A stretch of 54,616 nucleotides of DNA from NCBI GenBank assembly GCA_049971805.1, contig JBMFKU010000008.1, positions 1-54,616 on the forward strand. Reading direction: 5' to 3'. The number at the start of each line of letters is the position of its first letter. The first letter of the stretch is position 1. Below the pieces are notes generated by a model. The model searched no databases, was not told the origin of the DNA, and saw nothing but the letters and a program-made list of their open reading frames with translations. The DNA is from Caldisphaera sp. (lineage in GTDB: Archaea; Thermoproteota; Thermoprotei_A; Sulfolobales; Acidilobaceae). Shown here one piece after another: positions 1 through 54,616 of this stretch. Both the position numbers and the translations under genes were made by a program.

Positions 1-459
1 TACATTTTTAACTTGGCTATAAAATGCGCTTTCCAATAAATAATATTTTGATTCTGAATTAGCTATTTGATAGACCAAATCTCTACCTGTTAACATAAAA
101 TTTAAGGGAACCAATACTCCTTTGGCTTTGTATGTGCCAAACATGGATATAGCAAAATAATCACTGTTAAAGGAATGCAATGCAACTCTATCATAATCGT
201 TTAAGCCATTTTCTATTAAAAAATTTGCAAACCTATTTGATAAAAGATCAAGATCTTTATAGGTATACCTTAATTCAATATCTTTATTGTAATAAACTAG
301 AGAAGTCTTTTCTGGATATTTATGGGAAGCAAACTTAGGAAAATCTGCTACGACCCATCTCATAATTTTATTGTATTTCTTCATTAATTTAATGGAATTT
401 TCTTCACTTAAATTAGAAACTAAGGAAGATAGATCATCATTTACATTATTTTTCCCCAC
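1..459 (-). CDS. Acyl-CoA synthetase / AMP-binding enzyme, 5' part (runs off window)
   Basis: Manual translation from GTG at 459 (SD GAGGTGA upstream): MGKNNVNDD...KYPEKTSLVY...ITYKDLDLLSNRFANFLIENGLNDYDRVALHSFNS...GVLVPLNFMLTGRDLVYQIANSESKY, a typical ANL-superfamily N-terminus; open to position 1. Confidence 0.8.
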   Translation of the reverse strand, partial: MGKNNVNDDLSSLVSNLSEENSIKLMKKYNKIMRWVVADFPKFASHKYPEKTSLVYYNKDIELRYTYKDLDLLSNRFANFLIENGLNDYDRVALHSFNSDYFAISMFGTYKAKGVLVPLNFMLTGRDLVYQIANSESKYYLLESAFYSQVKNV

Positions 460-721
460 TTTATTCACCTCTTACCGAATAAATAAAAAGTGTTTAAATA
501 TTTAACTGGCAAATATTTTACAAATTTTGTTCTAATTATCTATTTCTTTGCTATCTATTCCATCTAATTAGCAAAGTTTTTTGAAATAAGATAAGTCTTT
601 TCTATATATCAACAAACATTGCTTTGGATTATGAAGGGCTCGTGGATTTTTAAATTCTAATATGTTTTTGTTTAATAAATATATTAGGATTCAATTATTT
701 AATTTATCGTTAGTGATAAAC

Positions 722-1423
722 ATGCTTGAAAAAATATTTGTTGAAAGAATTAATAAGGAAGACAAAAAAGAAATAGAAGATTTAACTAGAAATACCTGGG
801 AGTGGGGAGATTATATAACAGAAGTATTTGATTCATGGTTGAATGATGGATTATTTTTAAAAGCAATTGATGAGAACAGAAAAATATTAGGAATAATACA
901 TGTAAGGATTTTTGAAGATTTTGCTTGGTTAGAAGGTATCAGAATTAAGAGCGATATAAGAAGAAGAGGACTTGGTAAATTCCTTACTCTTAAAGCAATG
1001 GAAAAATCCATAGCTAATATATTTAGGCTAATTGTAAATGAAAATAATTATTCTTCTATTAGATTGGTTACTTCATTAGGATTTAGAGAAATAGACAAAA
1101 TTTATTATATTCATAAAGAAAAGAAGGTAAAGGTAAATGAAATTATCAAAGATTATGGATTGAAAGAGGTTAATCAAAAATTAGATATAAAAGGTTATAT
1201 TAATAACTGGGTATGGTTTCCAATATCTAAATATAAAGGAAAGATATATTCTAATGATAATATGACATTGTTAGATACAGATCCTCCCTTTGCTATAAAA
1301 GGTATCTTAGATAATGCTAGTTTCTCAACAAATAATTTTATAGAAAATTCTGAATCATTTTTGGTCTTTGAATTAAAATTAAAAAGCAATGAAATATTTA
1401 ATATTTTACATGATTTCATTTAA
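722..1423 (+). CDS. GNAT family N-acetyltransferase
   Basis: WLEGIRIKSDIRRRGLGKFL acetyl-CoA motif and NYSSIRLVTSLGF; ATG 722 after GTGA preferred over 662. Confidence 0.8.
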   Translation: MLEKIFVERINKEDKKEIEDLTRNTWEWGDYITEVFDSWLNDGLFLKAIDENRKILGIIHVRIFEDFAWLEGIRIKSDIRRRGLGKFLTLKAMEKSIANIFRLIVNENNYSSIRLVTSLGFREIDKIYYIHKEKKVKVNEIIKDYGLKEVNQKLDIKGYINNWVWFPISKYKGKIYSNDNMTLLDTDPPFAIKGILDNASFSTNNFIENSESFLVFELKLKSNEIFNILHDFI

Positions 1424-1450
1424 AATATGGATTAAAATTTGGTGAAGATT

Positions 1451-1930
1451 ATGGAATAGGTAGCTTTAGTTAACGCTTTTATTTGACATCATTTAATCCT
1501 GTTAAAACTAGTAGAGCTGTTTTAACTAATAATGGAACATATGAAATTATTGATAATAATGAAAACCGGTAGTCCAATAGGTATTGTTAAAGAAAATGCA
1601 TTTGATAAAATAAGAAAAATAATGAGAGGATCAAGAACAGTAGACGAACAAAAGAAATTCTAAATTTAGCTCAAAACGAACTTGTTGCAAATGTGATTAC
1701 TTTGATAGGTTTTGTGAGTGTTGATGAAAAGACTTTAGCTGCGCTTTTAGAGTTAAGATCCGAGAAAAAGCTTAAAATAAGGGTATCTGTTTGTTTAAAG
1801 ATTGATATTATATATAAATCAAAAGAGAGTAAAAATGATGATTTTTAGCTATAAAAGGGGTTAAATTGTTTTCTGATGGTTCATTTGGTTTTAGAATAGC
1901 TTATTTATCATACCCATATAATGATGATAA
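1451..1930 (+). pseudogene. Degraded amidohydrolase-3 (YtcJ-like) gene
   Basis: SD GGTGA then ATG-GAA-TAG; fragments in several frames: VALVNAFI, TSFNPVKTSRAVLTNNG, GSPIGIVKENAFDKI, KKLKIRVSV, IKGVKLFSDGSFGFRIAYLSYPYNDD (cf. family motif GVKxFxDGSLGxRTAxLxxPY). Confidence 0.75.
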
Positions 1931-2013
1931 AAATTTTTAAAAAATCGACTTTTTCATTACTAACAATTTTAATTAATCTATAATTTTTTGATATTTTTAA
2001 TTTATATATTAAA

Positions 2014-3480
2014 TCATTTTTTTAATTTTATAATATTCTTGTATATGCTTTCAATAGCTTCTATAACTTTTTCATCTTCTTTAACCAACTCTGGCCATGG
2101 TCTACCATTTCTTTCTTCTGGAAGCTTTCTTGTTGCGTCTATCCCCAGTTTGCTCCCAAATGATGGAAAATCATTAGATGGATCTAAAGCATCGCTATGA
2201 GAATAAGGTAATATTAAAATATCTCTTTCTGGATTTGTATTGCTTGAAACAGACCATATAACTTTTCCCATATCATTAGGGTCTATATCCGAATCCACTA
2301 CAATAATGATTTTAGTTAATGATGATTGAGCTAAACCCCATAGAGCATTCATTACTTTTTTAGCTTGGCCGGGATATCTTTTTTTAATAGAAACTATAAG
2401 CATGCCTTGAAAAACCCCTTCGACTGGATAATTAATTTCCCATACTTCAGGCAATAAAAAATTTATTATTGGTTTGAATATTCTTTCAATGGCTTTTCCT
2501 AAAACAGCATCTTCTAAAGGGGGTAAACCAGTTACACTACCAAAATAAATGGGTTCACTTCTAAAATAAGCTTTGTTAATTTGAAATAATGGATATTTTT
2601 CTAATGGTTTATCATAATATCCCCAATGGTCACCAAACGGTCCTTCTTCCATCAATTCTTTAGTTTTAACAACTCCCTCTAAAACTATCTCAGAATTTGA
2701 TGGAACCATAATTCCATTATCTAGTTCATATAGTTCTATTCCCTTTCCTCTTATCATACCTGCAAACAAAGCTTTATCTATAGGATATGGTACAGGAGAA
2801 ACACCTGTTAGCATGGTACCTGGATCACTACCAATGACTATAGCAACCGGGATTTCTTCTTTCCCAGATTCTAGGGCATTCATATGAACTATGGAACCTC
2901 TTTTATGTATTTGCCAATGAATAACACCTCTTTTCCCATCTATTATCATGAACCTATATACGCCCATGTTTATTATCTTTTTTTCTTCATCCATTGTAAC
3001 TACAATAGGAAAGGTGCCATATCTTCCACCATCCTTAGGCCAAGTTTTAAAAAATGGAATTTTATCTAATGGATCTTCTTCCTTTTCCATAACATTTTCA
3101 GTAAAATACGCTTTAGATGTTTTCTTAGGTATATACGATGAAAGTTTCGCAATTTCTCCAAATGCTTTTACCTTGTCTAATAATCCTGAAGGTAAAGGAG
3201 AATTCACTGGTTCTAACAATCTCTCTCCAATTTCTTCCAATTTATTTACTGACAATGCCGATGATAATGTTGATAAATTAGGAAATAAATTTCCTGCAAT
3301 TCTCCATTTTTCAAAGCCTTTGATATTTTCAAATAATATAGAGGGACCTTTTGCATACATTACTTTTCTTAAAATTGCTGGTATTTCTAGTATAGGCGAA
3401 ACAGGATCTTTTACTCTAAACAGTTTTCCATTATATTCTAACCAATCTATGTAGCCTCTCAAATCTTTCAACGGATCCAT
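2014..3480 (-). CDS. ubiD: UbiD family (prFMN-dependent) decarboxylase
   Basis: WPKDGGRY, NMGVYR, EGPFGDHWGYY, SIKKRYPGQAK, DALDPS, GSKLGIDATRK; ATG 3480 follows GAGGTGA. Confidence 0.9.
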   Translation of the reverse strand: MDPLKDLRGYIDWLEYNGKLFRVKDPVSPILEIPAILRKVMYAKGPSILFENIKGFEKWRIAGNLFPNLSTLSSALSVNKLEEIGERLLEPVNSPLPSGLLDKVKAFGEIAKLSSYIPKKTSKAYFTENVMEKEEDPLDKIPFFKTWPKDGGRYGTFPIVVTMDEEKKIINMGVYRFMIIDGKRGVIHWQIHKRGSIVHMNALESGKEEIPVAIVIGSDPGTMLTGVSPVPYPIDKALFAGMIRGKGIELYELDNGIMVPSNSEIVLEGVVKTKELMEEGPFGDHWGYYDKPLEKYPLFQINKAYFRSEPIYFGSVTGLPPLEDAVLGKAIERIFKPIINFLLPEVWEINYPVEGVFQGMLIVSIKKRYPGQAKKVMNALWGLAQSSLTKIIIVVDSDIDPNDMGKVIWSVSSNTNPERDILILPYSHSDALDPSNDFPSFGSKLGIDATRKLPEERNGRPWPELVKEDEKVIEAIESIYKNIIKLKK

Positions 3481-3622
3481 ATATTTCACCTCAGTTTGTT
3501 TTCGTGTCATATTAACTAGGAAATTTTGTCATTTTTAAAATAGATACTAATTATAACTTTTCTTTTTAATATAGCTAATTAAAAGAAAAATATTAAATTT
3601 AATATTAAATATATTAATTCTA

Positions 3623-4849
3623 TCATGATATTCTGTTTTCTAGTATTTTATATCCAAAGGAATATGTATATTCAGTAATGTTTGGGGATGTTATTGTTAT
3701 TGTTGTTCCATTGCTTGCCAAATACTTAATCATCGTAACATTTCCTACACTATAATAAGCCTGCAATGCTATTAGATAATGGTTTAACTTTGCATTGGAT
3801 ACATTTGACAATATGCTTTCATTTGCCGTCTTATATAAATTCGTATAAGAGAAGTGTTCTATTATATATATTGTTACGTTTGCAGCCTCTTGAGCAGCCA
3901 ATACTCCAAGATATGTATCTGGAAACCATGGAGAATCTGATATACCTCTAACAACAATCCATGGTATTCCCAATTCTGCATTGACATAAGCAAATCCCAT
4001 TCCTTCGTTTTCACCAGCATCACTCTGGTATAAGGCATTTTGATCTTCTTGCCACACTAATGGTTCTGTCCATTGATTTGCTGAACCGATTACTCCTACA
4101 ATGACTTGTGATTTTACTAATCCAGTTAAAGAGTTATTACTTGATATGTTGGCTGCCGACAGATAACCAAGAGGTGCACTTTCTGCAAGTTGCACTAATC
4201 CAAGCGAAGCTGGTAAGGCTGCTACATATACATAATTTTCATCTATTGTTCCAGGGCCATAACCATAATAGGATGCATTCTGTAGAGTAGGACCTACTTC
4301 TCCATAACCTCCTATTATAGAATTATTGATCAAACTTTTATTATTGACTACCATTTCCACTCCTGTATAATCGCTTTGGAATCCTCTATTATGATAATGT
4401 ATCGATGATTTGTCAACTACATATGCTCCTATTACAACATCACCAGGTAAGACGTAAGGGTTTCTAGATCCAGCTGTTCCGCTTAATATATCGGCTATTA
4501 CATGGAAATGAGTGTCCATAATATATGTTGCCAACTCAGCAGCATACTCCTTTTCTCCGCTTCTGACATTAACAACATATTGGTTACCGATTTTTCCAAC
4601 ATAAAATGTGTATCCGCTAATATTTATTTCAGTAACATTTTTCATGGCGGCAAGTATTGGAGCCTGTTCCATTGCCATTGGGGTAACTATTCCAATAACT
4701 GGTTGAGAAAAGACATAGTTATTTGTGATCGTACTTGTATTTTTGCTAGATAAACTTTTATTTATATAATATTCATACCCGAAACCTATAAAACCTATAA
4801 TGCTTAAAATAATGAACACAACAGCCACATATTTAATCGCATTTGCCAT
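3623..4849 (-). CDS. Membrane-anchored/secreted MTA/SAH nucleosidase-like (PNP/UDP phosphorylase fold) protein
   Basis: N-terminal hydrophobic helix; PMAMEQ, SGTAGS, PGDVVI, GENEG, WIVVRGISD motifs; about 15 N-x-S/T sequons. Confidence 0.7.
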   Translation of the reverse strand: MANAIKYVAVVFIILSIIGFIGFGYEYYINKSLSSKNTSTITNNYVFSQPVIGIVTPMAMEQAPILAAMKNVTEINISGYTFYVGKIGNQYVVNVRSGEKEYAAELATYIMDTHFHVIADILSGTAGSRNPYVLPGDVVIGAYVVDKSSIHYHNRGFQSDYTGVEMVVNNKSLINNSIIGGYGEVGPTLQNASYYGYGPGTIDENYVYVAALPASLGLVQLAESAPLGYLSAANISSNNSLTGLVKSQVIVGVIGSANQWTEPLVWQEDQNALYQSDAGENEGMGFAYVNAELGIPWIVVRGISDSPWFPDTYLGVLAAQEAANVTIYIIEHFSYTNLYKTANESILSNVSNAKLNHYLIALQAYYSVGNVTMIKYLASNGTTITITSPNITEYTYSFGYKILENRIS

Positions 4850-5173
4850 ATTATTTCGCCGATTCAAGTTTAAATAAAGTTGTTTATAAATATTCTCATT
4901 TATTTTATATAAAATTTTACTTATCTAAGTAAAATGTTTTTTTGTGAAGTAATAATAGTTTATTTATTATAGTAAAATAAAATAATTACTATATTGAATG
5001 ATAAAGAATTTTATTACATACAAAAAATAAAAAATACAAATAATTTTTTAATCAAAGAATCAGGCTTAAAGAATTAAGAAAAATTAGAAATATGAAATCC
5101 TTGTTTTTATTTTATGGTTTAAGGATCATGTAAATATAAATTTTTTCTGTTTTTATTACAAATAGGTGAGTTA

Positions 5174-6061
5174 ATGAGTTCTATTATTCAGGAGGGATAT
5201 ATTAATATAAATAGTGTTCCTATTTATTATAAAAAGGTAGGTAATGGCTATAATATAATATTGACTTTACATGGAGGTCCTGGAGCATCTCATGACTATT
5301 TGCTTCCTTTAAAAAAATTAGCAGATTATGGATATACATTAATATTTTATGATCAATGTGGTTGTGGAAGATCGGGAGAAATGAATGATCTGGCAAAATG
5401 TGCCAATCTAGATTATTATGTTGAAGAGGTTGAAGAAGTGAGAAAAAGTTTAGCAAATAGTAAAAAAGTGATTTTATTGGGTCATTCTTGGGGTGGTTTA
5501 TTAGCATTAGGCTATGCAATAAGGTATCAAAAAAACCTTAAAGGTTTAATAGTTTCAAGCGGACTATCCGATGTACCTTTAACAGTAAAAGAAATGAGAA
5601 AGCTGTTAGATATGCTCCCTAAAGAGATTAAAGAGATAATTTATGACTGTGAGAAAAATAATGATTTTTCAAGCGAAAAATGCACAAATGCAGTCAACGA
5701 GTTCTATAAAAGACATTTGTTAAGGTTAGAAAAATATCCTCAGGAAGTAATAGAAAGTCTTAATTATTTGTCGAAAAGAAAAATATACTCATTGATGAAT
5801 GGTCCAACGGAGTTTGAAATAAATGGTACAATAAGGGATATTAATTTAACGGAGCAAATAAAAAATATTGATGTACCTACTCTAATAATTGTTGGAGAGT
5901 TTGATGAAGTTACCCCAAATGTAGCTAAGGTCATAAATGATAATATAAGAAATTCAAAAATGGTTATCATTCCTAATTCTTCTCACATGAATTTTTACGA
6001 AAATCCAGAGTATTATTTTAAAGTAGTTCTGAACTTTTTAAATGATATAAAAAATTATTAG
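5174..6061 (+). CDS. pip: Proline iminopeptidase (tricorn factor F1-like, alpha/beta hydrolase)
   Basis: LHGGPG, YDQCGCGRS, GHSWGG nucleophile elbow, MNGPTEF, GEFDEVTP, SSHM. Confidence 0.9.
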   Translation: MSSIIQEGYININSVPIYYKKVGNGYNIILTLHGGPGASHDYLLPLKKLADYGYTLIFYDQCGCGRSGEMNDLAKCANLDYYVEEVEEVRKSLANSKKVILLGHSWGGLLALGYAIRYQKNLKGLIVSSGLSDVPLTVKEMRKLLDMLPKEIKEIIYDCEKNNDFSSEKCTNAVNEFYKRHLLRLEKYPQEVIESLNYLSKRKIYSLMNGPTEFEINGTIRDINLTEQIKNIDVPTLIIVGEFDEVTPNVAKVINDNIRNSKMVIIPNSSHMNFYENPEYYFKVVLNFLNDIKNY

Positions 6062-6356
6062 GTAATTTAATGTTGTAAAATATAAATATTTAGATTTTTT
6101 TAATTTTGCTATAAAAGACAATTATAATGATAAGGTTTTATAGATGAGATATTGAAAGAAGGATCCATAATTTATAGAAGTTCTTAATGCAAAATTTGAA
6201 ATTAATGCCTGGAACCCAGAGTATCGATGTTTGGATAGCTATCTTAGAGAAGGAGAAGGGGATATAATTGCTTATTATGTTAAGATAATATTTTCTTTGA
6301 TTTTATATTGATTTGTTTATTATATTTTAAATAATTAATAAGAATTTAAACAAAAT

Positions 6357-6493
6357 ATTTTTATTAAAAATTTATAAGGTAATACAAATAAATAATAAAA
6401 TAGAATAAAGGCGGTACAATTGGTAATAGAAACACCTAGAAATATAATCAATGAAATTAGCAAAAATTTAACTAATTCATATAAATTAAATTT
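6357..6493 (+). repeat. 137-bp direct repeat, copy 1 (nurA promoter, SD and first 24 codons)
   Basis: Identical by eye to 7814-7950 (offset 1457). Confidence 0.95.
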
Positions 6494-7643
6494 CGATAAA
6501 AGAAAAATCCCTCTTACATTAAAAGATGTTATAATAAATGAAGAAAATGTGGCTCAAAATGAAGAACAAATACATGGCGAATTATTTGAAAAATCGTCAA
6601 GGTTTATAAATACAAAAAAGATTAAAGAAATAAAAAATTCATTCATAATTGGTATAGATTCTAGTAGCAGAGCTATAATAACACCTGCTGCTGATATAAT
6701 GATTTCTGCTGTTAGTGTTTCTGGTCAAGGTCCAGTGGAATTGTGTGATTGGCCTACCATATATCCAAATCTTCCTTGTAATATAATTAAACCAATTCCA
6801 TTTCTTTATATAGCATCTGATGATATATCCATCTCAGAAAGCGTTAGAGACAGTGTATTTCAGACCTCTTCATTAAATAATGAAGAAGAATTATCAAAAA
6901 TCATGGATTATTCAAGACTTAGACTTGAAACATGGGCTCTATATGAGCCATCCAAGGCTATTGGAGATTTTTATATTAATAATGATAAAAATTTTATCGT
7001 TTTATTAGACGGACCAGTTTATCTGCTAGAAGGAAAAAATGATGATATAAGATATAATTTAATGAAAGAAAGAGCTGAAGCTATAAATTCATTGGAAAAG
7101 AATAATATACCTGTAATAGGAGTTGTTAAGAGATTGGAAAGAAGCAAAATAATAAGTAAAATTAATAATGTCCAACAAATTATTAACAATTGTATAGGTA
7201 ATACATTTAATTATAATGATTCATTTATCATTCAGAAATTGTTATATTCTAGTTGCATAGAATTTAGTTATGGAAAGATTTATTCATCATTAAAGCTAAA
7301 GTTAAAATATAATGGTTTAGAAAAAATTGTTGAATATATTGCAATACCTCCAGGAAAATATCAATATAATTGGAATAGAGGAAGGATATTTAGATTAGAA
7401 TATACTGAAAATACTTATGAAATATTAAAAGAAAATGATATAGAACCCGCACAGGTTTTAGTTAATGACTCTATAATCAAGCAAGCCCTCGAACCTATAA
7501 CAATTGCACAAAGTGATAAAAGAAGCAAGATGATAACTCAAGTATTTAAAGATTTATTAATTAGTTCTATTATGGAAAGGCAATTACCAATTTCATATGA
7601 TTCATTTAGAGAGATTGAGGGAAAGATATTTAATAAATATTAA
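6420..7643 (+). CDS. nurA: NurA-domain nuclease
   Basis: IIGIDSS, RLRLETWAL, VLLDGPV, PVIGVVKRLERS, EPITIAQSDKRSK motifs; upstream of a HerA ATPase. Confidence 0.8.
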   Translation: MVIETPRNIINEISKNLTNSYKLNFDKRKIPLTLKDVIINEENVAQNEEQIHGELFEKSSRFINTKKIKEIKNSFIIGIDSSSRAIITPAADIMISAVSVSGQGPVELCDWPTIYPNLPCNIIKPIPFLYIASDDISISESVRDSVFQTSSLNNEEELSKIMDYSRLRLETWALYEPSKAIGDFYINNDKNFIVLLDGPVYLLEGKNDDIRYNLMKERAEAINSLEKNNIPVIGVVKRLERSKIISKINNVQQIINNCIGNTFNYNDSFIIQKLLYSSCIEFSYGKIYSSLKLKLKYNGLEKIVEYIAIPPGKYQYNWNRGRIFRLEYTENTYEILKENDIEPAQVLVNDSIIKQALEPITIAQSDKRSKMITQVFKDLLISSIMERQLPISYDSFREIEGKIFNKY

Positions 7644-7813
7644 AACAGTTTTAGTTTTATAGCATTATTATAATCGATAATTAATTTTCTAGTTTTTAAT
7701 AAAATATTTAATAATAGACTTACATTATGTGGAAGCAAGTTAAATAACATGAATGGAACTTTTAGAGGAAATAATATATATTTAATTAAATAGCTATTGT
7801 CCGTTTCGATGTA

Positions 7814-7950
7814 ATTTTTATTAAAAATTTATAAGGTAATACAAATAAATAATAAAATAGAATAAAGGCGGTACAATTGGTAATAGAAACACCTAGAAAT
7901 ATAATCAATGAAATTAGCAAAAATTTAACTAATTCATATAAATTAAATTT
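7814..7950 (+). repeat. 137-bp direct repeat, copy 2
   Basis: Identical by eye to 6357-6493. Confidence 0.95.
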
Positions 7951-8155
7951 AGTTGAAAATGAAAATCTTCTTTTTTACAAAATTGCTATAAAAAAGAAAA
8001 TATATAAGTTCTCTAGTTTTGATTCTGAAAAATCTTATGTTAAAGTTGGTTTCTTTGGAAATTATTTAGGGAAAATATTAAAGGTCTTATTGACCAATAA
8101 TAGCTTGATTATTGATAGAAATAATTTAAAATGGATTTCAAAGAGGCAGATATAA
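7877..8155 (+). CDS. Chimeric 92-aa ORF (24 aa identical to NurA N-terminus plus unrelated tail); possible remnant of a second NurA
   Basis: Starts inside repeat copy 2; stop is 1 nt before the herA ATG; YKFSSFDS resembles the first NurA acidic motif. Confidence 0.45.
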   Translation: MVIETPRNIINEISKNLTNSYKLNLVENENLLFYKIAIKKKIYKFSSFDSEKSYVKVGFFGNYLGKILKVLLTNNSLIIDRNNLKWISKRQI

Positions 8156-8156
8156 G

Positions 8157-10325
8157 ATGGACAACGAAGGCAATTTAAATCAACCGAATTTGGGATTAAA
8201 TTTTGAACAGCTAAAGAACTCTGAAGATGAAGTAGAAAAGTTAAAATTATTATTAAATAAAGCATATCAAGAAGCAGAAAAGAGAGGTAAGATAGTAGGA
8301 TGGGTATCTAGATTTGGGGAAGTTAGGGTAGAGGAGAACTCTAAGGTAGAATTTTATGTTGATCCAAATACCTATTATGCAAGTGAAGATGCACCATTTC
8401 ATAGAGTTGGAGATTATTTGGTTATAATAGATCCTAAAGATACAAGAATGGTTTTAATAAGGGTTAAAGGTATAGTAAGAAAAGACGAGTTGGCAGCTGT
8501 AGGAATCGAGCCTCCAATAAGCCCTATATTAAACTCAATAGAGCCCAGAGGTTTAATTACTGGTACCTTGGTTGAAGGAGAGCTTGTATTAGAAATGAAC
8601 AACAATGATAAAAAGCCGAGACCAGCAACAAAAAGTATTGAACCACAGTCGCCAGTTATAGATCCTATGCCTAATGTACTTACTAAATTATTGGATTTGC
8701 CTAATGATGGTATAATTATGGGCTCTTTATCAACTCCTTCTGGTTTAATTAAGGAGGGTAAAATACCAGTTAGGCTACCCGTTTCAGCATTATTTCATCA
8801 TTTATTAATATTGGGTACAACAGGAAGTGGAAAAACTACGTTGATAAAAAATATTATAGTAAGCCTCTATAATTTGGAAAAACACCCAGCAGCTGTAATT
8901 TTTGATCTAAATCAAGATTTTATTCAATTACCCATAAAAAATTCAATAAATCCCACACCAATTGAAGTTTATAATAATTGCTATAAAAATTTAGAAAAGA
9001 TTAATGGATTAGTAATAGTATTACCTATATCTATTGATATGCTTAGAGATAAGCTATCAAATAAGTCATACGTTAGAGAAGATGATATAATTAATGCTAT
9101 TAAAGGTATAATAGATGAATATTTCAAGGAAAGCTTTGAGCCTTTAATAGGATCAACAAAATCGAATATTACATATAAGTTTGAAAATAATACCATGATA
9201 TTTGAATTGATGAATCAACTTAACATAATAGTAATCCCATATTTTATTAATACAATGCTAACCAACACTGATAACTTAACTCCATTAATGCCTGGTTTAA
9301 CATCTTTAGGCAGGGATTTGATTAAGAAAATGAGAGAGAAATTTAAAAAGCAACATAACTATTATCCTCCAATGCATGCACTATACGGTGCTTTAGCGTT
9401 TTTTACGGAAAAGGCTTTATTAAAACAAAACAGATATGATAAAGATTATAATTATAATAGAAATGAAATTGAAGATAGTGATCTTTTACAGCTGTCAGAT
9501 TATATTATGCCTTACATTATTGCTAATAATAGTACAGAAGCAGGCATTAAAGCCTTGTTATCAACATACAAAATCAATGGAAAGGACTTTACACTATATG
9601 ATGCTATAAGTGAATATATAGAAATATTAGAAAAAGCGAAGTTTCATAGGGAAACCATTCAAGCACTATATAGAAGGATATCCTCTTTAATGGAAACTGA
9701 AGTTATAGATATATTAGTTTCAAAAGGTAATAGCTTGTATAGTTTAAGCGAACCTGATTGGTCTACTATTGTAAATATTGCTAGCGAAAGAAATGTGCCA
9801 GTTGTATTAGACTTAAAATGGGGTATGGAAGAAGCAGGGTTTGATGCATTAAGAGTTATAGCCTATAGAACTCTTGATAGATTAATTTCGTGGAAGCATA
9901 ACGCTTGGGCTCAAAGAATAGAAAGCCCTCATTTGATAGTAGTTATAGACGAGGCTCATCAATTTTTCCAAAATGAAAGCAAAGTAAAAGAGGAATTAGA
10001 AGCTATAAGGCAGGTATCGTCTATGATTTCAAAAATTGCTAGGCTTGGAAGGGCTAGGGGTGTAGGGTTGATATTTAGTACTCATGCACCGAATGATTTA
10101 AACGATATTATAACTCAATTAACAAATACGAAAATAATTCTTAGAACTGAAAAAAGCCAAATAGAAAAAATTTCAGTACCTAAGGATGTAATTGAATATT
10201 TACCTAGATTGCAGGATAGAATGATGCTTATAGAAAGCTTTGCTTTTAGAGAAGGATGTATTTTTGCTCAAACTACTACTCCATTAACAGCTCATTATGA
10301 TATATCTGCTAATCTAGAATATTAA
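8157..10325 (+). CDS. herA: HerA/FtsK-family ATPase (HAS-barrel plus DUF87-type)
   Basis: HHLLILGTTGSGKTT Walker A, LIVVIDEAHQF Walker B, ARLGRARGVGLIFSTH arginine finger, NTKIILR. Confidence 0.88.
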   Translation: MDNEGNLNQPNLGLNFEQLKNSEDEVEKLKLLLNKAYQEAEKRGKIVGWVSRFGEVRVEENSKVEFYVDPNTYYASEDAPFHRVGDYLVIIDPKDTRMVLIRVKGIVRKDELAAVGIEPPISPILNSIEPRGLITGTLVEGELVLEMNNNDKKPRPATKSIEPQSPVIDPMPNVLTKLLDLPNDGIIMGSLSTPSGLIKEGKIPVRLPVSALFHHLLILGTTGSGKTTLIKNIIVSLYNLEKHPAAVIFDLNQDFIQLPIKNSINPTPIEVYNNCYKNLEKINGLVIVLPISIDMLRDKLSNKSYVREDDIINAIKGIIDEYFKESFEPLIGSTKSNITYKFENNTMIFELMNQLNIIVIPYFINTMLTNTDNLTPLMPGLTSLGRDLIKKMREKFKKQHNYYPPMHALYGALAFFTEKALLKQNRYDKDYNYNRNEIEDSDLLQLSDYIMPYIIANNSTEAGIKALLSTYKINGKDFTLYDAISEYIEILEKAKFHRETIQALYRRISSLMETEVIDILVSKGNSLYSLSEPDWSTIVNIASERNVPVVLDLKWGMEEAGFDALRVIAYRTLDRLISWKHNAWAQRIESPHLIVVIDEAHQFFQNESKVKEELEAIRQVSSMISKIARLGRARGVGLIFSTHAPNDLNDIITQLTNTKIILRTEKSQIEKISVPKDVIEYLPRLQDRMMLIESFAFREGCIFAQTTTPLTAHYDISANLEY

Positions 10326-10367
10326 ATATATACTTTGTTTTTTAATTCAGAATAGGGTGTTAACAGA

Positions 10368-10898
10368 ATGAGTCATGTATTCACAAGAACGGGTGATGAT
10401 GGTAGTACTTATTGCAATCTATTAAAAGCAAGGGTACCAAAAAATCATCCAATAATTGAACTAATAGGAACTTTAGATGAAGCAAACAGTTTTATTGGAT
10501 TAGCTAGATCATTTTTACCTAACTATTTTACTGACTTTGCAAAAGAATTGAAGGAAATACAATATTTGACATTTCGTTTAGGATTTCATGTTTCTGGTTC
10601 TAAGTCATTAAGCGAAAATGATGTGAAATATTTGGAAGAGCTTGCAGATAAATATTATGGTAAGGCTCCTTTAAAAAACTTTATTTTACCGGCTGGTCCT
10701 TCAGTATCATCTGCATTACATGTTGCAAGAACCGTTATAAGAAGAGCTGAAAGGTCTCTTATATCTGCTAGCGATACATTTAAATTTGATGATATTGTGT
10801 ACAGGGTAATTAATAGGTTGAGTAGCACTTTATTTGCTATGGCAATATATATATCAAGACAAATGGGATATCAAGATGAGGCAGTGACATTTAGGTGA
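10368..10898 (+). CDS. pduO: ATP:cob(I)alamin adenosyltransferase, PduO type
   Basis: FTRTGDDGST, GTLDEANSFIG, FILPAG, LHVARTVIRRAER, NRLSS. Confidence 0.92.
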   Translation: MSHVFTRTGDDGSTYCNLLKARVPKNHPIIELIGTLDEANSFIGLARSFLPNYFTDFAKELKEIQYLTFRLGFHVSGSKSLSENDVKYLEELADKYYGKAPLKNFILPAGPSVSSALHVARTVIRRAERSLISASDTFKFDDIVYRVINRLSSTLFAMAIYISRQMGYQDEAVTFR

Positions 10899-10904
10899 AA
10901 TAAT

Positions 10905-12356
10905 TTGCTAAATATATTAGATTTTGTAAAAAACATAGATCCAACACTTGTTATCAGTGATGGTTCAGGATTACCGATAGTATATAATGGAAAACCTAAA
11001 GAAGAAGGAATTAAACTAAAAAAAGAAAATATTTTATATGAACCCTATTATTATTACCTTCCTGCATTGAATGAAATTAAGAAAATAAAAGACGAGTTTA
11101 AAAATAAAAGAGAAAGGCTTAGAACAATTAATACATTTGATAGGGTTGAAAGTTTAATTGAGTCTTCAAGCACGATAGAAAGAAATGAAGAAACATTATC
11201 AAAACTAATATCTTTAGAAACAGGTAAAAGCATAGAGCTATCAAGAGAAGAAGTTAAGGTTTCATTAAAGTTGCTCGAAAATATATGGACTTTAATTAGT
11301 GGTGATTTTGACTATGCTAGAAGTGGACCTCTATCCTTAATTTCAGAATTTGATAATACATTGCTTGACATTAAATCTGAAGGGAAGCTAAGTTTAGTAA
11401 TACCATCGTATACATCCCCATTTTATACAACAATAGCGTCTGTATCAAGGGCATTAATTTCAGGTAATCCAGTTATAATCAAGCCATCATCATATGCTAT
11501 GGCATCTACTATATCTGCTATGGCAATGTTTTCAGCTACTGATCTTTATGATTATATTTATTATTTACCTATGAGAGGTTACACTGCTCTAAAAGAAATA
11601 GATAGTGAAGATTTGAATATATTTCTATTTGGAAAGGAAGTTACATATAATTCTCTAAAAAGATCTTTAAATGGCAACATTATTCCAAATTGTCTCGGCA
11701 GAGCAGTAGTAATCCTATGTAATGAAATTGATGATATAGACTTAGCTAGCAATGAGATTGCCAAATTAGCTTTAATTCATTCAGGTCAGGCTTGTGGATC
11801 AATTAGTTGGATTCTATCAAACCATGGACTTAAGGATGAGATAATTGAAAATATATCTGATAGGTTTGAACAATCATCCATAGGAAATCCATTAGATGGT
11901 AAAGAAGTTGGACCTTTAAAAAACAAAGAAATAGCAGATAGGTCTACAAAGTTAATCAATGATGCTATATCGAAAGGAGGTAAATTGATAACCGGAGGAC
12001 TAACAAATGATAGATATATTGAGCCTACATTGATTAATGAAACCCCGAAGAATGCTGAAATTATGTGGAGTGATATTGAAGCACCAGTCCTAGCTGTTAC
12101 TCAGGTTTCTAATTGCAATGAAGCCATATCATTATCAGCTATGATGATGGGTTCATCAATTACAATAATTTATGGAAATGAAAAACTATTAAGTTCTATG
12201 GCAAAAGCAAAAAGAGGTATAGTTATAAAGGGATCGAACAATTTATCAAGTATCTTAACTTCATTATGTTCATTTGTTGGAAATCCTATTGAAAACTTTG
12301 CTAACAAAACATATAATGGCATATTACCATTTACTAGATCTATACTGATATATTAG
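10905..12356 (+). CDS. Divergent aldehyde dehydrogenase-family protein
   Basis: LETGK, ALISGNPVIIKPS, SGQAC (catalytic Cys), GPL, GGKLITGG, YIEPT; other catalytic motifs degenerate. Confidence 0.75.
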   Translation: MLNILDFVKNIDPTLVISDGSGLPIVYNGKPKEEGIKLKKENILYEPYYYYLPALNEIKKIKDEFKNKRERLRTINTFDRVESLIESSSTIERNEETLSKLISLETGKSIELSREEVKVSLKLLENIWTLISGDFDYARSGPLSLISEFDNTLLDIKSEGKLSLVIPSYTSPFYTTIASVSRALISGNPVIIKPSSYAMASTISAMAMFSATDLYDYIYYLPMRGYTALKEIDSEDLNIFLFGKEVTYNSLKRSLNGNIIPNCLGRAVVILCNEIDDIDLASNEIAKLALIHSGQACGSISWILSNHGLKDEIIENISDRFEQSSIGNPLDGKEVGPLKNKEIADRSTKLINDAISKGGKLITGGLTNDRYIEPTLINETPKNAEIMWSDIEAPVLAVTQVSNCNEAISLSAMMMGSSITIIYGNEKLLSSMAKAKRGIVIKGSNNLSSILTSLCSFVGNPIENFANKTYNGILPFTRSILIY

Positions 12357-12357
12357 T

Positions 12358-13137
12358 TTATAGGCTGCTTGATGGGGCTAATAAATACCTAATTCTGCTC
12401 TTATCTGGGGCATTAAATATCAGCTGAATTGGTTTATCGCTTGAAAAACTTATCTCTACGGTCTCTGCAACTTTTGCCAAATTAAGTACAGACCTCAAAT
12501 AATTAATATCATATCTACTTGTTGAATTTCTTTTTACCTCTAAATCTACTAGAGAGCCTGAACCTTTGATAAAACTTGCCTCAGCTTTGGGGCCTTCTCC
12601 TTGAGACCTTATAATAAATTTATCTTCATTTACCTCTAATTCTATTATATCCCCAAATACTGATGCATCAGATAAAACCTTTTTAAATGCATCCCCAATT
12701 ATTGATAACTTTACGTCATGATCCAGTTTAATTTCTGTGGGTACATCTAATACTACCTCAAGATTTGGTAATAAGAATCTTTTAATAATTTCGCCTTCTA
12801 TTTCTATTAATATGTTTTGGTCTGATACCATAAACAATATGCTTTCACTTCTTCTGCTTCTTGAAATGATATTATAAAGCGATGTTACATTAACTCCCAT
12901 ATTAATCTTATTTTTTACATCATAATCTAAAAATGTATCGTAGGGCATATTAATTTCTATATAAGCAACCTTTGCAGGATCAGTACCTACAACTTTAATG
13001 CCATCTTTACTAATTTCAAAGTTTGCCTCTTCTATAATTTCTGATAAGGATGAAGTTATTTCTTTTAATACTTTAGAATTCGGATATCTAAATTTAGCGT
13101 TGACTTTGCTTATTTGAGATTCAAGTTTAGATGCCAA
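12358..13137 (-). CDS. pcn: DNA polymerase sliding clamp PCNA
   Basis: EANFEISKDGIKVVGTDPAKVAYI, SRYDINYL, FSSDKPIQL, YLLAP C-terminus. Confidence 0.92.
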   Translation of the reverse strand: MASKLESQISKVNAKFRYPNSKVLKEITSSLSEIIEEANFEISKDGIKVVGTDPAKVAYIEINMPYDTFLDYDVKNKINMGVNVTSLYNIISRSRRSESILFMVSDQNILIEIEGEIIKRFLLPNLEVVLDVPTEIKLDHDVKLSIIGDAFKKVLSDASVFGDIIELEVNEDKFIIRSQGEGPKAEASFIKGSGSLVDLEVKRNSTSRYDINYLRSVLNLAKVAETVEISFSSDKPIQLIFNAPDKSRIRYLLAPSSSL

Positions 13138-13207
13138 TTTTAATCCCTCAACATAATAATAGTTCGTAGAGGCTAATAAAAATATAAATCAATTGAGAGG
13201 GAAAAAT

Positions 13208-14050
13208 ATGATTAAAGATTATATAAAACTGGTAAGACCATTAAATGATGTTATGATCGGTTTCTCAGTTATTGTTGGTTCTTTTATAGCTTCTGGTAGG
13301 ATGCTTCCAAAAATAGAAGATATGATTTTTGGTTTTTTAACAGGTTTTTTCATATCTTCGGCAGCAATGGTGTTAAATGATATAATAGATATTAATATAG
13401 ATAAAATTAATAATCCCAATAGGCCATTACCAAAAGGTACTATATCTATTAAAAATGCAAAATATTTTTTTTATTCGTTATCAATAATAGGAATAATTTT
13501 TTCGATACTTAACGGCTTTCAAACATTTATTATTGCCATAATATCATTTATTATAGCTATTTTATATGATATTAGAGGAAAAAAATCTGGGATTCCAGGA
13601 AATATTATGGTTGCATATGCAATGGGGGTTCCAATATTATATGGGGCAGCTATGGTAAATAAATTAAATTTAACAATATTTATATATTGGTCTATGATTT
13701 TTCTATCCGGTGTTGCTAGAGAAATAACTAAAGGAATAGCTGATATAGAAGGTGACAAAAAAGCGGGAATAAAAACATTAGCAGCAATGAAGAGTGGTAA
13801 ATTCGCAGCAATAATTTCATTAGTTTTGTATTTTATAGCAATAGCAATAAGTCCTATACCTTTAATTATAGATAAAGTGTATCCTTTATTATATATTATT
13901 CCAATTAGCATAGTCGATATTATTTTTATTTCAATGTCTTTGCTGACTGTGATTAAACCAACAAAAAATGTTGCTACGAAAAACAAAAATATTTCTTTGA
14001 TAGCTATGCTTTTGGGTTTGGTGGGTTTTTTGATAAGTACCAAACCTTAG
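13208..14050 (+). CDS. Digeranylgeranylglyceryl-phosphate synthase (UbiA prenyltransferase)
   Basis: LVRPLN, NDIIDINIDKINNPNRPLPKG, REITKGIADIEGDKKAGIKTL; multiple TM helices. Confidence 0.85.
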   Translation: MIKDYIKLVRPLNDVMIGFSVIVGSFIASGRMLPKIEDMIFGFLTGFFISSAAMVLNDIIDINIDKINNPNRPLPKGTISIKNAKYFFYSLSIIGIIFSILNGFQTFIIAIISFIIAILYDIRGKKSGIPGNIMVAYAMGVPILYGAAMVNKLNLTIFIYWSMIFLSGVAREITKGIADIEGDKKAGIKTLAAMKSGKFAAIISLVLYFIAIAISPIPLIIDKVYPLLYIIPISIVDIIFISMSLLTVIKPTKNVATKNKNISLIAMLLGLVGFLISTKP

Positions 14051-14059
14051 TGATAAAAA

Positions 14060-14782
14060 ATGAAAGAAATAATATCGGAATTGGTTCCAACAAAAAATAA
14101 AGAAAAGTTAATAAATTATGCTAGAAAATTAATTGAATTAAGCAATACAATAGATATACCAGATGGCCCCTTAGGGTTACCTTCTCCATCTTCGCCAATT
14201 CTATCATGCATAATAAAAGAAAATATTAATTATGCTGATATAATAACGCACATAAGACTCCTTGATATAAATAGCCTTAATTTATTAAATATCATGTTTG
14301 GATTAAAAATGAGCGGTATAAATAAAGTATTGTTAGTTAGAGGAGATCCGCCATCGATTGGAAAGAAAATTGATGATATATCCCCAGAGGAAGGAATATC
14401 GATAATAAGGTCTAATATTGATGGTATCGAAGGAGGCTTATTATTAAATCTTAATAAGCCATCAGAAGAAATTGAAAAAAGAGTTAACATCAAGGCATCA
14501 TTCTATTTGATAACAAGACCGTGGAATAGTGATAAGCTTGAGAGAATTTCAAAGAGTATTAAAAGAAACGGATCAAAGTTATATATATATTTTGTTATAT
14601 TATCGGATAGCAACAAAGAATTTCTTCTGAGGTATTTACCATCAGAGGAGCTAATTAAAGTAAATAAGATTAAAGAAGCAATTGACACTATTGGTTCTTT
14701 TGTTGATGGAATTCTTTTTTCTTCACCAAATGATTTTAATTCCTTGCTTTATTCTTTAGAAATAGCTAATAAGGTTATATAA
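14060..14782 (+). CDS. Methylenetetrahydrofolate reductase-like protein
   Basis: SELVP, IDIPDGPLG, ITHIRLLDIN, VLLVRGDPP (MetF FAD-barrel motifs). Confidence 0.7.
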   Translation: MKEIISELVPTKNKEKLINYARKLIELSNTIDIPDGPLGLPSPSSPILSCIIKENINYADIITHIRLLDINSLNLLNIMFGLKMSGINKVLLVRGDPPSIGKKIDDISPEEGISIIRSNIDGIEGGLLLNLNKPSEEIEKRVNIKASFYLITRPWNSDKLERISKSIKRNGSKLYIYFVILSDSNKEFLLRYLPSEELIKVNKIKEAIDTIGSFVDGILFSSPNDFNSLLYSLEIANKVI

Positions 14783-15312
14783 AATAAAGGCAAATTAATA
14801 AAATATTTTTAACTTTGTTTTTAAAACTATATAAAATAATAAGTTATTACAAATAATTTTTTTATATTTTTACTTAATTTTTTGTGTATTATTAAAAATT
14901 ATATTTCCCATATTTTATAAAATTTTTAATTATTAATAACTTAACGATATTTACAAATAAAAATATCGCTGCTCTAGAATCTAATCATTGACCATCAATT
15001 ATTATAAATAAAGATAATTTCTATGTAATATTTTTCTTTTTATTCTTTATAATAATATTGTTATCATGTTACTTCATTAAAATTATTTTTGGCGTAAGGA
15101 GAAACATTTAACATTATTTCGGTCCAAATATCAGTTTTAATATATGTTTTATTTATGAAATTAGATAAAAAGATTACTTTATATAAATTCTTGTAGAATT
15201 TCTAAATAGAATTATTATCATAATATTTCAAATAATTAATTTTTTATGAAGTGTGAAACTTTGAGTAAAATATTTATAGTAAGAAACTCGTTTTATATTT
15301 GGTGAGATTTGA

Positions 15313-16803
15313 TTGTACACTTTTGAATACATATTAAGAAGGGCGTCTAAATTATTCTCTAACCAAGAAGTTATGGATAACAATGAAAGAAAGAATTATA
15401 ATGAAATATATGATAATACTCTAAGGCTGATTAATTTTTTAAAAGAAAAAGGTGTTAATAAGGAAGAAGTTGTGTCAATATTAGGCCTAAATAATATAAA
15501 GTATTTTGAATTGATGTATTCCATTATATCTATGGGAGCAATAGCTTATCCTATAAATGTTAGACTTCCATTAGACCAACTGATATATACATTGAATAAA
15601 TCAAATGCAAAATATTTTATCTATGAAAATATTTTTAAAGACTATGCAAGGGCTGTTGAGCAAAAGGTAAATAATATAAAGACTGTGTCATTTGATGAAA
15701 TAGACTACTCATATAACAGAGGAGAACCTGTAAGTAATAAAAAATATAATTCAGTTATTTTATTTACTAGTGGAACGACAGGATTGCCGAAGGCAGTTAT
15801 ATATTCTCAAGAAAAACTAATAAATGGAGCCTTATCAATTTTAAATCAATTATCTTATCATAATGCACCAGCAAAACTAGGTGAAGAAGATGTAATGTTT
15901 CCACAAATTCCAATATATCATATATTATCATGGGGTTCTTTAATTATAGCCCCTACATCTGGTGCAAAACTAATTTATTCAGAGAAGTTCGATCCAAAAC
16001 AAGTAATTTCTATTATTGATAAAGAAAGTGTAACTTGGATAAGCGTTGTACCAACCATGATGCAAATGCTAATGGAATTTGGATTAAATAAAAGAGGCTT
16101 AAAAGTATTAATAGGAGGAAGTCCTATTCCGGATGGATTGGTCAAGAAAATGAAAGAAAATGGTATTAAATTTTCTGCAATTTATGGAGGAACTGATATG
16201 CTTGCTGCATCAATCACAATAGAAACAGAACTTGTAAAGAAAAATTTAATAGAACCTCATAAGGTTACACATCCAGTTCCTATGGCAGATTTCAAAATTG
16301 ATTCTAAAAACGATAAACCAGGAGAAATTCTGTTTAGAGCCCCTTGGATGCCTGATGGCTATTATAATGATGTTGAAAAAACAAAAGAATCATTTACCGA
16401 TGATGGTTGGTTCAGGACTGGAGACATTGGATATATATTGGATGATGGTGGATTAGTTGTATTGGATAGGGTAAAGGATATAATAAAAAGTGGAGGAGAA
16501 TGGATTCCATCAAGTATATTGGAGGCAGCTATATCAGAGATTCCTTATATATCGTTGGTAGCTGTCATTGGAATAAAAAATGAAAGGTGGGGCGAAAGAC
16601 CTATTGCTGTAATAAAGTTAAATAAATCTGTAGAAAATGTAAAAGAAAAAATATTAAATTATTTAAATGAGTTGGCAAATCAAGGTAAAATTAGCAAATT
16701 CTGGATACCAGACGATGTTATAGTAGTTAATGATATTCCATTGACAGGTACTGGAAAAGTTGATAAAAAAGCTTTAAAATCCACCATTATGGGGCCTACA
16801 TAA
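15313..16803 (+). CDS. Medium/long-chain acyl-CoA synthetase
   Basis: LFTSGTTGLPKAV, YGGTD, GWFRTGD, DRVKDIIKSGGEWI, WGERP, PLTGTGKVDKK. Confidence 0.9.
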   Translation: MYTFEYILRRASKLFSNQEVMDNNERKNYNEIYDNTLRLINFLKEKGVNKEEVVSILGLNNIKYFELMYSIISMGAIAYPINVRLPLDQLIYTLNKSNAKYFIYENIFKDYARAVEQKVNNIKTVSFDEIDYSYNRGEPVSNKKYNSVILFTSGTTGLPKAVIYSQEKLINGALSILNQLSYHNAPAKLGEEDVMFPQIPIYHILSWGSLIIAPTSGAKLIYSEKFDPKQVISIIDKESVTWISVVPTMMQMLMEFGLNKRGLKVLIGGSPIPDGLVKKMKENGIKFSAIYGGTDMLAASITIETELVKKNLIEPHKVTHPVPMADFKIDSKNDKPGEILFRAPWMPDGYYNDVEKTKESFTDDGWFRTGDIGYILDDGGLVVLDRVKDIIKSGGEWIPSSILEAAISEIPYISLVAVIGIKNERWGERPIAVIKLNKSVENVKEKILNYLNELANQGKISKFWIPDDVIVVNDIPLTGTGKVDKKALKSTIMGPT

Positions 16804-16858
16804 TTATTACTTTACAAACTTTAAATTTTTTAATATTAATATTTATAGTGGTGATAAA

Positions 16859-18490
16859 ATGCCGTTGTATGGTTTAGAGGGAGTATCATATGCATATGGT
16901 TTAAACCATTACGAATTGGACAAACCACTTAAAGATGTGCTTAAAAATTATTCTAAATCAAAGATAGATTTTACCGATTTAGGAAAATATTCAGGTAAAG
17001 AAGTTTATGAAGCAACTTATAGAGTTGATGCAGAAAGTCTTCCTAGGTTAATGTATTGGGGGGCTAATGGACAAAGAATTGATTATTCTTGGTTAGATCC
17101 TTATGAAAGAGAAATAATTAAAAATTTAATTCTTAAATATGGTGTTAATAAATTTCCATTTAGTAATGGTACATGGCATGACCATTATACAGGAATCTAT
17201 TTAATAGGCGATCCTGGCTTATCTTGTGTATTAACGATCACAATACAAACAGCTTATGCTCTAAGCAAGTATGCTAATGGTGAATTAAAGAATACCTATA
17301 AGAAATTAGTTGGTATAGAAGAACCATTGATGCTAGGATCAACTTGGTTTACAGAAACGCAAGGCGGCAGCGATTTAGGTGCAAACACGACTACTGCTAA
17401 AAAGATAAGCGATAACAAATATTTGTTAAATGGATATAAATACTTTTCGAGCGGGGCAGGTATAGCAGATATTTCATTAGTATCAGCAAGGCCAGAAAAT
17501 GGCAGACCTGGTGCAAAGGGTTTAGCTATGTTTGCTTTATCAAGATATAATTCTAAAGGGGATCTCAATTATTATATTAGGAGACTTAAGCTGAAAAGCG
17601 GTACAAACTCAGTTCCCACTGGAGAGGTAGAATTAATAAATTCTGAAGCTAGTTTGATAGGAAAAGAAGAAGAAGGCATATACTATATAATGGAAGATCT
17701 AACAGTTTCAAGGTTAGCAAATGCAGTTGGAGCTGTAGGAGTTTCAAGAAAGGCTTATTTAGAGACTTTGGGATTTTCAAAAGACCGTTTTGCATTTGGT
17801 AAAAGGATTATAGAGCATCCATTAATGCAAAGAGATTTATTAGATATGGAAGTTAGCATAGAAGGAGCCTTAGCTTTAACTTTTAAAGCAATAGATGAAT
17901 TTCAAAAATCATCTAATGTAATGCCACCTTATAATAAAGAATACCATTATGCTAGGTTTTTAACTCATATAGCTAAAAACTTAACCGCTGAAATATCATC
18001 AAAAGTTACACAACTTGCTATGGAAGGATTTGGCGGAATAGGATTTTTAAGTGAATATCCCATCGAAAGATGGCATAGGGAAGCGTTGATAACTCCTATA
18101 TGGGAAGGAACCAGTAATATACAAGCATTAGATATGTTAGAAAGTATGGTTAAAAAGAAAGCCCATGAAGTTTATTTAGAAGACATGTCTTCATTAATAA
18201 ATGAAGTTTATGATAAAGATCTTTCAAAAAATGCCTTCAATAAAGCTAAAGACCTCATAAATTGGTTCGGCTCATTATCTCCAAGAGAAGCTGAATATTT
18301 ATCAAAAGACTTTCTCAGGCAATTAGGCCATTTAACATCAGTAATATTGCTAGAAAATTTAGCTTTAAAATCAGGTGATAATTTATATGATATCGTAGCA
18401 AAGCAATATTATAGAGTTTATGTGGATAAAAAGGAACTAGAAATTATTAATAAAGCCAATGAAATCATATCAATGCATGGAAGCATTTAG
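16859..18490 (+). CDS. Acyl-CoA dehydrogenase (AidB-like subfamily)
   Basis: WFTETQGGSDLG, LNGYKYFSS, RRLKLKSGT, RFAFGK, GGIGF, PIWEGTSNIQALD. Confidence 0.88.
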   Translation: MPLYGLEGVSYAYGLNHYELDKPLKDVLKNYSKSKIDFTDLGKYSGKEVYEATYRVDAESLPRLMYWGANGQRIDYSWLDPYEREIIKNLILKYGVNKFPFSNGTWHDHYTGIYLIGDPGLSCVLTITIQTAYALSKYANGELKNTYKKLVGIEEPLMLGSTWFTETQGGSDLGANTTTAKKISDNKYLLNGYKYFSSGAGIADISLVSARPENGRPGAKGLAMFALSRYNSKGDLNYYIRRLKLKSGTNSVPTGEVELINSEASLIGKEEEGIYYIMEDLTVSRLANAVGAVGVSRKAYLETLGFSKDRFAFGKRIIEHPLMQRDLLDMEVSIEGALALTFKAIDEFQKSSNVMPPYNKEYHYARFLTHIAKNLTAEISSKVTQLAMEGFGGIGFLSEYPIERWHREALITPIWEGTSNIQALDMLESMVKKKAHEVYLEDMSSLINEVYDKDLSKNAFNKAKDLINWFGSLSPREAEYLSKDFLRQLGHLTSVILLENLALKSGDNLYDIVAKQYYRVYVDKKELEIINKANEIISMHGSI

Positions 18491-19218
18491 ATCAAATTTT
18501 TTATTAAATTTGGATTTTCCATTAAGGATGTTCCAATAAGAAAAGCGTCTGCTCTGCTTTCTTTTAAAACTTTTATATCATCTTTGTTTTTTATTCCACT
18601 CTCTGCTACTTTTATAAATTTTTTGGGTATAATTTGGAGTAATTTTTTTGTGTTGTTTAGGCTAATGCTTAAGTCAAAAAGATTTCTAGAATTTACACCA
18701 ATCATATCTATATTGTAATTTAATGCTACGTTTAGTTCATTTATGTTATGAACCTCAACCAATACTTCTAATTTATAGCTCCTTGCAACTGATAATAAAT
18801 ATTCTATCTCATTTTCTTTTAAGATTGCTATTATCAACAATATTACATCTGCTCCTAAGTTATATGCGGACTCTATTTGTCTATCAGTAACAATAAAGTC
18901 TTTCATTAATATTGGTTTATTTGTTAATTTACCAATATTTTTTAGATAAGTGTAGGAACCATTGAAATATTTTTCTTCAGTTAATACACTAAATCCAGCT
19001 ACATAGTTTTTTAGAAAATTTACATAGTTTGCATAATCTCTATTTGATAGAAATCCTGATGGCGAACTTCTTTTATATTCTGCTATTATTGGATTATAGT
19101 TGTTGTTTTTTGTATCTAATATAGAATTTTTCATTGAGTGAAGAGGCCTCTCTCTGTTACCTTTTACGACACTTCTTTTAATGGATAATTCGATTACGTC
19201 TTTTAACCAGTTATTCAT
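18487..19218 (-). CDS. trpC: Indole-3-glycerol-phosphate synthase
   Basis: IIAEYKRSSPSG, SVLTEEKYFNGS, ILMKDF, IGVNSRNL, VAESGI. Confidence 0.95.
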   Translation of the reverse strand: MNNWLKDVIELSIKRSVVKGNRERPLHSMKNSILDTKNNNYNPIIAEYKRSSPSGFLSNRDYANYVNFLKNYVAGFSVLTEEKYFNGSYTYLKNIGKLTNKPILMKDFIVTDRQIESAYNLGADVILLIIAILKENEIEYLLSVARSYKLEVLVEVHNINELNVALNYNIDMIGVNSRNLFDLSISLNNTKKLLQIIPKKFIKVAESGIKNKDDIKVLKESRADAFLIGTSLMENPNLIKNLI

Positions 19219-19237
19219 ATTTTTCTTACCTCCTATT

Positions 19238-19861
19238 CTAAGAGTTAAACTTACTTTTGTTTTCCATCACCATATTTAGAAAATTGTAAAATATATTCTT
19301 TCCTATATTTTCATTCATATTGGTTCCAATGCTTTCGGGATGAAATTGAACTCCGTAAATAGGATATTTATCATGATGAACTGCCATTATTTCTCCATCC
19401 TCTTCTGAATAAGCATCAATAATTAATGGCTTCTTAACATCATCTATTACTAAACTATGATATCTTGTTGCATAAAAAGTTTTAGGTAATCCTATAAATA
19501 GCTTAGAGTTGTTATTGCTTACTATTATCTTACTTAATTTCCCATGAAATATCTTTCTAGCATTTCTTATTTTAGAGTTAAATGCGTACCCTATTACTTG
19601 ATGCCCTAAACAAACTCCTAATATTGGAATTTTAGAACCAAATTCTTGAATAATATCTATAGAATAGCCAATGTCTTCATTTTTATCTGGTCTTCCAGGT
19701 CCAGGAGAAATTATAATTCTACTTGGATTTATTTTTTCAACGGTTTTAATTGATACTACGTCATTTCTTAATACTATAGACCTATAGCCGAGCTCTCCAA
19801 TAATTTGTGCTATATTATAGACAAAACTATCATAATTGTCTATTATTAATATTGTATCCAT
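19238..19861 (-). CDS. trpG: Anthranilate synthase component II (glutamine amidotransferase)
   Basis: [36 protein letters not shown]. Confidence 0.95.
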
Positions 19862-21027
19862 TATTTAACACCCATAGAAACCTTTAATGATTTAAGTTTA
19901 TGCTCGGTTTCTTCATATTCTAATTCTGGTATTGAATCATAAACTATACCTGCACCTGCTTGTATTCTAATTAAGTCATTATTTATGAATGCGCTCCTTA
20001 TTGAAATTGCAAGACTTGATCTACTTTTCGAAATATAACCAACAGCACCAGCATATGGCCCTCTATTGTAAATTTCTAATGAATTTATAAGATTCATAGA
20101 AAATGGCTTAGGAGCTCCTGAAACTGTACCTGCAGGAAACATTGCTTTAATTACATCAAGCACATTTTTGTTTTCATCTAGCTTACCTACAACTTTTGAA
20201 ACTATATGTTGTACATGGCTGTATTTTTTTATGAAAAATGATTCTGGTACATCAACTGTACCTGGAGCGCAAACCTTGCCCAAATCATTTCTGGCTAAGT
20301 CAAGAAGCATTAGGTGTTCTGCTCTATCCTTAGTAGAATTTCTTAGTTCGTTTTCCAAAACTATATCTTCTTGAGAACTTTTACCTCTAGGTCTTGTACC
20401 TGCTATAGGGTATGTGATCAAATCATTATTATTTAATTCAAAGAGTAATTCTGGACTTGCGCCAATAATATATCTCTTGTAAAATTTTAAAAAATATAAA
20501 TACGGTGATGGACTTATTTTTCTTAGTTTTAAATATAACTCCAAAGGATCACCACTAAATGAATACCTTAGAAACCTAGATAAAACAACCTGAAATGCAT
20601 ATCCAGAATGTATGTATTTTAAAATTTCATTTACGTCATCTTCGTAATCTTCTTTTTTATGGGAATAGTCGTATTCTTTAACTTTGAACTTATCTTTATT
20701 ATGATAGTTGATGCAACTTTTTTCATCATCGTCTGAAAAGTTAACTTTATCTTTAATTATGATAGTTTTTTTAGGTGAAAAGAATTCTGCAAAAGGCCAA
20801 TTTTCTAATTCAATTGGTTTGTATTTAATTTTTTCCCAGTATCTTATAGAGTCATAGGATATGTAACCAATTACTCTTTTATTGTTTAAATTATGTAAAT
20901 CAGTCAAAGGATCGTATAAGCTTTTTATATAATCGTTTGAATCATAAGCTATTATTACTTCTTTTTTGTCATAGGAATTTTCTAATACAGCCATAATATC
21001 ATTATTATCGTTTAAACATCTAATCAA
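19861..21027 (-). CDS. trpE: Anthranilate synthase component I (true start possibly ATT at 21054)
   Basis: [63 protein letters not shown]. Confidence 0.93.
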
Positions 21028-21046
21028 ATTTTCTAAATCATTATAA

Positions 21047-21637
21047 TTAATAATTCTTAACCACCTCCAAAATTTTCTTAACTAAAAATGGATCCTTCTT
21101 ACCAGGTAGTATTTCAACACCTCTTGATATATCTATCCAATAAGGATCTAAATCAATAAAATCCTTTATATTATCAGCATTAATCCCACCTGCTATACCT
21201 ATCTTAACGCTATGGTCAATCATCTTTCTTAAAATTCTCTTATCAGCTTTCTGATTTTTATTTAATGTGTCTAAGAGAATCATATCGGAGTAGCTTTCTG
21301 TTTTTTTAAGGTAATCTAAATATTTTAATGATGAAGGTACATATAAAATAAATTTTTTATTGAAATTTTTTAATTCTTCTAGTTCATTATCGTTTAAAAT
21401 TCTATGTATTTGTATGTATTTTGTTTTTATATATTGAATATCTTCTATTTTGTAGTTTGCTATAACAGTAACTATTGGTATTTTAGTGATTTCCATGGCT
21501 TTTTGTATTTTCTCTTCATCAACATATCTTGGACTTATTTTGTCGTTAATCATGCCTATAAAATCGATATTAAATGAGTTCAGCATTTTAACATCTTCTA
21601 AATTATTTACTCCACAAATTTTAATTTTTATTACCAT
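21047..21637 (-). CDS. trpF: Phosphoribosylanthranilate isomerase
   Basis: KIKICGV, SPRYV, IQIH, AGGINADN, IDISRGVE..PGKKD. Confidence 0.92.
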   Translation of the reverse strand: MVIKIKICGVNNLEDVKMLNSFNIDFIGMINDKISPRYVDEEKIQKAMEITKIPIVTVIANYKIEDIQYIKTKYIQIHRILNDNELEELKNFNKKFILYVPSSLKYLDYLKKTESYSDMILLDTLNKNQKADKRILRKMIDHSVKIGIAGGINADNIKDFIDLDPYWIDISRGVEILPGKKDPFLVKKILEVVKNY

Positions 21638-22667
21638 AAGCTTTCACCAAAATTTTATTTAATTGCTCAATATTTCCATTGATAGAAACCATTTCTTTGA
21701 TTCTATTAAGAAAATTATCTAATAATTCTTTTGATAGCTCAAATCCATCTTCTAATGATTTTACCTTATTAATTAAATATAGACCTAAAGATGTGTTTAG
21801 TCTAATATATGTTTCAACGTCTTTATCTAACCCTAAAGAGGATCTTATTACTTTAATTGCGGATTCTTCAGGACTATTAACAATTAAGTTAGATATATTA
21901 ACCTTATTAACTTTAAAGTCATTTATTGAAATTTTGTATTTATCTATCTTATCCTTCTTAACCTCTACTATAAAGCTTTCCCCAACAGGAGAAACCTCAT
22001 CTAAACCAGGCTCTCCATTTATTAGAATGATCTTTTCATAGTTTAATCTACTTGCAGCATCTGCTAGAACATCCAAATATGAGATTGGATAAACACCGAC
22101 CAGTTGAACCTTAACGTTAGCTGGATTTGCAAATGGTCCAATGAAGTTGAAAATACTCCTAATGCCTAGTTTTTTTCTGATGATGGCCACATTTTTCATA
22201 CTCTTATGATATAATTGCGCAAATAGGAATACAAAATTATTTTTTTTAAGCAGATTTGCTGCATTATTTGGCTCTATATATATGTTGTAACCAAGAGATT
22301 CTAAAAAATCAGCGCTTCCGCTTTTACTCGAGGCAGCTCTATTACCATGCTTTGCAACCGGTATTAGATTACTTAATAATATAGAAACTGTTGTACTTAC
22401 ATTAATAGTGCTAAGCCCATCACCACCAGTTCCAACTATATCTATGGCATTTTCTATGCCTAAATTACTAGCATGTTTTCTAAGAGATTTTATAAATCCT
22501 ATTATTTCATCAGCGCTTTCACCTTTAACCTTTAATGCAGTTAGTATAGACCCAGCTATGGTCTCATCAAAGTTGTTTTCTAAAAGCATATCAGCTAAAT
22601 TTTCAGCCTCTTCTTCGCTTAAATTTTTTTTATCTGATAAAATCTTAAGATAATCAGACAGGTTCAT
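21621..22667 (-). CDS. trpD: Anthranilate phosphoribosyltransferase
   Basis: DIVGTGGDG, VAKHGNRAASSKSGSADFLE, GPFANP, GLDEVS. Confidence 0.95.
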   Translation of the reverse strand: MNLSDYLKILSDKKNLSEEEAENLADMLLENNFDETIAGSILTALKVKGESADEIIGFIKSLRKHASNLGIENAIDIVGTGGDGLSTINVSTTVSILLSNLIPVAKHGNRAASSKSGSADFLESLGYNIYIEPNNAANLLKKNNFVFLFAQLYHKSMKNVAIIRKKLGIRSIFNFIGPFANPANVKVQLVGVYPISYLDVLADAASRLNYEKIILINGEPGLDEVSPVGESFIVEVKKDKIDKYKISINDFKVNKVNISNLIVNSPEESAIKVIRSSLGLDKDVETYIRLNTSLGLYLINKVKSLEDGFELSKELLDNFLNRIKEMVSINGNIEQLNKILVKAYGNKN

Positions 22668-23397
22668 CTAAGATCCCCCTAATTTCTTTTATCAATTCAA
22701 AAGCCGAGTTTATTCCTTCTTTTTCTATCCTTTCTATAAAGGCAGATCCAATGGCAACACCATCAGCTCCGGAATTAATTACATTCCTTATATCATTGAA
22801 TGACAATCCGAAACCAACAACAAGCTTGTTGTTAACAATGCTTCTAACTCTTTTTACTAGTTTATCCGGTGAAATCGGTATCTCTATTCCAGTTGTTGGC
22901 CTTATACCATAATATAAGAACTCATCACTGATTTCGGCTAATTTTTCTATTAGCTTATCTGGTACAGACGGTGTTGTAAAAATTACATTTTTAAGCGAGT
23001 GCTTTTTTATTATATCGTTGTACTTTTCAAAATCATCTATATAGTCAATAGTCAAATCTGGAAATAATACTCTATTAATTCCAATATCTTTTAGTTGTGA
23101 TAAAAATTTTTCAAAATTATCCATATAGTCTTCTAAATAAGCAAGTGCTATCACTTTTAATGTAATTTTGTCTAAAATTCCTTTCATTATATTATAAACA
23201 TCGATCATCTCATTTATGACTTTTTCATAACTTCTTCTAATGATTGGTCCATCATATTTTGCATTCTTTGTTGGAATTCCTACCTCTAACATATCACATC
23301 CACATTTTTCAGCATTTTTAATGAATTCTAAGAAATATTCTTTATTTGGATAGCCAAGTGTCATATAACATACTAATAATTTTCTGCTTGATTTCAT
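22654..23397 (-). CDS. trpA: Tryptophan synthase alpha chain
   Basis: [35 protein letters not shown]; ATGA overlap with trpB stop. Confidence 0.93.
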
Positions 23398-24665
23398 AAA
23401 GACCACCTGGAAATCATCGATTCATAATTTGGTAGATCAAGAAGTCCATGTCCACTTAAATTAAAAACAATCGTTTTCTTTTCTTTAGTTTTTTTCAATT
23501 CCATTGCCTTATTTATAACAGCTTTAATAGCATGAGCTGATTCCGGTGCAGGTATAATTCCTTGAGATTTAATAAATAATTTTGCAGCATCAAATATTTC
23601 TTTCTCGCTGTATTCTTTCCATTTAATAATTCCCTCTTTTATCAATAGGCTTAAAGTTGGTGCTATTCCATGATATCTCAAGCCACCAGAATAAATGGGG
23701 GGAGGAACATAATTGTTTCCTAAGGTAATCATTTTTATCAAAGGTAATAAGCCGGCAGTATCTGCAAAATCATATCTATATTCACCTTTACTGAACTTAG
23801 GTACTTCTTCTGAACCAACTGCAATATATTCTTCTCCAATTTTATTACCTATAAATGGATAAGTAAACCCACCAAAATTGCTACCTCCACCAACACAACC
23901 AATTAATATGTCTGGATTTTCTCCAATTTCTTCTAGTTGAGCCTTTGTTTCTAAGCCGATTATGCTTTGATGTAATAGAGCAACATCTAATACGCTTCCA
24001 ACTAAATACTTATATTTATTTTTTAAAGCGTATTCTATTGCTTCGCTCATTGCTATGCCTAATGAGCCAGGATGATTTTCATTTTCTCTAATAAGTTTGT
24101 TGCCAATTTCAGTTATATTTGATGGACTTGGATAGACATCAGCACCATATAGTTTCATAATAGTTTTTCTCATTGGTTTTTGTTCATAGCTAACCTTTAC
24201 CATAAAGACTGTAGATTTCATATTGAATAGAGACGAAGAAAATGCAACAGCAGTTCCCCATTGCCCAGCCCCAGTTTCTGTTGTTACATGATTAATTCCT
24301 TCATTTAATGAGAAGTAGGATTGGGCTAGTGCTGTGTTAATTTTGTGAGATCCAGTTGGAGTTGCCCCTTCATATTTAAAATATATCCTTGCTGGAGTGT
24401 CAAGTAATTTTTCTAAACTCTTTGCTCTCATCAAAGGCGTTGGTCTTCCCAAAATAGCATATTTTTCTCTTAATTCATCAGGAATTTTAACATATCTTTC
24501 TATAGTAAATTCTTGTCTTAAAATCTCTTTTGGCATGATTTCTTTAAGTAATCCGATTCTAGAAAACTCGGAATTAGGGGGATCACGAGGAGGAGACAAG
24601 GGTTTTGGAAGATCAGGTATTATATTATACCAAAACCCTGGAATTAAATCTTCATTACTTACCAT
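23394..24665 (-). CDS. trpB: Tryptophan synthase beta chain, TrpB2 type
   Basis: [22 protein letters not shown] (PLP Lys), [37 protein letters not shown]; start taken at ATG 24665. Confidence 0.95.
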
Positions 24666-24673
24666 TGGCGCAC
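24659..24673 (-). other. Putative trp leader mini-ORF GTG-CGC-CAA-TGG-TAA (MRQW*) overlapping the trpB ATG
   Basis: SD AGGTGG at 24684-24679 is 5 nt from this GTG but 13 nt from the trpB ATG; last sense codon is Trp. Confidence 0.5.
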
Positions 24674-24709
24674 AACAACCACCTTTCAAGTAAATTATAA
24701 TATAAGGGA

Positions 24710-24769
24710 ATTATAAACTTTACTAAATAATATTAAAAATAAAAGATTTATTAAAGGAAAGTTTAAATA
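24710..24769. promoter_or_regulatory. Divergent archaeal promoters for trp (minus) and aro (plus) operons
   Basis: AAAG-TTTATAAT on minus (24717-24710) and GGAAAG-TTTAAATA on plus (24762-24769), each about 30 nt before an SD. Confidence 0.65.
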
Positions 24770-24802
24770 GTAGGATTGTAATATAAACTTAGAGGTGTGG
24801 AT

Positions 24803-24850
24803 GTGATGGAGTTCCAATGGGGCGAGGGTATGATGCCCAGCCAATATTAA
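24803..24850 (+). other. Putative aro leader peptide MMEFQWGEGMMPSQY*
   Basis: SD GAGGTG at 24792-24797, GTG 5 nt later; contains Phe, Trp and Tyr; the transketolase ORF is its -1 frame. Confidence 0.55.
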
Positions 24851-25605
24851 GTGAGTTTAGCTCGTTGTCTTCTGTCCAGTTTGATTTTGAGAAAATATTT
24901 GAAAAAATGGTTGAAACAAATTCTCGTGTGACAAATACATTAAATGGGCTGATGAAAGATATTAATAATTTTCACAAAGATTCGTCGTTCTCATCATTAA
25001 ATATACTAATAGCTTTGTATGAATATTGGATACCCAAAGGGAATATACAGAGAATCAATAGATCTGTAATACTCAGTAAAGGTCATGCAGCACCTGCATT
25101 ATATGCTTTGCTAGCAGAAAAGGGTTTAATAAGTAAAGAAGAACTTAATTATTTTGCTTATCCAAATTCAAGGCTTCAATCTCATCCAGAAGGAAATAAA
25201 GTACCAGGCATTCTGTTTTCCACTGGTTCATTAGGTCAAGGCCTATCAGTAGCCAATGGATTGGCTTATGCATCTAAATTAAACCAGGAAAAAAGAGAGT
25301 TTGCCGTTATACTTGGGGATGGAGAGCTTGATGAAGGCCAAATATGGGAATCTATTGCAACATCGTACAACCTTAAGATTGACAATGTTATTGCAATTAT
25401 AGATAGAAATGGATTTCAGCTCTCTGGTCACACAGAAGAGATAAAAATTAAAGAACCAATTAAGAAAAAATTTGAATCTTTTGGATGGTACACAATAGAA
25501 ATTAATAATAATTTGAATGAGCTTATCTTGTCTCTAGAATTAATGTCTGAAATAAAGGGTTTACCAAAAGCAATAATTGTTAAATCAATGCAATCTTTTA
25601 GGTGA
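24817..25605 (+). CDS. Transketolase, N-terminal subunit (start uncertain: 24817 or TTG 24865)
   Basis: ILSKGHAAPALY, LQSHP, STGSLGQGLS, GDGELDEGQIWE TPP motif, IDRN. Confidence 0.9.
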   Translation: MGRGYDAQPILSEFSSLSSVQFDFEKIFEKMVETNSRVTNTLNGLMKDINNFHKDSSFSSLNILIALYEYWIPKGNIQRINRSVILSKGHAAPALYALLAEKGLISKEELNYFAYPNSRLQSHPEGNKVPGILFSTGSLGQGLSVANGLAYASKLNQEKREFAVILGDGELDEGQIWESIATSYNLKIDNVIAIIDRNGFQLSGHTEEIKIKEPIKKKFESFGWYTIEINNNLNELILSLELMSEIKGLPKAIIVKSMQSFR

Positions 25606-26552
25606 ATTCTATGATTTTAGACAGCAGTTACAGAGAGTCCCTTGGAAAAAGTCTAGTTGAAATAGGGGAATCTAATAACGATGTAGTTGTAGTTGATTCC
25701 GATGTTTCAAAATCAACATACACAAAATACTTTGCAGAAAGATTTCCTGATAGATTTATATCGGTTGGAATAAGTGAACAAGATTTAGTTGGATTTGCAT
25801 CAGGGCTTGCTCTAGGAAATAAAATACCAATTGCAGTTACATTTTCCATGTTTCTAATGAGAGCATGGGAACAAATTAGAAATACTATAGCTAGAGATAA
25901 ATTAAATGTGAAATTAGTTGGAACTCATTCAGGGCTATCAGACTTTTTAGATGGATCTTCACATCAATCATTAGAGGATATTGCTTTAATGAGAATATTA
26001 CCAAATTTTATTGTATTAGCACCTTCAGATAGCATTTCAACTAAAAAGCTGCTCTATGAATCCATACTTAATCACATAGGGCCAGTTTATATTAGATTAG
26101 GTAGAGATAATTCTCCAAGAATTTATGATGATAATGAAGAATTTAAAATAGGCAGATCTAAGGTAATTTGTGAAGGTAAAGATATTGCATTCTTTTCATA
26201 CGGTCCAATGGTTGAAATAGCAAAAATTTTATCAAGTAACTTAAAAAATAAAGGGATTAGCTCAACAGTGATAGATTTTTATTCAATAAAGCCATTCGAT
26301 GAAGATACCGTTTTAAAGTTTTCAAAAAGATCAAATTACATTGTAACATTAGAGGAACATAACGTTATTGGAGGTATAGGAGATTTAATATCTTCTTTTT
26401 TGTCTTTTAAAAATCCTAAAAAAGTAATTAAGTTTGGGATAGAAGATAAGTTTGGGACCTCAGCGAGGAGTTATTTTGAATTATTAGAATTTTTTAAACT
26501 ATTACCTCATAATATCGAGAAAAAGTTAGAGGTGATTATTAATGAACTATAA
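25602..26552 (+). CDS. Transketolase, C-terminal subunit
   Basis: FPDRFISVGISEQ, RAWEQIRN, DGSSHQSLED, GPVYIRLGR, LEEHNVIGG. Confidence 0.92.
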   Translation: MNSMILDSSYRESLGKSLVEIGESNNDVVVVDSDVSKSTYTKYFAERFPDRFISVGISEQDLVGFASGLALGNKIPIAVTFSMFLMRAWEQIRNTIARDKLNVKLVGTHSGLSDFLDGSSHQSLEDIALMRILPNFIVLAPSDSISTKKLLYESILNHIGPVYIRLGRDNSPRIYDDNEEFKIGRSKVICEGKDIAFFSYGPMVEIAKILSSNLKNKGISSTVIDFYSIKPFDEDTVLKFSKRSNYIVTLEEHNVIGGIGDLISSFLSFKNPKKVIKFGIEDKFGTSARSYFELLEFFKLLPHNIEKKLEVIINEL

Positions 26553-27342
26553 GCTTGTGAGTAAGGATTACAAGGATAAAACCTATGTTAAAATAGGAAA
26601 TGTTTTGGTTGGAAATGGTTCACCAGTTATAATAGCAGGTCCATGTGCAGTTGAAAATAGAGACCAAATAATGATAACTGCTAAGTTTGTTAAGGAAAAT
26701 AGCGCAAGCATATTAAGAGGAGGGGCCTTCAAGCCAAGATCTTCTCCATACAGCTTTCAAGGTCTCGGTGAAGAGGGGTTAAAGTTATTGAGAGAGGCAA
26801 GCGATACATATAAAATTCCTTTTGTTACAGAGGTTCTAGATGTTAGGAACATAAAATTGGTATCAGAATATGCAGATGCGTTACAAGTAGGAGCTAGAAA
26901 CATGCAAAACTTTGCCTTAATTAAGGAGCTGAGCAAAGTTGATAAGCCAATATTATTAAAAAGAGGATTTGGCAATACTATTGACGAGTTACTGCAATCA
27001 GCCGAATATATATTGTATGGTGGCAATGAACAGGTTATTTTAGTTGAAAGAGGTATAAGAACTTTTGAAATATCAACAAGATTTACTTTAGATATTTCTG
27101 CAGTTCCAGTATTAAAGAATTTAACTCATTTGCCTGTAATTGTTGATCCTAGTCATGCAGCTGGGAAAAGAGCACTCGTTCCACCTATGGCCAAGGCTGC
27201 ATTGGCAGCTGGCTCTGATGGAATAATGGTAGAGGTTCATCCAGATCCGGATAAAGCATTATCCGATGGCCCTCAACAACTGACTTTTGATATGTTCAAA
27301 CAACTGATTGATGATTTAAAAAATCTTAATCTTTTAAGGTGA
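26542..27342 (+). CDS. aroF: DAHP synthase, class I-beta
   Basis: IAGPCAVE, RGGAFKPRSSPYSFQG, QVGARNMQN, ERGIRTFE, DPSH, EVHP. Confidence 0.93.
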   Translation: MNYKLVSKDYKDKTYVKIGNVLVGNGSPVIIAGPCAVENRDQIMITAKFVKENSASILRGGAFKPRSSPYSFQGLGEEGLKLLREASDTYKIPFVTEVLDVRNIKLVSEYADALQVGARNMQNFALIKELSKVDKPILLKRGFGNTIDELLQSAEYILYGGNEQVILVERGIRTFEISTRFTLDISAVPVLKNLTHLPVIVDPSHAAGKRALVPPMAKAALAAGSDGIMVEVHPDPDKALSDGPQQLTFDMFKQLIDDLKNLNLLR

Positions 27343-27346
27343 AAAG

Positions 27347-28384
27347 ATGAAATTTTCGTTATGTAATAAAGACACTGAAGTAATAATAGGGAAAAACATA
27401 ATAAGCAATAATATACCTTTACACAGAAAATATTTTCTAGTTTATTCTGAAGGATTAGAAAAATTAATAAGCAATACCATATTGAGTAAATTTAAATCAT
27501 ATAAAGTACCAAACGGAGAAGCATCAAAGGAAATGAATTATGCAATAGCTATATTAAAAGAAATTTTAGATTACGATTTTACAAGAAATGATGGTATAAT
27601 AGCGTTAGGTGGTGGAACAGTTTCAGATTTAGCTGGATTCGTTTCATCAATTTATATGAGAGGTACCTATTTAATAAACATACCCACAACATTACTAGCT
27701 ATGGTAGATGCCTCAATTGGAGGAAAAAATGGACTTAACTTTTATGGATATAAAAATATTATTGGCTCTTTTTATCAACCAAATTTAATATTAGAAGATA
27801 TAGATTTTTTAAAGACTCTTCCAAAAGAGGAAATTATGAATGGTTTGGGAGAAATCATTAAATATGCCATGATGCTCGACAAGGAATTTTATTACTATTT
27901 GCTAAATGAAAAAGATAATATAATAAATTATGGAGAAAATCAATTATCTTATATAATAAGCAGATCGGTTTATCATAAAATGAGTATAGTTAAAGAAGAT
28001 GAAATAGAAACAAAAGGATTAAGAACAATATTAAATTTTGGTCACACAATAGGTCATGCAATAGAATCTGCAAGTTTATTTAAAGTCAAACATGGATATG
28101 CAATCTCATATGGCATGCTATGTGAGACGAAAATTGGTGTAGATAACAATTTAATAAGTGAAGATGTACTTTCATATCTTGAGGATATATTAAGGAGTTT
28201 TGATTATAATTTTAATAGTATAGAGATTGATAAAGAAATAGCAATTAAAGCAATAAAGCATGATAAGAAAAAACAAGGCAATAAAATAATGCTTCCATTG
28301 CCTGCGAAAGTAGGATCATGGAAGATATTTCATGTTGATCTAGATTTATTGGAAAAGGGATTAAATTTATGTCTGAAGAATTAA
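27347..28384 (+). CDS. aroB: 3-dehydroquinate synthase
   Basis: ALGGG, PTTLLAMVDASIGGKNG, LNFGHTIGHAIE, HGYAI, DKK. Confidence 0.95.
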   Translation: MKFSLCNKDTEVIIGKNIISNNIPLHRKYFLVYSEGLEKLISNTILSKFKSYKVPNGEASKEMNYAIAILKEILDYDFTRNDGIIALGGGTVSDLAGFVSSIYMRGTYLINIPTTLLAMVDASIGGKNGLNFYGYKNIIGSFYQPNLILEDIDFLKTLPKEEIMNGLGEIIKYAMMLDKEFYYYLLNEKDNIINYGENQLSYIISRSVYHKMSIVKEDEIETKGLRTILNFGHTIGHAIESASLFKVKHGYAISYGMLCETKIGVDNNLISEDVLSYLEDILRSFDYNFNSIEIDKEIAIKAIKHDKKKQGNKIMLPLPAKVGSWKIFHVDLDLLEKGLNLCLKN

Positions 28385-29121
28385 GGCTTGGGCTTATTGG
28401 AGAAAATATTTTTTCAAGTCCTAGCCCTCAAATACACAATTATATATATGAAAAATATGATATCAAAGCCAAGTACAATCTTTATCAGATTAAAGCATCT
28501 GAATTCGAATATCTAATAAAAAATTTATTAAAAGAAAATTATGGTCTAAATGTTACAATGCCTTATAAAGAGATTATAATAAAATATCTAAAGGCCCTCT
28601 CTCCTGAAGCTGAAAAAACTAAGGCAGTAAACACAATAAAAGATTATATTGGATTTAATACTGATTATATAGCTTTTAAAAAATTAGTTAAAAATAAAAT
28701 TAAGGGAAAAATTAGAAGTTCTTTGATCCTAGGTGCAGGAGGGGCTGCGAGGGCTTCTGCTTTTGCTTTAGGTGATTTGGGATCAAAAATACTTATTTTT
28801 AATAGAACAAAAGAAAGGGCGGAAAAACTAGCCAATGATTTGCTGAGAGACGACATTGAATCATATGTCATTGATAACTTGAAGGTAAAAGACGACATTG
28901 ATGTTATAGTCAACACAATACCAGTAGACTTTAATTTTAATTTGAATCCATTAAAAGGATATATAGATTTTGTTTATTCTAGGTTTCCTTCTATTAATAC
29001 CGCTACTATAATAGATGGAAAGGAAATTTTGTTGTATCAAGCTATAGAAGCAGAAAAAATATGGTTTAATTTGCAGTTTGATGAGGTGATATTAGATAAT
29101 GTCAGGAAACTCATTTGGTAA
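28369..29121 (+). CDS. aroE: Shikimate dehydrogenase
   Basis: [35 protein letters not shown]. Confidence 0.93.
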
Positions 29122-30247
29122 AATGTTTAAAATTACTACCTTTGGGGAAAGTCATGGAAAAGCTATGGGAGTTGTAATAGATGGAGTTCCAGCAGGATTA
29201 CCTATAAATGAAGATGACATATATTTCGAATTATCTTTCAGAAAGCCAGGAAATTTTTATGTTTCGACAAGAAAAGAGGAAGACAAACCAATAATTTTAA
29301 GCGGTGTTTTTAATGGAAAAACTACAGGAGCTCCCTTGGGAATAATTATAGAAAATATTGATCCAATGCCAATACATTACGAAGAGATAAGATATAAACC
29401 GAGGCCAGGACACGCTGATTTACCTTATATAGAAAAATACGGTTATGAGAATTGGGATTATAGAGGAGGAGGAAGGAGCAGCGCAAGAGAAACTATATCA
29501 AGAGTTGCAGCAGGTTCTATTGCAAAGAAGCTTTTGTTATTAACAAACACTATAATAGCTGGCTATATTAAAGGAATTGGAAACCTGTATATAGATTATA
29601 TACCTGAATTTAAAGAGGTTTTATGTTCTAGGAATAGTAAGGTTAGAACAATTAAAAGTTTTGAGAAAGATGTAGAAAACCTGATAGAAAATATTAGGAA
29701 AGAAGGGGATAGCATAGGAGGACTTGTTGAAATAATAGTTAAGAATCCACCAAAATCGTTAGGTGAACCTGTATTCGATAAAATAAAGGCAAATTTAGCA
29801 AAGGCAGTTCTATCAATTCCAGGTGTTTTAGGTTTTGAGTACGGTCTGGGCTTTAATGCCTTCAAAATGAAAGGAAGCGAAGTAGCTGATGAAATATACC
29901 ATGATAAAGATTTCAAATTCAAAAGAAATATAGCAGGAGGCATTTTAGGAGGGATAACAACAGGAGAAGACTTAATTTTAAGAACAGTTTTTAAACCTAC
30001 TAGTTCGACTAGAAAAATCCAAAAAACGATTGATTTGAGAACGATGAAAGAAGCAGAACTTTTCATAAAAGGAAGACATGATCCTTGTATAGCTATAAGA
30101 GGAGTATCAGTATTAGAATCTATGGTTTCTCTTGTTTTAGTAGATCACATGCTAATTAATGGAATTATACCTAAGAATAGACTTGAAAAGAATCAAACGG
30201 AAGTAATTGAGGACAGGTGGGAAAAATTAAAGAAGGAATGCACTTAG
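29099..30247 (+). CDS. aroC: Chorismate synthase
   Basis: [45 protein letters not shown]. Confidence 0.96.
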
Positions 30248-30996
30248 CCTATGGAGGAATTTCTATAGTAAATGCTGTTCCTTGCGGTAATGGAGCAGTA
30301 ATGCCAATAGATTTAAAGGTTTATGCGAGAGAAGGAAAAAGCAGCAAGGATTCATCCTTAACAATAGCAATTAAAGATTACATAAGAAAAAAATATAATA
30401 TACTAACAGATTTTTATATAGAATCAGAAATTCCTGAAGGAATGGGATTAAAGAGCAGTAGTGCAGTATCTGTAGCAGCAATTTCCTCTATAGCAAATAA
30501 AATTGGAAATCCTTACCCTCCATATTTATCTGCGAAAATATCAAAAGAATATGGATTGTCGATTACTGGGGCTTTTGATGATGCAGTCGCAAGCTATACT
30601 GGTATGATAAGCTTTACTAACAACTATTCATTTAATATAGTAAAATTGGAAAAAAATGCAGAAGAACTAAAGGCAATAATTCTAATTAAAGAAAGTCGGC
30701 ATCCCATAAACTTAGACTTGATGAGAAAAAGATGTAATAAATTTAATTCAGCTTATAAGATGGCTTTAGAAGGTAGAATATATGACGCCATGATACTAAA
30801 TGGTAAATTGATGGCAGAAATTAATGGTTATAGTCTAGAAATTATAGATAATGCATTAAAAAAAGGAGCATTATCGGCAGGTATATCAGGCAACGGTCCT
30901 TCTTATTTTGCTTTAACAAAAAATGGAGAAGAAGGTTCAATAATTGATTTATTTTCTACATATGGAAAATTAATAGTCGTGGATGTATTGCATTAG
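30217..30996 (+). CDS. aroK: Archaeal (GHMP-type) shikimate kinase (start may be ATG 30238)
   Basis: [39 protein letters not shown]. Confidence 0.9.
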
Positions 30997-31134
30997 AATT
31001 ATATAGAAATTTAAAGACTTAAAAATTTTAATGGGTTTGATATATAAATATTTATTAATAAAATGGTTTTATTAAAGCTAACACTTAAGAGTCTTTTTAT
31101 ACTTAAATTTTTATAAGGATTGGAGGGCAGTTGA

Positions 31135-32364
31135 ATGCAGGCAATTATATATCCATCAATAATTTCAGGAGAGATTGATTCTCCAAAGTCAAAGTCTATA
31201 GCAATAAGAATCCTTTTCTCATCTTTATTAAAAGATATAACATTAAAAGAGAACGTACCAACTTCGCTAGATGTAATATATACCTATGATTCGATTATAA
31301 AATTGGGAGTAAGAGTTGATGATAAAAGATTGATTAAACCAAATAGGATTAATTTATTAAATAACAAATTTTATGCTGGTGGATCAGCAACATTAGCAAG
31401 AATTTTATCTTCAATAGCTTTGACTATTGGAGGAGATATAATAATAGATGGGAATGAAACTCTAAGAAATAGACCGTTTGATGGATTGGAAAAGATTTCA
31501 AATTCTACAGGAGTTAAAATTTCAGGTACAAAGTTGCCAATAAGAATCTATGGAAAACCCAAATCAAATGAAATTTTTTTATCTGAAATAGAAAGTTCTC
31601 AGTATGTGACTGGTTTAATTTATGGCTTACTTGCTAAGGGGGGAGGAGAAATTATTATGGATAAAAATCCTCCTTCTCTTTATTATATATTGTTGACTAT
31701 AGACACATTGAATAATATAGGATGTAATGTTTCATATAATGATAATATAATTAATGTAGGAAAATGCAATGAAAAAGAAATAAGCTTAAGCTTTCCAGGA
31801 GATTATTTATTATCATCATTTTATGGAATTTCATCAATATTAACTGGAGGAGAAATTAAAATTAAGGGGCTTTATAGTCCTCCTAATTATTTTGGGGATC
31901 ATTCGATAGTAAATATTTTATCCGAGATTGGGTTTAAATCAATTGTTTCAGGTACAACATGGATTGTAAGTAACAGCAATCCTATAAAAAATTTATATGT
32001 AGATATTGAAGAAACTCCAGATATAGCTATGTCCTTGGCGCCTCTTGGAATGATTATTAATTTGAATATTAATAATATAAAAATACTAAAAATAAAAGAA
32101 AGCAATAGAATAGAGTCAATTAAAAATATTATAGAAGGCTTTGGAGGCAGAGTAAGAATTAATGACAACTCTATCGAATTATATCCAAATGTAATTAGAT
32201 ATGCTGAAACTGATTGCTTTAATGATCACAGAGTTGCTATGATGGCATCAACAATTGCATTTATTAAGGGGGGTAAAATAAGGAATGCTGAGTGCGTAAA
32301 TAAAAGTGATCCTGATTATTGGCACAGATACTACAATGTAGGAGGTAGGCTTAAAGTTGAATAG
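31135..32364 (+). CDS. aroA: EPSP synthase
   Basis: PKSKSIAIR, GSATLAR, LRNRP, SSQYVTG, KESNRI, NDHRVAM, VNKSDP. Confidence 0.92.
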   Translation: MQAIIYPSIISGEIDSPKSKSIAIRILFSSLLKDITLKENVPTSLDVIYTYDSIIKLGVRVDDKRLIKPNRINLLNNKFYAGGSATLARILSSIALTIGGDIIIDGNETLRNRPFDGLEKISNSTGVKISGTKLPIRIYGKPKSNEIFLSEIESSQYVTGLIYGLLAKGGGEIIMDKNPPSLYYILLTIDTLNNIGCNVSYNDNIINVGKCNEKEISLSFPGDYLLSSFYGISSILTGGEIKIKGLYSPPNYFGDHSIVNILSEIGFKSIVSGTTWIVSNSNPIKNLYVDIEETPDIAMSLAPLGMIINLNINNIKILKIKESNRIESIKNIIEGFGGRVRINDNSIELYPNVIRYAETDCFNDHRVAMMASTIAFIKGGKIRNAECVNKSDPDYWHRYYNVGGRLKVE

Positions 32365-42781: not shown

Positions 42782-42928
42782 CATCTTATACAAATCTGTG
42801 CATATATTTAAACATTTGCATACCTATTTTGATTTTAAAAAAATAAAAAACTATACTGAAGTAATATTTATTTTATTTTTTAAAAGAAATAAATTAAATA
42901 TTTAAGTCTAAAAAATTAAAACTATATT

Positions 42929-43696
42929 CTATTTTTTAAAAGAAGATCTTATTTTTTCTTTTGTTTCTTTTCTAGCACCAAATGCGGCAATAGCTGAAGA
43001 GCCAGCATATATATAAGGATTAAGTTTAGCTGATGAAATCAATGATTTTATTTGCTCAACTGCTAAATTATCATTTTTACTTATTTTAGCCGCTATATCT
43101 TTTACCTTACTTTTTAAAGAATCAATATTTTCTACTACATCATTTATAAAACCATATTTTATTGCCTCTTCTGCCGTTATCAATTCCCCAGTTAACCCTA
43201 GATATGATACTGCCTTTGAATTAGCCAACATAAATCCAATTGTCGAAGTTATTGGCGGTATTAAACCCCATTTTACTGCAGTTACTCCTAATTTAGCAGT
43301 TTTAACTGCATAAGCCATATCTGTAGCATATATTAGATCAAATCCCGCACCTATAGCATAACCATTAATCGCTGCTATAACTGGAACTCTACAATCCAAG
43401 ATGGCTTTAATTACTCCACCCAATCCTTTATACAGATAATTCCAAGATTTTCCTACATCATCTAAATTTGAAATTTCATTTAAATCTACACCTGATGTAA
43501 AATATTTTTCTCCTGATCCTATTAATGCAATAGTTTTTGCATTTTCATCTTTACATACATTTTCTATCGTATCTTTTAAATCAAACATATCTTTACTTCC
43601 TAAAGCATTTGCATATTTTTCTCTGTTTATTATAATCCAAACAAGTGGATAATCTTTTTCAACTTTTATACTTGTATTTTCGCTCACTTTTCTCAC
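42929..43696 (-). CDS. Enoyl-CoA hydratase/isomerase (crotonase) family protein (start may be GTG 43687)
   Basis: INREKYANAL, FTSGVDL, PVIAAINGYAIGAG, LTGELITAEEA; lies within the inverted segment. Confidence 0.85.
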   Translation of the reverse strand: MRKVSENTSIKVEKDYPLVWIIINREKYANALGSKDMFDLKDTIENVCKDENAKTIALIGSGEKYFTSGVDLNEISNLDDVGKSWNYLYKGLGGVIKAILDCRVPVIAAINGYAIGAGFDLIYATDMAYAVKTAKLGVTAVKWGLIPPITSTIGFMLANSKAVSYLGLTGELITAEEAIKYGFINDVVENIDSLKSKVKDIAAKISKNDNLAVEQIKSLISSAKLNPYIYAGSSAIAAFGARKETKEKIRSSFKK

Positions 43697-43728
43697 CTAA
43701 ACTAATTTATTAATTAATATTTTTTAAT

Positions 43729-44419
43729 TTAAGCTTTTTTACTAAAAGCTTTCTTGATCTCATCAGTATCTTCACCTAATAGAGGAGGTGGTATTTGTGA
43801 TATGGGCTCATTATTATTTATAATTCCTGGTTCTTTGAGTTGCTTAATCTTTCCTAATATTTCATGTTCCATTTCAAAAACAAGAAGATTAGCATATGGA
43901 TCCTTAAATACTTCCTCAATATCATAAACTGGTGCAACAGGAACCCCTGATTTTTCCAATAAGTTAATCCATTCATTCCTACTTTTATTATAAAATATTT
44001 GCTGCAATATATTAGAAAGCTCATCCCTGTTACGGACCCTATCATTATTTGTTCTAAACCTTGGATCTTCTTTTAATTGACTTAGGTTTAATACATCGCA
44101 AAGCTTACTCCAATGTCTATCATTTCCAACAGCAACAAAGAACCACTTTTTATCTGAACCCATAAAAGCTTGATGAGGTGCCATACTTGGATGTGCTGAT
44201 CCTAGCCTTTTTGGCTTTTGGTTAGCTATTAGATACATCATAGGTATATATGACATTCCGAAGAGAGCACTATCAAACAAATAAACTTCAGCATAATAAG
44301 GTTTAATATTAGAGTGAAGACCTGACAAAGCATAAATAGCTGCCATCTCACCTGTTATTATATCAAATAATGCAAATGGTATCCTAATAGGCTGATCATT
44401 TTCTCTTCCTGTGGTTAAC
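43729..44419 (-). pseudogene. CoA-transferase family III, 3' half (inverted)
   Basis: LTTGRENDQPIRIP..FDIITG, RLGSAHPSMAP, DPRFRTNNDRVRNR, GVPVAPV, PPLLGEDT. Confidence 0.88.
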
Positions 44420-44431
44420 AGGTGCAAATGT

Positions 44432-44644
44432 TTGGCCTCAAATAAAAGTAAAAGTAGTTGGTTGATAGTAGGTATTATTACTATATTAGTTTTTGGGGTT
44501 TATGCATGGCCATGGTATAATTTTGTAAAACCTAGTATGGCTGGATTACCGTTTTTCTATTGGTGGATAATAGTTTGGTATTTAATTTCATCAATTATTC
44601 TCTATGCTGCTGTTAATTTAAGAGTAAAGGGTGGAGCTTCATGA
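44432..44644 (+). CDS. Small 2-TM symporter accessory protein (DUF3311-like)
   Basis: WPWYNFVKPSMAGLPFFYWW motif; ATGA overlap with the symporter start at 44641. Confidence 0.7.
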   Translation: MASNKSKSSWLIVGIITILVFGVYAWPWYNFVKPSMAGLPFFYWWIIVWYLISSIILYAAVNLRVKGGAS

Positions 44645-46136
44645 TAACAGCTGCAGGTTATGAATTGTTAATCACATTTATTGTTTTATTTGTAATATTT
44701 GCAATTGTAGGTTTTATGGGTAGAAGCTTTAGAAGAGGAGACATGACACAACTTCATGAATGGGGGGACTTGGTGGAAGAAAATTAGGAACCATTTTACA
44801 GTTTTTCTTACAAGGAGCTGATTGGTTTACAGCTTATTCTATATTAGCAATTCCTTCTGCTGTTTTTGCTTTAGGGGCATTTGGGTTTTTTGGAGTTGCA
44901 TATCAGGCAATGGTTTTTACATTTGCAAGCCTGTTTATGCCTAGATTATGGAAAATCTCAAAGGAGAAAGGCTATATAACTATAGCAGACTACGCTAGAG
45001 GAGAATTTAATAGCATAGGCTTATCATTATCAATAGTTGTTTTAGGAATATTTGCAACATTATTTTACATAGCGTTGCAAGTTGATGGGTTATATGCAAT
45101 TCTTGGTACAACTCTCCTAGAATCATTTCATATATTACCAACATCATCCGTTTTTAAAGAATATAGTCTCGTAATTTTATTCATAGCATTTTTGGTAATA
45201 GCTGCTTTTTCATTTACTAGTGGGGTAAGGGGTGTATCATTTGGAGCGATATTTAAAGATGTTTTAGTTTGGACAGGATTGTTAACGGTTATAGTTGCTA
45301 CGCTTTATTATACTCACGGTTTTACTAATCTATTTTCTGGTATGCCATCTAAATATCTATCTTTGCCAAGCACTGAAGCTTTAGCGTTTAGTTCAAGTAT
45401 GCTTGGTGTAGTCTTTTCAGCATATTTATGGCCTCATAATATAACTGGATCATGGGCTGCGCAAAGTGAGGATAGACTATTGAAAGGTTATTCATTAACC
45501 ATATTATATGCGATACCATTAGCCTTAGCTGATGTTATGGCTATAGCCGTTTACAAAATACCATCAGTTCATAGCTTTGTATTTCAATTGCCAGCAGCAT
45601 CAAGGGGGCTATATGTGATTCCAGGCCTATTGGTTTCCTTAGTACCCCCTTGGCTGGCTGGATTAGCTTTGCTAGGTATATTTGTTGGAGGCTTAGTGCC
45701 AGCTGCTTTAATGGCTGTAACTGTTGGTAACATGACAGGGAGAGATTTGGCTAGAATGGTTAAAACAAACATATCGGCTAAAGGTCAAACTCAAGTAGCT
45801 AAATGGGCTGCTGTTATATTTACTTTCTTATCATTGGCACTGTTGCAAGTAATTCCAATGACCTATGCGTTTCAATTCTATTTAGTTGGCGCTGAAGTAA
45901 TTTTGCAGTTTTTGCCAATAGCTGTGATACATCCATTTTTCAAGTTTATAAGAAAAGAATTTGCAATTGCAGGTCTATGGATTGGATCTTTAATTTCTAT
46001 ATTTGTAACCCTATATGCTAATCACTATAAGGTTATATCAACAACGCTATACCATGATTTATATGTAGGATTTATAGGGCTATTAATAAATATTATAATA
46101 GTCTTAATAAGTCTAGCATTTCCTAAGAAATCATAA
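44641..46136 (+). pseudogene. Sodium:solute symporter, frameshifted at a G6 run (44762-44767)
   Basis: Frame 1 MITAAGYELL...FRRGDMTQLHEW joins frame 2 GLGGRKLG...GADWFTAYS if 2 G are removed (or 1 added). Confidence 0.8.
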
Positions 46137-46184
46137 TCGTTTAATTTTTTAAGTTCTTTTTTATTACTTTAGATGGGGTTTAAG

Positions 46185-48164
46185 ATGAGTAATATAATAG
46201 TAGGGGTAGATGTAGGAGGAACTTTTACTGATGCAATATATATTGATTCTAATGGTGCCATGAAAGTCTCCAAAGTTTCTACAACGCCAGCAAAGCCCGA
46301 AATAGGCATAGTAAATGCCTTAAATCAAATAGTAAAAGGAATTAAAATACCTGAATTATTACATGCAACCACAATCGCTACTAATGCAATATTAGGTCAA
46401 ATTAAATTAGAACTTCCAAATACTGCACTGTTAACAACAAATGGTTTTAAAGACATAATAGAAATTGGTAGGCAAAATAGGCCTAAGCTTTATGATCTTT
46501 TCTTTACTAAACCGAGACCATTAATTCCAAGGAAATTCAGATATGAAGTAAACGAAAGAGTTAGTGTAAATGGAGAGATAATTAAAGATATAGATGAGGA
46601 TGAGATAATAAATATAGCTAATGAATTAGTAAAAAACAATGTAGAAAGTGTTGCAGTTTCCTATCTTCATTCTTACATAAATCCAATAAATGAGATTAAA
46701 GCTAAAGAAATATTAAACAGATATTTTAAATATGTGACTATATCTAATGAGATAGCTCCAGAACCAAGAGAATATGAAAGAACATCGACAACTGTAGTTA
46801 ATGCTGTGTTAAGGCCAATAGTATCTAGGTATATTGACATGCTTTCCTCTTCCTTAAAAGAATTTGGGACAGAAAAGATTTATATAATGTCAAGTTCTGG
46901 AGGATTAGTTAATACAATAGATGCATCAGAAAGACCTGTTCAAATGATTGAATCTGGTCCTGCAGCTGGTGCTATAGCTGCTGCAGAACTTTCAAACATG
47001 CTTTCAGTTAAAAATTCAATAGGATTTGATATGGGAGGAACAACAGCAAAAGCTAGTGCAATAATTGATGGTAAGTTGGAAATAACAACAGAATACGAAG
47101 TAGGAGGAGAAGCACATCACGGAAGAACTATTAAAGGCTCTGGCTATCCTGTTAGATTCCCATTTATCGATTTAGCTGAGGTTTCAGCAGGAGGAGGTAC
47201 GGTTATATGGAAAGATGAAGCTAATGCATTAAGGGTTGGCCCAATAAGTGTTGGAGCTGATCCAGGCCCTGCATCTTATGGCAAGGGCGGAGATAAAGCA
47301 TCAATAACAGATGCTAATTTGCTATTAGGTAGAATAGGCAATAAGCTTGCAGGAGGAGAAGTTAACTTAAACGTAGAATTAGCCAGAAAAGCTTTATCAA
47401 ATTTAGGTGATCCTGAGGAAATATCTATATCAGCTCTTGAATTAATAAATTTAGAAATGGCTAGAGCTGTAAGATTGGTAACTGTAGAAAGGGGTTTAGA
47501 CCCGTCTTCATTTTCAATAATAGCATTTGGCGGCGCAGGTCCACAACATGCAGCTATGTTAGCAGAAGAATTAGGTTCGCAAGAAGTTATTATACCTCCT
47601 GAGCCTGGATTATTTAGTGCATTAGGCCTTTTGATGGCAGACTCTAAATTTGAGGCTAGATTGGCTTTTCCAAAAGACTTACAAGATGCTTTTGATAATC
47701 TTGAAAAAGAATTAGTTAAGAAAGTGGGAACCTTAGATTACTTTATAAGATTATTAGATGTAAGATATCAAGGTCAAGGATACGAATTAACAATTACCGC
47801 TCCTGAAAAATTAGATAAGGAATCAATAGAAAAAAGCTTTGCAACTGTGCACTATAATACTTATGGGTTTACATTAAATAGACCTATAGAAATTGTTATG
47901 TCAAGAGTATTTGGGATCAGAGTTAGACCAAAGCCTTCTTTGGGAGAAGCTAAGGAAGACATTGAATTAAAGGAAAAAGGCTTTAGGAAAGCATATATAA
48001 GCAAATCCTGGGATGAGGTACCGGTTTATGAAAGAGATTCTTTGCCTAGAGGATGTAAGATTAAAGGACCTGCAATTATAGATGAATATAGCTCAACAAT
48101 TGTTATTCCAAGAGGTTGGAAAGGGGAGGTAGGTCCTCATAGAACTGTTATTTTGAAGAGGTGA
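46185..48164 (+). CDS. Hydantoinase/5-oxoprolinase family, subunit A (ATP-binding)
   Basis: [58 protein letters not shown]. Confidence 0.92.
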
Positions 48165-48170
48165 TAAATT

Positions 48171-49730
48171 ATGGTTTCATGGGAAATTATACATAGAGCC
48201 ACTTCATTTATATCAGAAGAGATGGGAGTAGCTTTGAGGAGATCTGCATTATCTCCAAATATAAGGGAAAGGGCAGATCACAGTTGTGCAATAATAGATG
48301 CTAATGAAAGAATAGTTGCTCAAGCGGAACATATACCTGTTCATTTAGGTTCATTAAGGGTAGGTATAAAGAATTTACTAGATTATCTCGAAAAGGAAAG
48401 AATAGAATTAAATGAAGGAGACATGATATTTTCAAACGATCCTTATTTAACAGGAACTCATCTAAATGATGTAACAGTTATATCTGGAATTTATTATAAA
48501 GGTAAATTAATCGGTTATACTGCAAATAAGGCTCATCACGTAGATATTGGAGGGCCGGTTTTTGGTAGTATTAATCCGCAAGCAACAACTATTTATGAAG
48601 AAGGGGAAATAGTTCCTCCAGTAAAATTGGTAGAAAAAGAAGAAATTAGAGAGGATATATTAAAAATGTTTTTGGCAAATGTAAAATCTCCTTTAACAAA
48701 TGAAGGCGACCTTAAGGCCCAAATAGCAGCTAATTTGACAGGTATAAAGAGAGTTAAAGAATTAATAGACAAATATGGGCTTGAGCAAACAATTGATGGG
48801 TGGGAAAATTCAATTAAATATGGAAGAGAATTAGCATTAAAAGAAATATCAACTTGGCCAAAAGGCGAATTTACTGCAGAAGATTACTTAGAAACAGGTA
48901 CAGATTTATCAGATTTAATCAGTATTAACGTTAATGTGAAAATTACAGAGAATAATGTTACAATATTATATCCAAAATTAATTAAGCAACTTAGAAAGCC
49001 TTTAAATGCAGTATTTGGAGTAACTTTTGCTGCATCATCTTTTGCAATTAGATCTTTAATGAAAGGTGATGTACCTACTAATGAAGGTCTATATTCAATT
49101 ATAAACGTTATAGCAGATGAGGGGTCATTACTTAACGCAACTCCTCCTGCACCGGTTTCAGGAGGAAATTTAGAGACTAGCCAAAGAATTGTAGACGTAA
49201 TCTTATTTGCTCTTTCAAAAGCAATGCCGGATAGGATTCCAGCTGCTTCATCTGGCACAATGATGAATGTTATGCTTGGCGGATATGACAAAAATGGGAA
49301 ACCATGGGCATATTATGAAACTATAGGAGGAGGTAGCGGAGCTAGGCCAAATGGAGATGGTGTTTCTGGTGTGCACACTAATATGACAAATACTATGAAT
49401 ACTCCAATAGAAATAACAGAATCTACTTATCCGATGTTTTTTACTTCATATAAAATAAGAGAAGGAAGCGGTGGAGAAGGAAAGCATAGAGGAGGAGATG
49501 GAATAGTACGTTCATTCAAGGTATTATACCCAGCTAGGTTGGCAGTTATGTCTAGCAGATTTTTAACAAATCCATATGGTTTATTTAATGGAAAGCCAGG
49601 CAAGCCATCAAAACTAACTATAAAGAGGAAAAATGGAAATATTGAAGATATAAAACCTTTATCTGTTATAGAATTATTTGCTGATGATGAAGTAATAATT
49701 GAGACTCCAGGAGGAGGGGGTTATGGATAA
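48171..49730 (+). CDS. Hydantoinase/5-oxoprolinase family, subunit B
   Basis: SPNIRERADHSCA, HIPVHLGS, NDPY..GTHLND, HHVDIGG, ETIGGGSGA, NTPIE, TPGGGGYG. Confidence 0.92.
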   Translation: MVSWEIIHRATSFISEEMGVALRRSALSPNIRERADHSCAIIDANERIVAQAEHIPVHLGSLRVGIKNLLDYLEKERIELNEGDMIFSNDPYLTGTHLNDVTVISGIYYKGKLIGYTANKAHHVDIGGPVFGSINPQATTIYEEGEIVPPVKLVEKEEIREDILKMFLANVKSPLTNEGDLKAQIAANLTGIKRVKELIDKYGLEQTIDGWENSIKYGRELALKEISTWPKGEFTAEDYLETGTDLSDLISINVNVKITENNVTILYPKLIKQLRKPLNAVFGVTFAASSFAIRSLMKGDVPTNEGLYSIINVIADEGSLLNATPPAPVSGGNLETSQRIVDVILFALSKAMPDRIPAASSGTMMNVMLGGYDKNGKPWAYYETIGGGSGARPNGDGVSGVHTNMTNTMNTPIEITESTYPMFFTSYKIREGSGGEGKHRGGDGIVRSFKVLYPARLAVMSSRFLTNPYGLFNGKPGKPSKLTIKRKNGNIEDIKPLSVIELFADDEVIIETPGGGGYG

Positions 49731-49865
49731 CTTTTATAAACTGTTTATATGACTTTTATATCATATAATTTAATTATTTTATAGATATATTATAATAAAA
49801 ATTATATTATATATTTTTAGAAAAGCTTATATGCTGTACCTTATAAAACAGAAAAGGACAGGTGA

Positions 49866-52717
49866 TTGTGTATTGCGCTCGGCGGTATTAGTGTTAAGAG
49901 GAATATTTCGAAGAAAAATCTTCTCGGAACTTTATCTGTTCTTTTAGTTTTAGTTGTCATTTTAACTGGAACATATAATTATGTTAATAATTTAAATAAA
50001 AATAAAATTCCTACACAAACAATCTCATCTACTTTAACAAGCAGAGTTACAACGCAATATCAAAATGTTTCAGTCATTTCAAACTTACAGCCTCTAATGC
50101 CGGAAAGTTATTCTATACAAGTTAATCAACCATTAGAAGTAAATATACCTAACTTTAAACCAGGTGACTATGCTTTAGTTTATGATGGAGAAGGTTATAT
50201 ATTAAATGTAAGCAGTAGTAGCTTTAATGTAAGCTTTAATTATCCAGGCCAATACTTTTTATATTATATTTTATATAATAATAACAAGTTCTTAGGAAGT
50301 TCATCAAAGAATTTAATTCAAATTATAGTATTTCCATTTTTAAACTTTAATCAATCAAATTTATTAACAATACCTGTTATATCATTAAGTAGCGGTTCTA
50401 TATTAACATCAGGTAAACAGTTTAATATATCACTTGGGTTTTTGCAACCACCTTCAGGAATAAATATTACTATAAAGGAATACATATTATCATTAGGCAA
50501 TGGAACAAATATAATTATACCTTCAAAGAATTCTACGGGCTATGCAATTCAAGCATATTTAACCGGTTCTGGCAATATTAGCTATATAGAGCCTGTAAAA
50601 AGCTCTATAGCAGTTTTATTTAATAAACCTGGTCTTTATCCAATATCTTTAACTATTGTTACAGAAAACATTTCATCTGGTAAAACTTATAATTATACAG
50701 TATATCAAACTGTTGCAGTTTCTTCTCAAGAAGAACAATTTAGTTTATATTCAGGTCTATTGAGTGTTTCAAATCCCAATACAATAATCGATGCTGAGGT
50801 TGTTCCTGGAGGACCTTTCACTTTTGATCCATCTTTATGGATTGATACTATAAGCCAGGAAGTGATAAATAATATATATGGTTCTTTAATATGGTATTAT
50901 CAATCTAGTACAACTAAATTTATACCAATGATAGCAGAATACATACCAACAGTTGGCAATTGGTCTAATGTAACAGATAGATATATGTATGGTGCAATTT
51001 CCCCTAATTATACAATATATATATATTCAAAATAAGGCCTGGTTTAAAGGCATCTAATGGAGATCCTATAACTGCATATGATGTATGGTATACAATGATA
51101 AGAATGCTTGTCTGCGCTGGAGGTTTTCCTGGGGCAGAGGGAACTTATTTAGCTCCATTTACTGTTCCTAATTACAATTTTTCTACCTTTATAGTTAAGT
51201 CCCCTAACGATTCATTGGGGGCAGAATATATAATCAATTCAATATCATATAGTAACGAAACAAATACCGTTACTTTCCATTTAATTCAGCCAGTAAATCC
51301 AACGTTTTTCTTTAATGTTATGACTTCATTTGATTATGTAATAGATGCAAAATGGTTGAACCAAGTGGGTGATGGATTAAACTTAACGGGATTATATGAT
51401 GGAAACTATACAGAATTAGCTCAATCATTTTATCAATACCAACAAACTTGCAACGCAGGAAATTATAATACTAAGGTTCAATGGCCTTCTTCAAACGCTG
51501 GTTTTACTGGGTTATATTATATAGCATCATTTACTCCAGGTGAAAGCGTTGTGTTAAATCCAAACCCATATTGGCCTAGCAATATAACTTATTTCCCTAA
51601 GCCAAACAATACAATTATTATAGATTGGGTTCAGGATCCAACAACAGCTTTAAATATGTTAGCAAGCGGAGAGGCTGATATAGTAACATTTCCGAAAATA
51701 GAAATCTCTCCATATTTACCAAAGCTTGAACAATTGCAATCTCAAGGTAAAGCCAAGATATATGGGTTTCCCTCTCTCAATGTATGGTATTATGATTTCA
51801 ATCTAAATGTAAGTGAACAGTTGCTAAAACAAATAAATCCATCTTATAGTATACCTTCATACTATTTTGCAAATCCATTAGTTAGAAAAGCTTTTGCATA
51901 TGCTTTTAATTATACAGAATACATAAATGATATACTAGGCAATGAAAAATATAATGTAAACTTTGGACAACCATGGTGCGGAGTTTTATTACCTGGAATT
52001 GATTATTCAGTACCACCGTCTCAATTAACAGGTTGCCCAACATTTAACTTGACATATGCTAAACAATTAATGGAAGAATCAGGTTTCTATAATATAAGCG
52101 TTAACTTCCCAATAATTGTATCAAGCGGTGATACTGTTGATTTCACAGCAGCTGAGATGTGGGCATCATTATTAAATGAAATAGATCCAAACATACATGC
52201 TACACCATTATACGAGCCCTTCTCAACAATAATAAGTTACATGATTCCAGGCGAAAACCCTATGTCCATATATTATCTTGGCTGGATATCAGGTTATCCA
52301 ACAGCTAGCTTTGCAGCAGATTCAATATATTTAGCTACTGGAGCTTATCCGTCACCTGATGGATGGAATGTAACTTATTTAAATAATTTATCTACATACT
52401 TTAATAGCACAGGAAATGCTAAAGTAGGAGCAATTATTTGGCAAGAAGCCCAAGAATTTCAGGAAATGAACAATTTATTGCAGCAAGCTGATAAAGCCGA
52501 TTTATCTGGTAATTTAACTGAAGCAATAAATCTATACAAAGAGGCCGAACAAATGGCAATAAATCTATACATGTATGTATATACAATACAACAAAACCAA
52601 TATTGGGCAATTAAACCATACATGCATGCATACCAAGGAAATATATTAGCATGGGAAGAAAATCCATCGTTTAATGGTGCGGGGGATAGTTGGTACTTCT
52701 GGTGGACTAAATCATAA
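49866..52717 (+). pseudogene. Large ABC peptide-binding protein (SBP family 5) with PKD-like N-terminal region, frameshifted at (AT)6 51015-51026
   Basis: Removing one AT gives ...ISPNYTIYIFKIRPGLKASNGDPITAYDVWYTMIR..., the family-5 signature, joining ORFs 49866-51035 and 51095-52717; N-terminal TM, many sequons, VRKAFAYAFNY. Confidence 0.85.
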
Positions 52718-52795
52718 TTTTAAATATATATTCATTATTTTTTATTTTTAAGCTATTTATATTTCAAAGTGTATACAAAATCTGGGCGCTTAATA

Positions 52796-54253
52796 ATGGT
52801 TCTTTTGGGTCCAGATAGATTTATATCTAGGTTAAAAGAAAGGTCTTCACAATTAAATATTTTTATAAATGGAGAAAAGGTTAATGATATAATTAATAAT
52901 CCTATAATTAAACCATCTATAGAAGTTATAAAGAAAACATACGAATTGGCTTTAGATAAAAGCTATAAAGGTATATTTACAGCAACAGGTTTTGATAATG
53001 AAGAAATAAATAGATTTGTACATGTTGAGCAAAGTATTGATGATTTAATGAGAAGAGCAGAAGCACAAAGGATTTTAAATTATAAAGTAGGAAATTGCAA
53101 TTATAGATGCACTGGTCATGATGGAATTAATGCGCTCTTTCCAGCAACATATGATATAGATAAAAAATATGGCACAGAATATCATAAAAGGTTTGTTGAA
53201 TGGCTTAAAAATGTGCAAAGGAATGACTTGACAGTTGAAACAGCTATGACAGATGTAAAAGGCAATAGATCAAAGAAACCTATAGAATTGAAAGATAACG
53301 ATATGACTTATTTGCATGTAGTCGAAAGAAGAGATGATGGAATAATTGTAAGAGGCACCAAAATGCATATAACAGGGGCAGCAACTTCCGATGAATTGCT
53401 AGTCGTACCAACAAGGGCTATGAGCGAAAAGGAAAAAGATTATTCTGTAGCATTTGCAGTAAAACCAGAAACTAAAGGAATCTATTATATAGCTAGTTGG
53501 AGTCCTATGGATATACTTAAAAAGGTTTCATATGAAAGTAAAGCAGAAGGAGATTATCCATTAATATATGGTCATAGAAGTACATACATTGTTATCTTTG
53601 ATGATGTATTTATTCCCTGGGAAAGAGTTTTTATGAGTGGAGAATTTGATTTTACTGATAAGCTACTAAGCTATTTCATAGCTCATCATAGGGCTGGAGG
53701 GGGGCCATGCAAAGCTGGTTTTGCGGATGTTATTATAGGCTCAGCAGCTTTAATGGCTGATGCTAATGGTATATTAAATTCAAGTTATATTCAGGACAAG
53801 TTGTTAAATATGAAAAGACATGGAGAGGTTGCATATTCTGTAGGAATTTCAGCTATGGCAAAGGCTTGGAGACATGAAAGCGGGGCTTATATACCAGATA
53901 CAGATTTAGCTAATTTGACAAAACTAGAGGCTGTCGATCATCTGAAAGAAGTTATAGTTGATGCAGCTGATATCGGTGGAGGAATAGTTGTTAATGCACC
54001 ATCAGTCAATGATTTAAAAATTGAAGGCATAGGTGATTTAGTCTCAAAGTCTCTAAGCGGATCAGAAAATTATACACCTGAACAAAGATTGAGAGCCGCT
54101 AGATTGCTTCAAGTATGGACCGCTGGATCTCATTTAGTTGGAGCAATACAAGGAGGAGGCCCTCCTGCTGCTGAATTACTTGCTATTAAAACAGATTTAA
54201 AACAAAAATTACCAGAATTAATAAATAATGCTAAAAAGCTCTCTGGATTATAA
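52796..54253 (+). CDS. abfD: 4-hydroxybutyryl-CoA dehydratase (HpaB/AbfD family)
   Basis: CNYRCTGHD and HHRAGGGPCK supply the 3 Cys + His cluster ligands; AMTDVKGNRS, VRGTKMHITGA, FDDVFIPWERVF. Confidence 0.78.
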   Translation: MVLLGPDRFISRLKERSSQLNIFINGEKVNDIINNPIIKPSIEVIKKTYELALDKSYKGIFTATGFDNEEINRFVHVEQSIDDLMRRAEAQRILNYKVGNCNYRCTGHDGINALFPATYDIDKKYGTEYHKRFVEWLKNVQRNDLTVETAMTDVKGNRSKKPIELKDNDMTYLHVVERRDDGIIVRGTKMHITGAATSDELLVVPTRAMSEKEKDYSVAFAVKPETKGIYYIASWSPMDILKKVSYESKAEGDYPLIYGHRSTYIVIFDDVFIPWERVFMSGEFDFTDKLLSYFIAHHRAGGGPCKAGFADVIIGSAALMADANGILNSSYIQDKLLNMKRHGEVAYSVGISAMAKAWRHESGAYIPDTDLANLTKLEAVDHLKEVIVDAADIGGGIVVNAPSVNDLKIEGIGDLVSKSLSGSENYTPEQRLRAARLLQVWTAGSHLVGAIQGGGPPAAELLAIKTDLKQKLPELINNAKKLSGL

Positions 54254-54521
54254 TTTCAAATAATTAAAAGTTTTTTAAATACATTCTCAATAAATTTAGA
54301 ATCTTTTTATTTATTGAATATAGCTGTAGTTTAGCAATCCTAAATGCTTTCGCAGCTTCAGCCCTTATAGCAAAAAGCCGATTTATACTTTTATTCATAA
54401 GAAAAATTTGTGGATTTGTTTATGTTTCAAATCGTTAATTTAATTTGATCAATTCGAAAACATATTGGACATAAATTAGATGATTCATTATAGGTATAAA
54501 TTTTGTTGATAAAATAAAAAA

Positions 54522-54616
54522 CAAACCTTCTCTTTTAAGTTGGTAATGCTTTTAATGTTTGTTTTAAGTAAAACATGGGGATTATATGCTTCTCTCAGAT
54601 CAACTTGCTGTAGATA
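54522..54616 (+). mobile_element. Second, more decayed IS200/IS605-like end with possible gene-start remnant
   Basis: CAAACCT...GGTAATGCTTTTAATGTTTGTTTTAA resembles 41707-41754; ATG at 54575 stops after 12 codons. Confidence 0.4.

Follow-up and report, generated by a model that had tools for sequence, protein, structure and literature searches.

A Leader Reading Frame Ahead of trpB in Caldisphaera as a Candidate Hungry-Codon Frameshift Switch

The trp operon in the DNA analysed here (the window, 54,616 nucleotides of Caldisphaera sp., GenBank assembly GCA_049971805.1, contig JBMFKU010000008.1) is headed by the short reading frame MRQW* (the asterisk denotes the stop), which probably acts as a programmed switch: a hungry Trp codon is predicted to cause a −1 frameshift into trpB and so turn on the pathway. 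Even more confidently, the comparison of homologous sequences leads us to regard the leader as conserved, matched to its pathway and very likely sensing amino acids through translation. The minus-strand operon has the gene order trpB-A-D-F-E-G-C, and Pfam returned Trp_syntA, Glycos_transf_3, PRAI, Chorismate_bind, GATase and IGPS for the genes from trpA to trpC. We take trpB to be of the TrpB2 type, judging by likeness. Its N-terminus from 24665 can be aligned with homologues starting at residue 1, and the sequence upstream of trpB is identical in a locus of the same genus (L002) and in Caldisphaera L031. An aro operon 130 nt away diverges from the trp operon, starting at 24817 (Table 1); its GHMP-type kinase gene is presumably aroK.

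Table 1. Coordinates of leader, operon and putative promoter features in the window.
Feature	Position	Strand	Comment
TATA-like box TTTATAA, trp operon	24711..24717	−	34 nt before SD core; putative promoter element
Shine-Dalgarno AGGTGG	24679..24684	−	spacing suits leader start, not trpB ATG
Leader ORF GTG CGC CAA TGG TAA (MRQW*)	24659..24673	−	
Predicted shift site C_CAA_TGG	24662..24668	−	−1 frame = CCA ATG; putative shift
trpB	23394..24665	−	PALP domain; −1 frame relative to MRQW* leader
trpA, trpD, trpF, trpE, trpG, trpC	18487..23406	−	overlapping or closely spaced, 3' of trpB
TATA-like box TTTAAAT, aro operon	24762..24768	+	putative promoter element
Shine-Dalgarno GAGGTG of aro leader	24792..24797	+	
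Aro leader ORF MEFQWGEGMMPSQY*	24806..24850	+	alternative start GTG 24803
Predicted Phe site G_GAG_TTC	24808..24814	+	most relatives: G_GAA_TTY
Predicted Trp site C_CAA_TGG	24814..24820	+	overlaps ATG 24817
Second SD-like GAGGGT, ATG ATG CCC AGC, Tyr site	24824..24847	+	
Predicted Tyr site C_CAA_TAT	24841..24847	+	
tktN (transketolase N-terminal gene), aro operon gene 1	24817..25605	+	−1 frame of all three predicted sites
tktC, DAHP synthase, aroB, aroE, aroC, GHMP-type kinase, aroA, aroD	25602..32980	+	

On the minus strand from 24684 to 24659 the Shine-Dalgarno (SD) sequence AGGTGG is followed, after a gap of 5 nt, by GTG CGC CAA TGG TAA, and the trpB ATG at 24665 consists of the A of CAA and the TG of TGG. 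An earlier sequence-only reading had placed the leader at 24673 to 24659, with the SD 5 nt from its GTG and 13 nt from the trpB ATG, and these distances were reproduced, as was the ordinary spacing of its comparison genes, whose GGTG stands 5, 5, 7 and 5 nt ahead of the ATG. Its doubt that the extension MKGGCCAP is protein is likewise borne out, as the extension is not conserved among homologues. Among 847 ORFs examined in the own genome, 277 long ORFs carry GGTG within 20 nt of the start; the gap amounts to 5–8 nt in 237 of them and to 12–14 nt in a single one.

The strict leader pattern occurs 16 times in this genome, twice followed by Trp, which is barely beyond chance, so the case rests on conservation. 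Further, 13 heads of the type SD-start-CCAA were found, of which three belong to trp/aro and ten resemble ordinary in-frame starts or chance. In another genome (G358) 40 pattern matches left only trpB (L150) and tktN as cassette-headed long ORFs. Loose patterns gave no support for the cassette, being about as frequent across whole genomes as in the reversed control, as would be expected if the leader were due to chance or a by-product of the TrpB N-terminal sequence. This explanation can nearly be dismissed: conservation falls on bases ahead of the TrpB start, and these bases reappear at unrelated genes (tktN, trpA, trpD and thrC) and vary in step with the product of the pathway.

The cassette was defined as an SD, one of the starts ATG, GTG or TTG, a C-ending codon and CAA TGG, with trpB in the −1 frame. 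It is present at 80 of the 180 distinct trpB-like loci that include a 5' end, a count taken over related, not independent loci with SD patterns that were widened after inspection of the data. It was found in 16 of 16 loci of the family f4 (Sulfolobaceae by likeness to L033, L036 and L040), in all four Ignisphaera-like f7 loci and in 21 of 28 loci of a set inspected individually, likewise in f1, f2, f5, f8, f9, f53, f54 and f65 as well as in the Nitrososphaerales/Thaumarchaeota bins L047, L052 and L086. The 100 loci without it belong to bacteria, Thermococci, Archaeoglobi, Thermoplasmata and other Thermoproteota families, or are operon-internal trpB genes. The proposal that a leader with a Trp codon heads trpBADFEGC is thereby upheld, the homologues keeping it together with the SD and a varying start codon. 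Of 73 distinct cassettes, 41 have ATG as the nearest leader start, 27 TTG and five GTG, and the distance of this start to the SD is 5–7 nt in 56; both the varying start and the spacing argue for the leader as a translated unit.

In principle, trpB could be initiated at its own ATG while leader translation, depending on the Trp supply, competes with it or alters mRNA stability or the coupling of transcription and translation. The normal trpB ATG, the conserved N-terminus and the nearby leader stops would suit such a decoy. However, all 73 cassettes place the SD 13–19 nt away from the trpB ATG, a ribosome stalled on TGG would mask this ATG and cause repression under starvation, which is the wrong sign, and several tktN, hisC and thrC genes lack a usual start. 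A stable structure is not seen either: the 80 nt 5' region folds at −17.3 kcal/mol compared to −13.1 ± 2.8 kcal/mol for shuffled sequences, 1.5 SD (standard deviations) below. We therefore consider the decoy quite improbable. Folding of both leader regions of the window revealed nothing clearly beyond shuffles, and positions 24500 to 25000 gave no Rfam match. With no clear structure in either region, transcription attenuation was ruled out.

Conserved at trpB are C_CAA_TGG and the −1 frame relation, and sites of this kind occur there for Trp only. The codon preceding the slip codon is CGC in 35 of the 73 cassettes, AGC in 16, CAC in 13, TAC in four, TTG in three, and CCC and TTC in one each. 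A C-ending codon, standing for six different amino acids, precedes CAA in 70 of them (one CGA case included), the C-ending share among trpB codons being 21.5 %; in the three TTG-preceded cassettes GAA comes next, not CAA. When any four bases were allowed in front, CCAA, GGAA or CCGA (68, 3 and 1) still preceded 72 of 75 leader-frame Trp codons, compared to two of the 72 aromatic codons outside the leader frame. Exceptions at Trp sites are C_GAA_TGG (L251), C_AAG_TGG (L114, the altered tktN Trp site of genome G002, in which the operon trpB has decayed with many stops) and TTG TGG TAA (Met-Trp-stop), found at the head of the stand-alone trpB of G002 (L023; G002:C1:4932-5596). Two trpB2 loci of f26 (L270, L272) and the f52 locus L265 show other upstream motifs with a leader-frame Trp codon (ATC TGG, GAC TGG); there the gene frame shows CTG, and an ordinary start was not seen.

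The leader stop lies 0–6 codons past Trp at trpB and 0–19 codons at tktN, with no fixed overlap of stop and start. The sequence-only reading had regarded the stop on top of the trpB start as a working part and had predicted an invariant GTA behind the ATG. Such a role of the stop is not supported, and its overlap is dispensable: a stop directly after Trp occurs in just 28 of the 73 cassettes, 26 of 34 at at least 60 % identity and 2 of 39 below, and the prediction fails outside the close operon-type genes. Other Val codons, or a missing upstream start and SD, had been named as observations that would speak against the whole idea: the second trpB codon does vary, which counts in part against it, whereas start and SD are kept.

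We propose that translation would begin on the leader and that a shortage of charged tRNA-Trp would make the ribosome pause, its P site occupied by CAA and its A site empty at TGG. The P-site tRNA could then move back by one base, from CAA to CCA, keeping the pairs of the first and third position, and reading would go on in the trpB frame, so that starvation would turn the enzyme on. With plentiful Trp, TGG would be read, the stop would be reached within 0–6 codons and no TrpB would be formed. The downstream trp genes would follow via translational coupling. Re-pairing of the P-site tRNA explains why C precedes CAA and G precedes GAA, in each case a copy of the codon's own first base. Against the slip stands the middle-position mismatch of CAA on CCA, as re-pairing at two of three positions is poor by usual standards. 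Among the literature matches listed, none offered an N-terminal data set usable for the trans-frame product.

Beyond the sequence-only reading, a Phe/Trp/Tyr version of the leader lies at the divergent aro operon, and further versions were found at other amino-acid operons. The 78 distinct tktN loci comprise 22 with sites for Phe, Trp and Tyr, nine with Trp and Tyr, 14 with Phe and Tyr, 16 with Tyr, one with Phe and Trp, two with Phe and 14 with none. In the tktN leader frame, 104 of 120 aromatic codons follow CCAA, GGAA or GGAG and 16 lack the X_XAA/GGAG context, compared to 0 of 34 following these bases in the other frames. Tandem cassettes of f4 are spaced 24–33 nt apart, invariably by a multiple of three, and a stop between them in L214, L217, L232 and L233 implies an own start for each. 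Chained leaders such as RQYQFQW* (L129) and MEFQYQW (L235, L255) also exist. Seven tktN loci are without a usual start, a count which leaves out L215, L216, L245, L247, L252 and the doubtful site L207. Only L130 and L132 among them have no in-frame ATG, GTG or TTG ahead of the conserved His motif; in L193–L195 the first one lies 3–10 codons ahead of it.

The same data bear on the notion that CCAATGG is a near-palindromic DNA operator or an RNA site of an unknown regulator, with an incidental leader ORF. CCA-N-TGG is indeed palindromic and occurs at both divergent operons, but CCAATAY, GGAATTY, GGAAACA and CCAACTC lose the palindrome and retain the codon logic. Moreover, the upstream start is only ever ATG, GTG or TTG and stands in triplet register with sites confined to one frame. 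We rate an operator as very unlikely.

The match of sensed codon and pathway extends from Trp alone at trpB and Phe/Trp/Tyr at tktN to Thr at thrC and Leu at leuA. At thrC, G TTG GAA ACA (G_GAA plus Thr) occurs in all of the 30 loci that matched best among 99 genomes with a match, each of them from f4; an early in-frame start is retained in 28 of these genes, and L506 and L508 have no ATG, GTG or TTG within 25 codons past the site. The thrC gene of the own genome (G000:C6:6239, plus strand) shows an SD and A TTG ACA (Thr), and the leader stop overlaps its ATG. For hisC, A TTG CAC CAA CC was found in 30 of the 30 best loci (L460–L489; all f4, of 60 genomes), twelve invariant bases with no synonymous change, of which CAA CC past the His codon is unexplained by our model. 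In 24 of these loci no usual start occurs in the next 25 codons.

At leuA, C_CAA_CTC (Leu) occurs at five of 30 loci. Outside f4, A TTG plus a Leu codon is present in 12 of 13 loci, five of which also have C_CAA_CTC. T_ATT_CTC in L543, L545, L546 and L548 is an exception to the slip context. The five plus-strand f4 leuA heads compared (L538, L543, L545, L546, L548) carry an apparently leaderless mini-ORF, M-S/R-F/I-L-x-stop, with leuA in the −1 frame; the slip context of these mini-ORFs is imperfect, and a usual start in frame is missing from L546 and L548. The form A TTG plus codon, also seen as A TTG TAT at five f3 tktN loci, would be consistent with the initiator tRNA slipping from TTG to ATT, though the case is weaker than that of the CAA form. 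Among 34 ORF heads with SD and ATTG in the own genome, one looks like a normal ATT start: the 244-codon ORF at G000:C2:44522 (plus strand) has a good SD and no ATG, GTG or TTG in its first 50 codons.

These sites allow the main rival of the frameshift to be weighed, in which the ribosome stalls, drops its peptidyl-tRNA and begins anew 2 nt further along, where AUG is overlapped (for Tyr or Phe, AUA or AUU), similar to an AUGA overlap. A followed by TGG, TAY or TTY always yields AUG, AUA or AUU, the SD would keep the ribosome in place, the gene just described apparently starts at ATT, and at L023, L114 and L251 the overlapped start fits better than a slip. As every Trp site gives AUG automatically, re-initiation keeps a share of the probability for trpB itself. 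The early in-frame starts of most thrC genes, the exceptional sites (L023, L114, L251 and T_ATT_CTC at leuA), the 16 tktN codons outside the context, Trp cassettes at an operon without a known tie to Trp (see below) and the relatedness of the genomes weigh against the frameshift as well. It leaves unexplained, however, the repeated first base before CAA and GAA, the Thr and Leu sites, where the overlapped triplets AAC and ACT are not start codons, and thrC of L506 and L508. Lacking a usual start ahead of the His motif, tktN of L130 and L132 favors the slip as well. Overall we regard it as unlikely, though clearly less so than the other alternatives, and favor the −1 slip.

The Trp cassette also follows the head of the transcription unit when another gene takes this place, as found for trpD (L376) and trpA (L399, L400); in L399 and L400 it additionally opens short −1-frame ORFs ending at the trpD start. 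In f7 genomes (L402:1324, L403:1056, L401:154) it opens a −1-frame ORF of 31–42 codons, which in L402 ends at the start of an acyl-CoA-ligase-like gene. The neighbors in L402 are presumably acyl-CoA-ligase-like and indolepyruvate-oxidoreductase-like genes, named by likeness, and could possibly form an aryl-acid salvage route. In eight genomes (L351–L356, L372, L380) the cassette heads an operon of a 4Fe-4S ferredoxin and an aldehyde:ferredoxin oxidoreductase (positions L396:950, L397:8713 and L398:8629), which is without a known link to Trp; a permease-like or ABC-transporter-like gene follows in two genomes, and trpB was without a match in most of the eight. A cognate cassette was not seen within 1.5 kb of ilvC (7 loci), pheA (6), tyrA-like (30) and lys/arg kinase genes, whose operon heads may lie further out.

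The trp transcript is predicted from the position of the TATA-like box to start just 5' of the SD. Such a box lies 27–36 nt ahead of the SD at 45 of the 55 cassettes with a match, of 73 in total. RNA reads of the relative G157 (locus L142) rise in depth from 2 to 24 at 1476–1491, just 5' of the SD at 1482–1486, and nine reads end at 1478, 23 nt before the trpB ATG at 1501. These data are thin, comprising 199 reads of a single short-insert library with no read end above the detection threshold, but the rise in depth just 5' of the SD makes it likely that the trpB mRNA contains the leader.

According to the available part of a 2019 paper, Crenarchaeota have aro and trp operons and almost none of the regulators TrpY and Tar, so that a third mechanism was suggested and the regulation was left open (PMC6737238). 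The leader is a concrete and testable candidate for this third mechanism of crenarchaeal trp/aro control. On the strength of the sequences compared we lean towards a broader reading, in which Thermoprotei would control Trp, Phe, Tyr, Thr, His and Leu operons by switches of 9–15 nt that need neither protein nor structure and consist of start codon, slip codon and end-product codon. Chained sites, such as Phe-Trp-Tyr in the window, would provide a branched pathway with an OR gate, and in a second form the initiator tRNA would slip from TTG to ATT; taken together, this may be the missing third mechanism. Should this hold, the annotated starts of trpB, tktN, hisC, thrC and leuA would in many cases be wrong, a 15-nt amino-acid sensor would become usable as a tool, and the hungry-codon frameshift leader would represent a previously undescribed way of sensing starvation. 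For Sulfolobaceae, both genetics and in vitro translation exist. Our literature search, covering few subscription papers and no supplements, gave no description of the leader element, and the combination of leader-codon sensing with regulatory frameshifting was not found in this form in the literature searched.

Similar to TrpY and Tar, which the same 2019 paper describes, as far as available, as transcription factors acting on archaeal trp/aro operons and nearly absent from Crenarchaeota (PMC6737238), the leader would control these operons. TrpY and Tar are DNA-binding proteins, in contrast to the leader. The trpY gene has a Met-Trp dipeptide leader, for which the literature search gave no match. 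With the bacterial leader-peptide attenuators trpL, pheL, hisL and thrL it has in common that a leader ORF with end-product codons heads a biosynthetic operon, one Trp codon in the trp leader and Phe, Trp and Tyr codons at aro. In contrast to the trpL type, one codon is sensed instead of a run, spacer, terminator and antiterminator are missing, and the leader overlaps its gene in the −1 frame.

In hungry −1 frameshifting a single P-site tRNA slips next to a vacant A site and structure is not needed, according to the accessible text of a 2021 review (PMC8211752). Likewise, shortage of an aminoacyl-tRNA would here empty the A site and the P-site tRNA would slip by −1; hungry shifting is, however, described as a side effect of starvation, whereas the leader site is kept among relatives and carries the codon of its pathway. 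A 2016 review states, in its accessible part, that no functional starvation-specific trans-frame product of hungry-codon shifting is known (PMC5009743). The −1 frameshift of fucA1 in Saccharolobus solfataricus, also a crenarchaeon, is according to the 2021 review the sole archaeal one reported (PMC8211752); it uses the heptamer A-AAA-AAT and a stem-loop after 81 codons and does not sense an amino acid. A canonical −1 heptamer (X_XXY_YYZ) is absent from the leader, as C_CAA_TGG permits no A-site re-pairing; a stimulatory 3' structure of the kind such sites carry 5–9 nt downstream did not clearly stand out from shuffles in either leader region of the window. In ermCL, a ketolide-induced frameshift in a leader ORF (PMC5009743, accessible part) similarly turns on the downstream gene, but the inducer is an antibiotic and the unfolding mRNA permits new initiation.

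A close parallel is prfB, the bacterial gene of release factor 2 (RF2), for which the accessible part of the 2016 review describes an autoregulatory frameshift (PMC5009743). In both, the zero-frame ORF is short, an SD-like element stands 5' of the site, sensing would fall to a slow A-site codon and the functional product lies in the new frame. However, prfB shifts by +1 at a stop codon and senses RF2, while the leader would shift by −1 at a sense codon 2–8 codons from the start, respond to an amino acid and serve several operons. As proposed here, the leader works like the autoregulation of prfB, yet is not a member of that class.
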